Source of the DNA: a bacterium | GTDB taxonomy: Bacteria > Krumholzibacteriota > Krumholzibacteriia > G020349025 | DNA length: 64,000 bases | NCBI GenBank assembly: GCA_031362565.1 | Contig: JANLSU010000058.1 | Span: 1 to 64,000, forward strand | Direction: 5' to 3' | Part shown: piece after piece, positions 1 to 64,000 of the stretch | Numbering within the stretch: position 1 is the first letter of the stretch | How the letters are laid out: every line of letters starts with the position of its first letter | Notes under the pieces: model-generated | Seen by the model: the letters and a program-made list of their open reading frames with translations, nothing else | What the model was told of the DNA's origin: nothing | Database searches by the model: none | Made by a program: the position numbers and the translations under genes

Positions 1-106
1 AGGTGTGGGACCCCCGACCGCGAGTTAACGGGCTCGCGCATCCAATATGGCGCGCGAAGCGCGCGGCGCGGCCCGTTCTGTCTGAGTGGGCGGGGGTCCC
101 ACACCT
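1..106. repeat. Palindromic element (REP/MITE-like or part of a structured RNA), probably truncated at the window start
   Basis: AGGTGTGGGACCCCC (1-15) is the reverse complement of GGGGGTCCCACACCT (92-106); inner pairing AACGGGC/GCCCGTT and a GCGCGAAGCGCG tip. Confidence 0.55.
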
Positions 107-186
107 CCGAAGACCCCCACGCTCAAGCAATACCTGCCGGCGGCGGGGGGGGAAGGGGAGTGTGTAGGGAAGGGAGCTTGCCGACG

Positions 187-468
187 CTACTGCGTATACC
201 CGCGGCGCTCCGCAATCTCGCGGAAGAACCGGTCGAAGAGTACTTTCCACTCGTCGGTGCCGTAGGCGATCTCGCGCTTGTAGGAATCGATGCGCGCCGT
301 CGCTTCGTTGGCGATCTCGTCCTCGATGCGGAAGTCCTCGAGCAACACGCGCTCGAGTCCGGCGCGCAACCGCGCCTCCGGCATCTTGAAATCGATGAGG
401 TCGTCGTCCAGCAGGCGGTCGAGACAACGGCCGGCGATGTGGGCGATTTTTTCTTCGGAGAGCTTCAC
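187..468 (-). CDS. DUF507-family small protein
   Basis: GTG-KLSEEKIAHIA...EDEIANEATARIDSYKREI..GTDEW...RRG resembles DUF507; tandem with the adjacent paralog. Confidence 0.7.
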   Translation of the reverse strand: MKLSEEKIAHIAGRCLDRLLDDDLIDFKMPEARLRAGLERVLLEDFRIEDEIANEATARIDSYKREIAYGTDEWKVLFDRFFREIAERRGYTQ

Positions 469-478
469 GTCGGCTCCG

Positions 479-760
479 TCACAGCACCAGGCCGCGCTCG
501 CGCGCCAACTGTTGGCGCACCTTCTTGCGCATGATCCACGAGTCGACTCCTTCGGACCGCATCCGGGACTCGTTTTGCTCGAGGATCTTGTCGACATCCT
601 CGTCGAGCTTGCGCTCGATTTCGCGTTCGCCCTGGAACTCGGCGATGATCGCATCGCGCACCGCATCATGCGCCGCGAGCAGCTCGACATCGGGCTGCTG
701 TGCCAGCCACTGAACGAGCTTGCCGGCAAGCGATTCGATCTTGCGGTCGGAGAATCTCAT
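479..760 (-). CDS. DUF507-family small protein
   Basis: MRFSDRKIESLA...LDEDVDKILE...MRKKVRQQLARERGLVL, a typical DUF507 C-terminus. Confidence 0.75.
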   Translation of the reverse strand: MRFSDRKIESLAGKLVQWLAQQPDVELLAAHDAVRDAIIAEFQGEREIERKLDEDVDKILEQNESRMRSEGVDSWIMRKKVRQQLARERGLVL

Positions 761-766
761 GGCCGC

Positions 767-796
767 AGGATACGCGGTATGCGGCGCTTCCGTCAA
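767..796 (-). promoter_or_regulatory. Sigma70-type promoter, likely leaderless, for the DUF507 pair
   Basis: TTGACG-N18-TATCCT, then 6 nt, then ATG(760); no SD. Confidence 0.55.
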
Positions 797-808
797 CGAA
801 GCGGGGCG

Positions 809-837
809 TTGCTGGTCCGTAGGTGCTCCGCTAGACT
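809..837 (+). promoter_or_regulatory. Sigma70-type promoter for selD
   Basis: TTGCTG-N17-TAGACT. Confidence 0.45.
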
Positions 838-932
838 GCAGCCACGGCGGCGGCGGCGGCCGAGCTGCGGACGGGCGCCGGCTCGAGAGGTGCGACCGCG
901 CGCCGGCCGTGAGCGTCGCGACGGAGGTGGGC

Positions 933-2015
933 GTGGAACCGGTTCGATTGACGACTTGGAGTCATGGCGCGGGGTGAGCGTGCAAGCTCCAACCGGCTGA
1001 CCTCGCGCAGGTCTTGCGCGAACTTCCGGAGGTCCGCGACCCGCGCGTCCTCGTCGGCACGTCGACATCCGACGATGCGGCGGTCTTTGCCTGGGACGAC
1101 ACTTGGGCACTCGTGCAGACGGTGGATTTCTTCACGCCGGTGGTCGACGACGCCTATTCGTTCGGGCAAGTGGCCGCCGCGAATGCCTTGTCCGATTTGT
1201 ATGCGATGGGTGCCGAGCCGCTCTTCGCACTCAACATCGTCGGCTTCCCGGCCAAGAAGCTGCCGTTGGAATTGCTCGGTTCGATCCTGCGCGGCGGCGC
1301 CGACAAAGCCCGCGAAGCCGGCATCGACATCGTCGGCGGCCACTCGATCGATGATCCGGAGCCCAAGTACGGCCTCGTGTGCACCGGCCGCGTGCGCCGT
1401 GACGCCGTGTGGACGAACGCCGCGGCGCGCCCGGGCGATGCACTCGTGCTCACGAAACCGCTCGCGAGCGGCATCTTCTCGACGGCGCTCAAGTGCCAGC
1501 TCGCCGGCCCGGAGCGCGAAACCGAGTTGGTGCAACTCATGGCGACGTTGAACCGCGCCGCCGCCGATGCGGCGCACACCGTGCAACCGCACGCCTGTAC
1601 CGACGTCACCGGTTTCGGTCTCTTCGGCCATCTGCACTCGATGTTGCGCTCGAGCGGCGTTCAAGCCGAGATCGACGCCGATCGCGTGCCGTTCGTCGCC
1701 GAGGTCCTCGAATGGGCCGCTGCCGGATGCGTACCGGGCGGCACGCGCGCCAATTTCGCCTATTGCACGCCGCACGTGACGTGGGACGCGCTGCCGGAAC
1801 CGGAGCGCTTGGTCTTGTGCGATGCACAGACCTCGGGCGGCTTGTTGGTGGCGCTGCCCGCAGCACTGGCGCCGCGCTTGGTGGAGGAGTTGCAACGCCG
1901 GCAGACACCGGCGCATCACATCGTCGGCCGCGTCGTCGCCGCCGGACCGGCCGACATTGGCCGCATCACGGTGCGCGGGCGGCTGGGCGCGGGAGCCATC
2001 GAATGGCGCCGTTGA
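933..2015 (+). CDS. selD: Selenophosphate synthetase (selenide, water dikinase), selenocysteine-containing; TGA 975-977 = Sec
   Basis: SD GGAGG 923-927, GTG 933; RLTTWSHGAG-U-ACKL continues in frame into DDAAV, QTVDFFTP, ANALSDLYAMG, GGHS, TDVTGFGL, DAQTSGGLL. Confidence 0.95.
979..1020 (+). promoter_or_regulatory. Bacterial SECIS-like hairpin
   Basis: Apical stem GACCT(999-1003)/AGGTC(1009-1013) with loop CGCGC ~27 nt after UGA; lower stem CGTGCAAG/CTTGCGCG. Confidence 0.6.
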
Positions 2016-2845
2016 CCGCAACCGCAGCGGCCGAAATTCGCGCCCGCCTCGAGCCGATCGTGCGCCAAGCCGGCGACCACTTGTTGGCATCGTTCGAACA
2101 CCTTGCCGACGCCGATGTGCACTACAAGGGCAAGGTGGATTTGGTGACGCGCTTGGATGTTGAAGCGCAAGCGATTGTCCTGGCCGGGCTGCGGAAGGCG
2201 TTTCCAGGCGAGGCGATCATCGCCGAGGAGGATGCGACGGTGCCCGGTCGACTGCCCGATGTCGCGTGGCTCGTGGATCCGCTCGACGGCACGACCAACT
2301 TTGTACACGGCCAGCCGCCGTTTGCCGTCTCGGTGGGACGGGTGCGGCATGGTGTACTCGAGGCCGGCATGGTGTTCGCACCGTATCTCGGCGAGATGTT
2401 CTTCGCCGCCGCCGGCTGCGGCGCCTGGCTTGGGACGCGCCGTCTCGCGGTCTCCAGGCGCGACGTTCTGGACGAGGCACTCTTCGCCAGCGGCTTCGCC
2501 TACGATGTCCGTACGAATCCGCACAACAACCTGCGCGAGTGGGGCCATTTCGCGGTGCGGTGCCGCGGTCTGCGGCGCGGCGGTGCGGCGTCGCTCGATC
2601 TGGCGTATGTCGCGGCCGGGCGCCTGGACGGCTACTGGGAGTTCCGGCTCAAGCCTTGGGATTTGGCGGCGGGCGCGCTCTTGGTGCTGGAAGCCGGCGG
2701 GCGCGTCACCGACCCGGCCGGCGGACCGGACTGGCTCGCGGTGGGCGACCTGGTCGCCACGAATGGCGTCCTCCATGCTCGCACCCTGGCAGAGCTCGGG
2801 GCCGTCCGCGCCGGGGATGGAACGCGCGGTACATCCCCGGGGTAA
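2003..2845 (+). CDS. suhB: Inositol monophosphatase family protein
   Basis: DLVT, WLVDPLDGTTNF, RRGGAASLDLAYVAAGRLDGYWE, PWDLAAG motifs. Confidence 0.9.
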   Translation: MAPLTATAAAEIRARLEPIVRQAGDHLLASFEHLADADVHYKGKVDLVTRLDVEAQAIVLAGLRKAFPGEAIIAEEDATVPGRLPDVAWLVDPLDGTTNFVHGQPPFAVSVGRVRHGVLEAGMVFAPYLGEMFFAAAGCGAWLGTRRLAVSRRDVLDEALFASGFAYDVRTNPHNNLREWGHFAVRCRGLRRGGAASLDLAYVAAGRLDGYWEFRLKPWDLAAGALLVLEAGGRVTDPAGGPDWLAVGDLVATNGVLHARTLAELGAVRAGDGTRGTSPG

Positions 2846-2913
2846 GCCAGACGGTGCTGGTGGTATACTCGCCGCGCGCCACTCGGGCGCGGATGCCAAG
2901 GAGAAATCAAACG

Positions 2914-3456
2914 ATGCGATCGAACGCGATGCTCCAGCGGGCGGCCCTGGCGGCCATCCTGGTTGCGCTAGCGGTGCCGGTGCGTGCGGGCGATGCGCCC
3001 GTCGCCGCTGGGGCGGCGGACAAGTCGGTTGCAGCCGCGACCCCGGGCGAATCCGTGCAATGGCTCGAGTACGGCGATGCACTCGACAAGGCGCGCAAGG
3101 AAGACAAACACGTACTGGTGGATTTCTATACGAGCTGGTGTGGCTGGTGCAAAGTCATGGACAGCAAGACGTACGCGAATCCCGCCGTCGTGTCGTACTT
3201 GAACGATCATTTCATTCTGGCCAAGGTGAACGCCGAATCGCCGAAGCGCTTCAAGGTGGGCGAGGGGACGAAGTCGGGGGTTGAGCTGGCGCGCGAGTTC
3301 GAAATCAGCTCGTTCCCGATCACCTGGTTCCTACAGCCGGACGGCGCCAAGATCGACAAAATCATGGGCTTTGTGCCGCCGGAGAAGTTCCAGCCCGTGT
3401 TGCACTTCGTGCATGAGCGTAAGTACGCCACGAAGGCCGACAGCAAGACGAACTGA
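2914..3456 (+). CDS. Exported thioredoxin-fold protein (DUF255/SoxW-like)
   Basis: Signal peptide; VLVDFYTSWCGWCKVMD motif; SD AAGGAG. Confidence 0.85.
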   Translation: MRSNAMLQRAALAAILVALAVPVRAGDAPVAAGAADKSVAAATPGESVQWLEYGDALDKARKEDKHVLVDFYTSWCGWCKVMDSKTYANPAVVSYLNDHFILAKVNAESPKRFKVGEGTKSGVELAREFEISSFPITWFLQPDGAKIDKIMGFVPPEKFQPVLHFVHERKYATKADSKTN

Positions 3457-3487
3457 CACCGGGGCCGGTCACCGCCTGGCAAGACGG

Positions 3488-4765
3488 TTACGTGGCGCGT
3501 GGTGTCAGACGCTCGAGCCCGCCCATATAGGGACGTAGTGCCGCCGGCACGTCCACCGTCCCATCCGCGCGCTGGTAGTTCTCCAGAATCGGAATCAGAA
3601 TTCGCGGTGAGGCGATCACCGTATTGTTGAGCGTGTGGCAGTACTGGGCCTTGCCGTCCGCATCACGGTAGCGCAGGTCCAGGCGCCGGGCTTGGAAGTC
3701 GTGGAAGCGCGAAGCGCTGTGGGTTTCGCCGTAGCCCTTGCGGGACGGCATCCAGGTCTCGATGTCGAACTTCTGAATCTGCGGCCGTCCCAAGTCGCCG
3801 CCGCAGACGTTGACCACCCGGTACGGCAACTCGAGCTTTTCCAAGAGTTCTTCGGAATTGCGCAGGATCGCCTGATGCCAGCGCAGGGATTCCTCGGGAT
3901 CGTTGCGGCACACGACCACTTGTTCGACTTTTTGGAATTGATGGATGCGGTACAAGCCGCGCGTGTCCTTGCCATACGTGCCGGCCTCGCGCCGGAAGCA
4001 CGGCGACAAACCGGCGTAGAGAACCGGCAACTGCGCCGCATCGAGCATTTCGTGGGCGTGGTATGCGGTGATCGGCACCTCGGCCGTGCCGATGAGCGAC
4101 AGGCCGTCGCGCTCGATCTGATAGGCCTGCTCTTCGCCGCCCGGGTAGTAGGCCGTGCCGATCATCGCCAGCGGCCGCACCAGAAGCGGCACCAGCATCG
4201 GGATGAAGCCCTTGGACTGGATGTGATCGAGCGCCAGGCGCAGCACCGCGAGTTCCAGCAGCGCCCCAGCGCCTTTCAGGAAATAGGTCCGCGAGCCGGC
4301 CAACTTGGCGGCGCGTTCGAAATCGACGATTCCCAAGTCGAGCCCGAGTGCGACGTGATCCTTGGGTTCGAAATCGAACTGCCGCGGCTCGCCCCAGCGC
4401 CGGATCTCGACGTTTTCGCTCTCGTCCTTGCCCTCGGGAACCTCGGGTGCGGGGATGTTTGGCGCCAGCAACAGCAGCCGGTCGAACTCTTCCTCGGCCT
4501 GTTTCTGTTGATCGCCGAGTTCGCGCAGGCGCGCCACGAGAGCCTGCATCTCGGCGATGCGCTGCTCGCGTTCCGCACCCTGCAGGCCGGCAATCTCCTT
4601 CGAGGTTCGGTTCTGCTGCGCCTTCATCTCTTCGGTGAGTTGCAACAGGCGGCGGCGCTCAGTGTCGGCGGCCAGCAATTGGTCGACGTCGAAGTCAATA
4701 CGTTTGAGGCGCGCCGCGTGGCGCACTGCGTCGGGATTCGCACGCACAAACCGGATATCGAGCAC
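3488..4765 (-). CDS. serS: Serine--tRNA ligase
   Basis: LDIRFVRANPD start; GTAEVP, FRREAG, RIHQFQKVEQ, HTLNNT motifs. Confidence 0.97.
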   Translation of the reverse strand: MLDIRFVRANPDAVRHAARLKRIDFDVDQLLAADTERRRLLQLTEEMKAQQNRTSKEIAGLQGAEREQRIAEMQALVARLRELGDQQKQAEEEFDRLLLLAPNIPAPEVPEGKDESENVEIRRWGEPRQFDFEPKDHVALGLDLGIVDFERAAKLAGSRTYFLKGAGALLELAVLRLALDHIQSKGFIPMLVPLLVRPLAMIGTAYYPGGEEQAYQIERDGLSLIGTAEVPITAYHAHEMLDAAQLPVLYAGLSPCFRREAGTYGKDTRGLYRIHQFQKVEQVVVCRNDPEESLRWHQAILRNSEELLEKLELPYRVVNVCGGDLGRPQIQKFDIETWMPSRKGYGETHSASRFHDFQARRLDLRYRDADGKAQYCHTLNNTVIASPRILIPILENYQRADGTVDVPAALRPYMGGLERLTPRAT

Positions 4766-4998
4766 GAGTGTCGCTCCCTGACTCGAGTCGGCCCACCATA
4801 GCATCCGCCGCCGCGGCGCGGCGACCCCGCGCCGGGCCAATGCCGGCGCAGAATGTCCAGGCAGGCGGCAGTTCGGGTTTGACAGCCCCCTGGGGCAGGA
4901 TGCTAGCGTCCGGCTGTGGGGATCGCGACCGGGCGTCGCGGCGCTTGGCGCCTCGCCCGCGGCCAGGTCGCGACCGGTGTGTGTGGGAGGTGTGGCTC

Positions 4999-5715
4999 GT
5001 GCAGTTTGTCGCCTGGGTGGCGCCGTCAGCGCTTCTCGCCCAGAGTCCGACGTTCATCCGGCTCGTCGTCGAGGCCGGTCTCTTCGCCAAGTTCATCTTG
5101 TTCGTGTTGCTGTGCCTGTCGGTGGTGTCGTGGGGCGTGGCGCTCGAGAAACTGCGCCAGTACCGCCGCATCGAGCAACAATCCCGCACCATCCGGCAAG
5201 AGGTCCGTGCCATGCGCACGATGAACGACCTGCTGGGACTGCTCGATCAAGGCTATACGGGACCGCTCATGGCGATCTTGCGCGAGAGCCGCAAGGTGCT
5301 GCAACGCTTGGGCGAAGACGTCGGCGGCCGCGAATACTTGATCGCCGACTTCCAGCGCGCCAACCAGCGGGCGATCCTCGACTCGCTGCTCTTGCTCGAG
5401 AAAAATCTCGTCGTCTTGTCCACCACGACCACCGTCAGCCCGTTCATCGGCCTCCTGGGAACGTGCTGGGGCATCATGGTGTCGTTCATGCGCATCGGTG
5501 CGCAAGGCTCGGCGAGCCTGAGCGTCGTCGCTCCAGGCATTGCCGAAGCGCTCATCGTCACCATCGCCGGATTGGCAACGGCGATTCCCGCCCTGGTGTT
5601 TTACAACGCGCTGACGAATCGCGTCCGCGGCATCGAGAACGAAATGGAAACGTTTTCGATCACCGTTGTGGAGTTCTTGGAGCGCGAAGTCCGCAGTCAG
5701 CAGGTGCGCCGATGA
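4999..5715 (+). CDS. tolQ: MotA/TolQ/ExbB proton channel
   Basis: SPFIGLLGTCWGIM, VVAPGIAEALIVTIAGLATAIPA; first gene of the tol-pal cluster; start approximate. Confidence 0.9.
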   Translation: MQFVAWVAPSALLAQSPTFIRLVVEAGLFAKFILFVLLCLSVVSWGVALEKLRQYRRIEQQSRTIRQEVRAMRTMNDLLGLLDQGYTGPLMAILRESRKVLQRLGEDVGGREYLIADFQRANQRAILDSLLLLEKNLVVLSTTTTVSPFIGLLGTCWGIMVSFMRIGAQGSASLSVVAPGIAEALIVTIAGLATAIPALVFYNALTNRVRGIENEMETFSITVVEFLEREVRSQQVRR

Positions 5716-6167
5716 TGGGCGTCGACACCGGCGTGCCGAGCGGCTTCCGCCGCCGCAGCATGCGCAGCATGACCGAGATCAACATCACGTCGTTCGTCGA
5801 CGTGGTGCTGGTGTTGCTCATCATCTTCATGATGACGTCGCAGTTCCTGCAAGCCGGCTTCGAGGTTGCCCTGCCGAAGGCCAACACGCCGGCGCTCGAG
5901 CAGAAGCAGGATCCGATCATCGTCACACTCGGCAACGACAAGCGTATCGCGGTCAACGACCGTGATGTGGCCGGCGGACTGCCGGGACTCGCGGCCGCGT
6001 TGCAAAAAGAGGTCGGAACGCAGAGCACGCGGCCGGTGTATTTGAGCGCCGATCGCACTGTCCCGTACGGAGCCATCGTCAGACTGATGGAAAACATCAA
6101 GGAAGCGGGAATTCAGAACGTCGGGCTGATGACCGACGCCGGTCGCGAGGACTGGTTCGACCGGTGA
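5712..6167 (+). CDS. tolR: TolR/ExbD
   Basis: EINITSFVDVVLVLLIIFMM, ADRTVPYG. Confidence 0.9.
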   Translation: MMGVDTGVPSGFRRRSMRSMTEINITSFVDVVLVLLIIFMMTSQFLQAGFEVALPKANTPALEQKQDPIIVTLGNDKRIAVNDRDVAGGLPGLAAALQKEVGTQSTRPVYLSADRTVPYGAIVRLMENIKEAGIQNVGLMTDAGREDWFDR

Positions 6168-6940
6168 GCGCGCGCAGCCCGTACGTGGCGTCGAGCCTGG
6201 GCCATGTGGTGGTGCTCGGGCTCCTCTTGACGGTTGCGGCCCTGCAACGGAGCGCGCCCTTGGTGCCGTTGGTGCGGATCGTAGCGCTGCCGACGGGCGG
6301 CCGGCCGGGTCCGAAGGCCGTGACGCCACCGCCGTCGGTCCCGGTCCCCGAACCCCAGGTGGAGGTGCCCAAACCGGCACCGCCGGTGCCGAAGCCCGAG
6401 ATCAAGAAGGAGCCGTTGGCCGACAAAACACCGGCGCCCCGGGAGCCCGTCAAGGCACCCGATCCGAAGGGTATCAAGCCGCCGGTGAAGCAGGATGTGG
6501 TCTCGAAGTCGAAGCCCGTGCCGCCGCCGAAAACCACGCCGGCGGTCGCACCGGCGCACGTCGAGCCGGTTCAGGCGGCCACGGGGGACGGTGCCGTGCG
6601 GCCGACCGCCAAAGGCGACGTGGGAGTCGAGGCCGACGGCGATCCCGGCCCGCTCACCGGGTATCTCGGTCTGTTGCGCGACAAGGTGGAAGCAAATTGG
6701 GAGCCGCCGGCGACCCTCGGCCGGCATGGAGCAGTGCAAGCGGTCATCGCGTTCGAAATCAGCCGCACGGGCGGATTTCCACTCCCGAACTCGATGCAAG
6801 TGCGGGTGAGTTCGGGTCAACCGGCGTTCGATCGAGCCGCCCAACGGGCGGTGCTGAATGCCGCGCCCTTCGCACCGCTGCCGGCGGGATGGGGCACGGA
6901 TTCGATCGGCATTCGTTTCACGTTCTCCGGGGAGTACTGA
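6164..6940 (+). CDS. tolA: TolA/TonB-family energy transducer
   Basis: N-terminal TM with S-x3-H, Pro/Lys-rich linker, C-terminal SSG..FDRAA.RAV..AAPF.PLP domain. Confidence 0.8.
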   Translation: MSARSPYVASSLGHVVVLGLLLTVAALQRSAPLVPLVRIVALPTGGRPGPKAVTPPPSVPVPEPQVEVPKPAPPVPKPEIKKEPLADKTPAPREPVKAPDPKGIKPPVKQDVVSKSKPVPPPKTTPAVAPAHVEPVQAATGDGAVRPTAKGDVGVEADGDPGPLTGYLGLLRDKVEANWEPPATLGRHGAVQAVIAFEISRTGGFPLPNSMQVRVSSGQPAFDRAAQRAVLNAAPFAPLPAGWGTDSIGIRFTFSGEY

Positions 6941-6945
6941 GCGGC

Positions 6946-8307
6946 ATGACGAGACTCGAACAAAAAATCGCCCCGCGCGCCGCGACCTTTAGCAAGCACG
7001 GCACGTTGCCGGCGTACTTCGGCGCCGCCGTGGCGATCGCGATCGCCTTCGCCGGCGTGCCTGTGGCGAGCGCCGCGCCGGTCCCGGAATTCGGCCTGTC
7101 CGTGAAGCGCGCCGGGTTCAAGCGCATCACGATCCAAGTCCCGGAACCCGAGGTAAAAAGCTCCGCGACCGGCTGGCGGCGCGACGTTTCGGAGGCCCAA
7201 GAAACCCTGGCCCGCGATCTCATCTACTCGGGTTACTTTTTCGTCATGGATCAATACGCGAGCCCCTATCTGCCGGCCGGCGTCTCGCGGGCGTGGAACG
7301 TCGGCAACGAACGGCCCGAGACGCGTCCCTATCATGTCGACGCCGTGTGGTCGGCCGAGACTGGCCGGCTGGGTGTCGAATTGAAACTCGTCGATGGTGC
7401 CGGGCAGCAGATCGTCGGCAAACGGTACGAGGTCGGCGACGCGGGGATCCGGGGCGTCATTCATCACTTCGCCGATCAAGTCGTCACCGCGACAACGGGC
7501 GCCCGGGGCATTGCGCAAACGAAGATCGCCTACGCGCGGGTCACCGGCCGAACGTCGGAGATTTGGACCGTGGACTACGACGGGTTCGGCGGCAAGGCGC
7601 TCACGGCACAGCGCAGCCTGACACTGTCGCCGTGCTGGGGAACCGGCCGCAGTTGGGTGGCATTCACCAGCTATGTCGAGGGGCAGCCGTGGCTGTACCG
7701 CTTGGACCAAGGCTCGCGCCGGCTGCGGGCGGTCAGTTCGTATTCCGGACTGAATACGACGCCAGACTGGAGCGACCTGCGGAGTCTCTTCGCCTTGACC
7801 CTGACGCGCGATGGCAACGCCGAGGTGTACAGCATGAATCGCGACGGGCGTTCGCCGCAGCGCTTGACGCATCATCCGGCAATTGATACGTCTCCGACGT
7901 GGTCGGCGACCGGACAGCAGATTGCCTTCACCTCGGACCGGTCGGGAGTGCCGCAGATCTACGTCATGGACGCCGACGGCGGCAATGTGCGGCGCGTGAC
8001 GCAGCATGGATTGTACAGTGACTCGCCGGCGTGGTCGCCGGACGGCCAGTGGATTGCGTACGTGTGCCGGCGCGACGGCGAATTCCAGCTCTCGCTCGTG
8101 CGGCCCGACGGCGGCGGCGAACGGGTGCTGGTGCGCGACGGACAGAACGACAGCCCGTCGTGGGCCAACGATTCGCGCCACGTCGCTTTCGCGTCGCGCC
8201 GCGGCGGCGCCCGCGCGGTGTATGTCGTGGACTTGTATTCGGGACTCGAACGCCGGCTCACTTCGGGCAACGATGAAGCGAAGACGCCGGCGTGGTCTCT
8301 GCAATGA
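6946..8307 (+). CDS. tolB: Tol-Pal beta-propeller protein
   Basis: PD40 repeats (SPTWSATGQQIAFTSDRSG, SPAWSPDG), TKIAY, DYDG. Confidence 0.93.
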   Translation: MTRLEQKIAPRAATFSKHGTLPAYFGAAVAIAIAFAGVPVASAAPVPEFGLSVKRAGFKRITIQVPEPEVKSSATGWRRDVSEAQETLARDLIYSGYFFVMDQYASPYLPAGVSRAWNVGNERPETRPYHVDAVWSAETGRLGVELKLVDGAGQQIVGKRYEVGDAGIRGVIHHFADQVVTATTGARGIAQTKIAYARVTGRTSEIWTVDYDGFGGKALTAQRSLTLSPCWGTGRSWVAFTSYVEGQPWLYRLDQGSRRLRAVSSYSGLNTTPDWSDLRSLFALTLTRDGNAEVYSMNRDGRSPQRLTHHPAIDTSPTWSATGQQIAFTSDRSGVPQIYVMDADGGNVRRVTQHGLYSDSPAWSPDGQWIAYVCRRDGEFQLSLVRPDGGGERVLVRDGQNDSPSWANDSRHVAFASRRGGARAVYVVDLYSGLERRLTSGNDEAKTPAWSLQ

Positions 8308-8377
8308 TCGATCGGGGGCCGCTGCGGCCGTTTCGGCTCAGCGGTTCGAATTCCACACTCGCAGGAGGTTTCGGCCG

Positions 8378-8887
8378 ATGCGCAGGATGTTGAGCGCCGG
8401 TGTAGTTGCCCTCGTCGCCGTGGGCTTGGTCGCCGGCTGCAGCAAGAAAACCATGAAGGACTCGACGCCGCCGCCGGCGCCGGAGCCGACTCGCACGGAG
8501 GCGCCGCCGCCCCCGCCGCCGCCCTCCCCGCCGACACCGAAGGCGCCGGAGCGTCTCGAGTTGAACGACGTGTTCTTCGACTACGACGCTTCGGGCCTGC
8601 GCGACGACGCGCGTGCGACGTTGACCGCGAACGGCAAGCAGCTCGTGGGTTCGCAAGCCACGGCGACCATCGAGGGTCACTGTGACGAACGCGGCACGAC
8701 GGACTACAACTTGGCGCTCGGGGAAAAACGCGCCAACGCCGCCAAGGACTTCCTGGTGAGCTACGGCGTCGATGCCGGCCGCCTGAAGACCATCAGCTAC
8801 GGCGAGAATCGGCCCTTCGCGATGGGGCATGACGAAGCGGCGTTCTCGCAGAACCGCCGGGCGCATTTTGTGGTGGAGAATCGCTGA
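8378..8887 (+). CDS. pal: Peptidoglycan-associated lipoprotein
   Basis: Lipobox VAGC; FFDYD, IEGHCDERGTTDYNLALGEKRA, NRRA; SD AGGAGG. Confidence 0.96.
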   Translation: MRRMLSAGVVALVAVGLVAGCSKKTMKDSTPPPAPEPTRTEAPPPPPPPSPPTPKAPERLELNDVFFDYDASGLRDDARATLTANGKQLVGSQATATIEGHCDERGTTDYNLALGEKRANAAKDFLVSYGVDAGRLKTISYGENRPFAMGHDEAAFSQNRRAHFVVENR

Positions 8888-8895
8888 ATGAAGCC

Positions 8896-8925
8896 ATGCC
8901 GGGGTGGCGGATGCCACCCCGGCAT
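8896..8925. repeat. Perfect 13-bp hairpin between pal and cpoB
   Basis: ATGCCGGGGTGGC-GGAT-GCCACCCCGGCAT, no U-tract. Confidence 0.8.
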
Positions 8926-8949
8926 CGAGGTTCGCGGGACGGAGTGTGG

Positions 8950-9708
8950 ATGACGAAGCAATATTCAAGTCGGTGCGTGCTGGCGTTCGCGGCGTGCGCC
9001 CTGCTGCTCTTGTCGGGCTGCTACGGCAAAAGCATCGCCGCGCTCGAAGTGCGCACCGCGCGCGATGAAGACCGTTTGAATCAGCTCGACCGCTCGCAGA
9101 AGGATTTGGCGGCGTCGGTGGAGCAATTGCAGCGTAAGGTCGCCGAGCAGGTCGAACTCGTGCGTGCCGGCCGTGCGGCGAGCGAGGAACGCATGCGCGA
9201 GATCGAAAAACAGCTCCAGGTCGTCGCGCAGCGTGTCGACGAGAGCGGCGATTTGGTTTCCGACATCAAGGACAACATCCGCTACAACACGTCGCGTCCG
9301 GCCGCCACCGACAGTACCGCCTCGAATTCCGCGCCGGTGACACCGCGCGGCCTCTATGATGCGGCGTATCAAGACTTGACGCGGGGCAACCACGGGCTCG
9401 CGATCCTGGGATTCCAGGAAGTCGTGGCCAAGTTTCCGGCATCCGAACTGGCCGACAACTCGCAATACTGGATCGGCGAGTCGTACTACGCGCAGAAAGA
9501 TTTCAAACAAGCGCTGGTGGAATTCAACAAGACGGTCGACAACTATCCGCAAGGCGACAAGGTGCCGGCGGCGATGCTCAAGGTCGGCTTGTGCCGCCAG
9601 CAGATGAACGACAAGGCGGCGGCCCGTGCGGCGTTGCAAAAGCTGATCGACAAGTACCCGGCGAGCGAGGAAGCGCGCCTCGCGAAATCCAAACTGCAGG
9701 ACCTGTAG
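8950..9708 (+). CDS. cpoB: Tol-Pal protein YbgF/CpoB
   Basis: Lipobox LSGC, coiled coil, TPRs (ADNSQYWIGESYY, KVPAAMLKVG); follows pal. Confidence 0.9.
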   Translation: MTKQYSSRCVLAFAACALLLLSGCYGKSIAALEVRTARDEDRLNQLDRSQKDLAASVEQLQRKVAEQVELVRAGRAASEERMREIEKQLQVVAQRVDESGDLVSDIKDNIRYNTSRPAATDSTASNSAPVTPRGLYDAAYQDLTRGNHGLAILGFQEVVAKFPASELADNSQYWIGESYYAQKDFKQALVEFNKTVDNYPQGDKVPAAMLKVGLCRQQMNDKAAARAALQKLIDKYPASEEARLAKSKLQDL

Positions 9709-9786
9709 GCTCCATGGGGCCCTCTTGACGCGGGCCCGGCGGGTGCTTTGATTGAGGGGACCTCGTTCCAGGCCTGGAGGGTTCCC

Positions 9787-12261
9787 GTGCGCCTCGTCGT
9801 TCGCGCCGCGCTGCTCGTTGGGTTGTCGTGCCGGGCAGCGCTCGCCGCCGATCCCGCCGCGCTGTGTGCCATCGCGTCGAGCAGCCCCTGGACGCTCCGC
9901 GAACTCGAGACCCAGCACGTTCCCATCGTCAGTTACGACCCGGACACCGGCACGGCGTACGTCGTCGCGACGCCGGGCGACCAGCGCCGGCTCGCGGCAG
10001 CCGGATTCGCGCTCGCGACCGTCGAACCGGACGTCGATGCCCGGCGCCAGCGCCTCGCTGCGGCGCGCGCCCTCGGTGCCTATCACACCTACGACGAAAC
10101 GGTCGCCGAGGTCGAATCCCTCGCGGCGCAGTATCCCGCCATCTGCCGGCTGGAGACCCTCGGGCAAAGTGTCGAGGGCCGGCCGCTGCTCGGGCTGAAG
10201 ATTTCCGACGAACCGGCGATCGACGACCCCACCGAACCCGATGTGCTGTTCGTCGGCTGTCATCATGCGCGCGAATTCATGAGCGTCGAAGTGCCGCTCG
10301 ATCTCGCGCACACCCTGCTCGAGGGCTATGGGGTTCGCCCGCAGATCACCGGGCTCGTGGACTCGCGGGAAGTGTGGATCGTGCCGCTTCTCAATCCCGA
10401 CGGGCATGTGTTTCAGGAGGAGTACGCGGCTTCACCTGCTTGGTCGCCGCCCGGCTGGCGCAAGAACCGCCGGCCGAATCCGGACGGCACCTTCGGCATC
10501 GATCCGAACCGCAATTACAGTTTTCAGTGGGCGTACGACGACGAGGGCAGTTCGGCGGAGGGCACCGACGAGACCTACCGGGGCCCGGCGCCATTCTCCG
10601 AACCCGAGACGCAGGCGATGCGGCGATTGGTGGAACGCCAGCGCTTCGTGGTCGCCGTCTCGTTTCACAGTTTCGGCGGGCTTTTGCTCTATCCGTGGGG
10701 CTATACGCGCGACACCCTCACCGACGATCAACCGGTGTTCGCCGTTCTCGCCGACAGCATGGTGGGCTCGAACGGCTACCGGCCGGGGAACGCGTACTTC
10801 GGCACCATTTACAAGACGAACGGCGAATTCTGCGACTACCTCTATGGTGAGCTGAGCCTGCAAAAGCCGCAGCAAACCTTCGCCTTCACTTTCGAACTGA
10901 ACACCGGCGGAGAAGGTGGGTTCTGGCCGGACGAAACGCGCATCGCACCGACGTGTGCGGCCCTGCGGCCGGCCCATTTGTTTGCGATCGCCGCCGCGGG
11001 CGGCGTGCGCGGGCCGTTGGCGCCGCCACAGCCGCTCCTTGTGGCGCAGCAGGATTCCCAGGACCGGCGCCGCATCCAGCTCGATTGGACGCAGCCGGTC
11101 GATGCGGAGAATCCCGTCGACCACTATGAAGTGTTCGAGATTCTGAGTGCGCCGGTTGGAACCGCGGCGCCGGTCATCTGCGCCGCCGGTGCACGCACGG
11201 TGCTTGGGAGCGGGATCCCGCGGCCCGGTTCGGGGCACGTCGTCCTGCACGTCGATGCTCAACTGGAACCGCTCTGGGACTACGCCTATGTCGAAGCCCG
11301 TGGCCGGGACGGCGCGTGGCACGCGCTCCGTGGCACTGCGACGACCAACGCCTCACCGACGGGGCGCAACAGCGGCAATGGCTGGACCGGCCACGTGATC
11401 GATCGGCGGCTGGGGTTCGACATCGACGCGATCCAAGGCGACCACTTCGATCTCGCGCTGCGTTTGGATGCGGCGCCGACGGCGCCGCGCCCGCCGTACG
11501 TCGAAGCCCGACTCGACCTCGCCGCCACATTCCTCGAGGAGCGCAACGTCATCGATCCGCACGTCACCGGTACGCACTACACCGTGGTCTCCAACCGCGG
11601 CGGTATTGTGGGATTCGGCGTCACGGCGGTCGACGTTCAAGGCCAACGAACCGACAGCGAGATACGGTTCTTCGCGCTGCCCGTGACCGCGGTGTCGCTG
11701 CAGGATGTCGAAGTGGTGGCAGAGGGTCAAACGATCGAAGCACGCTGGCACCCGGCCAGCGGCGAAGCCCAAATCGAAGCCTGGGTGCGGGCGGTGCGGG
11801 CCGGTGACGCGGTGGCAAGCGTTCCTGAAGCGCCGGTTGCTGATGGCTTTGCGCGTGCCGCCACCGTGGCCGGAACGGACGGCGCGCTGCGTTTCGAGGC
11901 CGCACCGGGACGCTGGCGCGTGTTGCTCTGCGGTGTCGATGCGGAGGGGTCGCGTTGGTTCGGCCCCTGGGACATCGACGTGCAGAGTGCGACCCGCTTC
12001 GTTGCGGTTGCGAATCCTTGGCAGGGCTCGGGCACCATTCGCTTCGCAGTCGCGAACGCCGGCCCGACGCGCGTCGAAATTTGCCGTGCCGATGGGCGCT
12101 TGGTGCGGGTGTTGTCGAGAGGCGAACAAACCGCCGGCACTCACGCCGTGGCATGGGACGCGACGGATGGACAGGGCCGGCGGGTCGCGCCCGGCGTGTA
12201 CTTTGTCCGCTTGATGCACGCCGGCCGGGTTACGGCGCGGCGTCTGGTCCTGCTGCGCTGA
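9787..12261 (+). CDS. Secreted M14 zinc carboxypeptidase (carboxypeptidase T-like) with C-terminal FlgD-Ig/T9SS-like domain
   Basis: GCHHARE, LLNPDG, WRKNRR, GIDPNRNY, YRGPAPFSEPE, SFHS, FTFEL; C-terminus GRLVRVL...WDATDGQGRRVAPGVYFVRL. Confidence 0.9.
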   Translation: MRLVVRAALLVGLSCRAALAADPAALCAIASSSPWTLRELETQHVPIVSYDPDTGTAYVVATPGDQRRLAAAGFALATVEPDVDARRQRLAAARALGAYHTYDETVAEVESLAAQYPAICRLETLGQSVEGRPLLGLKISDEPAIDDPTEPDVLFVGCHHAREFMSVEVPLDLAHTLLEGYGVRPQITGLVDSREVWIVPLLNPDGHVFQEEYAASPAWSPPGWRKNRRPNPDGTFGIDPNRNYSFQWAYDDEGSSAEGTDETYRGPAPFSEPETQAMRRLVERQRFVVAVSFHSFGGLLLYPWGYTRDTLTDDQPVFAVLADSMVGSNGYRPGNAYFGTIYKTNGEFCDYLYGELSLQKPQQTFAFTFELNTGGEGGFWPDETRIAPTCAALRPAHLFAIAAAGGVRGPLAPPQPLLVAQQDSQDRRRIQLDWTQPVDAENPVDHYEVFEILSAPVGTAAPVICAAGARTVLGSGIPRPGSGHVVLHVDAQLEPLWDYAYVEARGRDGAWHALRGTATTNASPTGRNSGNGWTGHVIDRRLGFDIDAIQGDHFDLALRLDAAPTAPRPPYVEARLDLAATFLEERNVIDPHVTGTHYTVVSNRGGIVGFGVTAVDVQGQRTDSEIRFFALPVTAVSLQDVEVVAEGQTIEARWHPASGEAQIEAWVRAVRAGDAVASVPEAPVADGFARAATVAGTDGALRFEAAPGRWRVLLCGVDAEGSRWFGPWDIDVQSATRFVAVANPWQGSGTIRFAVANAGPTRVEICRADGRLVRVLSRGEQTAGTHAVAWDATDGQGRRVAPGVYFVRLMHAGRVTARRLVLLR

Positions 12262-13483
12262 GGCGCGATTCGCGCCGCGCCACCGCGGCGCAGGTCAGCG
12301 CGAAGAGAAGAGCCAGGCCCGCCGTGCGTGGCGCCTCGAGCAGCAGTCCCCATCCCGACCGGAACGGCGTATCGGCATACGGCCACGCCGCGGCGCACAA
12401 CAACCACGCCAACGCAATTCCCACCACATCGCGCCGGGAGGCCTTGCCGGCCGCGAACCGTCCGGCCCACGCGAAGAAGAGCGGCAATGCGAGCACCGCG
12501 AGATATTCCCACGCCACCCGCGCCACGAGTGGTGCCGCAGCAAGTGCGGCACCCGAGGCGAGACTGTCCAGTGCGCCACCTGCCGGCGCCGCGCGGGTCC
12601 GGCGTGCCAACCAAAGGAGGGCGGCGACGATGGCGCCGCTCGTGAGGATCGTAGCGGCGCGCTGCACGCCCGGCGCCACGATCCATGGCGTCGTGTCCGG
12701 ATTCGGAACCAACAGGCGCCAAAAGAACGCATCGAGCGACTGATTCGTGAACCAGCTGAAGTTGGCGCGTTCGAGCACCGGCAGCACATCACGCGCGTAG
12801 GTCACATAGGACGCGATGCCGGTCCACGGCAACGCGATCACGACCAGGCCCGCGAGCGCTGCCAGGGTGGCGAGCACCAAACGTCGTTCGCCACGCACCA
12901 GCCAGTAGGCGACGAGCGCGAGCGGCGTCAACTTGAGGAGCACCGCGGCCGCCAATGGCAGCGCCGCGCGCCACATGTGATGTTTTGCACGCGCTTGCCA
13001 CGCGAGCGCGACGAGCAGGAGCAGAACACCGCTCACCGATCCCAAACGTAAATCGAGAAACACCGGCGCAAAGGGTAACGCCAGCGCCACGACGAGTGCC
13101 CGCCGTCCGGCCGGCAGATTGAGGCGCGCGAAGATCGCCGCCGCCGCCACGTACGCCGCGGCCTCCAACAAGACCCAGATTCGCCGGCTCCACGTGAACG
13201 GCAGTGCCGTCAAAGGCTGCATGGCAAGAGCCGCGAACGGCGGCGGGTAGAAATAGCGCCCCACCCAACCGTGCCATCCGGGTGGACTCGCGGCCCGCAG
13301 GACCTCGGGGTCGTACGCATTCTGATGCGCCGCGAAGCAACGGGCGGCGGCATCGAAGGTCACGAAGTCGGAGTAGGGGGAGGGACGCAGGAGGGGCCGC
13401 ACCACGCCGAGCGCTGCGAACTGCAGCACGAGGACCGCGACCGCGACGCGGCAGGGGCCTCCGAGGCGAGCGGCGCCGGTCAT
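12230..13483 (-). CDS. Glycosyltransferase family 87 (DUF2029) membrane protein
   Basis: SDF..F..AAR, YFYPPP, KLTP, NQSL and many TM helices; SD AAGGAGG before ATG 13483. Confidence 0.8.
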   Translation of the reverse strand: MTGAARLGGPCRVAVAVLVLQFAALGVVRPLLRPSPYSDFVTFDAAARCFAAHQNAYDPEVLRAASPPGWHGWVGRYFYPPPFAALAMQPLTALPFTWSRRIWVLLEAAAYVAAAAIFARLNLPAGRRALVVALALPFAPVFLDLRLGSVSGVLLLLVALAWQARAKHHMWRAALPLAAAVLLKLTPLALVAYWLVRGERRLVLATLAALAGLVVIALPWTGIASYVTYARDVLPVLERANFSWFTNQSLDAFFWRLLVPNPDTTPWIVAPGVQRAATILTSGAIVAALLWLARRTRAAPAGGALDSLASGAALAAAPLVARVAWEYLAVLALPLFFAWAGRFAAGKASRRDVVGIALAWLLCAAAWPYADTPFRSGWGLLLEAPRTAGLALLFALTCAAVARRESRLSAAGPDAAP

Positions 13484-13573
13484 CGAGCCTCCTTCTTGGG
13501 TGGCGGCATCCGTGGAGGCGCGATCCACCGGCTCCACGATGTATGATGCGTCCCGCGTGCACAACGGTGCAAC

Positions 13574-14197
13574 GTGGAGGCTTGCCTGGATCCAGACAGG
13601 GGACTCGAACGCGACCACGTCGAGGCGTTCATCCTCGCCGGCGGCGAGAGCCGGCGCATGGGAACGTCGAAGGCGCGGCTCGTGTGGAAAAACCGGCCGC
13701 TCGTGGCGTCGCTGGCGGCGACGATCGCACCCGCGGTCGCTGCCGTGCGCCTGGTGACCAAACCGGGTACGGGGCTCGAGGATCTGGGGCTGCCGGTGCT
13801 GTACGACCCGGTGGCGGAGCCGGCGCTCGTGCACGGGATCGCCGCCGCCCTCGCGGCTCCAGGACCCGAATGGCGCTGGCTCTTGGCCTGCGACATGCCC
13901 GGCGTCGACGCGACGGTGCTTGCGGCGCTCTGGCAAGTGGCCCAGGCGGCGCGGGCGCCTGGGAGCTACGTGCAACGGCCGGACTGTGCTGATCTCGAGC
14001 CGCTCCCGTCCCTGTGGCACCGCGATTTGGGGCAGCGCGTCAACGCGGGCTGGGGCCTCGCGGCGCGCGATTGGGTGCGGCACGCGGGACTCGTTCCGTG
14101 GCACGTTCCACGCATCGGCGTCGAACGCTTCGCGAACGTCAACACGCCGGCGGAGTGGGAGGAATGGCAGTGGCGAGCTCGACGCGCGGCCGAATGA
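13574..14197 (+). CDS. mobA: Molybdenum cofactor guanylyltransferase
   Basis: ILAGGESRRMG..KA, LACDMP, EPL, FANVNTP. Confidence 0.88.
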   Translation: MEACLDPDRGLERDHVEAFILAGGESRRMGTSKARLVWKNRPLVASLAATIAPAVAAVRLVTKPGTGLEDLGLPVLYDPVAEPALVHGIAAALAAPGPEWRWLLACDMPGVDATVLAALWQVAQAARAPGSYVQRPDCADLEPLPSLWHRDLGQRVNAGWGLAARDWVRHAGLVPWHVPRIGVERFANVNTPAEWEEWQWRARRAAE

Positions 14198-14694
14198 AAA
14201 CATCGGCGCCGCGCTTGACGCATGTCGACGCGCGTGGCCGGGCGCGGATGGTGGATGTCGGTGCCAAACCGCCGACGGCGCGGCGGGCGGTCGCGCAAGG
14301 CCGGGTTGTGATGTCACGCGACGCGATGCGCGCCGTGCGCTCGGGAGCCAATCCCAAGGGCGACGTGCTGGCGGTTGCACGTCTGGCCGGGATTCAGGCC
14401 GCGAAACAGACGGCCGCGCTCATCCCTTTGTGTCACGTGTTGCCGCTCGATCACGTCGACGTCGCCATCCGCACCAATGTTCGCGCGAGTACCGTCGAGA
14501 TCGAATCGACGGTCGTCTGCTGGGCGCGAACCGGCGTCGAAATGGAAGCGATCATGGCGGTTTGCGTCGCGGCCGCGACGGTCTACGACATGTGCAAGGC
14601 TGCGGATCGCGCTATGCGCATCGAAGGCATCGAACTCATCGCGAAGTCGGGCGGGCAAAGCGGTGAATACCGCAAGCGCGCCCCCCGCGGCTGA
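14194..14694 (+). CDS. moaC: Cyclic pyranopterin monophosphate synthase
   Basis: LTHVD..GRARMVDV, KGDVL, LIPLCH, TGVEMEA, YDMCKA, KSGG. Confidence 0.96.
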   Translation: MKTSAPRLTHVDARGRARMVDVGAKPPTARRAVAQGRVVMSRDAMRAVRSGANPKGDVLAVARLAGIQAAKQTAALIPLCHVLPLDHVDVAIRTNVRASTVEIESTVVCWARTGVEMEAIMAVCVAAATVYDMCKAADRAMRIEGIELIAKSGGQSGEYRKRAPRG

Positions 14695-14773
14695 TCCGGC
14701 GCCGGTGCCCCCCCGGGGCGGCACGCTGGACCCATGCGAGGACTCGACTCGGCACTCGAAGGAAGGAACGTGT

Positions 14774-14953
14774 ATGCCTTGCGGTCGAATCGGTTCAACG
14801 GAGCTCTTGCTCATCGTCCTGCTGATCGTCGTTCTGTTCGGGGCGGGACGCTTACCAGAACTCGGCAAAGGCTTGGGACTCGGGATTCGCGGTTTCAAGA
14901 AAGCGATCAAGGAAAGTGAAGAGAAGGACGATAAACCGGCGAAGCGTGAGTGA
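14774..14953 (+). CDS. tatA: Twin-arginine translocase TatA/E
   Basis: ELLLIVLLIVVLFGAGRLPELGKGLGLGIRGFKKA. Confidence 0.93.
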   Translation: MPCGRIGSTELLLIVLLIVVLFGAGRLPELGKGLGLGIRGFKKAIKESEEKDDKPAKRE

Positions 14954-14965
14954 GCGTGGTTGCAT

Positions 14966-15097
14966 GAGGCCAGGGTTCCTGCTGGAGGTGTCGGTTCATT
15001 CAGACTTGACTGAGACGTCGTTGGTGAGCGCGCAGTCGTGCACAGCATCCCAAGCAAGTAGTCAAGTTCCACCTCGTTAACACAGGACCCCGGCCTC
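14966..15097 (-). ncRNA. Putative unclassified structured ncRNA (~132 nt rod)
   Basis: Nested stems GAGGCC/GGCCTC, GGGTCCTG/CAGGAACCC, GAGGTG/CACCTC, ACTTGACT/AGTCAAGT, TTGG/CCAA; begins 7 nt after a sigma70 -10. Confidence 0.65.
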
Positions 15098-15104
15098 GGA
15101 ATTC

Positions 15105-15133
15105 AAACTACTCCCGGCCGCAACTCGTGTCAA
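15105..15133 (-). promoter_or_regulatory. Sigma70 promoter driving the putative ncRNA
   Basis: TTGACA(15133-15128)-N17-TAGTTT(15110-15105). Confidence 0.7.
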
Positions 15134-15416
15134 CGCCGGTGCGGCGCTGTAACTCCTGATGGCGTAGTGCTTTGCAAGTTGGTTGCTGCGCCGCGGTGCG
15201 GCGGCGTGGTAAGCACCGAAGTCGGGTCGGCGGGCGCTGTTGAGCCCAGGGTTCTCCAGACGTTGGCGGCCGGGCGGCACAGTGGTCCGGAAGGTGCTGT
15301 TCCGAAAGCGTCGGCACCCGGCGCGTCCGGATTCCAGAGCGCCAAGGTGCGGAGCGGGCGGACTTTGGCAGTGCGGGCGCAGGAATCTGCGCCGGTCAAC
15401 GACCTTCGAGGTGCGA

Positions 15417-17141
15417 GTGGCGCGATCCGCGTTGCAGGTGCATCGAACGGCTCGGCCGCCGGCGCTGCAGCGCGCCTTGTTGCGCTTGCAGCGCGGCGTA
15501 CAGCGGCGGTTGCAGGCCGAGCTGCGTGCCTACACGGGTGGGAACTCTCCCGCCCTCGAGCGCTACTACCGCGACTACCTGCGCGATTTTCGCCGCCAGC
15601 ACACGGTTTCCAATTATGGCGACCTCCACGTCGCCATGCTGGACGCCGACGTCATCCTGGTAGGCGACTACCACACTTTGCGGCAGTCCCAAGAGACCGC
15701 GCTGCGGCTGCTTGAACGCGCTATTGTCGATCCGCGTCCCGTCGCTCTCGCCCTCGAGATGGTGCACACCGAGAACCAAGCGGTTCTCGATCAGTTCATG
15801 AGCGGGGCGCTGGATGAGACGGAGTTCCTCGCCGCGATCGCCTACCGGGACACTTGGAACTTCGAGTGGGGCAACTACCGGCCGTTGTTCGAAGCGGCGC
15901 GCCAAGCGGGCGTGCGGGTGTTCGGTGTCAATGAACGCCAAACGACCGGCGGCCTTCGCGAACGCGATGCGCGCATCGCGGCGCGCCTCGTCGAAATTGG
16001 CACCGCGGCGCCGGACGCGCGTTTGATCGTCCTCATTGGCGACCTGCATTTGGCGTCCAACCATCTGCCGGCGGCGCTGGGGCGCGGGCTCGCGGCCGCC
16101 GGTCTCGAACGGCAGAGCTTGGTCGTGCATCAGAACAGTGATTCGCTGTACTGGAGCCTGGCCGAACGCGGCAACGAGGCGCGGACGCAGGTGGTTCGCT
16201 TGGGCGCGGATCGGTTCTGCGTCATGGAAGTGCCGCCGTACGTCAAGTTGCAGTCTTACTTGGGGTGGGAACGCCGCCAAGCCGAGGGGCGGCTCGGTGC
16301 GGGTGACGCCCCAGGCGACGAGGACGAGGACGAGTTTTGGGATGACGACCAGGCGGCAGCAGGTGCGGACAGCGTCGTGCAGCATCTGGCGGGGCGGCTG
16401 GCGGAGTTCCTCGGATTGCCGCCGGTCGTGGCCGCGTTCAGTGTCTATGCGAACGTCGATGCCGCCTTTTTCGAAGCGCTGGCCGGCGCTGGATTGTCCG
16501 CGGAGCGCGCCCGCGAGATTCAATTGCTGGCGGGGTCGAGCCGCGGCTGCTGGGTCCCCGAGTTGAATGCGGTCTACCTGCCGCACCTGTCGGTCAATCA
16601 CGCGGCCGAAGAGGCACTGCATGTGCTCCAGTGGCAGGCGAGTGGGTTCGACACCGGGCGCGACGATGCGTACGAGGACTTCTACGCGCGGGCACTGTTC
16701 GCGTGCCTCGGATATGCGGCGTCGAAAATCGTCAACCCGCGGCGGCGCACGACGACCGACGCGGAGCTGCGAGCGTTCCTCGGTGCTGCCAGCCGCCGCA
16801 TGCGCGTCCCCGATTTGGCGTTTCGCAAACGCGTCGCGCGCTTCGTGATTCAACATCGCGAGCATGAAGCGGCGCGCCGCGACGGCGGCCGCGGCCGCCT
16901 CAAACAAATCTACGGCCAGCGTCTCGAAGTCCGGCTCGAAGTGTGTTGGACGTTGGGATACATGCTCGGTGAAGTCCTTGCCGCCGCGGTCCTCGATGGA
17001 CGCGTCACGCCCCAGGAGCTACGCGACCTGGTGACGGCACCGCGCGGCCCGCATCCCTCGATCGCCTACTTCGCACTCGCCGATCGCCTGGCGCGAGTCG
17101 CCGCATTGCCGGCCGAAAGCGACGCGGGCCGTCGGGTGTAA
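15417..17141 (+). CDS. ChaN/EreA/TIKI-superfamily domain protein with long C-terminal extension
   Basis: VILVGDYH, ALALEMV, W.NYRPLFEAAR, RERD, LIGDLHL; start uncertain (open from 15240). Confidence 0.7.
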   Translation: MARSALQVHRTARPPALQRALLRLQRGVQRRLQAELRAYTGGNSPALERYYRDYLRDFRRQHTVSNYGDLHVAMLDADVILVGDYHTLRQSQETALRLLERAIVDPRPVALALEMVHTENQAVLDQFMSGALDETEFLAAIAYRDTWNFEWGNYRPLFEAARQAGVRVFGVNERQTTGGLRERDARIAARLVEIGTAAPDARLIVLIGDLHLASNHLPAALGRGLAAAGLERQSLVVHQNSDSLYWSLAERGNEARTQVVRLGADRFCVMEVPPYVKLQSYLGWERRQAEGRLGAGDAPGDEDEDEFWDDDQAAAGADSVVQHLAGRLAEFLGLPPVVAAFSVYANVDAAFFEALAGAGLSAERAREIQLLAGSSRGCWVPELNAVYLPHLSVNHAAEEALHVLQWQASGFDTGRDDAYEDFYARALFACLGYAASKIVNPRRRTTTDAELRAFLGAASRRMRVPDLAFRKRVARFVIQHREHEAARRDGGRGRLKQIYGQRLEVRLEVCWTLGYMLGEVLAAAVLDGRVTPQELRDLVTAPRGPHPSIAYFALADRLARVAALPAESDAGRRV

Positions 17142-17191
17142 CCCGCCGGCCCGGTCATGAGGTGGGACGAAGTCTTCTCGATCCGTACCGA

Positions 17192-17611
17192 TCAGTTGGC
17201 GCGACGGCGGCGGACGAAACGCGCGCCGGACGCGAGGGCGCCTCCCAAGAGCATCAAGGTGCCGGGCTCGGGATTCGGGGTCGGCTGGTTCGGCTGGGTA
17301 TCGCCGCCGCGCGGCGCACCGACGCCGTTCGCCACATGGGCGTGATGGTTCGGCTCGCGGAGTTCGAGAGCGTCGCCCGAGTACGGCGCGCCGCTGTCAC
17401 CAGGCCGGACGTTCAGACTTGGAGTCGTGAACGGCAGGCTCGTCACATGGAAGTTGTGATCCTTGGCCTTCGGGGCGGAAGTCGCATGGGCGACGGGCTG
17501 ATTCTTCATTGCAGACAAATCGTAGATGAGCTGGCTGGCATCATTCGCCTGGGCACTTGCTGCGGCGACGAGCCCCAACGCCATCGTCATGAGAGCGACG
17601 CGATGTCGCAT
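17192..17611 (-). CDS. Small PEP-CTERM sorting-domain protein
   Basis: Signal peptide (..AAASAQA) and C-terminal NPEPGTLMLLGGALASGARFVRRRRAN; SD GGGAGG. Confidence 0.88.
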   Translation of the reverse strand: MRHRVALMTMALGLVAAASAQANDASQLIYDLSAMKNQPVAHATSAPKAKDHNFHVTSLPFTTPSLNVRPGDSGAPYSGDALELREPNHHAHVANGVGAPRGGDTQPNQPTPNPEPGTLMLLGGALASGARFVRRRRAN

Positions 17612-17673
17612 GAGGGCCTCCCGTACGAGAGAGAGAGAACGCGGCAACACGCCGCGCAACTTGGATCTGCATG

Positions 17674-17688
17674 GCAACCGCGATGCCA
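17674..17688 (-). promoter_or_regulatory. Sigma54 (-24/-12) promoter of the PEP-CTERM gene
   Basis: TGGCATCGCGGTTGC = GG-N10-GC, ~60 nt before ATG. Confidence 0.7.
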
Positions 17689-18013
17689 CGCCCCGTCTGC
17701 GGGTCTAACTGACGCGAATACAACGAAATGGATTTGACAGCTCGGATGGTTCGCAAGCCCGCGGCGGGGATTGCCCCAGGCCTGAAGCGGGCCCGGGTCA
17801 ATTGGCGAGCCGAGACGGCGCGAGGCGCGTTCGACGCCTCGGTGATGGCACGCAAGTGCTTGCGGTTCCACCCCATCCCTTGACATTCCCCGGGCGCACC
17901 GTGATACGGTGCTCGGCTCGTGGGGCGTGCGCTTCGGGCCGCCCCGTTTTCTTGTGGTCGCGACCGATCGCGTCTCGGGCCGTGGGCCGGCATGACCGGG
18001 GCGGGGAGCCGTT

Positions 18014-19156
18014 ATGGACATTCACGAATACCAGGCGCGCGACCTCCTGCGTTCGTTTGGGCTGCCGGTGCCGGAACATGTCGTGGCGTCGACGCCCGAC
18101 GAGGCCGAGGCCGCAGCACGCCGGTTCGCGCGGCCCGTCGTCGTGAAAGCTCAAGTGCACGCCGGTGGGCGCGGCAAAGCCGGCGGCGTCAAACTGGCGA
18201 AGGATGCGGCGGCGGCGCGCCAGGTCGCAGCGACGATCCTCGATTTGCACATCAAGGGCCTGCCGGTGCGCAAGGTGCTCGTGGCGCCCGCCACCGACAT
18301 CCGCCAAGAGATCTATGTCGGCATCACGCTCGATCGCCGATCCGAGCGTGCGGTGCTCATGGTCTCGGCGGAAGGCGGCATCGACATCGAGGAAGTTGCG
18401 GCTCGCGCCCCCGAGAAGATCATCCGCGAACCGCTCGATCCGGTGCGCGGCTTGGCGCCTTACCAAGCGCGCCGTGTCGCCCTCGGTTTGTTCGGTGGCT
18501 CGCCGATCGGCTTGCGTGTCGCCAGTGTCTGCACCCAGCTCGCGACGGCGTTCACGCGTCTCGACGCGACGCTCGTCGAGATCAATCCCTTGGTCATCAC
18601 CCCGGACGACCAGGTCCTAGCACTCGACGCCAAGATCAATCTCGACGACAACGGACTCGACCGCCACGCCGACCTCGCGGCACTCCGCGACCTCGACGCC
18701 GAAGATCCGCGCGAGCGCCGGGCGCGCGAGAAATCACTGTCGTACATCCAGCTCGAAGGCGACGTGGCTTGTGTCGTGAACGGCGCCGGACTCGCCATGG
18801 CGACCATGGATCTCGTCCAGCACTACGGCGGGCGGCCGGCCAACTTCCTGGACATCGGCGGCAGTTCGAATCCGGACAAGGTGACGACGGCGCTCGACAT
18901 CATCCAGGCCGATCCGAACGTGCGCTCGATCCTGTTCAACATCTTCGGTGGTATCACGCGCTGCGACGACGTGGCGCGCGGTATTCTGACCGCCATCGAA
19001 AAGAGCCCGCCGCGGTTGCCCATCGTCGTGCGCCTGGTCGGCACCAACGACGTCGAAGCGCGGCGCATGCTGGAGGGCACACCGCTCGCCACCGCCGTCG
19101 GCATGGACGAAGTGGTGCAAAAGGCCATCGCGGCCGCCCGCGGAGGCGCGGCATGA
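18014..19156 (+). CDS. sucC: Succinyl-CoA ligase beta subunit
   Basis: [44 protein letters not shown]. Confidence 0.97.
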
Positions 19157-20022
19157 GCATCCTCATCGATCGCGACACGCGTGTCGTCGTGCAAGGAATC
19201 ACCGGGCGCGATGGCGGGTTTCACACCCGCCAGATGCTCGACTATGGAACGCGCATCGTCGCCGGCGTGACGCCGGGCAAAGGTGGCAGCCAAGTGCATG
19301 GCGTGCCGGTGTTCGATACCGTGGATGAAGCGGTTCGCAAGACCGGCGCCACCGCCAGCGTGATCTACGTGCCGCCGCTCTTGGCGGCCGACGCGATTTG
19401 CGAGGCGGCGGCGGCGGGCGCGACCTTCATCGTCGCGATCACCGAGGGTATTCCGGTGCAGGACGTGCTGCGGACACTGCCCTTTGTTCGCGAGCGTGGC
19501 GCGCGCCTCCTGGGACCCAATTGCCCGGGCCTCATCGTGCCGGCGCAGTCGAAAATCGGCATTCTGCCGGGCAGCATCGTCACGCCGGGTCCGATCGGAC
19601 TCGTGTCGCGGAGCGGCACTCTGACATATGAAGTGTGCGCCCAATTGACCGGGGCGGGAATCGGGCAGAGCACCTGCGTCGGCATTGGCGGTGATCCGCT
19701 GATCGGCAGCCGTTTCATCGACGTGTTGCGTCTGTTCGAGGCGGATCCGGCCACCGAAGCCGTGGTCATGATCGGCGAGATCGGTGGCAGTGACGAGGAG
19801 GAAGCGGCGGCTTTCGTCCGCAGTTCGATGCACAAACCCGTGGTGTCGTTCATTGCCGGTAGAACGGCGCCGCCCGGACGGCGCATGGGGCACGCCGGCG
19901 CCATCGTGTCGGGGGCTTCGGGAACGGCTGCCGATAAGGTCGCAGCCCTCGAGGCCGCGGGCGTGCGGGTTGCCGCGACGCCCTCCGGCGTCGTCGGCGA
20001 GCTGCGAGCGGTCTGGCACTGA
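19153..20022 (+). CDS. sucD: Succinyl-CoA ligase alpha subunit
   Basis: [27 protein letters not shown]. Confidence 0.97.
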
Positions 20023-20035
20023 AGGAGTAGAGGTT

Positions 20036-20437
20036 TTGGAACGAACGTACTTCATGATCAAACCGGAGGCCGTGCGGGCCAACCGGTTCGCCGACATTTT
20101 GAACTGTGTGATGATGAACCGCTTCGCGGTCGAGCGTCTCGAAATGCGGCGCCTGTCGCCGGAGCTCGCCAAACGCTTCTACGCCGAGCACGACGGCAAG
20201 GGCTTCTTCGCCGAGCTCGTGGCCTATATGACGAGCGGCCCGGTGGTGTGCGTCCAGTTGGCCGGCGAAGACGCGGTCAAGCGGCTGCGGGAACTGGTCG
20301 GGGCGACGAATCCGGAGAAGGCGACCGCCGGAACGATTCGCTTCATGTACGGCAAGAGCCTGCAGGAGAATGCGGTGCACGCCTCCGACAGCCCGGAATC
20401 GGCGGCGCGCGAGCTGGGTCTGCTGTTTCCGGCCTGA
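20036..20437 (+). CDS. ndk: Nucleoside diphosphate kinase
   Basis: ERTYFMIKP, GATNP, GTIR, NAVHASDS. Confidence 0.96.
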   Translation: MERTYFMIKPEAVRANRFADILNCVMMNRFAVERLEMRRLSPELAKRFYAEHDGKGFFAELVAYMTSGPVVCVQLAGEDAVKRLRELVGATNPEKATAGTIRFMYGKSLQENAVHASDSPESAARELGLLFPA

Positions 20438-20497
20438 GGCGGCTCGGCGCGGGTCTGAGGTGCCGGGTGGAAGTGGCTCTCCCTGAATGGCTTCGGG

Positions 20498-20526
20498 TTG
20501 ACAGCCTTGCCGGGGCTCTTTAGGCT
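20498..20526 (+). promoter_or_regulatory. Sigma70 promoter, likely leaderless, for yceD-rpmF-plsX-fab
   Basis: TTGACA-N17-TAGGCT, 6 nt, ATG 20533. Confidence 0.7.
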
Positions 20527-20532
20527 CGCGGC

Positions 20533-21036
20533 ATGGGAAACGACGGCATGACATTGCGGCTGGCGGCGCTGCCGCCCGGACACAGCACGCACCACGGCCA
20601 TTTGGAGTTCGTGGTGTTCGATGCGGCCGAGGAAGAAGAGCCGCACGCCGTTGACGTGACGGCCGAGGTCGACAAAATGGGGCCGCGGATCCACGTGCGA
20701 GGCCATGTCGAAGGCCACGCGCGCTCCATCTGCCACCGGTGCCTCGAGACCTTCGAGCGGCCGCTGGCAAGCGACTTCGTGCTGACGCTGCAGAAGACAG
20801 CGGAGCCCGCCGACGAGGATTTCGTCGTGCTGGGCGACAACATGGTGGAATTCGATCTCGCGCCGCATGCGCGGGAGGCGGTTCTTCTCGAGGAGCCCAT
20901 ACAGCTCCTCTGCGATCCGAACTGCCGCGGGCTTTGTTCGCAGTGTGGCGCGGATCTGAATCAGGGTCGTTGTGGCTGCCGGCCACAGTCGGACCCGCGC
21001 TGGGCGCCGCTCGGGGACCTGCGGCCCTCGCTTTAA
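20533..21036 (+). CDS. yceD: DUF177/YceD family protein
   Basis: CHRCL, LCDPNCRGLCSQCG.DLN, DPRWAPL; upstream of rpmF. Confidence 0.92.
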   Translation: MGNDGMTLRLAALPPGHSTHHGHLEFVVFDAAEEEEPHAVDVTAEVDKMGPRIHVRGHVEGHARSICHRCLETFERPLASDFVLTLQKTAEPADEDFVVLGDNMVEFDLAPHAREAVLLEEPIQLLCDPNCRGLCSQCGADLNQGRCGCRPQSDPRWAPLGDLRPSL

Positions 21037-21073
21037 ATTTGCCATGGGGTCCTTGATCGGACAGGAGGTTGTC

Positions 21074-21256
21074 ATGGGTCTGCCCAAACGGCGGACGTCG
21101 AGGTCTCGCAAGCTGAAGAAACGTGCGCAGTGGAAGCTGAAGGCTCCGGTGCTGTCGACATGCCGCCAGTGCGGCAGTCCGAAGATGCCGCACCGGGTTT
21201 GCACGAACTGCGGAGTGTACGCCGGCCGCGAAGTCGTCGCCGCACCCGAGGTCTGA
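21074..21256 (+). CDS. rpmF: 50S ribosomal protein L32 (zinc-ribbon form)
   Basis: PKRRTSRSRK..., CRQCG..PHRVCTNCG.Y; SD AGGAGG. Confidence 0.95.
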   Translation: MGLPKRRTSRSRKLKKRAQWKLKAPVLSTCRQCGSPKMPHRVCTNCGVYAGREVVAAPEV

Positions 21257-21290
21257 GCCGTCGTCCTCCGATTCGTGGGGGAACCGCCGC

Positions 21291-22331
21291 ATGCGCATCG
21301 CAGTGGACGCCATGGGAGGGGACCTCGGTCCCGGCGTGGTGGTACATGGTGCGGTGCGTGCGCTCGCAAGCCTGGCGCCACAAACGGAAATCCTGCTCGT
21401 CGGAGACGAGACGCCGCTGCGTTCGCATCTTGGTCCCGAGATCCCGCCACGCGTCGAAATCGTCCATGCGCCGGACGTCGTCACGATGGACGACTCGCCG
21501 GTGGATGCGTGGAAGCGCAAACCCAACGCATCGATGATGGTCGCGGCGCGGCTCGTCCACGAGGGACGGGCGGATGCGATGGTCAGCCTCGGCAACACCG
21601 GCGGGGTGCTCGCCGCCGCGATGTTCACGCTCGGCCGAATCGCCCAGGTGCAGCGGCCGGCGCTCGCGACGCTGTTTCCGACCCAGGGGCGCGATTGCGT
21701 GCTGCTCGATGTCGGCGCCAACGCGGACTGCCGGCCGCGGCATCTCCTGCAGTTCGCGGTGATGGGTTCGGTCTTCGCGGCGCTTCGCCTCGGCTGCGAG
21801 CGGCCTAGAGTCGGGTTGCTCAACATCGGCGAGGAAGCGACCAAGGGGAACGAAGTGACCGCGGCAGCCTACCCGCTCTTGCGTGACAGCGGCTTGAACT
21901 TCGTCGGCAACATCGAAGGCCGTGATCTCCTGCAGGGCAACGCCGACGTCGTGGTGTGCGAAGGATTCGTCGGCAATGTGGTGCTGAAATTCGCGGAGAG
22001 CATGCTGGGATTCACGCGCGGATTGCTGCGCGACGAAATCCAGAAATCGCTCCGCCTCAAGTTGGGCGCGTTGCTCATGCGCCCGGCGTTTGGGGCTCTG
22101 AAGCGGCGGCTGGACTATCAGGAGTTCGGCGGCGCGCCGCTCCTCGGAGTGAACGGCATCGTCGTGATCGGCCACGGACGCAGTTCGGAACGGGCGATCG
22201 AGAGCGCCGTGGTGGCTTGTGGCGCACTGGTGCGCGACAAGCTCATCGGGCGCATCAGCGCCGAGTTGGCGAGAACCGGGGGAAGCCTGCTTGAAAAAAA
22301 CGAGCAGCGCACGGATCGCGGGAACGGGTAG
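21291..22331 (+). CDS. plsX: Phosphate acyltransferase
   Basis: IAVDAMGGD, LLDVGANAD, LLNIGEEATKG, GGAPLLG. Confidence 0.97.
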   Translation: MRIAVDAMGGDLGPGVVVHGAVRALASLAPQTEILLVGDETPLRSHLGPEIPPRVEIVHAPDVVTMDDSPVDAWKRKPNASMMVAARLVHEGRADAMVSLGNTGGVLAAAMFTLGRIAQVQRPALATLFPTQGRDCVLLDVGANADCRPRHLLQFAVMGSVFAALRLGCERPRVGLLNIGEEATKGNEVTAAAYPLLRDSGLNFVGNIEGRDLLQGNADVVVCEGFVGNVVLKFAESMLGFTRGLLRDEIQKSLRLKLGALLMRPAFGALKRRLDYQEFGGAPLLGVNGIVVIGHGRSSERAIESAVVACGALVRDKLIGRISAELARTGGSLLEKNEQRTDRGNG

Positions 22332-23280
22332 CTATGTCCCGACACAGCTCCTGACCAACAGCGATCTCGAGAAAATGGTGGATACCTCCGACGAGTGGAT
22401 CGTCGAACGGACCGGCATCCGTGAACGCCGGATCGCGACCGCCGACCAGGCCGCCAGCGATTTGGCGTACGAGGCAGCGGTGCATGCGCTGGACGACGCG
22501 GGAATCGAAGGCAAGGACCTGGATGCGATTCTCGTCGGCACGGTGTGCGGGGACTACTTGTTTCCGTCGACAGGCTGCATCCTGCAGGAACGGATCGGGG
22601 CACGCAACGCCTTCGCCTACGATTTTGCGGCGGCGTGTTCGGGGTTCATCTTTGGTGTCGGCCAGGCGCGTTCCTACATCGTCAGCGGACACTGCCGGCG
22701 GGTTCTTGTCGTCGGCGTCGAAACCTTGAGCAAGCTGACCGATTGGACCGATCGCAATACGTGCGTGCTGTTCGGTGATGGCGCTGGCGCCGCGGTGTTC
22801 GAGCCGTGCGAAGCGGGCGACGGGATTCTGTCGGTGTTCATGCGCAGTGACGGCGCGATGGCGGATATCATTTCGCTGCCGGCGGGCGGCAGCCGGAACC
22901 CGATCACCAAGGAACTCATCGACGAACACGCCAACAAGATTCACATGCGCGGCAACGAGACGTTCAAGCTGGCGGTGAAGGCCATGGAGCACGCCCTGGT
23001 GGAAGCGCTGCGCGAAGCCGGCGTGCGCCAGCAGGATCTCGACTTGTTGATCCCGCACCAGGCGAATATCCGGATCATTCAGGCGCTGGGCAAGCGGCTC
23101 GATGTCGCGGAAGATCGCGTTTACGTCAACGTCGACCGCTACGGCAACACGTCTGCTGCCACCATTCCGATCGCCATCGACGAGGCGCGGCGCAGCGGCA
23201 GGATCGGCCGCGGCTCGCTGGTGGCGACCGCGGCGTTCGGCAGCGGCGCGACGTGGGGTGCCGCGATTCTGCGGCTCTGA
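22291..23280 (+). CDS. fabH: Beta-ketoacyl-ACP synthase III
   Basis: AACSGF, LFGDGAGA, PHQANIRII, GNTSAATIP. Confidence 0.96.
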   Translation: MKKTSSARIAGTGSYVPTQLLTNSDLEKMVDTSDEWIVERTGIRERRIATADQAASDLAYEAAVHALDDAGIEGKDLDAILVGTVCGDYLFPSTGCILQERIGARNAFAYDFAAACSGFIFGVGQARSYIVSGHCRRVLVVGVETLSKLTDWTDRNTCVLFGDGAGAAVFEPCEAGDGILSVFMRSDGAMADIISLPAGGSRNPITKELIDEHANKIHMRGNETFKLAVKAMEHALVEALREAGVRQQDLDLLIPHQANIRIIQALGKRLDVAEDRVYVNVDRYGNTSAATIPIAIDEARRSGRIGRGSLVATAAFGSGATWGAAILRL

Positions 23281-23342
23281 GGCTTTGAGGCCGGCGATGG
23301 CTTGGCCTGTGGTGTGGCGCGCTTGGAGGGGAGGTCGAAAAC

Positions 23343-24278
23343 GTGCGGTTCGCGATGATTTTCCCCGGCCAAGGTTCGCAGGTTGTCGGCATGGGCGCCG
23401 ACGTGGCGGCGGCTTTTCCCGAGGCGCGCGCGGTGTTCGCCGCGGCCGACGACATTCTGGGTTACGGGCTCACCGCGCTCTGCGCCGCTGGACCGCTCGC
23501 CACCCTCACGGAGACCCGCCATGCGCAGCCGGCGCTTCTGACGCACTCCGTCGCGGTGCTCCGCGTCCTGGAAAAACACGGCATCGAACCGGTCGCGGTG
23601 GCGGGCCATAGCCTCGGCGAGTATTCGGCACTCGTGGCCGCCGGGGTGCTCGATTTCGAGGCCGCACTCCGGCTCGTGCGGCAACGCGGCGAATTGATGT
23701 TCGACTCGGGTGTGGACATCCCGGGCACCATGGCGGCAGTCATCGGCGCGCCGCGCGCCGCGATCGAGGCCGCTTGCGCCGCGGCGCGCCGCCTCGGAGT
23801 GTGCGACGTCGCGAACATCAATGCGCCGGATCAAATCGTGATTTCCGGCGCCGTGCCGGCCGTCGAGGACGCGATGCGGCGGCTCGTAGCCGCCGGCGCC
23901 AAGATGGTGAAGCAATTGAACGTCAGTGGCGCTTTTCATTCGGCGCTCATGCGCGGCCCCGGCGACAAGCTCGCCGCACATCTGCGGGCGACGCCCTTTG
24001 CCGACGCGGCCGTGCCGGTGCTGCCGAACGTCACCGGCGAACCTGCGACTCGCGGCGCCGTGCTGCGCGACATGCTCGAGCGGCAGATCTCGGCGCCGGT
24101 GCGGTGGGAGGCGAGCATGCGCGCCTTGCGCGCTGCATTCCCGGCGCCGGTGCTGGAAGTGGGACCGGGAAGTGTGCTCAAGGGCCTCCTGCGCCGCATC
24201 GATCGCGATGCGGCGTGTACCAGTGTCGGGGACCGGTCGGGTCTGGAAGCGCTGCTGGCACAAACCCCTACCGCGTGA
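23343..24278 (+). CDS. fabD: ACP S-malonyltransferase
   Basis: FPGQGSQ, GHSLGEYSAL, VSGAFHS. Confidence 0.96.
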   Translation: MRFAMIFPGQGSQVVGMGADVAAAFPEARAVFAAADDILGYGLTALCAAGPLATLTETRHAQPALLTHSVAVLRVLEKHGIEPVAVAGHSLGEYSALVAAGVLDFEAALRLVRQRGELMFDSGVDIPGTMAAVIGAPRAAIEAACAAARRLGVCDVANINAPDQIVISGAVPAVEDAMRRLVAAGAKMVKQLNVSGAFHSALMRGPGDKLAAHLRATPFADAAVPVLPNVTGEPATRGAVLRDMLERQISAPVRWEASMRALRAAFPAPVLEVGPGSVLKGLLRRIDRDAACTSVGDRSGLEALLAQTPTA

Positions 24279-24320
24279 CCCGGGCCGGGCGCTAGGCTCG
24301 CCCGAGGAGGAGAACCACCG

Positions 24321-25058
24321 GTGAACCTGCAGGATCGAATCGTGCTCGTGACGGGCGCGAGCCAGGGAATTGGATTGGCCGTCGCGCGGGACGTGGCGGC
24401 GCGCGGCGCGCGCGTTGCACTCGTGGCGCGCCAAGAGGAGCGGGTCGTGGCGCTCGCGGCCGAGATCGGCGGCGGCGCGCGCGGCTACGGCTGCCACGTG
24501 CAGGACCCGGCGGCGGCGCAAGCCGTCGTACAGCGCGTCCTGGCGGACATGGGCGCCCTGCACGCGGTGGTCAACAATGCCGGCATCGCCCGCGACGGAC
24601 TGCTCGTTCGCATGTCGCAGGCGGACTGGGACGAAGTGCTGGCGGTCAATCTGACCGGGACCTTCAACTTTACACGCGCCGCAGCCAAGGCTATGATGCG
24701 CCAGAAGTTCGGCCGCATCGTGAACATCACGTCGGTGATCGGACAAATGGGCAATGCCGGTCAAGTCAACTATGCCGCCAGCAAGGCCGGCGTCATTGGC
24801 TTGACCAAGGCGACAGCGCGCGAACTTGCGTCGCGCAACATTACGGTCAACGCGGTCGCGCCGGGATACATCGAGACCGCGATGACCGCCGAGTTGCCCG
24901 ACGCGCAGCGCGAGGCACTCTTGAAATCGATCCCGGTCCAGCGCATCGGCACACCGGAGGATGTGGCGGGTGTGGTCGCTTTCTTGTTGAGCGATGCAGC
25001 CGCCTACATGACCGGACAGGTGCTGAACTGCGACGGCGGGATGTGGATGCATTCGTAA
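24321..25058 (+). CDS. fabG: 3-oxoacyl-ACP reductase
   Basis: [24 protein letters not shown]. Confidence 0.96.
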
Positions 25059-25134
25059 TGGCGGCAAGGTTGGGCGAGCCGTGCCGCAACGTCGACGTTC
25101 GCCCGAAATCTCGTACGGAGGTGAGGCTGCGCCC

Positions 25135-25377
25135 ATGGCCAGCGACATCGAAGCTCGCGTCAAAAAGATCATCGAAGACCAGCTCGGCGTCAGTGCGGAG
25201 CAGGTTACGAACGAAGCGTCCTTCATCGACGACCTCGGAGCCGACTCCTTGGATACCGTCGAGCTCGTCATGGCGCTCGAGGAAGAGTTCGACATCGAGA
25301 TCCCGGATGAGGATGCCGAAAAGATGACCACCGTGCAGGCGGCCATCGACTACCTGGAGCAAAAGGTCGGCGCCTGA
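25135..25377 (+). CDS. acpP: Acyl carrier protein
   Basis: [20 protein letters not shown]. Confidence 0.98.
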
Positions 25378-25419
25378 ACGGGCGCCGGGCTTCACGGCCC
25401 CGGGGAGGAGTGCGGTTCG

Positions 25420-26664
25420 ATGGATAGGAAGCGGGTGGTGATCACCGGTGTGGGCACGATCTCGCCGGTCGGATCCGACGTGCCTACGACGCTTGAGGCG
25501 TTGTACGCCGGACGTTCGGGCGTTGGGCCCGTAGAGCACTTCGACGCGACGGGTTTCGCGACCCGCATCGCGGCCGAAGTGCGCGATTTCGACCCGGCCC
25601 GGTACATGGACCGCAAGGATGCGAAGCGCGCCGACCGCTTCGCCCAGTTCGCGATTGCCGCCAGCCGCGAGGCGGTCGACAAGTCGCGAATTGTCGGATC
25701 GGACGTCGATCCAAACCGCATCGGTGTCGTCATCGGTTCGGGCATCGGCGGCATGGAGACGTTCGAGATTCAGCATCAGGCGTTGCTGGAGAAAGGGCCG
25801 TCGCGCGTCAGCCCCTTCTTCGTGCCGATGATGATCACCGACATGGCGTCGGGTTTGGTGTCGATGCAACACGGTTTCAAGGGGCCGAACTTTTGCGCCG
25901 TTTCGGCCTGCGCCTCGGCGGCGAATGCCATCGCCACGAGTGCGATGCTGATTGCGACCGGCGCCGCGGACGCGGTCGTGACCGGCGGTGCCGAGGCCAC
26001 CGTGACGCCGATGACGATGGCGGGTTTCTGCAGTCTGAAGGCGATGTCGGAACGCAATGACGACCCGGCGACCGCCAGCCGGCCGTTCGACGCCGGGCGC
26101 GACGGTTTCGTGCTGGGCGAGGGCGCGGGCATTCTGGTGCTCGAGGATTTGGAGATCGCGCGGCGGCGCGGCGCCTCGATCCTGGGCGAACTCGTCGGCT
26201 TCGGGATGACCGGCGACGCGTTCCACATGACCGCGCCTGCACCGGAAGGCGAAGGCGCCGCGCGTGCGATGCAGGCGGCACTCGACACCGCGGGGATCGC
26301 CGCGGCGGCGGTCGGCTACATCAATGCGCACGGCACCTCGACGCCGTACAACGACAAGAACGAAACTCACGCGATCAAGACGGTGTTCGGCGCCCACGCG
26401 CCGCGGCTCAAAGTGAGTTCGACCAAATCCCTGACCGGGCATTTGCTCGGCGCGTCCGGCGGCCTCGAGGCGATCGTGTCGATCGACGTGTTGCGATCGG
26501 GAAAAGTTCCGCCGACCATCAATCAATTCGAGCGCGATCCCGATTGTGACTTGGACTATGTCCCGAATCATGCCGTCGCGGCCGACGTGCAGTATTCGCT
26601 CAGCAACTCCTTCGGTTTCGGCGGCCACAACGTCTCGCTGCTCTTCAAGAGGTACCAGGAGTAG
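25420..26664 (+). CDS. fabF: Beta-ketoacyl-ACP synthase II
   Basis: SACAS, NAHGTST, GHLLGA, SNSFGFGGHN. Confidence 0.97.
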   Translation: MDRKRVVITGVGTISPVGSDVPTTLEALYAGRSGVGPVEHFDATGFATRIAAEVRDFDPARYMDRKDAKRADRFAQFAIAASREAVDKSRIVGSDVDPNRIGVVIGSGIGGMETFEIQHQALLEKGPSRVSPFFVPMMITDMASGLVSMQHGFKGPNFCAVSACASAANAIATSAMLIATGAADAVVTGGAEATVTPMTMAGFCSLKAMSERNDDPATASRPFDAGRDGFVLGEGAGILVLEDLEIARRRGASILGELVGFGMTGDAFHMTAPAPEGEGAARAMQAALDTAGIAAAAVGYINAHGTSTPYNDKNETHAIKTVFGAHAPRLKVSSTKSLTGHLLGASGGLEAIVSIDVLRSGKVPPTINQFERDPDCDLDYVPNHAVAADVQYSLSNSFGFGGHNVSLLFKRYQE

Positions 26665-26700
26665 CGGTTCGCGGGCGCGGGACGGGCGGTGGGTCATCCG

Positions 26701-27489
26701 ATGACATGGAGCGACTGGGTCGCACGCCTGCGGGGGCGCAAGGCGCGCACCTCACGATCCGTTCCGAGCCACGCTCCCGAACTCGAAAGTCTCGAACGCA
26801 AGCTGGGACATGTCTTCCACGATCGCGGCCTGATCGAAACCGCGCTAACGCACCGCTCGCATGCCTACCGGTCCGGCCAAGAGCGCACGCAATCGAACGA
26901 GCGGCTCGAGTTTCTCGGCGACTCGGTGCTCGGACTCATCGTCAACGAATACCTGTACGGCGCTTACCCCGACCGCAGCGAAGGCGAACTCACCAAGATG
27001 AAATCGTTGGTCGTGAGCCGCGCCGTCTTGTCACGGGCCTCCGAGACCATCGACCTGGGCCGCCATCTCATTCTGGCGCCGGGTGAAGTGGATGCGGGGG
27101 GCAGGACGCGGTCGTCCATCTTGTCGGATGGTTTCGAGGCGGTCCTCGGGGCCCTCTATCTGGACGGCGGCCTGATGCCGGTGCAGAACTTCGTGCGCCG
27201 CGAACTTCTCGGCTCGCTCGAAGCGACGCTCGCGGATCATCAGCTGGCGAACTACAAGAGTTTGTTGCAGGAGAAAATCCAAGCCGAACTCAAGACCCCG
27301 CCGCGTTACAAAGTCACGTCGACGTCGGGCCCGGACCACGCCAAGAAATTCGTCGTCGAGGTCGTGGTGCGCGGCCGCGTTCTGGGCCGCGGCGAGGGCG
27401 ACAGCAAGAAACTGGCGGAGCAACGCGCGGCGCGCCAGGCGCTCCAACACGTCGACACGAATCCCGACCTGCTGCCGCGCGGCGCCTGA
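26701..27489 (+). CDS. rnc: Ribonuclease III
   Basis: ALTHRS, NERLEFLGDSVLG, dsRBD with SKKLAEQRAA. Confidence 0.97.
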   Translation: MTWSDWVARLRGRKARTSRSVPSHAPELESLERKLGHVFHDRGLIETALTHRSHAYRSGQERTQSNERLEFLGDSVLGLIVNEYLYGAYPDRSEGELTKMKSLVVSRAVLSRASETIDLGRHLILAPGEVDAGGRTRSSILSDGFEAVLGALYLDGGLMPVQNFVRRELLGSLEATLADHQLANYKSLLQEKIQAELKTPPRYKVTSTSGPDHAKKFVVEVVVRGRVLGRGEGDSKKLAEQRAARQALQHVDTNPDLLPRGA

Positions 27490-27495
27490 GCGGGT

Positions 27496-28824
27496 TCAAT
27501 AGCGGTACGTGCTCGTCAGCAGGAACCGCCGTTCGCGCCGGGTTTCCGACACCTCAGGATCGTCACGATCGGCGCGGGTAAACTTCCCGACGCTGACCCC
27601 GAAGTCGAGGGCGAAGGTATTCGCCAGGAGCACGCCGGCGCCGAAGGTCACGGTTTCCCGATCCTGCACCGCGGTCGCCGGGTTGCCCAGCAACAGATCA
27701 TAGACCAGTGGTTCATACGAGTAGCCGCCGCGCAGCCGGACCGGCAGGCGTGGCAACGTCCATTCGGCGCCACCCCGCGCGTCGAAGCGCGGCGTGTAGT
27801 CGTCATTCGGGCGGCGCGGGTCGAGCGGGTCGCTCGGCGGACTGTCGACATCGATCTCGTCCCACGCTACATAGTGGGTCTCGGCGGACAGCAGCAGTGA
27901 CGCGAACGAGTAGGAGACGCCCAAGTTAGCCGACCACGGCAAGGTCGGCCGCTGCTCGATGAAGGCGACGGTGCGCGTGTTGTTGTTGGTGTCCAGAAAA
28001 TCGAAATGCTGCAGCGTGGCGTCGCCGGCGATTGTCATCCAGACCGGCGAATGCAGCACGAGTCCGACACGGCCGCCGCCGCCCGCGTAGGCGAGCAAGC
28101 CGAGATCCACTGAAAAGGCGTTGAGGCGCGCTTCGGTGTGCAGCAGGTCGCCGAAGTCGGGAGGCAAACTCGGATTCGTTTCGATGATGTGGGTGTGCTG
28201 CGTGTCGTCGAGCGTGCCGGTCCAAAACGATCCCGTCAGCCCGAGCGAGAGCGAGTGGAGAACATCGACGCCGAGGCCGCCGACGGCGCGCCACACGGTG
28301 CCGGTTTGCTTGCGCGTGAAGTCATCGGTGATGGACAGGTCTTCGGCGGGCGTCGGGCCCGGAATCAGGCGCCGGTCGAACCGGCTGGAACCCATCGCAT
28401 TGCTGCGCTCCCGGAACAGCCCACCGGCGAGCACCAAGCTGCCGCGATAGGTGGGAATCGGATAGGCGATCGCCGCGACATCGAGTCCCGAAGCCGGGGC
28501 ATCTTTCTCGGCCGATGTGTCGAACATGTGGAACGTGCTGCGGGTGCGCCCCGAATGAAACCCGAGTGCGAGTTCGATATGGACGAGTTGTGCGAGGCCG
28601 GCCGGATTGTATTCGAGGCCGGTCGCGTCGTCCGAAATCGCCGTGTACGCACCGCCGAGCGCCGCGGCGCGCGCCCCGACTGGCGACCAACCCGTGGCGT
28701 AGAAGGCTTCGCTCGAAAAATCATCGAGATTGCGATAGGTCGTGGAATCCGCCACGGCGGGGCGCGGCAAACCGGCGAGCAGCGCCAGCGCCAAAGCGCC
28801 GGCAGAGTGTGTTGGGCGCATCAT
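27496..28824 (-). CDS. Outer-membrane beta-barrel, FadL/OmpP1/PorV-like
   Basis: Signal peptide; GARAAALGGAYTAISDDATGLEYNPAGLA; amphipathic strands; C-terminal TYRY. Confidence 0.8.
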   Translation of the reverse strand: MMRPTHSAGALALALLAGLPRPAVADSTTYRNLDDFSSEAFYATGWSPVGARAAALGGAYTAISDDATGLEYNPAGLAQLVHIELALGFHSGRTRSTFHMFDTSAEKDAPASGLDVAAIAYPIPTYRGSLVLAGGLFRERSNAMGSSRFDRRLIPGPTPAEDLSITDDFTRKQTGTVWRAVGGLGVDVLHSLSLGLTGSFWTGTLDDTQHTHIIETNPSLPPDFGDLLHTEARLNAFSVDLGLLAYAGGGGRVGLVLHSPVWMTIAGDATLQHFDFLDTNNNTRTVAFIEQRPTLPWSANLGVSYSFASLLLSAETHYVAWDEIDVDSPPSDPLDPRRPNDDYTPRFDARGGAEWTLPRLPVRLRGGYSYEPLVYDLLLGNPATAVQDRETVTFGAGVLLANTFALDFGVSVGKFTRADRDDPEVSETRRERRFLLTSTYRY

Positions 28825-29540
28825 CGTGCGGGCCTCGGGCGATTGTTGGGCATTCCTTGTCCCTCGCTCTGCGCTGGAGTGGCGTTCGATTCCGGTGGAG
28901 CCTGCGACTCGGGTGCCGCCGAAGACGGCGGCGTTGCATCGTCGTCGTTGGTCGGCGGCGGCGCATTCGGATCCGCGGGCGGTACGACGGGTGCCGGATG
29001 GGGTGCCGGCGCGGCGGCCGCCGCGCGCCCTGCGACCCCTTCCGGGGTCCGTGGTGCCGGCACCGGGTTGCCGCTGTGGGCCGTATCACGTGGCCCCGCT
29101 GCCGGAGCGCCGCCGTGTTCGGCATCACGTGGTGCACTGGCCGGGGCGCTGGACCGTGGCTCGAGTGCCGCCTTGACCGTCTCCACCGCCGGTGGCGCGA
29201 TCGATGCCGGTGCAACCGGCGCTGCCGCCCACGGCAAGGGACGGTTGTTTGCCATACCCGCGCCCTCGGCCCGCGTGCCGATGCGGGCGTTGCCCGCCGC
29301 GACGCGTTCCCACCAGGGTTGTTCATAAAAGGTCTGCCACTGCGGGGCGCACGGCATCGGCGACCAAGCGACGAGATTGCCGACGCCGCCTGTATGGCAG
29401 GCGCGGCAATCTTCCGTGACGCCCAGTTCAACCGGCGCCTCGGCGTCGTCCACCGCCGGGTGGCGCAGCACCGTATAACAGCCGGATCCCAGACTGAGGC
29501 AGAGGCATAGGCAGAGCGTGACCCATAGAATGCGGCGCAT
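28821..29540 (-). CDS. Lipoprotein with a single CXXCH motif and Pro/Ala-rich tail
   Basis: SD AAGGAGG; lipobox ..LGSGC-YTVLRHP; CRACH at 29408-29394; WQTFYEQPWW. Confidence 0.75.
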   Translation of the reverse strand: MRRILWVTLCLCLCLSLGSGCYTVLRHPAVDDAEAPVELGVTEDCRACHTGGVGNLVAWSPMPCAPQWQTFYEQPWWERVAAGNARIGTRAEGAGMANNRPLPWAAAPVAPASIAPPAVETVKAALEPRSSAPASAPRDAEHGGAPAAGPRDTAHSGNPVPAPRTPEGVAGRAAAAAPAPHPAPVVPPADPNAPPPTNDDDATPPSSAAPESQAPPESNATPAQSEGQGMPNNRPRPAR

Positions 29541-29769
29541 CGTGCCTCCTTTGCTCAGGGGAGAGTACACTGACCCGCGGCGCGTCTCTTGCACGGGACG
29601 GGATGTCCGCCCACGGGGACAGCGCCGTTCTCTCTCCCGCCGCGGCCCCGAACGGTTTTTGCGCCGTTTCCAGAGCCGCGTCGCGAGACAGAACGAGAAC
29701 GAGTGCCCACAGCGCCGCTCGCTCCTATACTGACCATGCAACGAGTGTTCCTCAAGAGCGGAGATGTGA

Positions 29770-31542
29770 ATGCGGAGAGGCAACGTTTGGATTGGAGTCG
29801 CGCTGTGCCTCGCCTGGAACGTTGGATGTGGACCGCCGCCGAAGGCTGGCGCGCCGGATCCGGAGTCTTCGGCGATGAGCCCCGAGGAACTGGCGGCCGA
29901 ATATCACGCCGCGGCGCGCGCCGCGCACGCGCGCGCCGTGTTCCACGCCGCGCAAGGTGATGTGCCCGGAGCGCTCGCGGAAGAGGCCCAAGCCGTGCGG
30001 CTGGCTCCGAGTGATCCGGAATTGCGCCTCGCCTATGCTCAACGTTTGGCCGAGATCGGGCGGGTGCGCGATGCAGAAGCTTTTCTGCGCGGGGCGTCTG
30101 AACGCTTCGGCCCGACGCCCGGCGAGCAGTTGCTGACGGCGCGGCTCGATTTCCTGGCGGGACGCCTGGACGCGGCCGAACGTGGCGCAAAAGCCGCACT
30201 GGCCGCTGATTCCAGTCGTGCCGAGGCCTGGGAACTGCGCGGCCGCATCGCGCTGCAGCACGATCAGCCTGAAACCGCCCTCGACGCCCTCGAACACGCC
30301 GCCGCGCTCGGCGCCGATGCGGCGGATCTCGACGAACTCCGCGCCGCCTGCGAAGCCAAGCTCGGTCGCTCGGAAGCCGCCGCCCAAAGGCTCGAACGGG
30401 TCTTGGATGCCGATCCCGGACGCCTCGAAGCCCGCCGCGCACTGGCGACGATTCTGCGTCAATTGGGCCGCACCACCGACGCCCGCACCCTGCTGCGCCA
30501 GGCACTCGAGGTCGCGCCCGACGATCCCGACGCCGTCGAACTGGCGCTCGAGAGTTTTGTCGAGGCCGGTGATCTGGACGGCGCCGCCAACATGCTGGCG
30601 CCGTACTATCGCAGCGGGTCCCTCGGACCGCGCCTGCAATACCTCTATGGGCGAGTCCTCCTGCAGCAAGATCACTGGTCGGCAGCCGATTCGGTTTTGC
30701 GTCCACTGGCAACCCTCGAGGGCGTGCGCGGCATCGAATCGCTGCTCGGCGATATCGCGGTGCGCGCCGGGCACACCGCCGAAGCGCGGGCGCACTATCG
30801 ACGCGCCATCGATCAGCAACCGGGCGACTGCACACCGGCGGCGAGCCTGGCGCTGCTCGTGGTGCAGGAACAGCGGCGTATTCGCGACGCCGGCGGGACG
30901 CCTTCGGACTCGTTGCAGACGGAGTTCGATGCGGCATTGAAAACCGCTGAGCGCGGCGCCGGCGAACGCGACTACCGTTGCCATCTCTTGCTCGGACTCG
31001 CATACACGAGCGCGCGACGTTTTGCCGACGCGCTGCCGCATCTCGAGGCGACGCTCGAATTGGATCCGGACGATGCGGACGCGATGTTCAACCTGGCGAT
31101 GGCGCACCAAGAACTGGGTCACTACGACCAGGCACTCGCACTTGCGCGCCAGCTCTTGGAACGGCACCCGGACAACGCGGCGGCGATGAATTTCGTCGGC
31201 TATGCGCTCGCCGAACGCGGCAGCGATTTGCAGACCGGCGAACGTCTCATTCGCGCCGCGTTGGTGAAAGAGCCCAACAACGGCTATTTCGTGGACAGCC
31301 TGGGGTGGGTGTTGTATCAAAAAGGCGAGTTTCGCGCTGCCGCCGCCGCTCTCGAGCGCGCCGTACGGCTGCTGAAGGAGCACGACGCGCTCGTTCTCGA
31401 ACACCTGGGGGATGCGTACGTTCGCATCGGTCGCTTCGAAGCCGCGAAGCGCGCCTATCAGAAATCGCACGATCTCGATACGAGCCGCGCCGCACTCACC
31501 GAAAAACTCGCCGACGTGGAGTCCCACCTTCAAAAACATTGA
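29770..31542 (+). CDS. TPR-repeat lipoprotein
   Basis: Lipobox VGC; many TPRs; NFVGYALAERG...DSLGWVLYQKG...EHLGDAY. Confidence 0.88.
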   Translation: MRRGNVWIGVALCLAWNVGCGPPPKAGAPDPESSAMSPEELAAEYHAAARAAHARAVFHAAQGDVPGALAEEAQAVRLAPSDPELRLAYAQRLAEIGRVRDAEAFLRGASERFGPTPGEQLLTARLDFLAGRLDAAERGAKAALAADSSRAEAWELRGRIALQHDQPETALDALEHAAALGADAADLDELRAACEAKLGRSEAAAQRLERVLDADPGRLEARRALATILRQLGRTTDARTLLRQALEVAPDDPDAVELALESFVEAGDLDGAANMLAPYYRSGSLGPRLQYLYGRVLLQQDHWSAADSVLRPLATLEGVRGIESLLGDIAVRAGHTAEARAHYRRAIDQQPGDCTPAASLALLVVQEQRRIRDAGGTPSDSLQTEFDAALKTAERGAGERDYRCHLLLGLAYTSARRFADALPHLEATLELDPDDADAMFNLAMAHQELGHYDQALALARQLLERHPDNAAAMNFVGYALAERGSDLQTGERLIRAALVKEPNNGYFVDSLGWVLYQKGEFRAAAAALERAVRLLKEHDALVLEHLGDAYVRIGRFEAAKRAYQKSHDLDTSRAALTEKLADVESHLQKH

Positions 31543-31552
31543 ACGCACTCTG

Positions 31553-32287
31553 ATGTGTCTGGTGCTTCTCGCCGCCAGCTGCGGACCGGCGCCGCGCGGT
31601 TCCGGCGCCGGCTCGATCCCGTCCGGCACGGCAGGGTGGAGTGCGACGGCGCCGCGTTTCGAAGCCACCGGCCGGGCCCGTTTCACGCCGCGCGATGGCG
31701 CCGAGATCGACGGCCGGGTGGCGGTCCGTGTCGACCCACCCGCACGCGTCTGGGTCGAGATGCGCGGTTCAGCGGTGTTCGGACTCGTCGGCGACCGCCA
31801 GGTCTTGGCGGCGCCCGGTGACGGCTGGCTTGTGACCCTGCAGGACCGCGGTGACCGGCTCGAGCGCTTGCCGTTCGAGCAGACCTGGGCGGCGGATTTG
31901 GCGCCGGCGGGGTCCCTGGCGGAGATCCTCCAGATGGCCTGTGGCCGCCTGCCGTGGCCGCCACCCGCCTCTATGGTGCCGCCGGGGCTCCCGGGCGGCA
32001 CGGACGTTCTCGAGTACGACCTGCCGGCGCCGGCTCGGGGGCGGCTCCGGCTCCTGCCCCAGGACGGGCGGCTGGCGCGTCTGGAGTGGTGGGTCGGCGG
32101 CACCCTGCAGGTGGGGCTCGACTATGATCGCTACGTGGCGTGCGGCGCCGCATGGTTGCCGTCCCGGGTGCGGATCGTGGCGCCCGGTTCCGGGGTGCGC
32201 GCCGAGATCCAGTTCGATCACGTGATGGCGCGGGACTCGTTCAGCACGGTGGATTTCGAAGTCGACGGGAACCTCGAAGGGCGGTGA
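31553..32287 (+). CDS. LolB/DUF4292-like lipoprotein
   Basis: Lipobox AASC; beta-rich body; follows the TPR gene; start approximate. Confidence 0.55.
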   Translation: MCLVLLAASCGPAPRGSGAGSIPSGTAGWSATAPRFEATGRARFTPRDGAEIDGRVAVRVDPPARVWVEMRGSAVFGLVGDRQVLAAPGDGWLVTLQDRGDRLERLPFEQTWAADLAPAGSLAEILQMACGRLPWPPPASMVPPGLPGGTDVLEYDLPAPARGRLRLLPQDGRLARLEWWVGGTLQVGLDYDRYVACGAAWLPSRVRIVAPGSGVRAEIQFDHVMARDSFSTVDFEVDGNLEGR

Positions 32288-32297
32288 GGGGTAACAC

Positions 32298-32972
32298 GTG
32301 TCGGACGAAGGAGAGACGCAGCCGGGAGTGCCAATGCAGCCGATGAGCGCCCTGCGGCCCGCGCCGCATCTCCAAGACCTCACCGATGAGACCCTCATGG
32401 AGGTCTTGGTCGCCGGGGATCGAGCCGCGTTCGATGTGCTCGTGCACCGCCACAAGGCACGCCTCTACAGCTACCTCTTGCGGCTGATGCGCGATCCGAC
32501 GGACGCCGAGGAAGTCGCTCAAGAAGCGTTCGTACGCGCCTACGTGCACGCGGACAAGTACCGGAACATCGCCAAGTTCACGACCTGGCTGTACACGATC
32601 GCCACGAACTTGGTGCGCAACCGGATTCGCAAGACCCGCAGCACGCCGAAGCTGTTGTCACTGCAGTGGGGCCGTGGTGAGGAAGACGACAACGACCGCG
32701 AAACGATCGATCTGCCGGATCCGCGTGACTTGCCGGACCGCGTGCTCGAGAAGTCGGAATTGCAGACGATCGTCGCGGATGGCATCGAACGAATTCCGGC
32801 GCGCTATCGTGAAGCGTTCGTGCTGCGCGAAGTGAATCATTTCACGTACGAAGAAATCGCCGCGATTACCGGCCTCAAGCTCGGTACGGTGCGGTCGCGT
32901 ATCAACCGCGGCCGGGCCCACTTTCGCGACGTCATGGAACCGCAACTGAAGCGCCTGCGGGCGCGCGGCTGA
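32298..32972 (+). CDS. ECF RNA polymerase sigma factor
   Basis: DAEEVAQEAF, FTTWLYTIA.N, YEEIAAITGLKLGTVRSRINRGR. Confidence 0.93.
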   Translation: MSDEGETQPGVPMQPMSALRPAPHLQDLTDETLMEVLVAGDRAAFDVLVHRHKARLYSYLLRLMRDPTDAEEVAQEAFVRAYVHADKYRNIAKFTTWLYTIATNLVRNRIRKTRSTPKLLSLQWGRGEEDDNDRETIDLPDPRDLPDRVLEKSELQTIVADGIERIPARYREAFVLREVNHFTYEEIAAITGLKLGTVRSRINRGRAHFRDVMEPQLKRLRARG

Positions 32973-32996
32973 GACCGTCTACGGCGAAGGAGGAAC

Positions 32997-33578
32997 GTGA
33001 GCATGCGGTGTGGTAAAGCGCAAGAGTGGTTGCGGATGCGGGACGACGAGCCACGGAGCGTGGCGGACCAGCGGCGTCTCGCGACCCATATGACGGAGTG
33101 CGCCCCGTGTGCAGCGTACGGGCGCGACTTGGAACAGCTCACCCAACTCGTGGCGGCCGGTCCGTGCGAGGAGCCTTCCGCCAGTTTCGATTGGCGGCTC
33201 AAGCTGCAGCTCGCGAAGGCGGAGCGCGGCGAACTACTGGAGACAACCGCGGTGGCGCCCGCTCCGTGGCGCGCCAGGCTGCAATTCGGCGGTGCAATGG
33301 CGATCGCCGCGGCCATCGTCGTCAGCCTTGGACTCGCCACCCTGCGTCACAGCGCCACCCAAACGTCGACAACGCTGGCCCGCGGGGTGCCGATCGAGGC
33401 CGGCGGCCTCGTGACTCCAGTACGCGATCCAGGTCCCGGCGCCGGCACGGCGGCGAATACCCTGGTGCGGGTGCCTTACGCTCCGCACCGGTACTTCCTC
33501 GACGAAGCACCGGCGCACACGACCGCGCGCGCCGATAGCGGGCCCAGCGCCCAGGACTTCCCGCCCGCCGCACACTGA
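32997..33578 (+). CDS. Zinc-binding (zf-HC2) membrane anti-sigma factor
   Basis: C...HMTECAPC (HxxxCxxC), one TM; follows the ECF sigma. Confidence 0.85.
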   Translation: MSMRCGKAQEWLRMRDDEPRSVADQRRLATHMTECAPCAAYGRDLEQLTQLVAAGPCEEPSASFDWRLKLQLAKAERGELLETTAVAPAPWRARLQFGGAMAIAAAIVVSLGLATLRHSATQTSTTLARGVPIEAGGLVTPVRDPGPGAGTAANTLVRVPYAPHRYFLDEAPAHTTARADSGPSAQDFPPAAH

Positions 33579-33859
33579 GGGACGCGCGCCGCGGCAACGG
33601 CACGCATCGCCACACGCCGGTGTGATCGGGTGCCGGAGAGCCCCAAGGATCCGGCGGCCGCACTGCAAAATCATCCCGCCTGTCGTCGTACGCCGCGAAG
33701 CGATCCCGCCGGGGGTGCGTTCGAGACGGACTTCGTCTACGATCCCGGCCGCCCGCGCCGGTCCGAGTTTCAACGTTTGTCAGTGCGCCGGGCAAAGGTC
33801 CGCAGGGCCGCAACGGCGCGCAATGCGCCCGCGGTTTCGACGTTCGCGATGGAGGCGCC

Positions 33860-35011
33860 GTGAAGACGTGGCGGATTCCCGTCGACCTCGGGGCGCGCTC
33901 GTACGATGTGCGCGTCAGCCCGCAAGGCGCGGAGTACATCGCCGCGGCACTGTCGCGTCTCACCGGCGACTGGTGCGTGGTCACCGATACGCACGTCGCC
34001 CGCGCGGTATGGCCGGGCGTGGCGCGGGAACTGCGCCGGCGGGGTTTCGCGCCACCGCGACCGATCGTCATCCCGGCGGGGGAACGGCACAAGCGCCTGA
34101 TGACGGTCGAACGGGTGCAGCGTGCACTCTTGCGGCGCGGCGCCGATCGTTCGACTTGCGTCATCGCCCTGGGCGGTGGAGTCGTCGGCGATCTGGCGGG
34201 ATTTGCCGCCGCCACCTACATGCGCGGCATCGATTGGATCGCGGCACCGACCAGCTTGCTCGCGATGGTCGATGCGGCCGTGGGCGGCAAGGTCGGCGTC
34301 AATCTCGCCCTGACGAAGAACGCCAGCGGGGCATTTCATCAGCCGCGGGCGGTGTGGGCGGCCACCGGGTTGCTGCGCACATTGCCCGGCCGCGAGCGCC
34401 GGAGTGGTCTGGGTGAGGTGGTGAAGTACGGCATGATCGCCGACCCGCAACTGTTCCGAACCTTGGAACGTGAGGCGCGCGCGTGGCAGAGGCCCCGCCC
34501 CGCCGCCGATGCCGCGCTCGTGGCGCGCTGCGTGCGAATCAAGGCGCGCTTCGTGGCGGCGGACGAGCGTGAAGGTGGAATGCGCGCCGCCCTCAACTTC
34601 GGTCACACCGTCGGACATGCGCTCGAAGGGGACGGGAATCGCGGCTTGCGGCATGGCGAGGCGGTCGGGCTCGGCATGCTGGCGGCGAGCGCCGTCGCGG
34701 CGCGGCTTGGGATTGCCGGCGCGGGGCAACGCCAGCGGCTTGCCGAACTGCTCGCGGCACTCGGACTGCCGACGTGCGTCGAGCGCCGCGTGCCGGTTGC
34801 CGTGCTGCGCAATGCATGGCGGCGCGACAAGAAATCGCGGCGCGGCGCGCCGAGATTCGTATTGACTCCGGACATCGGGACTGTTAGCGTTGGTCACCAT
34901 GTTCCGGACGAAATTATCGTCCTTGCGCTGCAGGGAATCCTCGACCCGCAAGCTCCCGCAACGAGATCACGACTTCGGCGAGCTTCTCGACGCAGCGCCG
35001 TTCCGAGGTAA
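33860..35011 (+). CDS. aroB: 3-dehydroquinate synthase
   Basis: ALGGGVVGDLAGF, DAAVGGKVGVN, LNFGHTVGHALE, HGEAV. Confidence 0.96.
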   Translation: MKTWRIPVDLGARSYDVRVSPQGAEYIAAALSRLTGDWCVVTDTHVARAVWPGVARELRRRGFAPPRPIVIPAGERHKRLMTVERVQRALLRRGADRSTCVIALGGGVVGDLAGFAAATYMRGIDWIAAPTSLLAMVDAAVGGKVGVNLALTKNASGAFHQPRAVWAATGLLRTLPGRERRSGLGEVVKYGMIADPQLFRTLEREARAWQRPRPAADAALVARCVRIKARFVAADEREGGMRAALNFGHTVGHALEGDGNRGLRHGEAVGLGMLAASAVAARLGIAGAGQRQRLAELLAALGLPTCVERRVPVAVLRNAWRRDKKSRRGAPRFVLTPDIGTVSVGHHVPDEIIVLALQGILDPQAPATRSRLRRASRRSAVPR

Positions 35012-35014
35012 GCG

Positions 35015-36493
35015 ATGAACGACACACCACAGGCCCGCGCCGACGTGGAACGATTGCTGGCGCATTACAACCTGGCTCCCGAGTCGCGCGCATTTGCACC
35101 GCTGGCGGACGCCTATCGCACCGCCGGTCGTTTGGATGAAGCGGTTCGCGTTCTCCAAACCGGACTCAGCCGCCACCCGCGGTACGTCTCGGCGTTCGTT
35201 CTGCTGGGATTTTGTCAGCGCGACCTGCACCAGGAGGACGCGGCCGAATCCACATTCGCGCGGGTTCTCGAATTGGATCCCGACAATTTGATCGCGTTGC
35301 GTTACCGCGCTGAATGCGCCCGCCGGCGCGGCGTGCTGGAGCGCGCCGTCGAGTATTTGCGCCGCGCGCTCGAACTTGATCCGTTCGATCGCGACGTGCA
35401 GGCCGACCTTGGGCTCGTCACCACGGCACTCGAGCGCCAGACGCGCGAGCGCGCCGCGCCCGATTGGCCGCCGGGCGCGCGTGTCGAGCGCCGCGATCCC
35501 GATCCGTTCAGCGTCGAACCTGCGGCACCCGCGACCGTGCACCCGTTGCCGTTCGAGCCGGCCGCCTTTCCCGCCGCGCCGCCGATTGCGACTCCCGCCG
35601 CATCCGTGGCGGCGATTCCGGCGGCGCCCGAACCCGAATCCGAACCGGTGCCGCAGTCCGGCGTGCGGCGCGGTGCGATCGAGCCGCCGTTGATCGACTT
35701 GCGCCGCGTCGGGCGCCCCGAAGCGGCGCCCGAATCCGCAGCGGTGTCCGAGCCCGAGCCCCGAACCGTGGAGCCGCCGGCGACGGCGCGCCCGGCGGGG
35801 GATCGACCGGCCTGGCACTTCACCCGCCAAGAAGACCGCATCGTCGTCGTGCCGACCGACGCTCCGGTGCGCGGCCCGATTCGGTCGGTCGAGGATCGAT
35901 TGTTTTCGACGCAACGGGCCTTTTCGCCGCTGCCCGATGTCGAACCGCCGGTCGCGAGCGGGCCGCCGGAGGGACCAACTCCTGTGGGTGGCGAGAAAGA
36001 ATTTGCCACCCGCACCCTGGCGCGGATCTACGAATCGCAGGGCTATTTCGACAAAGCGTTGCTCATTTACGAGGAGTTGCACCGCCAGCATCCCGAGGAT
36101 CGCGACATCGCGGATCGACGTGCGGCGTTGCAGCGCGGGCCGGCGAGCCCGGCCGAGACGCCGCCACCACGACCGACTCTGCCGCCGGCCGAAGCCCAAC
36201 GCGAACCGGCCGAGGACGAACAGGGCGTCGCATGGCGCCTGTTGGACACGGGCGATCCGGCCCATCCGCAGCACACGGCGTCACGGCTGCGGCGCGTCGC
36301 CGAAGATGCTCGCGAACGTGATCAGGCGCGCCGCCACACGATCGTCGGAACGCCGCCAGTCGAATCACCGCCGGCGCCAGCACCCACGCCGGCGTCTTTT
36401 GCCCCGCCACTACTCGCACCGGCCGAAGATCTGGGCCGCGGGCATCAAGACTTCGATCGATTTCTGACCTATTTGCGTTCACTCAAGCCGTGA
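35015..36493 (+). CDS. TPR protein with Pro-rich linker
   Basis: N-terminal TPRs (SRAFAPLADAYR), ATRTLARIYESQG motif. Confidence 0.8.
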   Translation: MNDTPQARADVERLLAHYNLAPESRAFAPLADAYRTAGRLDEAVRVLQTGLSRHPRYVSAFVLLGFCQRDLHQEDAAESTFARVLELDPDNLIALRYRAECARRRGVLERAVEYLRRALELDPFDRDVQADLGLVTTALERQTRERAAPDWPPGARVERRDPDPFSVEPAAPATVHPLPFEPAAFPAAPPIATPAASVAAIPAAPEPESEPVPQSGVRRGAIEPPLIDLRRVGRPEAAPESAAVSEPEPRTVEPPATARPAGDRPAWHFTRQEDRIVVVPTDAPVRGPIRSVEDRLFSTQRAFSPLPDVEPPVASGPPEGPTPVGGEKEFATRTLARIYESQGYFDKALLIYEELHRQHPEDRDIADRRAALQRGPASPAETPPPRPTLPPAEAQREPAEDEQGVAWRLLDTGDPAHPQHTASRLRRVAEDARERDQARRHTIVGTPPVESPPAPAPTPASFAPPLLAPAEDLGRGHQDFDRFLTYLRSLKP

Positions 36494-36954
36494 GGCAAAC
36501 GCCGATGCACGTGCTGGTGATGAACGGTCCCAATTTGAATTTGCTCGGCGAGCGCCAGCCGGAACTGTACGGCCGCGACACGCTCGCGACGATCGAGGCG
36601 CGCTTGCGCGAGCTGGCACAGGCGTTCGATGATCTGCAGTTGACGTTCTTTCAATCCAATTCCGAAGGGGCGTTAATCGACACCCTGCACGGTGCGGGCC
36701 GTGCCGCCGGCGGCATCGTGATCAATCCCGGTGGCCTCGGCCACACGAGCGTGGCGCTCCGCGATGCAGTCGCGGCGATCGGCGTCGCGACGATCGAAGT
36801 CCACCTGACGAACATTCACGCCCGCGAACCGTTTCGGCGCCGTTCCTTGCTCGCCGGAGCATGTGTCGGCAGCATCTGCGGCCTCGGTGCCCTTGGCTAC
36901 GAGTTGGCTCTGCGCGCTCTCGCCGCGCGGGCGGGCGGCGCGGCGATTTCCTGA
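36490..36954 (+). CDS. aroQ: Type II 3-dehydroquinate dehydratase
   Basis: NGPNLNLLGERQPELYG, QSNSEG, EVHLTNIHARE. Confidence 0.96.
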   Translation: MRQTPMHVLVMNGPNLNLLGERQPELYGRDTLATIEARLRELAQAFDDLQLTFFQSNSEGALIDTLHGAGRAAGGIVINPGGLGHTSVALRDAVAAIGVATIEVHLTNIHAREPFRRRSLLAGACVGSICGLGALGYELALRALAARAGGAAIS

Positions 36955-37041
36955 GAGGCGTTGCCGCCCGGTCGCCGGGTGTGGTACACCCCAGCGATTC
37001 GCGGCCCTCTTCCCGAGGGTCCAAGGGGCGGGGGCCCATCC

Positions 37042-37518
37042 ATGCGCGATGCACGCATCGAATACTTGATCCACCTGGTGGAGAAGAGCGACATCGTGGA
37101 ACTCGAAATCCACGAGGGTTGGGGCCGCCGCATTCGCATTCTCCGCAAGTTCGCGGCGCCGGCGGCGCATTCCGCCGCGCCGTCCGCCATGGCGGCGCAT
37201 GCGCCGGCTCCGGCCGCCGCGAACCCCGGAGCCGCCGACGAGCAGCCGCGCCCGGCCCCCGAGGATGACCCGAATTTGATCAAAGTCGTGTCGCCGATGG
37301 TCGGCATGTTCTACCGCGGCTCATCGCCCGAAGTGCCGCCGTTCGTCGAAGTGGGCAGTCAAGTCGCGCCCGGGCAGACGCTGTGCATCATTGAAGCGAT
37401 GAAGCTCATGAACGAAATCGCCGCCGAGACGACCGGCAGCGTGCGGAAAATCCTCGTCGAAAACGGCCAGCCGGTCGAATTCGGGCAAACCCTCTTCCTG
37501 CTCGAAAAAACCAACTGA
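37042..37518 (+). CDS. accB: Acetyl-CoA carboxylase biotin carboxyl carrier protein
   Basis: [23 protein letters not shown]. Confidence 0.96.
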
Positions 37519-37670
37519 ATTTCGCATCGCACTCCTTTGACCGGCGCGGACCGTGAGGCCGTGCCGGCGGCGTGGCGCGTTTCCAGGGCGCCTTGCTGGT
37601 GAGGATCTTGCACCGTCCGAAGCCGTGCACGCCGCCGCGGTGCCGCGGCGTGGACGATGGGGGTTTCCCG

Positions 37671-38804
37671 TTGAACGTCCGGTCGATCCTGCAGCAGATG
37701 GTGTCGCTTGGCGCCTCGGACTTGCACGTCAAGGCAGGCATCCCGCCGCTCGCCCGAGTGCACGGACTCCTGACGGCGCTCGACGTGCCGGCACCCACGC
37801 CGCGCGAACTCGAGGAAGTGGCACAACAGATTCTGACCCCCGTGCAGCGCGATCAGTTCGAGACCACGCGTGAGGTCGACTTCGCGTTCGGCGTGGCGGG
37901 ACTGGCGCGGTTTCGCGCCAATTTCTTCGTGCAGCGGGGCTCCATCTCCATGGTGTTCCGGCACGTGCCGACCGAAATTCAAGCGCTCGAGCATCTCGGC
38001 TTGCCGCCTGTCGTCGAGGAACTCGCATCGAAGCCGCGCGGCCTCATCCTGGTGACCGGCACGGTCGGCAGCGGTAAATCGACGACCCTCGCGGCGATCA
38101 TTCACCGCATCAACTGCACGATGCCCATGAACATCATTACGATCGAAGATCCGATCGAGTTCCTGCACCGCGATCAGCAGGCGCTCATCCAGCAGCGCGA
38201 GGTCGGCAGCGACACCGCATCCTTCCAAGCGGCGCTGCGTCACATCCTGCGGCAGGATCCGGATGTGATCATGATCGGCGAAATCCGCGACAAAGAAACC
38301 ATGGACATCGCCTTGACGGCGGCCGACACCGGCCACCTCGTGCTGTCGACATTGCACACGATCGACGCCACCCAGACGATGAATCGCGTCATCTCGTTCT
38401 TCGAGCCGCACCAGCACCAGGAGATCCGCTACTTGCTGGCCTCGACTCTGGCCGGCGTGATCTCGCAGCGCTTGATTCGCACCGCCGATGGCCAGGGCCG
38501 CGTTGCGGCCGTCGAGGTCATGGTGTCGACGAGCAGTATCCGCGAATACATCAAGGATCCGGAGAAGACGCCGCTGATCCGCCAGGCGATTCAGGAAGGC
38601 GTCATCCAGTACGGCATGCAGACGTTCGACCAGGCGCTGATGAAGCTCGTGCAGGAGGCCCGCATCACGCGGGACGAGGCGCTGCGCGTCAGTACGAATC
38701 CGCACGAACTGGCGCTGCGCATGGGCGGCATTCAAGCCTCGAGCGACCAGTCCTGGAACCGCTTCGAGAAGGGCGAGACGTCGGCCGCCAAGGCGCCCTT
38801 CTGA
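37671..38804 (+). CDS. pilT: Type IV pilus retraction ATPase PilT/PilU
   Basis: ASDLH, GTVGSGKSTT, TIEDPIE, LRQDPDVI, TGHLVLSTLHT, GMQTFDQ. Confidence 0.9.
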   Translation: MNVRSILQQMVSLGASDLHVKAGIPPLARVHGLLTALDVPAPTPRELEEVAQQILTPVQRDQFETTREVDFAFGVAGLARFRANFFVQRGSISMVFRHVPTEIQALEHLGLPPVVEELASKPRGLILVTGTVGSGKSTTLAAIIHRINCTMPMNIITIEDPIEFLHRDQQALIQQREVGSDTASFQAALRHILRQDPDVIMIGEIRDKETMDIALTAADTGHLVLSTLHTIDATQTMNRVISFFEPHQHQEIRYLLASTLAGVISQRLIRTADGQGRVAAVEVMVSTSSIREYIKDPEKTPLIRQAIQEGVIQYGMQTFDQALMKLVQEARITRDEALRVSTNPHELALRMGGIQASSDQSWNRFEKGETSAAKAPF

Positions 38805-38840
38805 CCGTTCCTCGCCAACGCCCCGCCAATCCACGGCCCG

Positions 38841-38851
38841 TGTGCTAGACT
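38841..38851 (+). promoter_or_regulatory. Extended -10 promoter, likely leaderless, for accC
   Basis: TGTGc-TAGACT, 7 nt, ATG 38859; no SD. Confidence 0.6.
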
Positions 38852-38858
38852 GCCGCGC

Positions 38859-40223
38859 ATGTTTCGTAAGATCCTGGTCGCGAACCGCGGCGAAATCGCC
38901 CTACGCATCATCCGAGCCTGCCGTGAACTCGGCATCGACACGGTGGCCGTGCATTCGGAAGCCGACGGCGACTCTTTGCACGTCAAATTCGCCGATGAGA
39001 GCGTTTGCATCGGCCCGAATCCGAGCGCCGACAGCTACCGCAAGATTCCCGCCTTGCTCGCCGCCGCCGAGATCACCGGCGCCGATGCCGTGCACCCGGG
39101 GTACGGTTTCCTGGCCGAGAACGCCCAATTCGCGTCGGTCGTCGAGTCGTGCGGCTTGACTTGGATCGGCCCGCGTCCGGACGTCATCCGCTCCATGGGC
39201 GACAAGTCGGAAGCCCGCAAACTCATGCGCGCCGCCGGCGTGCCGATCACGCCGGGAAGCGATCTGCTCGAAAATCCCAGCGACGCTCTGGCGGTCGCCC
39301 GGGAGATCGGCTATCCGGTCATCGTTAAAGCCGTCGCCGGCGGTGGTGGGCGCGGCATGCGCGTGGCGCAAGACGAGGATGAACTCTTAGGGGCGATTTC
39401 GACGGCACAAACCGAAGCCGAAGCGGCATTCGGCAATGCCGGCGTGTACGTCGAGAAATACCTCGTCAACCCGCGGCATGTCGAAATTCAGATCCTCGGC
39501 GACAAGCACGGCAACGTGATCCATCTTGGCGAGCGCGACTGCTCGACGCAGCGCCGCCACCAGAAGCTCATCGAGGAAGCGCCGTCGCCGGCGGTGGGGC
39601 CGGCGTTGCGCCAGCGCTTCGGCGATGTCGCGGTGCGCGGCGCTCAGAAGGTGCGCTACGACTCGGCCGGCACCATGGAGTTCCTGTTGGACGAGGACGG
39701 CTCGTTCTACTTCATGGAAATGAACACCCGCATCCAAGTGGAGCATCCGGTGACCGAGCTGGTCACCGGCGTCGACATCGTGAAAGAGCAGATCGCGATC
39801 GCGGCGGGCGAAAAACTCACGCTCCGCCAGTCGGATGTCGAATTTCGCGGCCACGCGATCGAAGTGCGGATCAATGCCGAGGATCCACTCGCCGGATTTC
39901 GTCCGTCGCCGGGCAAGGTCGAGTTCTTTCACATGCCCGGCGGCATCGGCGTCCGCATCGACTCGCATGTGTACCAGGGGTACACGATCAGCCCGTACTA
40001 CGATTCCCTGATCGCCAAGCTGCTGGTGCACGGCCGCGATCGCGCCGAAGCGGTCGCGCGCATGGACCGCGCCCTCTCGGAATGCCTCATCACCGGCATC
40101 AAGACCACGACCGAGTTCAGCCTCGATTTGATCCGTTCGGAAGACTTTCGCGCCGGCAAAGTCACGACGCGATTTCTCGAGCGCTTCCTCCAGACGTACC
40201 AGCCGAGTCCAACGGTCGTATAA
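38859..40223 (+). CDS. accC: Acetyl-CoA carboxylase biotin carboxylase
   Basis: [40 protein letters not shown]. Confidence 0.98.
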
Positions 40224-40241
40224 CCGCCGTCTGGATCGGTC

Positions 40242-40341
40242 CGCACCTCGAACCACGTGTGTGGACAGCATCCGTTGTTGCTCTCGCGCCGTTGCATCTG
40301 CAAAATTCGCCCGCAGCGTCGGCAGCGTGGTTCGCGGTGCG
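40242..40341. repeat. 16-bp inverted repeat (1 mismatch) enclosing ~68 nt
   Basis: CGCACCTCGAACCACG(40242-40257) / CGTGGTTCGCGGTGCG(40326-40341). Confidence 0.65.
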
Positions 40342-40359
40342 TCGTCGAAGGGTGGGGGG

Positions 40360-42615
40360 ATGGGCCAGAGAGTGTTACGCGCGATCGTTCTCGTCGCGCT
40401 CTTCGTATTCACGGCTGTTTCGTGGGCGGGCTACCGCGAATCGCAATGGCCGTCGACGCTCAACTGGCGCGGCCTGTCGCGTGCTTCGCACTTGTGCGGT
40501 CCGCTCGGTTTGTCTTTCACCCACGCCAATGTCGCTTTGTTCGGACGCGTCGCGTCGGCGGCGATTCCGCTGCTGTTGGCGCTGGCCGCCGTCGCGACCC
40601 TGCTCGATTGGCAACGGCGCCGCACGCTCGGACACGGCGCGCGCCTGTTGGTGGCGGCGCTTTTCGTCGCGGTTTTGAGCGCCTGGGCGGGCGATGAACT
40701 CGGTGGTTCGGTCGGCCACCTCGAGCTCGAACTCTTGCGGGCCATTCTCGGGCAGGTGGGCGCGACGATTCTGCTCGCGGCGATTCTCGCCGGCGGCTTG
40801 CTGCGTTACGGAACACCGCTCGCACGCCCGGTTCTGGCGCACAGCGGCATCGTCCTCGAGCGCGCCCAAGGTGCCGGAACCGTCGGACGCGAATTCTGGC
40901 AGCGCCTGAAGTCCGATGTGCACGGGCTTTGGCACGGTGCGCCGGACGACGATGAATTCGCGGCCGATCGGCCCGCGCCGCGCGCCGCATCCAAGGCGGT
41001 GCGTCCGGCGGTGGCACGCGACGCAGCCGCGGCGCCGGTGGCGGCGTTAGTGCCGGTGCGCGCCGATGCGCCGCCGCGCATCCGTGACATCAACCGCGCC
41101 CCGCGCCCGCGCGTCATCGAACAATCGGGCGCTCTCCCGGCCGGCGACGAACCCATGGTGCGGTCGCGCGATTCGACGCGCTACCATTTGCCGGCGCAAG
41201 ACCTGCTGACACCGTGCGAGTCCGTGGTCCACGCCGCCAGCGATACCGAACTGTTGGACATGTCGCGCCGGCTCGAGGAGAAACTCGCGGATTTCGGCAT
41301 CGGCGGCCGGGTCGCCGAAGTGCAGCCGGGCCCGGTCATCACGACGTTCGAGTTCGAGCCGGCACCCGGCATCAAGGTGAGCCAGGTCACGAGCCGGGTC
41401 GACGATTTGGCCATGGCGCTGCGGGCGCAATCCATCCGGATGGTGGCGCCGATCCCCGGCAAGGCCGCGATTGGCGTCGAGATTCCGAATCGCGATGCGC
41501 AGATGGTGTCGCTGCACGAGATCATGCACGCCTGGTCCGACGACCTGCGGGTCGGGCCCTTGGGACTGGCACTCGGCAAGACCGTGAGCGGCGATCCGTT
41601 CTTCGCCGATCTCGCCAACATGCCGCACTTGCTGGTGGCCGGTGCGACCGGCTCCGGCAAGAGTGTGTGCATCAACGTCATCCTCTGCAGCTTGCTCCTG
41701 CGGCACGATCCGAACGAGGTCAAGCTGCTGCTCATCGATCCCAAGATGTTGGAGATGAACGCCTACAAGGACATCCCGCACCTCCTGCATCCGGTCGTCA
41801 CCGACCCGAAGGAGGCCTACAAGGCATTGCACTGGCTGACGCTGGAAATGGAGCGCCGCTATCGTGAGTTGGCGCGCGCCAGCGTTCGCAACATCATCGG
41901 CTACAACAAGAAGATCGCCGCCGGTGAAGTACTGGACGAGTCCGGCAAGCCGAAGGACATCCTGCCGTATGTCGTCGTCATCGTCGACGAACTGGCAGAT
42001 CTGATGATCCAGGTCGGCAACGAGATCGAAACGCCGATCGCGCGTTTGGCGCAGATGGCGCGCGCCGTCGGCATCCACCTCGTGCTCGCCACCCAGCGTC
42101 CTTCGGTCGACGTGATCACCGGTGTCATCAAGGCGAATTTCCCGAGCCGCATTGCGTTTCAAGTTTCGTCGCGCGTCGACTCGCGCACCATCTTGGACGG
42201 CAACGGTGCGGAAGCGCTGCTCGGGAGAGGCGACATGCTGTTCCTGGCCGGTGGCCGGCCGGCGCCGATCCGCCTCCACGGGGCCTACGTGAGCGTCGAG
42301 GAGTGCGAACGTATCGCCGAGCACTGGCGCCAATTCGGCCAGGGGGCGGGCAAGATCGACCTGGACGACGCCCGAACCAACGGCCAGGGCGACGCTTCCG
42401 GCGACGACGACCTCTTCGAGGAAGCGCGCCAGGTCATCGTTTCGAGCGGTGTCGCCTCGGTTTCCTATTTGCAGCGCCGCCTCAAAGTGGGCTACTCTCG
42501 GGCGGCCCGCATCATGGACATGCTGGAGGAGGCGGGCGTGGTTGGGCCCGCGATGGGCGCCAAGCCGCGCGAAGTCCTGCAGCGGCTCGAGGACCTCTCC
42601 CCGCTGGCCGATTGA
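40360..42615 (+). CDS. ftsK: DNA translocase FtsK
   Basis: N-terminal TMs; MPHLLVAGATGSGKS, ATQRPSVDVITG, gamma domain LQRRLKVGYSRAAR. Confidence 0.96.
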   Translation: MGQRVLRAIVLVALFVFTAVSWAGYRESQWPSTLNWRGLSRASHLCGPLGLSFTHANVALFGRVASAAIPLLLALAAVATLLDWQRRRTLGHGARLLVAALFVAVLSAWAGDELGGSVGHLELELLRAILGQVGATILLAAILAGGLLRYGTPLARPVLAHSGIVLERAQGAGTVGREFWQRLKSDVHGLWHGAPDDDEFAADRPAPRAASKAVRPAVARDAAAAPVAALVPVRADAPPRIRDINRAPRPRVIEQSGALPAGDEPMVRSRDSTRYHLPAQDLLTPCESVVHAASDTELLDMSRRLEEKLADFGIGGRVAEVQPGPVITTFEFEPAPGIKVSQVTSRVDDLAMALRAQSIRMVAPIPGKAAIGVEIPNRDAQMVSLHEIMHAWSDDLRVGPLGLALGKTVSGDPFFADLANMPHLLVAGATGSGKSVCINVILCSLLLRHDPNEVKLLLIDPKMLEMNAYKDIPHLLHPVVTDPKEAYKALHWLTLEMERRYRELARASVRNIIGYNKKIAAGEVLDESGKPKDILPYVVVIVDELADLMIQVGNEIETPIARLAQMARAVGIHLVLATQRPSVDVITGVIKANFPSRIAFQVSSRVDSRTILDGNGAEALLGRGDMLFLAGGRPAPIRLHGAYVSVEECERIAEHWRQFGQGAGKIDLDDARTNGQGDASGDDDLFEEARQVIVSSGVASVSYLQRRLKVGYSRAARIMDMLEEAGVVGPAMGAKPREVLQRLEDLSPLAD

Positions 42616-42628
42616 CCCCCGGAATCAC

Positions 42629-44140
42629 ATGAGTGTCGTCCATTTCAGGCCCCCGGCCCCGACGCGCCCCGCTCCGGCGGCAGGTGCGCCCTTGGCGCCC
42701 TTGGCGGGCTTGCGCGTCTACCTGGACTCGCTGGGATGCGCCAAGAACCTCGTTGACTCCGAGGCCACTCTGGGGCTCCTGGCGGGTCAGGGGTGCATCA
42801 CGGTGCCCGAGCCGGAGGATGCGGACCTCATGGTGGTCAACACCTGCGGCTTCTTGGAGCAGGCGCGCGAGGAGTCGATCGAGCGCATTCTGGAGCTCGC
42901 ACAGTTGAAAACTCTCGGCCGCCCGCGGGTCCTCGCGGTGTTGGGCTGCCTGGTGGCGCGCGCCGCCGAAGAACTGGCGGAGTCGATTCCCGAAGTCGAC
43001 GTCTGGCTGCCGGCTGGCCATCACGCCGATCTGGGAGCCCGCGTTGCGGCGCGTCTCGGTTCACTGCCGGCGCTCGAAGTGCGCCAAGCCACCGATCGAT
43101 CGGGGAGCGGGCGCGCTCCGGCCAGTGCGTTCTCGGGCTTCGGCACTCGGGTCCTCCTCACGCCGGCGCACACTGCCTATCTGAAGATCTCCGAAGGCTG
43201 CACCAACGCCTGCACCTTTTGTTCGATTCCGCTCATGCGCGGTTTGCAACGCAGCCGGCCGCTCGCGGCTATTGTCGAAGAGGCTGCCGCACTCGCGGCG
43301 CGCGGTGTCCGCGAACTGCACTTGGTCGCGCAGGACTTGACGCACTATGGATTCGACGCCGGCGAGGGCCACGATCTGCTCGACCTGGCGGTGGCGTTGG
43401 GTGGCGTCGCGGGAATCGAGTGGATTCGTTTCTTGTACGCGCATCCGGCGCACCTGACGCCACGGCTCTTGGAAGGCTTGTTCGAAGTCCCTCAGGTCGT
43501 GCGCTATCTCGACATGCCGGTGCAGCACGCTTCGCCGCGTATTTTGCAGGCCATGCGCCGGCCTTATTCACCGGAGCGCGTCCGGCGGCAACTCGCGGCT
43601 CTGCGCGCCAAGGTCCCGGGGATCACGTTACGCAGCACGGTCATCGTTGGATTTCCCGGCGAAACCGAACGCGACTTCGACCTGTTGTGCCGTTTCGTGT
43701 CGGACGTGCGTTACGACCGGCTCGGGACCTTCACCTATTCGCGCGAGCCTGGCACTCCGGCGGCGGATTTGCCGGGACGGCCGCGCACGAGCACGGCGCA
43801 ACGCCGCTTGAATGTAATCACCGAACTGCAGATGGAAATTGCCGCCCAACAGGCCCAGGCGCGAGTCGGCCAACGGTTGCGGGTTCTCGTCGACGGGCCG
43901 GTGTCGCCCGAGGAAGCCACTGAGAGCCCCATGGCGGCGGGGGCCATCGCGCGCGCGCGCAGCGAGGGCGAGGCGCTGGATATCGACGGCACGGTATACG
44001 TGGTGGCGGCGCCGGGCACGGTGATTCCGGCCGGCGCTTTCGTCGAGGTCGAGATCGAAGCCGCCGACGTTTTCGATCTGCGCGCCCGGGTGCTCGGCCG
44101 TGGTCCAGGAGCATCGTTGCAACCATCGATTGTTGCTTGA
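42629..44140 (+). CDS. rimO: Ribosomal protein S12 methylthiotransferase
   Basis: SLGCAKNLVDSE, NTCGF, YLKISEGCTNACTFC, TRAM domain. Confidence 0.95.
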   Translation: MSVVHFRPPAPTRPAPAAGAPLAPLAGLRVYLDSLGCAKNLVDSEATLGLLAGQGCITVPEPEDADLMVVNTCGFLEQAREESIERILELAQLKTLGRPRVLAVLGCLVARAAEELAESIPEVDVWLPAGHHADLGARVAARLGSLPALEVRQATDRSGSGRAPASAFSGFGTRVLLTPAHTAYLKISEGCTNACTFCSIPLMRGLQRSRPLAAIVEEAAALAARGVRELHLVAQDLTHYGFDAGEGHDLLDLAVALGGVAGIEWIRFLYAHPAHLTPRLLEGLFEVPQVVRYLDMPVQHASPRILQAMRRPYSPERVRRQLAALRAKVPGITLRSTVIVGFPGETERDFDLLCRFVSDVRYDRLGTFTYSREPGTPAADLPGRPRTSTAQRRLNVITELQMEIAAQQAQARVGQRLRVLVDGPVSPEEATESPMAAGAIARARSEGEALDIDGTVYVVAAPGTVIPAGAFVEVEIEAADVFDLRARVLGRGPGASLQPSIVA

Positions 44141-44223
44141 CTTGCAGTCGCGATTCCCGTAACTGGAGGCGTCGGAGCCAAGCGGCACCGCCTGAACCCT
44201 TGGCCGAGTGGAGGCGATCTCGC

Positions 44224-44865
44224 GTGTCATCCAAGCTGCGCCACGCAGCACTCGTGTCCTTGGTCGTGCTGATCGGCGCCCAAACCAGAGCGGCCGGCGC
44301 CGAGCCACTGCCGACCAACTATGAACTCGTGCAGGCGGCAACGCGGGTCGCGTGCGCGAAACTCGTCGAGGGCATGCGGTCACACCTCGGCACCGGGGCG
44401 GTGAGCGTACACGCCGTGGGTACGGCCCCCAGCCACTTCTTGGTCGAGAATATCCTGACCGCGGCCCTGACCGAGAGCGGCATCAAGGTCACGACGCGCG
44501 CCGATTCGGTAAGCCCGGTGATCGAATTCGAGGTCGTGGATCTCGGCTTGGCGTACATCGGCGCGCACCGGTCGCCGCCGTGGATCGGCCATCGCAGCAT
44601 CGACCGGACGGCCCGTGCCCGGCTCTTCGCGCGGGTCGTGGATCCGGTGCAAGCGCGGATCGTTTGGGCCGATCAGGCCGAAGGCCATCGCACCGACCGG
44701 GTGGCGCAGTCGGCACTCAACCGCCTCGAAGAAGAAAAACCGACGGCGTACGAGAAGCCCGCCCGTCCGCCCGGCCGATGGAATAAAGTGGTCGAGCCCG
44801 TCGTCGTCACTGGCATCGTGGTGGGCTTGATCGCGCTGTTCTTTTCGAACCAGTCGACGAAGTGA
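44224..44865 (+). CDS. Hypothetical exported protein with C-terminal membrane anchor
   Basis: Signal peptide; C-terminal VVEPVVVTGIVVGLIALFFSN; SD GGAGG. Confidence 0.65.
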   Translation: MSSKLRHAALVSLVVLIGAQTRAAGAEPLPTNYELVQAATRVACAKLVEGMRSHLGTGAVSVHAVGTAPSHFLVENILTAALTESGIKVTTRADSVSPVIEFEVVDLGLAYIGAHRSPPWIGHRSIDRTARARLFARVVDPVQARIVWADQAEGHRTDRVAQSALNRLEEEKPTAYEKPARPPGRWNKVVEPVVVTGIVVGLIALFFSNQSTK

Positions 44866-45644
44866 GCCTCGCGGTTTGGGAGGGAGTCGGCTTGGACATC
44901 GGCAGTTTGCTCGCGCGTGGCAAGGGCCTGCTCGACGCGGGCAAGTACGGCGATGCGGTGCAGTGTCTCGAGAGTGCGGTGCACCGCCAGCCGGATTTTC
45001 CGGACCTGCACAATCTTCTGGGTCTGGCGCTCTCCATGGCGGGGGAGCCGCTGCGGGCGGAATCGCATCTGGCACGCGCCCTCGAGCTCAATCCGAACTA
45101 CGCCGAGGCGCACCTGAACATCGCGATCCTGCTGTTCGAGCGCAATGCCTACAACGCGGCGCGCGAACACATGCGGGAATTCAATCGCATCGTGCGCAGC
45201 AATCCGCGCGGCTTTCCCGATCCGGCCCTGGATGATCTGGCGCGCCGCCATGCGGATTTGGCGGAGCGCTATCGTGCCTGCGGGCTTCTGGACGAGGCGG
45301 AGACGCAGTTGCGCGCCGCGCTGCGCTTGCGCCCGGCGTACGGCGATTTGCGTTTGCAGCTCGGGCGTGTTTTGTTCGAACGCGCCAAGTTGGACGAAGC
45401 CTCTCAACAAGTCGAGGTCCTGCTGCAACAGACTCCGGAATACCCCGAAGCGTTCTTGCTGCGCGGCCAGATCGAGCTCGCACGCGGTAACGCCGACGGC
45501 GCGCGTCAGGCCTGGCAGCGGATTGGACAGGGCACCGCCGGCACCCAAGCGCGGGCGCTCCTCGACCAACTGGAAATCGATCTGCGGGCGCGCCGCAACG
45601 CCCCTTCCCCGGAGGGTTCGCGTTATGCGGGCGGGCGGCCGTAA
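44862..45644 (+). CDS. TPR protein
   Basis: DLHNLLG, ALELNPNYAEAHLN, PAYGDLRLQLG. Confidence 0.8.
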   Translation: MSLAVWEGVGLDIGSLLARGKGLLDAGKYGDAVQCLESAVHRQPDFPDLHNLLGLALSMAGEPLRAESHLARALELNPNYAEAHLNIAILLFERNAYNAAREHMREFNRIVRSNPRGFPDPALDDLARRHADLAERYRACGLLDEAETQLRAALRLRPAYGDLRLQLGRVLFERAKLDEASQQVEVLLQQTPEYPEAFLLRGQIELARGNADGARQAWQRIGQGTAGTQARALLDQLEIDLRARRNAPSPEGSRYAGGRP

Positions 45645-46503
45645 GCCAGGCGCCGTGGCCCCCCGACCGGGGTCCCGGCGCCCGAGCCGTTGGTCGCACC
45701 TCGTGTCCCTGGCTTGCGCCGGCCTCGGCGCCGTGGCCGGTTGCGGCGGGCCGCGCGTCGCGATCGCTCCTACCGATCCGCTGTATGAATTCCGCGTCGG
45801 GTTGGCCGACAACGCCCGGCATCACTGGGTCGAGGCCCAGGACCATCTGAAGCGCTTCCTGGATTTGCATCCGGGTCACGTCAACGCCGATTCAGCGCAG
45901 TACGAGCTCGGGCTCGCCAAGATGGGCGCGCACCTGTATCCCGAAGCCGCGGTGGAATTCCAGATTCTCGGCCAGGAATACCCTCGCAGCCCGCTGCGGC
46001 CGGCTGCCAGCTTCCAGGAATGTGTGAGCTATGTGAAGCAAGTACGTTCAACACAGCTCGATCCGACGCCGGCGATCCGCGCCCAGACGTGCTTGGACGA
46101 ATACATGCTGCGTTTTCCGGGCGCCGCCGACAGTGCCGCGGCCGTGAACCACCTGCGGGATCTCGCCGACCACCTCGCGGAAAAGGATCTGCGGCTCGGC
46201 CGCATGTTCGTGCGCATGAAACGGCCGCGCGCCGCGCGTGTCTACCTGCAGAACGTGTTGCACGCGACTCCGGGGTCGCGTTGGGAGCCGGAGGCGCTGC
46301 TCTATTTGGGCCAAGTCGAGGAGCTCGAAGCACAGCCGGCCGAGGCAGCCAAAGCCTACCGGCGCGTGGTCACGGAACATGGCGGAACCGAAGCCGCGCG
46401 CCCGGCGCGCGAGCGTCTCGACAAACTCGTGGCGCGCCACCCGGAACTGGCGCAGGACACCGCGTCTCCCGCTCCGCCACCGCCGCCCGCCCCGGCGCCA
46501 TGA
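45625..46503 (+). CDS. bamD: Outer-membrane protein assembly lipoprotein BamD
   Basis: Lipobox VAGC; TPRs; HLAEKDLRLGRMF..AARVY pattern. Confidence 0.8.
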   Translation: MRAGGRKPGAVAPRPGSRRPSRWSHLVSLACAGLGAVAGCGGPRVAIAPTDPLYEFRVGLADNARHHWVEAQDHLKRFLDLHPGHVNADSAQYELGLAKMGAHLYPEAAVEFQILGQEYPRSPLRPAASFQECVSYVKQVRSTQLDPTPAIRAQTCLDEYMLRFPGAADSAAAVNHLRDLADHLAEKDLRLGRMFVRMKRPRAARVYLQNVLHATPGSRWEPEALLYLGQVEELEAQPAEAAKAYRRVVTEHGGTEAARPARERLDKLVARHPELAQDTASPAPPPPPAPAP

Positions 46504-47096
46504 AAGCCCGCGTGCGCCGCGCGGTCTTCGGCGGCAGTTTCGATCCGATTCACTTTGGCCATCTCCTGGTCGCCGAAATGTTGCGTGAACGCGCCGATTT
46601 GGACGAGATCGTGTTCATGCCGGCGGCGCGCTCACCCCACAAGCAAGGCACCGGCGCGCCACAGGCGGCGCGTTTGGCGATGTTGCGCTTGGCGGTGCGT
46701 GGCAACCCACACTTCCGGGTCAGCAGCCTCGAACTCGGGCGTGCCGGCCCCTCCTACACGATCGACACGATTCGGGTCTTGGCGCGCCGTTGGCACGCGC
46801 GGCCGTTGTGGATCCTGGGCGGCGATTCGTTGCTCGAGCTGCACACTTGGCGTGAAGCGGCGGCGTTGCTGCGCGAGGCTCGTTGGATCGCCTACGCGCG
46901 GCCTGGCGCCGAAGCCGCCAAGGCGCGCGCCGAAGAACTCGGCATTGCCTATCACGAACAGGTGCTCTCGCCGCTCACGAGCCGCGAACTGCGGGCGCGG
47001 GCGCGGCGTGGGCAGAGCCTGCGATATCAAGTGCCCGAGCCGGTGCGGCGTTACATCGAACGGCATCGTCTGTACCGCGTCGGGGCGGCGCGATGA
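46500..47096 (+). CDS. nadD: Nicotinate-nucleotide adenylyltransferase
   Basis: FGGSFDPIHFGHL, SPHK, SYTIDT, YIERHRLY. Confidence 0.94.
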   Translation: MKARVRRAVFGGSFDPIHFGHLLVAEMLRERADLDEIVFMPAARSPHKQGTGAPQAARLAMLRLAVRGNPHFRVSSLELGRAGPSYTIDTIRVLARRWHARPLWILGGDSLLELHTWREAAALLREARWIAYARPGAEAAKARAEELGIAYHEQVLSPLTSRELRARARRGQSLRYQVPEPVRRYIERHRLYRVGAAR

Positions 47097-49756
47097 ATGC
47101 GCTCCTTGTGGATGGCAGCGGACTCGCGTATCGCTCCTACTTTGCCTTCGTGCGCAATCCGCTGCGTTCGACGCGCGGCGAGGAAACCAGCCTCTCCTAC
47201 GGCTTCTTGACCGCCGTGCTGCGCTGGTGCGAGCGCTATGCGCCGGAGCACGTGGCGATCGTCTTCGATCCCCCTGGCCGCACGCATCGTCATGCGCTGT
47301 ATGCGGAATACAAGGCGCAGCGCCCGGCCCGGCCCGAAGGCCTGGTGGCGCAGCAGCCGCGCCTGCGCGAAGTGCTGGCGGCGTTGCGCGTCGCGGTGGT
47401 GGAGATCCCGGGCTGGGAAGCAGACGACGTGCTGGCGACTCTGGCGCGGCGTTTCGAAGCCGCTGGATCCAACGTCTGGCTCGCCACGGCCGACAAGGAT
47501 TTGCAACAGCTGGTGTCGCCGCGAGTCCGGCTCGTGCGTCCGGCGCCGATGGGGAACGACGCGGAGATGGGGCCCGCCGAACTCGAGGAACGCACCGGTT
47601 TGCGGCCGGAGCAGATTGTCGATTGGCTGGCACTCGCCGGTGATGCATCGGACAACATCCCCGGCGTGGCCGGTGTTGGCGACAAGACCGCCCTCGAACT
47701 GCTGCGCGAACACGGCACCCTCGCCGGGGTCTACGCGGACCTCGATCGTGTGACGCGTCCGGCGGTGCGCCGCCGGCTGGAAGCAGGCCGGGCGGCGGCC
47801 GAGTTGTCGCGCACGCTGGTCGAACTGCGCAGCGACGCGCCGGTCGACGCGACGGGACTCGATTGGCCGGGCATCGATTGGGCGGTGCTCACGCCGCTCC
47901 TCGAGCACTTGGAGTTCTTCCAGATTCTGCGTCAGAAACCGGCCGTCGCTCGGTCCGGTGGTGCACCGCTCGGGGTTGCGACGGCGATCGCCGCCGACGG
48001 GCCAGCGTGGCGCGCGGCTCTCGAAGCCGCATCGGGTGCCGGTGCGATCGCGATCGCCGCGGCGTTCGACGGTGTGCCGCGCGTTGCGCCAGTCACTGCG
48101 GTCGCGGTCGCTTGGGGGGATCGGACGGCGGTTGCGGCCGACGTCGCGTCCGTTCCGCCGGCGCCACGTCCGGGCGAACTCGACCTGCGCCTACCCGCCG
48201 GCCGCGGCGTTCCGGAAGCCGCACTTGTCGCCGCACTGCAGCCGCTGCTCGCGGATCCGGCGCGGATCAAGATTGGTTTCGATTGCAAAGCCCTGGCGTT
48301 CACCCTGGCGCGTGCGGGCGCGCCGATGCCGGGTCCGTATTTCGATACGCTGCTCGCGGCCTATGTTCTGGATCCCGGCCGCCGCACCGGTTCGATCGCC
48401 GCGCTGGCGCAGGAACACCTCGGGCTCGCTCTCGACGTGACCGCATCGGACGCCGCGGCGCAGGGGGCAGCCGCAACCGCGCTGTGGGCGTTGCGAGACG
48501 TCCTCACCCGCCAACTGGAAAGCGACGGGTTGGCGGCGCTTTTCCGCGACGTCGAGACGCCGCTCGTCGAAGTGCTCTTGGCGATGGAACTCGAAGGTGT
48601 CGGAATCGATCGCGCCAGTTTGGACGCCTTGGCCGCCGATCTCGAGCAACGCGCCGCGGGGCTTGCCGAATCGATCTATGCGGCGTGCGGCCGGCGCTTC
48701 AATTTGCAATCGACCCAACAACTCGGCCAAGTGCTATTCAACGAACTCGCGTTGCCGCATGGCCGGCGCACGCGCACCGGTTGGTCGACGGATGTCGATG
48801 TGCTCGAGCGGCTCGCCGGGTCGCACGCGGTTGCGGCACAGTTGCTCGAGCACCGGCAGTTGATGAAATTGCGCTCGACGTACGCCGAAGCGCTGCCGCG
48901 CCTCATGGATCCGGCGACCGGCCGGATTCACACGCGTTTCAATCAGACCGTTGCTTCGACCGGCCGGTTGTCGTCGTCCGATCCGAATCTGCAGAACATT
49001 CCGATTCGGACCGAACTCGGGCGGCGCATCCGTGCCGCCTTCGTGCCACGGGACCGGAACGGTTGGATGCTCGCTGCCGACTATTCGCAGATCGAACTGC
49101 GGCTCCTGGCGCACTTATCACAGGACCCCGCACTGGTTGCCGCCTTCCAGCAAGGCCAGGACGTGCACCAGCAGACGGCGGCCCGGGTCTTTGGCTGTGA
49201 TCTAGCGGCGGTCACCCCCGAGCAGCGCGCCGCCGCCAAGACCGTCAACTTCGGCGTCATCTACGGCATGGGGCCGCGTGGTTTGGCCGACCGGCTCGGG
49301 ATTCCGCTGGCGGAGGCGAAGCGTTTCATCGACGAATACTTCGCCGGTTATCCCGGGGTTCGCGCCTTCACCCACGAGCTTGTCGAACGGGCGCGCGCCA
49401 ATGGCTTCACGACGACCTTGCTCGGCCGCCGCATGCGCCTGCCGGGCATCGCGAGTTCGCAGCCCGCGGAACGCGCCGGCGCCGAACGGGTCGCGATCAA
49501 CGCCCCCATTCAGGGCAGCGCCGCCGATTTGATCAAGGTGGCGATGCTGCGTGTCCACCGCCGCTTGCAAGCGGCCGGACTGCGCTCGCGCTTGGTGCTG
49601 CAAGTGCACGACGAATTGGTCTTCGATGTCGCTGCCGGCGAGCAGGACGAAGTCGCGGCCATCGCGCAGAGCGAGATGGAGGGCGCCGTACCGCTTCGGG
49701 TGCCGGTTGTCGTCGATGTGGGCTGCGGGGCGACTTGGGCGGAGGCGCACCGATGA
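47093..49756 (+). CDS. polA: DNA polymerase I
   Basis: 5'-3' exonuclease (EADD, GDASDNIPGV); polymerase TGRLSSSDPNLQNIP, DYSQIELR, AKTVNFGVIYG, QVHDEL. Confidence 0.97.
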   Translation: MNALLVDGSGLAYRSYFAFVRNPLRSTRGEETSLSYGFLTAVLRWCERYAPEHVAIVFDPPGRTHRHALYAEYKAQRPARPEGLVAQQPRLREVLAALRVAVVEIPGWEADDVLATLARRFEAAGSNVWLATADKDLQQLVSPRVRLVRPAPMGNDAEMGPAELEERTGLRPEQIVDWLALAGDASDNIPGVAGVGDKTALELLREHGTLAGVYADLDRVTRPAVRRRLEAGRAAAELSRTLVELRSDAPVDATGLDWPGIDWAVLTPLLEHLEFFQILRQKPAVARSGGAPLGVATAIAADGPAWRAALEAASGAGAIAIAAAFDGVPRVAPVTAVAVAWGDRTAVAADVASVPPAPRPGELDLRLPAGRGVPEAALVAALQPLLADPARIKIGFDCKALAFTLARAGAPMPGPYFDTLLAAYVLDPGRRTGSIAALAQEHLGLALDVTASDAAAQGAAATALWALRDVLTRQLESDGLAALFRDVETPLVEVLLAMELEGVGIDRASLDALAADLEQRAAGLAESIYAACGRRFNLQSTQQLGQVLFNELALPHGRRTRTGWSTDVDVLERLAGSHAVAAQLLEHRQLMKLRSTYAEALPRLMDPATGRIHTRFNQTVASTGRLSSSDPNLQNIPIRTELGRRIRAAFVPRDRNGWMLAADYSQIELRLLAHLSQDPALVAAFQQGQDVHQQTAARVFGCDLAAVTPEQRAAAKTVNFGVIYGMGPRGLADRLGIPLAEAKRFIDEYFAGYPGVRAFTHELVERARANGFTTTLLGRRMRLPGIASSQPAERAGAERVAINAPIQGSAADLIKVAMLRVHRRLQAAGLRSRLVLQVHDELVFDVAAGEQDEVAAIAQSEMEGAVPLRVPVVVDVGCGATWAEAHR

Positions 49757-50382
49757 AGGTCTACGCCCTGGTCGGTGGGATGGCGGCCGGAAAATCGACG
49801 GTGGCGCGCCGGATCGCGCGCCGCTACGGTGGGCACTGGCTCGAGGCCGATCGGGCTGGGCATCAGGTGCTGCGTCTCGAGCGCGTCCGGCAGCGATTGC
49901 TGGCTCTCTTCGGGCCTGCTATCTTGGCCGCGGACGGCGCCATCGACCGGCGACGCTTGGGCCGGCGAGTCTTCGGCGACCCGGCCCGCCTTGCGGCTCT
50001 CGATCGTGTCGTGCATCCCGAAATTGCGGCTCGGGTGCGGCGGCGAATCGGCGCCTTCGAACGCCGCGGCGCGGCGTTCGTGCTCTTGGATGCGGCGCTG
50101 TTTTTCGAAATCGACCTGGGACAACCGGTGGACGGCGTGTTGGCGGTCGTCGCGCCGCGGCGGGTGCGCCGCCAGCGCCTTCGCGACCGCGGCCAATGGA
50201 CCTTGGCGGAGATCGACGCACGGCTCGCGAGCCAGCCCCGGGTGGGCGCTTGGGCGCGCCGGGCCGACGTGCGCTTGATCAACGACGGCGACCGGCGGAC
50301 TCTCGACGCACGAATCGATGTGGCTTGGAAAGCGCTCCGTCGCGTTCCGACGCGGCGGCGGCGCGGGAGGGGACGAACATGA
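49753..50382 (+). CDS. coaE: Dephospho-CoA kinase
   Basis: GGMAAGKSTV, IDRRRLG..VF, HP, RLASQ. Confidence 0.92.
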   Translation: MKVYALVGGMAAGKSTVARRIARRYGGHWLEADRAGHQVLRLERVRQRLLALFGPAILAADGAIDRRRLGRRVFGDPARLAALDRVVHPEIAARVRRRIGAFERRGAAFVLLDAALFFEIDLGQPVDGVLAVVAPRRVRRQRLRDRGQWTLAEIDARLASQPRVGAWARRADVRLINDGDRRTLDARIDVAWKALRRVPTRRRRGRGRT

Positions 50383-51489
50383 CGACGATCGACCGGGTAG
50401 AACAGCAGGCACGGCTCACTCACCTCAAGGAGTGTCTTTGATCTGCCTCGACTCGTGGCAGAACTCGACACGCTCGAACAACGCACCGCGGCCGCCGGCT
50501 TCTGGGATGACCCCAAAGCGGCACGCGAGACCCTGCAAGGTGTGAAAGAACACAAACTTTGGGTCGAACCCGTGCGCCGTCTCGAAGCCAAGCTCGTCGA
50601 TCTCGGCGAGCTTGCGACGCTGGCGGCAGCGGAAAATGATCCGGCGACGCTGGCGGATGTCGAGCGCGACATGCAAGCCGTGGCGCGCGAGTTGGACGAT
50701 CTCGAGTTTCGCCTCATGCTGGGCGGCGAAGACGACTCCAAGAACGCCATCTTGAGCATCCACCCCGGCACCGGCGGGCTCGAGTCGCAGGACTGGGCCG
50801 AGATGTTGATGCGCATGTATATGCGCTACTGCGAACGGCACGGCTGGAAATTCGAGGTCATCGATCTGCAAGCCGGCGAAGGCGCCGGCATCAAGAGCGC
50901 GACGATCGAGGTGTCCGGCGAGTATGCGTACGGTCGGCTCAAGGCGGAGAGCGGCGTGCACCGGCTCATCCGCATCTCGCCATTCGATGCCAACCAGCGC
51001 CGCCAGACCTCTTTCGCGTCGGTGATGGCGTACCCGGAAATCGAAGGTGACGTGGAGGTCGACATCCAGGACGCCGACCTGCGCATCGATACCTACCGCG
51101 CCAGCGGCGCCGGCGGCCAGCACGTCAACAAGACGAGTTCCGCGGTGCGGATCACGCACTTGCCGACCAAAATCGTCGTGACGTGCCAGAACGAACGCTC
51201 TCAAGGGCGCAACCGCGAGTTGGCGATGAAAGTTCTGCGGGCCCGCTTGTACAAGCACTACAAGGAGATCGAGGAAGCGAAACGTGTGGAGCGCGAACCT
51301 GAAAAGAAGGAAATCGGCTTCGGAAGCCAGATTCGCACCTACACGTTCATGCCGTACACGCTGGTCAAGGATCATCGCACGAACATCGACTCCGGCGACG
51401 TGCAAGCGGTGATGGACGGCAAGCTCGATGATTTCATCGACGGCTATCTGAAGTGGGCCAACGAAGTCCGTCAAACCCCGCGCTCGTAA
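50379..51489 (+). CDS. prfB: Peptide chain release factor 2, +1 programmed frameshift at CTT-TGA (50436-50441)
   Basis: ORF1 MTTID...KECL*; AAGGAG-TGT-CTT-TGA; +1 frame has SPF and GAGGQHVN. Confidence 0.95.
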
Positions 51490-51519
51490 CGCCCCCGGAC
51501 GCTCGAGGAGGAAGACGCA

Positions 51520-53025
51520 ATGTCGCGACCGGACGCGCTGATGCAGGATCGCATCCAGAAGGTCGAAACCTGGCGGCAGCACGGCATCGACCCGTATCCG
51601 GCGAGTTTTCGGCGCACCCACACGACGGAGCAGATACGGACCACGGAGAGCCAGATCGGGGCGGCGGAGATCGCCATCGCCGGGCGCCTGATGACCTTGC
51701 GCGGCCACGGCAAGACGGCCTTCGCGCACCTCCAAGACGGCAGCGGACGGCTGCAGATCTATGTGCGGCAGGATGCGTTGGGCGAGCGGTATGAACAGTG
51801 GCAATGGGTCGAGGTGGGGGACCACATCGGCTGCCGCGGCACGCTCTTTCGCACCAAGACCGGCGAACTGACGTTGCAAGTCGGCGATTTTACCATGCTC
51901 GCCAAGTCGCTGCGGCCGTTGCCCGACAAGTGGCACGGCCTCACCGACAAGGAAGTCCGCTACCGCCAGCGGTACGTCGATTTGTTCGTCAATCCCGAGG
52001 TCCGTGACGTCTTCGTGAAACGCTCCCGCATCGTCACCGCGGTACGGACCCAGTTGCTCGACCGGGGCTTTCTCGAAGTCGAGACGCCGGTCCTCCAGCC
52101 GTTGTACGGCGGCGCCAGCGCCCGCCCGTTCGTGACCCGGCACAATGCGCTCGACATGCAGTTGTACTTGCGGATCGCCCCGGAACTGTACTTGAAACGT
52201 TTGCTGGTGGGCGGCATGGAAGGCGTCTTCGAAGTGGCGCGCAATTTCCGCAACGAGGGCATGGATCGCTCGCACAATCCCGAGTTCACCATGCTCGAAC
52301 TGTACGTGGCGTACTGGGACTACGAGGATCAGATGCAGCTCACCGAAGACATCGTGCGCGGCGCGGCCAAGCAGGTGGAGGCGCTGCAGGCGCACTTTGG
52401 GGAGCATGTGGTCGATTTTGGCGCGCCGTTTCACCGCGTCCGGTTCTTCGCGGCGCTGGAGACGGCGGCGGGCTGTCCGTTGCGCGGCGTGGACGCGGCC
52501 GGGTTACGCGCCGTCGCGCGCCGCTTGCACGTCGAACATGCGCCGGGCGACGGCGTGGCGCGCCTCCTCGACAGCTTGTTCGGGGCCCTCGTCGAACCCG
52601 GCCTCATCCAACCGACCTTCGTCGTCGACTACCCCAAGGAACTCTCGCCGCTCGCCAAGGATCATCGCAGCGAGCCCGGGCTCGTGGAGCGCTTCGAATT
52701 GTATGCCGCCGGCATGGAACTCGCGAACGCGTTCTCCGAACTGAACGACCCGCTCGAACAGCGCCGCCGGTTCGAGGAGCAAGTCGCGGCGCGCGCCGGC
52801 GGCGACGCCGAGGCACACCCGCTGGACGAGGATTATCTCCGGGCGCTCGAATACGGCATGCCGCCGGCGGGCGGGCTCGGCCTCGGGATCGACCGCTTGG
52901 TGATGCTGCTCACCGGATCGGTGTCGATTCGCGACGTCCTGCTGTTCCCGGCGCTGCGGCCGGAAGATCCACCGGACACCACTGAAGACGCCCCGAGCCC
53001 AGGCGGCGCGGTGACCCCGGCGTGA
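51520..53025 (+). CDS. lysS: Lysine--tRNA ligase (class II)
   Basis: RYRQRYVDL, LRIAPELYLKRL, FRNEG, HNPEFT, GLGIDRL. Confidence 0.97.
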   Translation: MSRPDALMQDRIQKVETWRQHGIDPYPASFRRTHTTEQIRTTESQIGAAEIAIAGRLMTLRGHGKTAFAHLQDGSGRLQIYVRQDALGERYEQWQWVEVGDHIGCRGTLFRTKTGELTLQVGDFTMLAKSLRPLPDKWHGLTDKEVRYRQRYVDLFVNPEVRDVFVKRSRIVTAVRTQLLDRGFLEVETPVLQPLYGGASARPFVTRHNALDMQLYLRIAPELYLKRLLVGGMEGVFEVARNFRNEGMDRSHNPEFTMLELYVAYWDYEDQMQLTEDIVRGAAKQVEALQAHFGEHVVDFGAPFHRVRFFAALETAAGCPLRGVDAAGLRAVARRLHVEHAPGDGVARLLDSLFGALVEPGLIQPTFVVDYPKELSPLAKDHRSEPGLVERFELYAAGMELANAFSELNDPLEQRRRFEEQVAARAGGDAEAHPLDEDYLRALEYGMPPAGGLGLGIDRLVMLLTGSVSIRDVLLFPALRPEDPPDTTEDAPSPGGAVTPA

Positions 53026-54275
53026 TGCGCTACACCTGGTTCATCGGCCTGCGCTATCTGCGGCCCAAGCACCGGCATTTCCTCCTGTCGGTCATCGCGG
53101 TCATCGCGACCGTGGGCGTCATGTTCGCGGTCGCGGCGCCCGAACTGACGCTGTCCGTGATGAACGGCTTCGAGAAGGAAGTCCGCATGCGCATCGTCAA
53201 CACCAACTACAACGTGTTCGTGATGTCGCGGTCCGAGTTCCACGACTGGCACGCGGTCATGGACACGGTACGGCGCCACAAGGGTGTGCAATCGGTGTCG
53301 CCGTTCGTGCGCCAAGCAGCCATGCTGTCGTTCGGCAACCAGGGTTCAGGCCAGCGCTTTCACGGTTGCGAGGTCCTCGGCGTGAATGCCGCCGAGGAAT
53401 CCTTGACGACCCGCGTCATCCAGACCACCAAGCCCGAGTTCTACGGCTTCGATTCGGATCTCTTCGACGTCGACGGGCAGCACTATCCGGGCATCGTCCT
53501 TGGTGTCGACCTGGGCAAGGAACTGACCGTCAGCCTGGGAGATGTGCTGACGGTCGCGGCCCAGGCGGATTCGGGCGCAGTGGGTGGCGAATCGCGCATC
53601 GTACAGCGGCGCTTTCGCGTCGTCGGTTTCCTGAATTCAGGTTTTTACGAATTCGACGCCCAGCTCGCCTACGTGTCGCTGGCCGAAGCGCAGAGCTTGT
53701 TTGGATTCGGCAACCGTGTCTACGGGATTGGCGTTCGCGTCGACGATATCTATGCCGCCGACCGGATCGGCAGCGAGCTCGATGCACAGCTTGGGCTGCG
53801 CTACTACACGAACAATTGGATGTACATGTTCCGCAACGTCTTCACGTGGATGGCGACGGAGCGCAAGCTGATGACGCTGGTGTTCGCGGTGATCATCGCC
53901 ATCGCCGCGATCACCGTGGTTGGGATGCTGACCATGATCGTGATGGAGAAGCGCAAAGCCATCGGCATCCTGAAGAGTCTCGGCGTCCCCCGCGGCGGCA
54001 TCATGACGATTTTCATCATTCAAGGCACGGCGATCGGCGTCGTGGGCGCGGTGCTTGGGAGCGCCTTGGGCTATATGGCGTGCCAAATCGTCGACCGGGT
54101 CGGCATCGATCTGCCGGGCGATGTGTACATCATCGACACGTTGCCGGTGCAGATGCGGCCGCTGGATTTCGCGATCGTCTCGGGGGTTGCCGTGGTGCTC
54201 TGTTTCCTGGCGACGCTGTATCCGAGCTGGGAGGCGGCGCGGCTCGATCCCATCGAGGCGATCCGCTATGAATGA
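53022..54275 (+). CDS. lolC: Lipoprotein-releasing ABC transporter permease LolC/E
   Basis: SVMNGF, IGILKSLG, VYIIDTLPV, LYPSWEAARLDPIEAIRYE. Confidence 0.88.
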   Translation: MMRYTWFIGLRYLRPKHRHFLLSVIAVIATVGVMFAVAAPELTLSVMNGFEKEVRMRIVNTNYNVFVMSRSEFHDWHAVMDTVRRHKGVQSVSPFVRQAAMLSFGNQGSGQRFHGCEVLGVNAAEESLTTRVIQTTKPEFYGFDSDLFDVDGQHYPGIVLGVDLGKELTVSLGDVLTVAAQADSGAVGGESRIVQRRFRVVGFLNSGFYEFDAQLAYVSLAEAQSLFGFGNRVYGIGVRVDDIYAADRIGSELDAQLGLRYYTNNWMYMFRNVFTWMATERKLMTLVFAVIIAIAAITVVGMLTMIVMEKRKAIGILKSLGVPRGGIMTIFIIQGTAIGVVGAVLGSALGYMACQIVDRVGIDLPGDVYIIDTLPVQMRPLDFAIVSGVAVVLCFLATLYPSWEAARLDPIEAIRYE

Positions 54276-54342
54276 GCGTCCCTTGCGGGCCCGGTGAGCC
54301 GCGGCCTACATTCGAGCCTAAGCCCAAGCAGGGAGGGGTCGA

Positions 54343-55041
54343 TTGACCGAGGTCGTGCGGGCGGCAGGCGTCCAGAAGGGCTTTGGGCCGGCGGATGCGC
54401 GCATCCAGGTCCTCTCCGACGTGGCACTCGCGGTCACGGCGGGAGAAATGGTGGCAGTGGCGGGCAGTTCGGGGAGCGGGAAGAGCACGCTGCTGCACAT
54501 CCTCGGTGGGCTCCTGCATCCGGATGCGGGGCAGGTCGAGGTGGACGGCGATGCGGTCTATGGGATTTCGGAAATGCGGCGCGCCGCGTTGCGCAACACC
54601 CGGGTGGGATTCGTGTTCCAATTTCATCACCTGTTGCCGGAGTTCAGCGCGGCGGAAAATGTCGCCCTGCCGGCGATGGTGGCCGGAGTCGGACAAGCAG
54701 CGGCGCTCGAGCGGGCCCGCGAGCTGTTGGCGGAGATGGGACTCGCGGCGCGTGCCCACCACAAACCGGGCGAGATGTCGGGCGGCGAGCAACAGCGGGT
54801 GGCGGTGGCGCGGGCGCTCGTCAACAACCCGCGGGTGATCCTGGCCGACGAACCGTCGGGGAACTTGGACTCGAGCGCCAGCGAACAACTGCATGCGCTG
54901 CTCGAGAATCTGGCGCGTGACCGCGGTGTCGCGTTGCTGATTGCGACTCACAGTCCGGCGCTCGCGCGGCGGGCGCACCGGACGCTCGTGCTGAAGGATC
55001 AGCGTTTGCACGCCGCCGGCGACTTGGAGGGCTGGGCATGA
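54343..55041 (+). CDS. lolD: Lipoprotein-releasing ABC transporter ATPase
   Basis: GSSGSGKST, GFVFQFHHLLPEFSA.EN, SGGEQQRVA. Confidence 0.93.
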   Translation: MTEVVRAAGVQKGFGPADARIQVLSDVALAVTAGEMVAVAGSSGSGKSTLLHILGGLLHPDAGQVEVDGDAVYGISEMRRAALRNTRVGFVFQFHHLLPEFSAAENVALPAMVAGVGQAAALERARELLAEMGLAARAHHKPGEMSGGEQQRVAVARALVNNPRVILADEPSGNLDSSASEQLHALLENLARDRGVALLIATHSPALARRAHRTLVLKDQRLHAAGDLEGWA

Positions 55042-55607
55042 GCGACCCGCGCTGTGATCTCTGCGGTGGGCAGCACGCGACGGTGCGTTTCACCGAGATC
55101 GACGACGGCCAGAAGACCAAACGGACGATTTGCCGTACTTGTGCCGAAGCCCGCGGCCTGCTCGAATCGACGTCGCCGACCGTGACGGTCTTGCAGAAGC
55201 TCTTGTCGGTCGCACCGGTGCCGAAGGCACCGCCCGGCGAAACGCCGGCGCCGGCGACCGTCGAACGGAGTTGTCCGAGTTGTGCGTTGTCGCTGGCGAC
55301 GTTCCGGCGCCAGGGCCGCCTGGGATGCGCGATGTGCTGGACGGTGTTCGAGGCCCAGCTCGTACCGATCTTGCGCAACATCCAACCCAATGTACGGCAC
55401 GTCGGCAAGGCACCGCGGACCCACGCCCGCCAGGCGGAATTGCGGCAGCGTTTCGCGGATTTGCGCGCCGAGCTGGAGCGCGCCGTGCGCGGCGAAGACT
55501 ACGAACGGGCGGCGCATGTGCGCGACGAGATTCGCACCCTGGAACGCCTCGAAAGCGCCCCGGCAGTACCGGCCGGCGACGAACCGGCCGGGGAGAACCA
55601 GCCATGA
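55038..55607 (+). CDS. mcsA: Protein-arginine kinase activator
   Basis: Four CxxC (CDLC, CRTC, CPSC, CAMC) plus UVR domain EDYERAAHVRDEI. Confidence 0.92.
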   Translation: MSDPRCDLCGGQHATVRFTEIDDGQKTKRTICRTCAEARGLLESTSPTVTVLQKLLSVAPVPKAPPGETPAPATVERSCPSCALSLATFRRQGRLGCAMCWTVFEAQLVPILRNIQPNVRHVGKAPRTHARQAELRQRFADLRAELERAVRGEDYERAAHVRDEIRTLERLESAPAVPAGDEPAGENQP

Positions 55608-56659
55608 CCACGTGGGCGGAACTCGCAGCGGCACCCTGCGGTTGGCTCTCCGATCACGCCCCGCAGGGTGGCGCGGTGCTGTCGTCGCGGATCCGGCTGG
55701 CGCGCAATCTTGCCGGCCGCACCTTTCCGCAACGGGCCCGCCGGCCGCAGCGGTCGGAGTTGCGGCGGGAAATTTTCGAGCGCACCCACGGCCTCGAACG
55801 CCTCAACGCTGGCGCCTGGCTGGCGCTCGACGAACTCGAACAGGTCCAGAGACGGTTCCTGGGCGAACGTCAGCTCGTCAGCCAAGACCTCGTCGAATCG
55901 CCCGAAGGACGCGGCGTCGTGATCGCGACCGACCAGACAATGTCGTTCATGGTGAACGAGGAAGATCACCTGCGGATCCAAGCCATCCGGAGCGGCCTGG
56001 ACTTGGACGCCGCCTATCACGCGGCCGACGGGCTCGAATGCGATCTGGACGCCCGGCTCGAGTTCGCCTACTCGGAACGTTTCGGCTTCCTGACGGCGTG
56101 CCCGACCAATGCCGGCACCGGCATGCGTGCATCGGTGCTGATCCACTTGCCGGGGATCTGCCTCAACAAGGAGACCGACCGGCTGTTCGAGACGCTGCGG
56201 GCGCAGGGTCTGACGATTCGCGGCTTCTACGGCGAGGGCAGCGCCATGCTCGGAAATTTTTTCCAGATCTCGAACGCCACGACGCTCGGAATGCGTGAAG
56301 CCGAGATCCTCGAGAAACTGGATCGTGCCGCGCGTGAGCTGATCGCCTGGGAAGAACAGGCACGGGATGCGCTCCTGTCCAGGGCACGGAGCTTGCTCGA
56401 GGACCGAATCTGGCGTTCCTACGGAGTGTTGCGCTACGCGCGCGTGCTGTCCGCCGAGGAGGTCCTGAATCATGCTTCGCTCCTGCGGTTGGGAATCGGC
56501 ATCGGGACGCTGCAGGTTCCCGTGCAAGTGTTGAACGAGATCCTGATCCACGGCCAGCCGGCGCACGCCCAGGTTTTGGGCCGCGGCGATCAGCCGGGCG
56601 AGCGCGATACGTGGCGGGCCGAGATGGTGCGCAAGAAATTGCGGCAGGTGGAGCCCTAA
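55604..56659 (+). CDS. mcsB: Protein arginine kinase
   Basis: SSRIRLARN, NEEDHLRIQ, LTACPTNAGTGMRAS.LIHLP, FQISN. Confidence 0.95.
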   Translation: MTTWAELAAAPCGWLSDHAPQGGAVLSSRIRLARNLAGRTFPQRARRPQRSELRREIFERTHGLERLNAGAWLALDELEQVQRRFLGERQLVSQDLVESPEGRGVVIATDQTMSFMVNEEDHLRIQAIRSGLDLDAAYHAADGLECDLDARLEFAYSERFGFLTACPTNAGTGMRASVLIHLPGICLNKETDRLFETLRAQGLTIRGFYGEGSAMLGNFFQISNATTLGMREAEILEKLDRAARELIAWEEQARDALLSRARSLLEDRIWRSYGVLRYARVLSAEEVLNHASLLRLGIGIGTLQVPVQVLNEILIHGQPAHAQVLGRGDQPGERDTWRAEMVRKKLRQVEP

Positions 56660-56696
56660 TGGTATATTTTGCGGCCGCACTCCAGGGAGGCCAGCG

Positions 56697-59132
56697 ATGA
56701 ACGATCGTTTTACCGAACGCGTCAAGAAGGTGCTCTTCCTCGCGCGTGACGAGGCTGGCCGGCTTCAACACGACTACATCGGCACGGAGCATTTCCTGCT
56801 CGGGATCGTCCGCGAGGGCGAGGGAATTGCGGCCAAAGTACTGCAGAACCTCGGTTTGACCTCGGAACAGATCCAACAGGCCGTGGAAAAGATGGTGGCG
56901 CCGAGCGGCGGCACGTTGACGATCGGCGAGATTCCGTTTACGCCGCGCGCCAAGCGTGTCCTCGAGCTGTCGGTGGAAGAGGCGCGTCTTCTCGGGCACA
57001 ACTACATCGGCACCGAGCATCTGCTGCTGGGGCTGATTCGCGAGGGCGAGGGCGTGGCAGCCCGGGTGCTCATCGAGCTGGGCGCCGACCGCAAGCGCGT
57101 CCGCGAGGAGACCCTCAAGCTTTTGGGCGGCATCGGCACGACGTCGCGCCCGACCAAGAAGGAAAAACGCGAAACTCCAGCCCTGGATCAATTCGGCCGC
57201 GATCTCACCCAGCTCGCCACGGACGGCAAGCTGGACCCGGTCATTGGCCGTGACAAAGAGATCGAGCGCGTCGTTCAGGTGCTGTCGCGGCGCAAGAAGA
57301 ACAACCCGGCCCTGATCGGTGAACCCGGCGTCGGCAAGACCGCCATCGTCGAGGGCCTGGCCCAACGCATCATCTCGAGCCAGGTGCCGGACCTGCTCAA
57401 AGACAAGAAGCTGGTCACGCTTGATCTCGCATCGATCGTTGCGGGAACGAAATACCGCGGCCAGTTCGAGGAACGCCTGAAGGCGGTCATGAACGAGATC
57501 CGCGAGTCCGAAGACGTCATCGTCTTTATCGACGAGTTGCACACGATCGTCGGCGCCGGCGGCGCCGAGGGCGCCATCGACGCCTCGAACATGCTCAAGC
57601 CGTCGCTCGCCAGAGGCGAACTGCAGTGCATCGGCGCCACCACCCTCGACGAGTACCGCAAGTACATCGAGAAGGACGGCGCTCTCGAGCGGCGGTTCCA
57701 GCCCATCTTCGTCAATCCGCCCAACGAAGAGGAAACCATCCGCATCATCTTCGGCCTGCGCGACAAGTACGAAGCGCATCACCGCGCCAAGATTACCGAT
57801 GCGGCGGTCGTGATGGCGGTGCAACTGTCGCAGCGTTACATCAATGACCGGTTCCTGCCGGACAAGGCGATCGACGTCATCGACGAGGCCGGCAGCCGGG
57901 CGCGGCTGTCGATCAGCAGCATCCCCACCGGGGTGCGCGAACTCGAACAGAAGATCGAGCAGGTCGCCAAGGAAAAGGAATCCTGCATTCAGGCGCAGGA
58001 GTTCGAAAAGGCGGCCGGCTATCGCGACAAGGAAAAGGACTTGCGCGAGCAACTGCGCCAGATCCACGAAGAGTGGAAGGAAAAGAAGAAGGAGCAGGAA
58101 GCCATCGTCGACGGCCAGGACATCGCCCGGGTGGTGGGCGAGATGACCGGCATTCCGGTCGCCAATCTGGCCGAAGGCGAAAGCGAGAAGCTGCTCCGCA
58201 TGGAAGAGCAGCTCGAGAAGCGCATCATCGGCCAGAGCGACGCGGTCAAAGCCGTGTCGCGGGCGGTCAGGCGGAATCGCGCCGGGCTCCGCAACCCGAA
58301 GCGCCCGATCGGTTCCTTCATCTTCTTCGGCCCGACCGGCGTCGGCAAGACCGAGATGGCGAAGGTGCTGGCCAAGTTCCTGTTCGATGACGAAGAGGCG
58401 CTCATCCGCGTCGACATGTCGGAGTACATGGAGAAGTTCGCGGTCAGCCGGCTCATCGGCGCCCCGCCCGGCTACGTCGGCTACGACGAGGGCGGACAGC
58501 TTACCGAGAAGGTGCGCCGCAAACCCTATTCGGTCGTGCTCCTCGACGAAATCGAGAAGGCGCATCCGGACGTGTACAACATTCTGCTGCAGGTGATCGA
58601 AGACGGCCAACTGACCGACAGCTTCGGCCGCCGGGTGGATTTCAAGAATACCGTTCTCATCATGACCTCGAACGTCGGCGCCCGCCAGATGAAGCAAGGC
58701 CCGGGGCTGGGCTTCACCGCCGACGACTCCAGTGTCTATACGGACCTGGCGAGCAAGGTGAAGGACGAGATGAAGAAGGTTTTCAACCCGGAGTTCTTGA
58801 ATCGTATCGACGAGATCATTATCTTCCGGCCGCTGGGACGGGGCGAGATGGGCGACATCCTGAACGTGATGACTGCCGACCTCGAGCAACGGTTGCGGGA
58901 TCTGCAGATTTCCTTCGAGTTCACGGAAGCCGCCAAGACCTTCCTCATCGGCAAGGGCTTCGACTCCAATCTGGGAGCCCGGCCGCTCAGGCGCGCGATC
59001 CAGACCTATCTGGAGGATCCGCTCTCGGAGCGGCTGTTGACGGGGTCCCTGGAGAAGGGGACACGCCTCAAGATCGACGCCGGCGATGACAAACTCGTGT
59101 TCGAGGTGGAGAAGCAAGGCGTCACGTCCTAG
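56697..59132 (+). CDS. clpC: ATP-dependent Clp protease ATPase
   Basis: Two Clp_N repeats, two AAA domains ([16 protein letters not shown]), UVR middle domain, LGF loop. Confidence 0.96.
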
Positions 59133-59161
59133 CGCCTCCATCCCGCGGTTCCAGACCCGAC

Positions 59162-59200
59162 CAGCCCGAAGCCTGGACAGGCGTCGGGCTGTTGTCGTTT
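59162..59200 (+). terminator. Probable intrinsic terminator after clpC
   Basis: CAGCCCGA..GCCT/AGGC..TCGGGCTG followed by TTGTCGTTT. Confidence 0.5.
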
Positions 59201-59291
59201 GATGCGGACAGACGGGTGGCACTTTCGACGCCACCCGGGGTTCCAGGGAAATCGGTCCTGGGCCCGGACCCCCCCTGGGAAGGAACGAGGC

Positions 59292-61628
59292 ATGCTGGTC
59301 GTGGGGAAAGGGCGCGCGTCGGCTCGGGCGGACGTGCGCAGTGGGTGGGTGTGCGTCGTCCTGGCGGCCGCCATCGCATGCTTGGCGACCGGCGCCGGCG
59401 CGCAAACGCTGCCACCGGCGGCGACGGTCCCGAACGTCGTGCGGATCGAGGTCGAAGGCAATCACCAGGTGCCGGTCGATCAAATCCTCCAGTGGTTCGG
59501 TGTCCGTGCCGGTGACCGCTTCGACCCAGGGCGTGTCGCACGTGCCGTCCGCGAACTGACCTCGAAGAAACGATTCGAAGACGTGCGCATCGAGGGCGAG
59601 AACGCCGCCGGTGGCATCGTGTTGCACGTCGTGGTGCGCGAGTATCCGCACCTGGACGGGGTCCGGATCGTCGGTGCCAAGAAGCTCAAGGAAAAGGACA
59701 TCCGCGACGCCCTCAAGCTCGCCACCGGCAGCTTTCTGACCCCGGCTGAGTTGCGTGTCGACCAAGACAAGATCACGTCGTTGTACAAGGACAAGGGCTA
59801 CTTCCGCGCCGTGGTACGCGACACACTGGTCGCGGACGCCGACGGCAAGCAAGCATTGCAATGGCAGATCGAGGAAGGCGAGAAGGTGCGGGCGCGCGAT
59901 GTTGCCTTCGTCGGCAACGACCACATCGCCGCCAAACCACTCGGCAAGCTCTTGAAGCGCGACGGCGGCTTCTTGTCGCTCGGCGACGAACTCCGGTTGG
60001 ATGCGCTGCCGGATGAGTTCGAGAAGATCGCCGGCTATTATCGCGACCGCGGCTACCTCGACGCGCAAGTCGTGTCGCACGATCTCGACGTCGGCAAGGA
60101 CGGCGAGAGCCTGCTGCTGCGGATCCACGTCCAGGAGGGGCCCCGGTATACCGTCGGCACCATCGGCTGGTCCGGCAACACGGTGTTCGGCGACTCGCTC
60201 TTGCAACGCTGCATTCGCCTGCGCCAGGGCGCGCCGTTCAGCGAGGCGCAGTACGACTCGACGACCGCCGCGATCTACTCGCTCTACAACGACCGCGGCT
60301 ACATTCACTTCAATGCCGTGCCAAAGCGCGACATCCAGGATCATGTCGTGAACGTCGCCTACGAGTTCAGCGAGGGCGACCCGTCCACCGTCGGCCACGT
60401 GCGTATCGCCGGCAATACCAAGACGCACGACAACGTTATTCTGAGAGAATTCCTCATCCTGCCGGGCGACAAATTCGACCGTTCGAAGCTCATGCGTTCG
60501 ATCCGCGAAGTGTATTCGCTCGGTTTCTTCGACGACGCCGGGATCCAGAACTTCACGCCGCGCGACGACGGCACGGTCGACCTGGAGCTCAAAGTGATGG
60601 AGAAACAAACCGGCCAGCTCGGCGCCGGCGCCGGCTACAGCGCCGTGAATGCCGTCACCGGTTTCATCGAGGTCGCGGAAACGAATCTGTTCGGCAGCGG
60701 CAACCGCATGTCGTTCCGCTGGGAGTTTTCGAAACGCCAGAACGATGTCGACTTCAGCTACTCGATGCCGTGGCTGTTCGACACTCCAACGTCGCTCGGC
60801 ATCGACCTCTACAATAGTTCGCGCCGGTCGGCAGTCAGCGATTTCTATCGCGACAAGCGCACCGGTGGTTCGCTCACCGTCGGCCGCCGGCTCGATTTCC
60901 TGGACTACAGCCGGCTGGCGTGGCGGTTCCGCGCCGAGAGCATCGAGCTGACCGATTTCTCGGCCGACTACACCGGCCCGCTGCGGGCCCGTTTCAAGGA
61001 TGGGCGGCGCAAGACGATCAGCACCGGCCTGACGCTGCGGCGTGACTCGACGAACGACCCGTTCTTCCCGAGTGCCGGCTCCGAGGCCGAACTCTCGAGC
61101 GACTTGATCGGCACGGTTTTGGGCGGCGATGAAAGCTACGCGCGCTCGAGCGCCTCGTTGGCGCTGTTTCAGCCGGTCGGGTGGTCGAGACTGGCTCTCA
61201 TGCTGCGGACGCGCTTCGGCCTGCTGCGCGGCCTGCGTGGCCACAGCACGCCGGATTACGAACTGTTCCGTTTGGGCGGCAGCCGCTATTTCGGAGTCCG
61301 TGGGTACGATGACTTCGAAATCGTGCCGGCGGGGAACCCGGCGTTTCTGGGCGGCCAGGCCATGTCCATCTATACGGCCGAACTGACCTACCCCTTCAGT
61401 CCCAAGTTCCACGGCGTCCTGTTCGCCGACGCCGGCAACACCTGGACCTCGTTTCGCGACGCGGACTTGTCGTTGCTCAAGAAGGGCGCCGGGGTGGGTG
61501 TCCGGGTCCAGGTCCCCATGCTGGGACAGCTGGGTCTGGACTACGGGTACGGCTTCGACCGGGTCGACGCCCTCGGGCGGGACCGGGATAGCTGGAATCT
61601 GCACTTCAACTTCGGCCAAATGTTCTGA
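59292..61628 (+). CDS. bamA: Outer-membrane protein assembly factor
   Basis: POTRA repeats, GNTKT.D.VILRE, NLFGSG, VRGY, C-terminal FNFGQMF. Confidence 0.95.
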   Translation: MLVVGKGRASARADVRSGWVCVVLAAAIACLATGAGAQTLPPAATVPNVVRIEVEGNHQVPVDQILQWFGVRAGDRFDPGRVARAVRELTSKKRFEDVRIEGENAAGGIVLHVVVREYPHLDGVRIVGAKKLKEKDIRDALKLATGSFLTPAELRVDQDKITSLYKDKGYFRAVVRDTLVADADGKQALQWQIEEGEKVRARDVAFVGNDHIAAKPLGKLLKRDGGFLSLGDELRLDALPDEFEKIAGYYRDRGYLDAQVVSHDLDVGKDGESLLLRIHVQEGPRYTVGTIGWSGNTVFGDSLLQRCIRLRQGAPFSEAQYDSTTAAIYSLYNDRGYIHFNAVPKRDIQDHVVNVAYEFSEGDPSTVGHVRIAGNTKTHDNVILREFLILPGDKFDRSKLMRSIREVYSLGFFDDAGIQNFTPRDDGTVDLELKVMEKQTGQLGAGAGYSAVNAVTGFIEVAETNLFGSGNRMSFRWEFSKRQNDVDFSYSMPWLFDTPTSLGIDLYNSSRRSAVSDFYRDKRTGGSLTVGRRLDFLDYSRLAWRFRAESIELTDFSADYTGPLRARFKDGRRKTISTGLTLRRDSTNDPFFPSAGSEAELSSDLIGTVLGGDESYARSSASLALFQPVGWSRLALMLRTRFGLLRGLRGHSTPDYELFRLGGSRYFGVRGYDDFEIVPAGNPAFLGGQAMSIYTAELTYPFSPKFHGVLFADAGNTWTSFRDADLSLLKKGAGVGVRVQVPMLGQLGLDYGYGFDRVDALGRDRDSWNLHFNFGQMF

Positions 61629-61715
61629 AATCGCCTAGAATGCCGGGCGCTCCGGGCCTCTCGAGGGCCCTGTGGGCCCGTGGGGCCTCGCGTCACCAAA
61701 AGCGCCAACGGGAGG

Positions 61716-62252
61716 ATGCTGGTCTTGCAAAGAAATGTGGTTTTTGCGACGATGTGCGCCCTGTTAGCGGCGGCCGTGGCCCGCCCGTCGGTAGCCGACG
61801 AGATCAAGCTGGGGTACGTGGACGGCGAGAAAATCGTTCAGTCCTACAAGGGTTACAAAGACGCGGAGTCGCAGTTCGAGAAACAGCGCGACGCCTGGAA
61901 CCAGGAGTTCGACAAGCGTTCACGCGAGCTGAAGGCTGCTGAAGAAGACTTCAAAGCCCAACAGCTCATGTTGAGCGAGGCGAAACGCAAAGAGAAGATC
62001 GACCTGCTGGAAACGCGTCGGAAGGACCTCGAGAAGTACTACCAGGATATCTTCGGTGCCAACGGCGAGGCCGCTCGCAAAAACGAGGAGTTGCTACGCC
62101 CGATCCTCGACAAGGTGAATCTCCTCATCAAGGAGTTCGGGCAAGCAGAGAAATATACGTTGATCTTGGACGCAGCGAATACCGGGATCGCCTACGCTCC
62201 AGAGGCGATCAACCTGACGGACAAGATCATCGAGCGCCTGAACGCCCAATGA
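61716..62252 (+). CDS. skp: OmpH/Skp periplasmic chaperone
   Basis: Signal peptide, KLGYVD, coiled coils, YTLILD, NLTDKII. Confidence 0.92.
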   Translation: MLVLQRNVVFATMCALLAAAVARPSVADEIKLGYVDGEKIVQSYKGYKDAESQFEKQRDAWNQEFDKRSRELKAAEEDFKAQQLMLSEAKRKEKIDLLETRRKDLEKYYQDIFGANGEAARKNEELLRPILDKVNLLIKEFGQAEKYTLILDAANTGIAYAPEAINLTDKIIERLNAQ

Positions 62253-62305
62253 CGGGCCGTAGGGCGTTGCGGCGTCGGGCCACCGCCCTTTCCAAGGATT
62301 GATCC

Positions 62306-63403
62306 ATGACCTCGAACAAGGCTGCCGGATTGGAGCGCCTGTCGCGCCCGGAATCGCCGTGTCTGTTGCTCACCGAAGTCGCTCACCTGGTCGGGGGTGA
62401 GGTGGTGGGCGGTTCGAATCCGCTGATCACGGGCGTTGCGGGGATCCGCGACGCCCAGCCCGGAGAACTGACGTTTCTCGGCGCGCGGCGCTATCAGCCG
62501 TACTTGCAGACCACCCGCGCCAGTGCGGTTTTGGTGGGCCGGACGGAAGCGGTGCACCAGCCGGTCGTACGCGTCGACAATCCGGCCCTCGCCTTCATGA
62601 AGGTGCTGCGCTACTTCAGTGAGGCGGTGACCCTCACCTTTCCGCGCACCGTGCATTCGACCGCCATTGTCGACGAGACCGTGCATCTAGGCCGCGACGT
62701 GTCGATTGGCGCGCATGTCGTGATCGAGGGCGGCGTCACGATCGGCGACCGCACGGTGATTTTGCCCGGCACGTGCATCCTGCGCCACTCGCGGATCGGA
62801 TCCGACTGCACGCTGTATCCCAACGTCGTGTTGCGCGAGTACACCGAGATCGGCGACCGGGTGATCGTCCATGCCGGCGCCGTGTTGGGCAGCGACGGGT
62901 TCGGTTTCCTGAGCGACGGCACGGCCCATTTGAAGGTGCCGCAGATCGGCCACGTGGTGATCGAAGACGACGTGGAGATCGGCGCCAATTCCTGCATCGA
63001 CCGGGCGACGACGGGGATCACCCGGGTGCGCCGCGGCACCAAGATCGACAATCTCGTGCAGGTGGCGCACAACGTCGAGATCGGCGAAGACAGCATCCTG
63101 TGCGCCCAGGTCGGCGTCTCGGGCAGCACGGTCGTCGGCAGCCGCGTCAAGCTTGCAGGACAAGCGGGTTTGGTCGGCCACATTCGCATCGGCGACGGTG
63201 CGACGGTCGGCGCCCAGGGTGGCGTCACGAAATCGGTCCCGGCCGACAGCGTCTGGTCGGGCTATCCGGCCCGCGAGCATCTCTCGGCACTGCGCCAGTA
63301 CGCGGCGCTCATGCGTCTGCCGGGGGCGCTCGACGAATTGCGCCGCCTTGCCGACCGCGTCGCGGCGCTCGAGTCCGGCGCCGATCGTGAGACGTCCACT
63401 TGA
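62306..63403 (+). CDS. lpxD: UDP-3-O-acylglucosamine N-acyltransferase
   Basis: Hexapeptide repeats, GSDGFG, EIGANSCIDRA, KIDNLVQVAHN. Confidence 0.96.
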   Translation: MTSNKAAGLERLSRPESPCLLLTEVAHLVGGEVVGGSNPLITGVAGIRDAQPGELTFLGARRYQPYLQTTRASAVLVGRTEAVHQPVVRVDNPALAFMKVLRYFSEAVTLTFPRTVHSTAIVDETVHLGRDVSIGAHVVIEGGVTIGDRTVILPGTCILRHSRIGSDCTLYPNVVLREYTEIGDRVIVHAGAVLGSDGFGFLSDGTAHLKVPQIGHVVIEDDVEIGANSCIDRATTGITRVRRGTKIDNLVQVAHNVEIGEDSILCAQVGVSGSTVVGSRVKLAGQAGLVGHIRIGDGATVGAQGGVTKSVPADSVWSGYPAREHLSALRQYAALMRLPGALDELRRLADRVAALESGADRETST

Positions 63404-64000
63404 TCGGCCAGCAGACCACCATTCGCGACGCCGTCGCTATCGAGGGACTCGGACTGCACACCGGCAGCCCGGTTCGCATGCAATTGCATCCGGCGGGGCC
63501 CGATCACGGCATCGTTTTCCGGCGCACCGACCAGACGCCGCCGGTCGACATCCCGGCGCTGGTCCGCTTCGCGCCGGAGCACAGCGACCTCGGGCGCAAC
63601 ACGACGCTGCAAAGCGGCGACGTCCGGATTCACACCGTCGAGCACATCCTGGCGGCGGTGAGCGGCCTCGGCATCGACAACCTGCGGATCGATCTCGACA
63701 GCCACGAGCCGGTGGAACCGCCGGACGGCAGCTGCGCTGCCTTCGTGGCCAAGCTGCGGACCGCTGGCATCGTCAAGCAAGGGACGCCGAAGCGCACCTT
63801 CACGGTGCGGCGCCCGGTGACGTTTCGGGACGGGGAAGTCGAACTGCAAGCCGTTCCGTACGACGGTTTCCGCATCACATTCACGATCGTTTACGACAAC
63901 CCGGTGATCGGCACCCAGCAGGCCAGCTTCGACATCGATCCCGAGACCTTCGAACGAGAGATCGCCCCGGCCCGCACGTTCGCACTGCTGCGTGATGTTC
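63400..64000 (+). CDS. lpxC: UDP-3-O-acyl-GlcNAc deacetylase (partial; possibly LpxC-FabZ fusion)
   Basis: QQTTI..EGLGLHTG, HTVEHILAA, DGS, IAPARTF; runs off the window and is absent from the ORF track. Confidence 0.93.
   Translation, partial: MIGQQTTIRDAVAIEGLGLHTGSPVRMQLHPAGPDHGIVFRRTDQTPPVDIPALVRFAPEHSDLGRNTTLQSGDVRIHTVEHILAAVSGLGIDNLRIDLDSHEPVEPPDGSCAAFVAKLRTAGIVKQGTPKRTFTVRRPVTFRDGEVELQAVPYDGFRITFTIVYDNPVIGTQQASFDIDPETFEREIAPARTFALLRDV

Follow-up and report, generated by a model that had tools for sequence, protein, structure and literature searches.

Between the tatA gene and a gene for a ChaN-like protein, the stretch of DNA analysed here (the window, 64,000 nt of contig JANLSU010000058.1 from a Krumholzibacteriota genome) carries an element on the minus strand which raises two questions, namely whether it is a gene for a small RNA and, if so, what such an RNA might do. 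A reading made from the sequence alone had proposed a stand-alone, rod-shaped RNA of about 132 nt with its own sigma-70-type promoter, either a compact relative of 6S RNA or a new class. We find that the element is very probably a real small structured RNA gene: in seven of seven genomes of the order it sits in the same place and has kept its promoter, its first-base position, its terminal helix and some 60 invariant nucleotides, which agrees with a stand-alone non-coding RNA gene as proposed. The RNA biology of this uncultured phylum is almost unexplored, and in the part of the literature that was covered, the non-coding RNAs of neither Krumholzibacteria nor Eisenbacteria were the subject of any paper.

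The features of the locus are collected in Table 1. The stretch that gives rise to the putative RNA has a GC content of 0.55-0.58, against 0.65-0.75 in both flanks, and is thus less GC-rich than its surroundings, as had been noticed. Scans for tRNA and tmRNA found neither in it, again as expected from the earlier reading, which had also seen no credible open reading frame. A coding region can be ruled out, because the homologues (121-141 nt) differ in length by numbers that are not multiples of three. A MITE or other dispersed repeat, of which many genomic copies would have been the sign, was likewise ruled out: the element is single-copy, with one full copy in its own genome and one covariance model match per genome in the seven genomes of the order. 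The second match in its own genome covers 33 nt on contig C91, is merely GC-rich and lacks TTGACA.

Table 1 Coordinates of the predicted RNA, its parts and the adjoining genes (positions in the window).
Feature	Sequence	Position	Strand	Remarks
-35 hexamer	TTGACA	15128..15133	-	Invariant in 12/12 loci
-10 hexamer	TAGTTT	15105..15110	-	17 nt past -35; family consensus TA[G/C]nnT
RNA		14966..15097	-	132 nt, rod-shaped; 121-141 nt in relatives
P1 5' strand	GAGGCCGGG	15089..15097	-	Family GAGGCCAGG; 9 pairs, 100% of cells paired
P3 5' strand	GAGGUG	15070..15075	-	GGGGG, GGGAG or CGGGG in relatives
First tandem 8-mer	ACUUGACU	15060..15067	-	CUUGACU invariant in 13/13; pairs with AGUCAAGU in register P4
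Second tandem 8-mer	ACUUGCUU	15052..15059	-	GCUUGGUU in relatives; pairs with AGUCAAGU in register ALT
P5 5' strand	GGGAUGC	15045..15051	-	Common to both registers
Variable apical region		15019..15044	-	17-29 nt; unrelated sequences between genera
P5 3' strand and shared partner	AGUCAAGU (15011-15004)	15004..15018	-	GUCUC-GUC-AG nearly invariant
3' internal loop, then P3 3' strand	CUGAAUGAACCGACA, then CACCUCC	14984..15003	-	CACCUCC is anti-Shine-Dalgarno-like
P1 3' strand	CCUGGCCUC	14966..14974	-	Invariant in 13/13 sequences
tatA		14774..14953	+	Convergent; Pfam TatA_B_E, E 9e-19
ChaN-like gene (Cofac_haem_bdg)		15240..17141	+	Divergent; upstream of the RNA

The minus strand reads TTGACA-N17-TAGTTT (15133-15105), as had been claimed, and a rod starting at the G at 15097 follows after seven nucleotides, GAATTCC. 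The description of this promoter as near-consensus held for the TTGACA hexamer and for the spacer of 17 nt but not for the -10 hexamer, which agrees with TATAAT at just three of six positions (T1, A2 and T6); for this reason a sigma-70 consensus scan returned no site at the RNA promoter. Within the 64 kb of the window there are two occurrences of the relaxed pattern TTGACA-N17-TAnnnT, where 0.03 would be expected. When the window was compared with 11 homologous loci, the spacer had exactly 17 nt and T1, A2 and T6 of the -10 hexamer were kept in all 12, the letters of the spacer varied freely, and the P1 helix began 6-8 nt past the -10 hexamer, at the first G of GAGGCC(A)GG. The full set of sigma-70-type features (TTGACA, a spacer of 16-18 nt, T1/A2/T6 and a start 6-8 nt further on) was therefore present at every one of the 12 loci. 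The transcript is likely to start at the first G of P1 (15097), and on this comparative evidence we regard the RNA as probably transcribed independently, from its own promoter. This promoter is among the best-conserved in the window, and TTGACA-N17-TAnnnT provides an anchored promoter consensus which could aid annotation of other genes of the lineage.

The RNA from 15097 to 14966 has a minimum free energy of -61.4 kcal/mol, against a mean of -40.6 kcal/mol for shuffled sequences (z = -5.10), and none of 200 shuffles folded as well. In the minimum free energy fold we recovered the proposed pairing of the ends (GAGGCCGGGGUCCUG with CAGGAACCCUGGCCUC) together with the three inner stems GAGGUG/CACCUC, ACUUGACU/AGUCAAGU and UUGG/CCAA; the asymmetric loop that had been described is also there, on the 3' side, but it measures 13 nt rather than 12. 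Structural conservation in relatives had been named as a check, and the rod fold was predicted for all 12 distinct sequences of an alignment of 13 (from the window genome, relatives and metagenome contigs), with z between -1.85 and -5.10 and at or below -2.5 in nine of the 12. Homologues at full length begin and finish exactly at P1, a helix in which two one-sided G-U/A-U changes were seen. The 5' strand of P3 varies yet pairs with an invariant 3' strand, G-U having become A-U in two distinct sequences, and P5 shows a double-sided change from G-C to C-G in one metagenome sequence and a change from U-G to U-A in two distinct sequences. The apical stem still closes despite unrelated sequences between genera and, in one species, the loss of 12 nt.

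In the alignment of the RNA 58 columns are invariant and 11 nearly so (mean column identity 77%), while identity among the proteins of the four neighbouring genes at these loci is only 48-67%. Standard pairs make up 98.6% of 359 cells in the core helices, a share that drops to 27-53% if the partners are displaced by 1-3 columns. A covariation test had been called for: pairing is kept, but covariation is not significant, as 32 of 500 column shuffles reached the observed score. A single pair of the core (the G-C to C-G change in P5) is altered on both sides and there are 11 further pair types; the one-sided changes are of the types G-U/A-U/G-C and U-G/U-A/C-G. With a core that is nearly constant and just 12 distinct, related sequences at hand, there is little covariation to be seen. 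As judged from these sequences, the structural support comes from the variable parts, that is P2, the apical stem and chimeric molecules, and not from core covariation. Insertions in the 5' and 3' strands of P2 come and go together. When the 5' and 3' halves of different sequences were joined (10 sequences, three near-duplicates having been dropped), the chimeras lost 2.7 kcal/mol on average and 73% of 90 fell below the parental mean; only 79 of 20,000 random re-pairings of the halves folded as well as the cognate pairs. The difference between cognate and non-cognate P2 duplexes is too modest to be decisive (-8.25 vs -6.55 kcal/mol).

The same comparisons bear on the strand. Instead of a minus-strand RNA gene, the conserved element could be a 3'-UTR or terminator hairpin of the tatA operon on the plus strand, or an element acting at the DNA level, given that it lies directly past the tatA stop codon and that its reverse complement folds too (mean -52.2 kcal/mol). 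We consider this highly improbable, as at each of the 12 loci the better fold was that of the sense strand (mean -60.8 kcal/mol). A covariance model of the RNA (R1, described below) scores 103-133 bits on the RNA strand of 13 loci against 14-20 bits on the opposite one. Many conserved G-U pairs turn into C-A mismatches on the plus strand, a U-tract is absent on either side, and the plus strand offers no reading for a TTGACA-N17-TAnnnT that is invariant and keeps its distance from P1; the element is also single-copy and hence no repeat.

How widely the RNA occurs was assessed in several ways. BLAST against 40 relatives found it in five of six genomes of the same family, one match spanning exactly 15098-14966. 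The covariance model R1, built from six sequences, detected one copy in each of the seven genomes of the order, which holds a single family with five genera, and no copy in the other eight families of the class (0/144 genomes) or in those other families in a phylum-wide sample (0/146 genomes); the two samples overlap, and filtering was stricter in the larger scans. A gapped pattern scan of 185,579 species genomes recovered five genomes of the family, and six metagenome contigs carried the RNA. A pattern match in Nostoc failed the covariance model, and a 30-nt BLAST match in genome G021 had no covariance model match. Four DNA runs gave only three short contigs of close relatives, with a few substitutions, which speak neither for nor against expression.

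Gene order was of no further help outside the order. At 23 loci of other families, orthologues of the ChaN-like gene were not adjoined by tatA, and the best covariance model score there was 15.2 bits (E 0.36, filters off); similarly, 23 moaC loci of other families had neither tatA nor the RNA next door. Synteny cannot extend the search for homologues, because the ChaN-like and moaC loci of other families lack an adjoining tatA. From this sampling, the RNA appears not to occur outside one order of its uncultured phylum, and its adjacency to tatA may be mere inheritance. Restriction to one small order makes it a useful rather than a startling finding.

The helix in the middle of the rod can be drawn in two ways. 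The 3' strand AGUCAAGU is able to pair with either of the tandem 8-mers on the 5' side, ACUUGACU (the first register, P4) or GCUUGGUU (ALT), both of which are almost invariant, and since it pairs with just one of them at a time, the other 8-mer is left exposed. Pairing with GCUUGGUU extends into P5 and gives a helix of 14 bp, the register picked by RNAalifold from the 13 sequences. In terms of alignment columns, the partner strand 90-97 pairs with 33-40 in the first register and with 41-48 in ALT. Standard pairs fill about 98% of the cells in both registers. Columns 41 and 97, which pair in ALT, show three pair types (G-U nine times, G-C twice, A-U once); a U to C change in column 97 breaks an A-U pair of the first register and gives G-C in ALT, and the changes of column 41 from G to A and of column 48 from U to C remain paired in ALT. 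The one-sided changes lean slightly to the ALT register. When each register was forced in turn, the first was ahead by 2.4-5.9 kcal/mol in six of the 12 sequences, the two lay within 0.8 kcal/mol of each other in three, and ALT was ahead by 2.5-3.7 kcal/mol in the remaining three. In ALT the helix is flanked by an internal loop of 8 nt on the 5' side vs 15 nt on the 3' side, where a mini-hairpin is possible; this invariant 15-nt loop faces the slipping helix and is followed by CACCUCC. Such a slipping helix, which offers one strand a choice of two conserved partners, is a defined target for structure probing.

Searches against Rfam 15, which had been suggested as the first check, returned no known family: there was no match in the whole window at the gathering score, none at E<=10 in the 501 nt from 14800 to 15300, and none at E<=10 on the RNA in the 11 homologous loci, where weak matches (CRISPR-DR29 and a frameshift element, E 0.9-7) lie off the RNA. 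The proposal of a new class therefore stands in one sense, the lack of an Rfam 15 match in the window and the 11 homologous loci, and by these searches the RNA family is new to Rfam 15 and order-specific. Annotation pipelines currently miss this family, for which a working covariance model is now at hand. Orphan structured RNA motifs have come out of surveys of intergenic regions (for example PMC11109978, PMC8632094 and PMC6429828). The RNA shares with them that it is a GC-poor, conserved and structured intergenic element recognised by comparison; it differs in being limited to a single order and absent from Rfam 15, in its unusually well conserved promoter and in its two-register helix.

6S RNA forms a long rod, some 160-200 nt in length, that opens into a large bubble at its centre, and some bacteria have two 6S RNAs. 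The likeness to 6S RNA (RF00013) is one of outline, with a rod, paired ends, an internal loop in mid-rod, an own promoter of the housekeeping type, no obvious terminator and ends that probably come from processing. The suggestion of a compact 6S-like RNA is nevertheless not supported, as the genome (133 contigs; completeness judged by marker genes, 100%) carries a canonical 6S RNA elsewhere (G000:C15:1885-2063; 179 nt, 71.4 bits, above the cut-off) and our RNA, at 121-141 nt among its relatives, bears no similarity to the 6S covariance model. A second 6S RNA of reduced size, mimicking an open promoter and thereby sequestering the RNA polymerase holoenzyme, would be in keeping with the paired ends of the rod, with the strong housekeeping-type promoter, with the occurrence of two 6S RNAs in some bacteria and with the 8/15-nt internal loop and 3' mini-hairpin of ALT. 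Such a bubble exists in the ALT register only, which is favoured in three, tied in three and disfavoured in six of the 12 sequences, and the predicted fold shuts it in six of 12; there is also no Rfam 6S match at E<=10 here or in the 11 homologues, and the RNA falls 40-60 nt below typical 6S length. A 6S function therefore seems very unlikely. The RNA is not the SRP RNA of the genome either, as a small SRP RNA was found at G000:C24:5375-5473 (77.1 bits) and the SRP model had no match at the RNA.

The order of the genes is ChaN-like (divergent, with a true start probably near 15456), RNA, convergent tatA, moaC and mobA. In the related loci tatA is convergent in 12 of 12, and the ChaN-like gene is found in 10, moaC in 10 and mobA in nine; synteny is kept as far as the contigs reach, and at the two loci without a ChaN-like gene the contig ends first. 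With the tatA stop at 14953 and the RNA end at 14966, the 12-nt gap that had been stated is confirmed, and this distance is 3-19 nt in 10 of the 12 loci and 64 nt in the other two. The earlier reading had seen no U-tract after the RNA, and indeed there is none; a scan for terminator-like sites found none at the RNA end. Past P1, what is conserved is the coding sequence of tatA on the other strand, as noncoding conservation stops at the helix, and within 80 nt beyond the helix the RNA strand of each of the 12 loci holds more C (26-32) than G (12-22). The mature RNA presumably ends with the P1 3' strand (14966). Because there is no terminator and the next 80 nt are C-rich and G-poor, we infer Rho-type termination followed by trimming. 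Since the tatA stop is only 3-19 nt away in 10 of 12 loci and no terminator intervenes, read-through to give RNA antisense to tatA is possible. The tight and conserved placement at the tatA stop, together with the lack of a terminator, suits a cis-antisense role equally well.

The RNA could accordingly be a cis-antisense regulator of mobA-moaC-tatA, acting by convergent transcription or through a two-register helix that gates read-through. A promoter downstream of the operon and convergent with it, as a cis-antisense RNA would have, is found here; the RNA is convergent with tatA in all 12 related loci, and because the gap is 3-19 nt in 10 of them, the tatA mRNA must overlap the RNA gene. The RNA end lacks a terminator-like site, a structured 5' domain would stabilise an antisense RNA fired from a strong promoter, and the two mutually exclusive helices have predicted energies 0.5-5.9 kcal/mol apart. 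The genome, moreover, has no recognisable Moco riboswitch (RF01055, none in the whole genome at E<=1); our RNA lies downstream of and antisense to mobA-moaC-tatA, and not in the 5' leader as a Moco riboswitch does. For a purely cis-antisense RNA there would be no need to conserve its sequence as such, and yet 58 columns are invariant. Furthermore, there is no conserved expression platform past P1, and since synteny in the order extends to all five genes of the neighbourhood, the adjacency carries little information. We consider regulation in cis unlikely; if true, the antisense-gating reading would add a rare regulatory architecture.

There is precedent for such an arrangement. PMC2566862 describes an antisense RNA under the control of an S-box riboswitch which lies downstream of the ubiG operon of Clostridium acetobutylicum, and this paper and the survey PMC9943018 provide examples of riboswitches downstream of and antisense to an operon. 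Like the S-box antisense RNA, the RNA described here is a structured element that has a promoter of its own, lies where an operon ends, points into it and allows alternative pairings. It differs in having no known aptamer, which speaks against an antisense riboswitch, and no terminator/antiterminator platform: no Rfam aptamer was found at the RNA in the window or in the homologous loci, no terminator-like site at the RNA end, and no conserved sequence past P1. The clue to a ligand is limited to the Moco genes next door. It is very improbable that the two-register helix is a conformational toggle which responds to a ligand, a protein or temperature and thereby controls the extent of read-through into tatA-moaC-mobA. 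If true, it would represent a new antisense-acting class, similar to riboswitches, for molybdenum-cofactor and Tat genes, and would provide control in a lineage lacking the known Moco riboswitch.

The 3' side of the rod also invites comparison with ribosomal RNA. The 16S rRNA of this genome ends in ...GGAUCACCUCCUUUCU, and the CACCUCC of our RNA corresponds to the core of that 3' end; it forms part of UGA-CCGACACCUCC, spanning the 3' loop and the P3 strand, which is invariant in 13 of 13 sequences. Mimicry of the 16S 3' end was considered and set aside, the likeness being confined to GAUC and CACCUCC. A base-pairing sRNA acting in trans could use CACCUCC, or whichever 8-mer is exposed (ACUUGACU or GCUUGGUU), as a seed against the ribosome-binding sites of mRNAs, a view which gains from the invariance of CACCUCC while its partner varies and from short invariant stretches which, by prediction, one register or the other leaves unpaired. 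We regard this as quite unlikely. The CACCUCC strand is paired in every predicted fold, always with a purine-rich 5' strand of varying sequence (GGGGG, GGGAG, CGGGG or GAGGUG), and the invariant region far exceeds the length of a seed, which for base-pairing RNAs is usually short. Hfq-type sRNAs typically carry a Rho-independent terminator or U-tail, whereas our RNA has neither. In a genome of 5.4 Mb, true targets of a 15-nt seed would be drowned by random matches.

We tentatively favour, with somewhat less than even confidence when the mechanism is included, an RNA which acts in trans by binding protein, as a decoy or scaffold. RNAs of ribonucleoproteins show long invariant stretches on two strands, paired bases included. 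A protein-binding mode is favoured here because this RNA has such long invariant stretches, on either strand and at paired positions too. The sigma-70-type promoter (TTGACA, 17 nt, TAnnnT) would start the transcript at the first G of P1, a GC-rich helix of 9 bp, and polymerase would probably continue antisense to the end of tatA, through sequence rich in C and poor in G, where it would be stopped, perhaps by Rho, the 3' end then being trimmed back to the terminal helix. The mature rod would act in trans as a protein decoy or scaffold, following the logic of 6S, Y or CsrB-type RNAs, and the protein would dock at the approximately 60 invariant nucleotides around mid-rod, slipping helix included. 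The RNA is probably abundant and important to its host cells, because it is single-copy and has a highly conserved promoter and some 60 invariant nucleotides.

Among protein-binding RNAs, the bacterial Y RNAs (YrlA) offer a comparison. Rfam models of Y RNA had no match in the window, the local region or the 11 homologous loci, and the genome, 100% complete, had no match to TROVE/Ro60 (PF05731), which was detected in control genomes. The RNA thus differs from Y RNA in coming from a genome without a Ro60 gene, and also in having no tRNA-like domain. What the two share is a length of about 120-130 nt, a terminal stem made of both ends and a conserved internal-loop sequence as a likely docking site for a protein. 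Its CUUGACU and GAUCCGA motifs may also bear a loose resemblance to the Ro-binding helix of Y RNA.

A pattern scan of the 64-kb window showed that the TTGACA-N17-TAnnnT pattern of the promoter of the 132-nt RNA occurs exactly at one other place only, as TTGACA...TAGGCT, which ends 6 nt upstream of a YceD-family gene (PF02620, E 4e-26) that begins with the ATG at 20533. Because so short a distance separates the end of the promoter from the start codon, the mRNA of this gene is probably leaderless, judging from the sequence. The promoter type of the RNA therefore probably also serves a ribosome-related housekeeping gene.

The longest ORF of the ChaN-like gene, divergent from the RNA, starts at a TTG at 15240, and the matches in relatives mostly begin at about residue 60-80; its true start probably lies near 15456. 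On the tatA side, the GT87 glycosyltransferase domain of the 716-aa ORF is limited to residues 377-604, and mobA and moaC, on the opposite strand, overlap its first ~270 codons (13574-14380); this portion is therefore probably not real coding sequence but a high-GC shadow extension.

Three genomes of f6, a family other than that of the RNA, have in common a promoter-like site, TTGACA-N16-TAGACT, ~1.1 kb upstream of moaC. The canonical 6S RNA of the window's own genome (179 nt, MFE -81.1, z -4.3) is preceded by a weaker promoter-like sequence, TTGCGC-N18-TAAGCT.

Searching the genomes, we found that in two relatives the open frame surrounding the match to the ChaN-like gene contains one in-frame TGA; in three genomes from other families, so does the frame that holds the moaC match. 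Such a TGA could reflect read-through of the frame past the gene, a frameshift or selenocysteine.

Coordinates of the features discussed (G, genomes, G000 being that of the window; C, contigs; L, loci taken from these genomes).
Feature	Location	Strand	Remark
ORF with GT87 domain, 716 aa	window 12230-14380	-	
GC-rich stretch, ~320 nt	window 15134-15455		between RNA promoter and conserved part of ChaN-like gene
YceD-family gene with promoter	window 20498-21036	+	TTGACA-N17-TAnnnT pattern and PF02620 match
TTGACA-N16-TAGACT site	L083:377; L085:3086; L087:3081	+; -; -	family f6
Canonical 6S RNA	G000:C15:1885-2063 = L003:1501-1679	-	71.4 bits
ChaN-like match, one in-frame TGA	G002:C35:9597-11219; G003:C1:1537141-1538748		
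moaC match, one in-frame TGA	G030:C13:18790-19245; G040:C25:2823-3278; G038:C1:579833-580270
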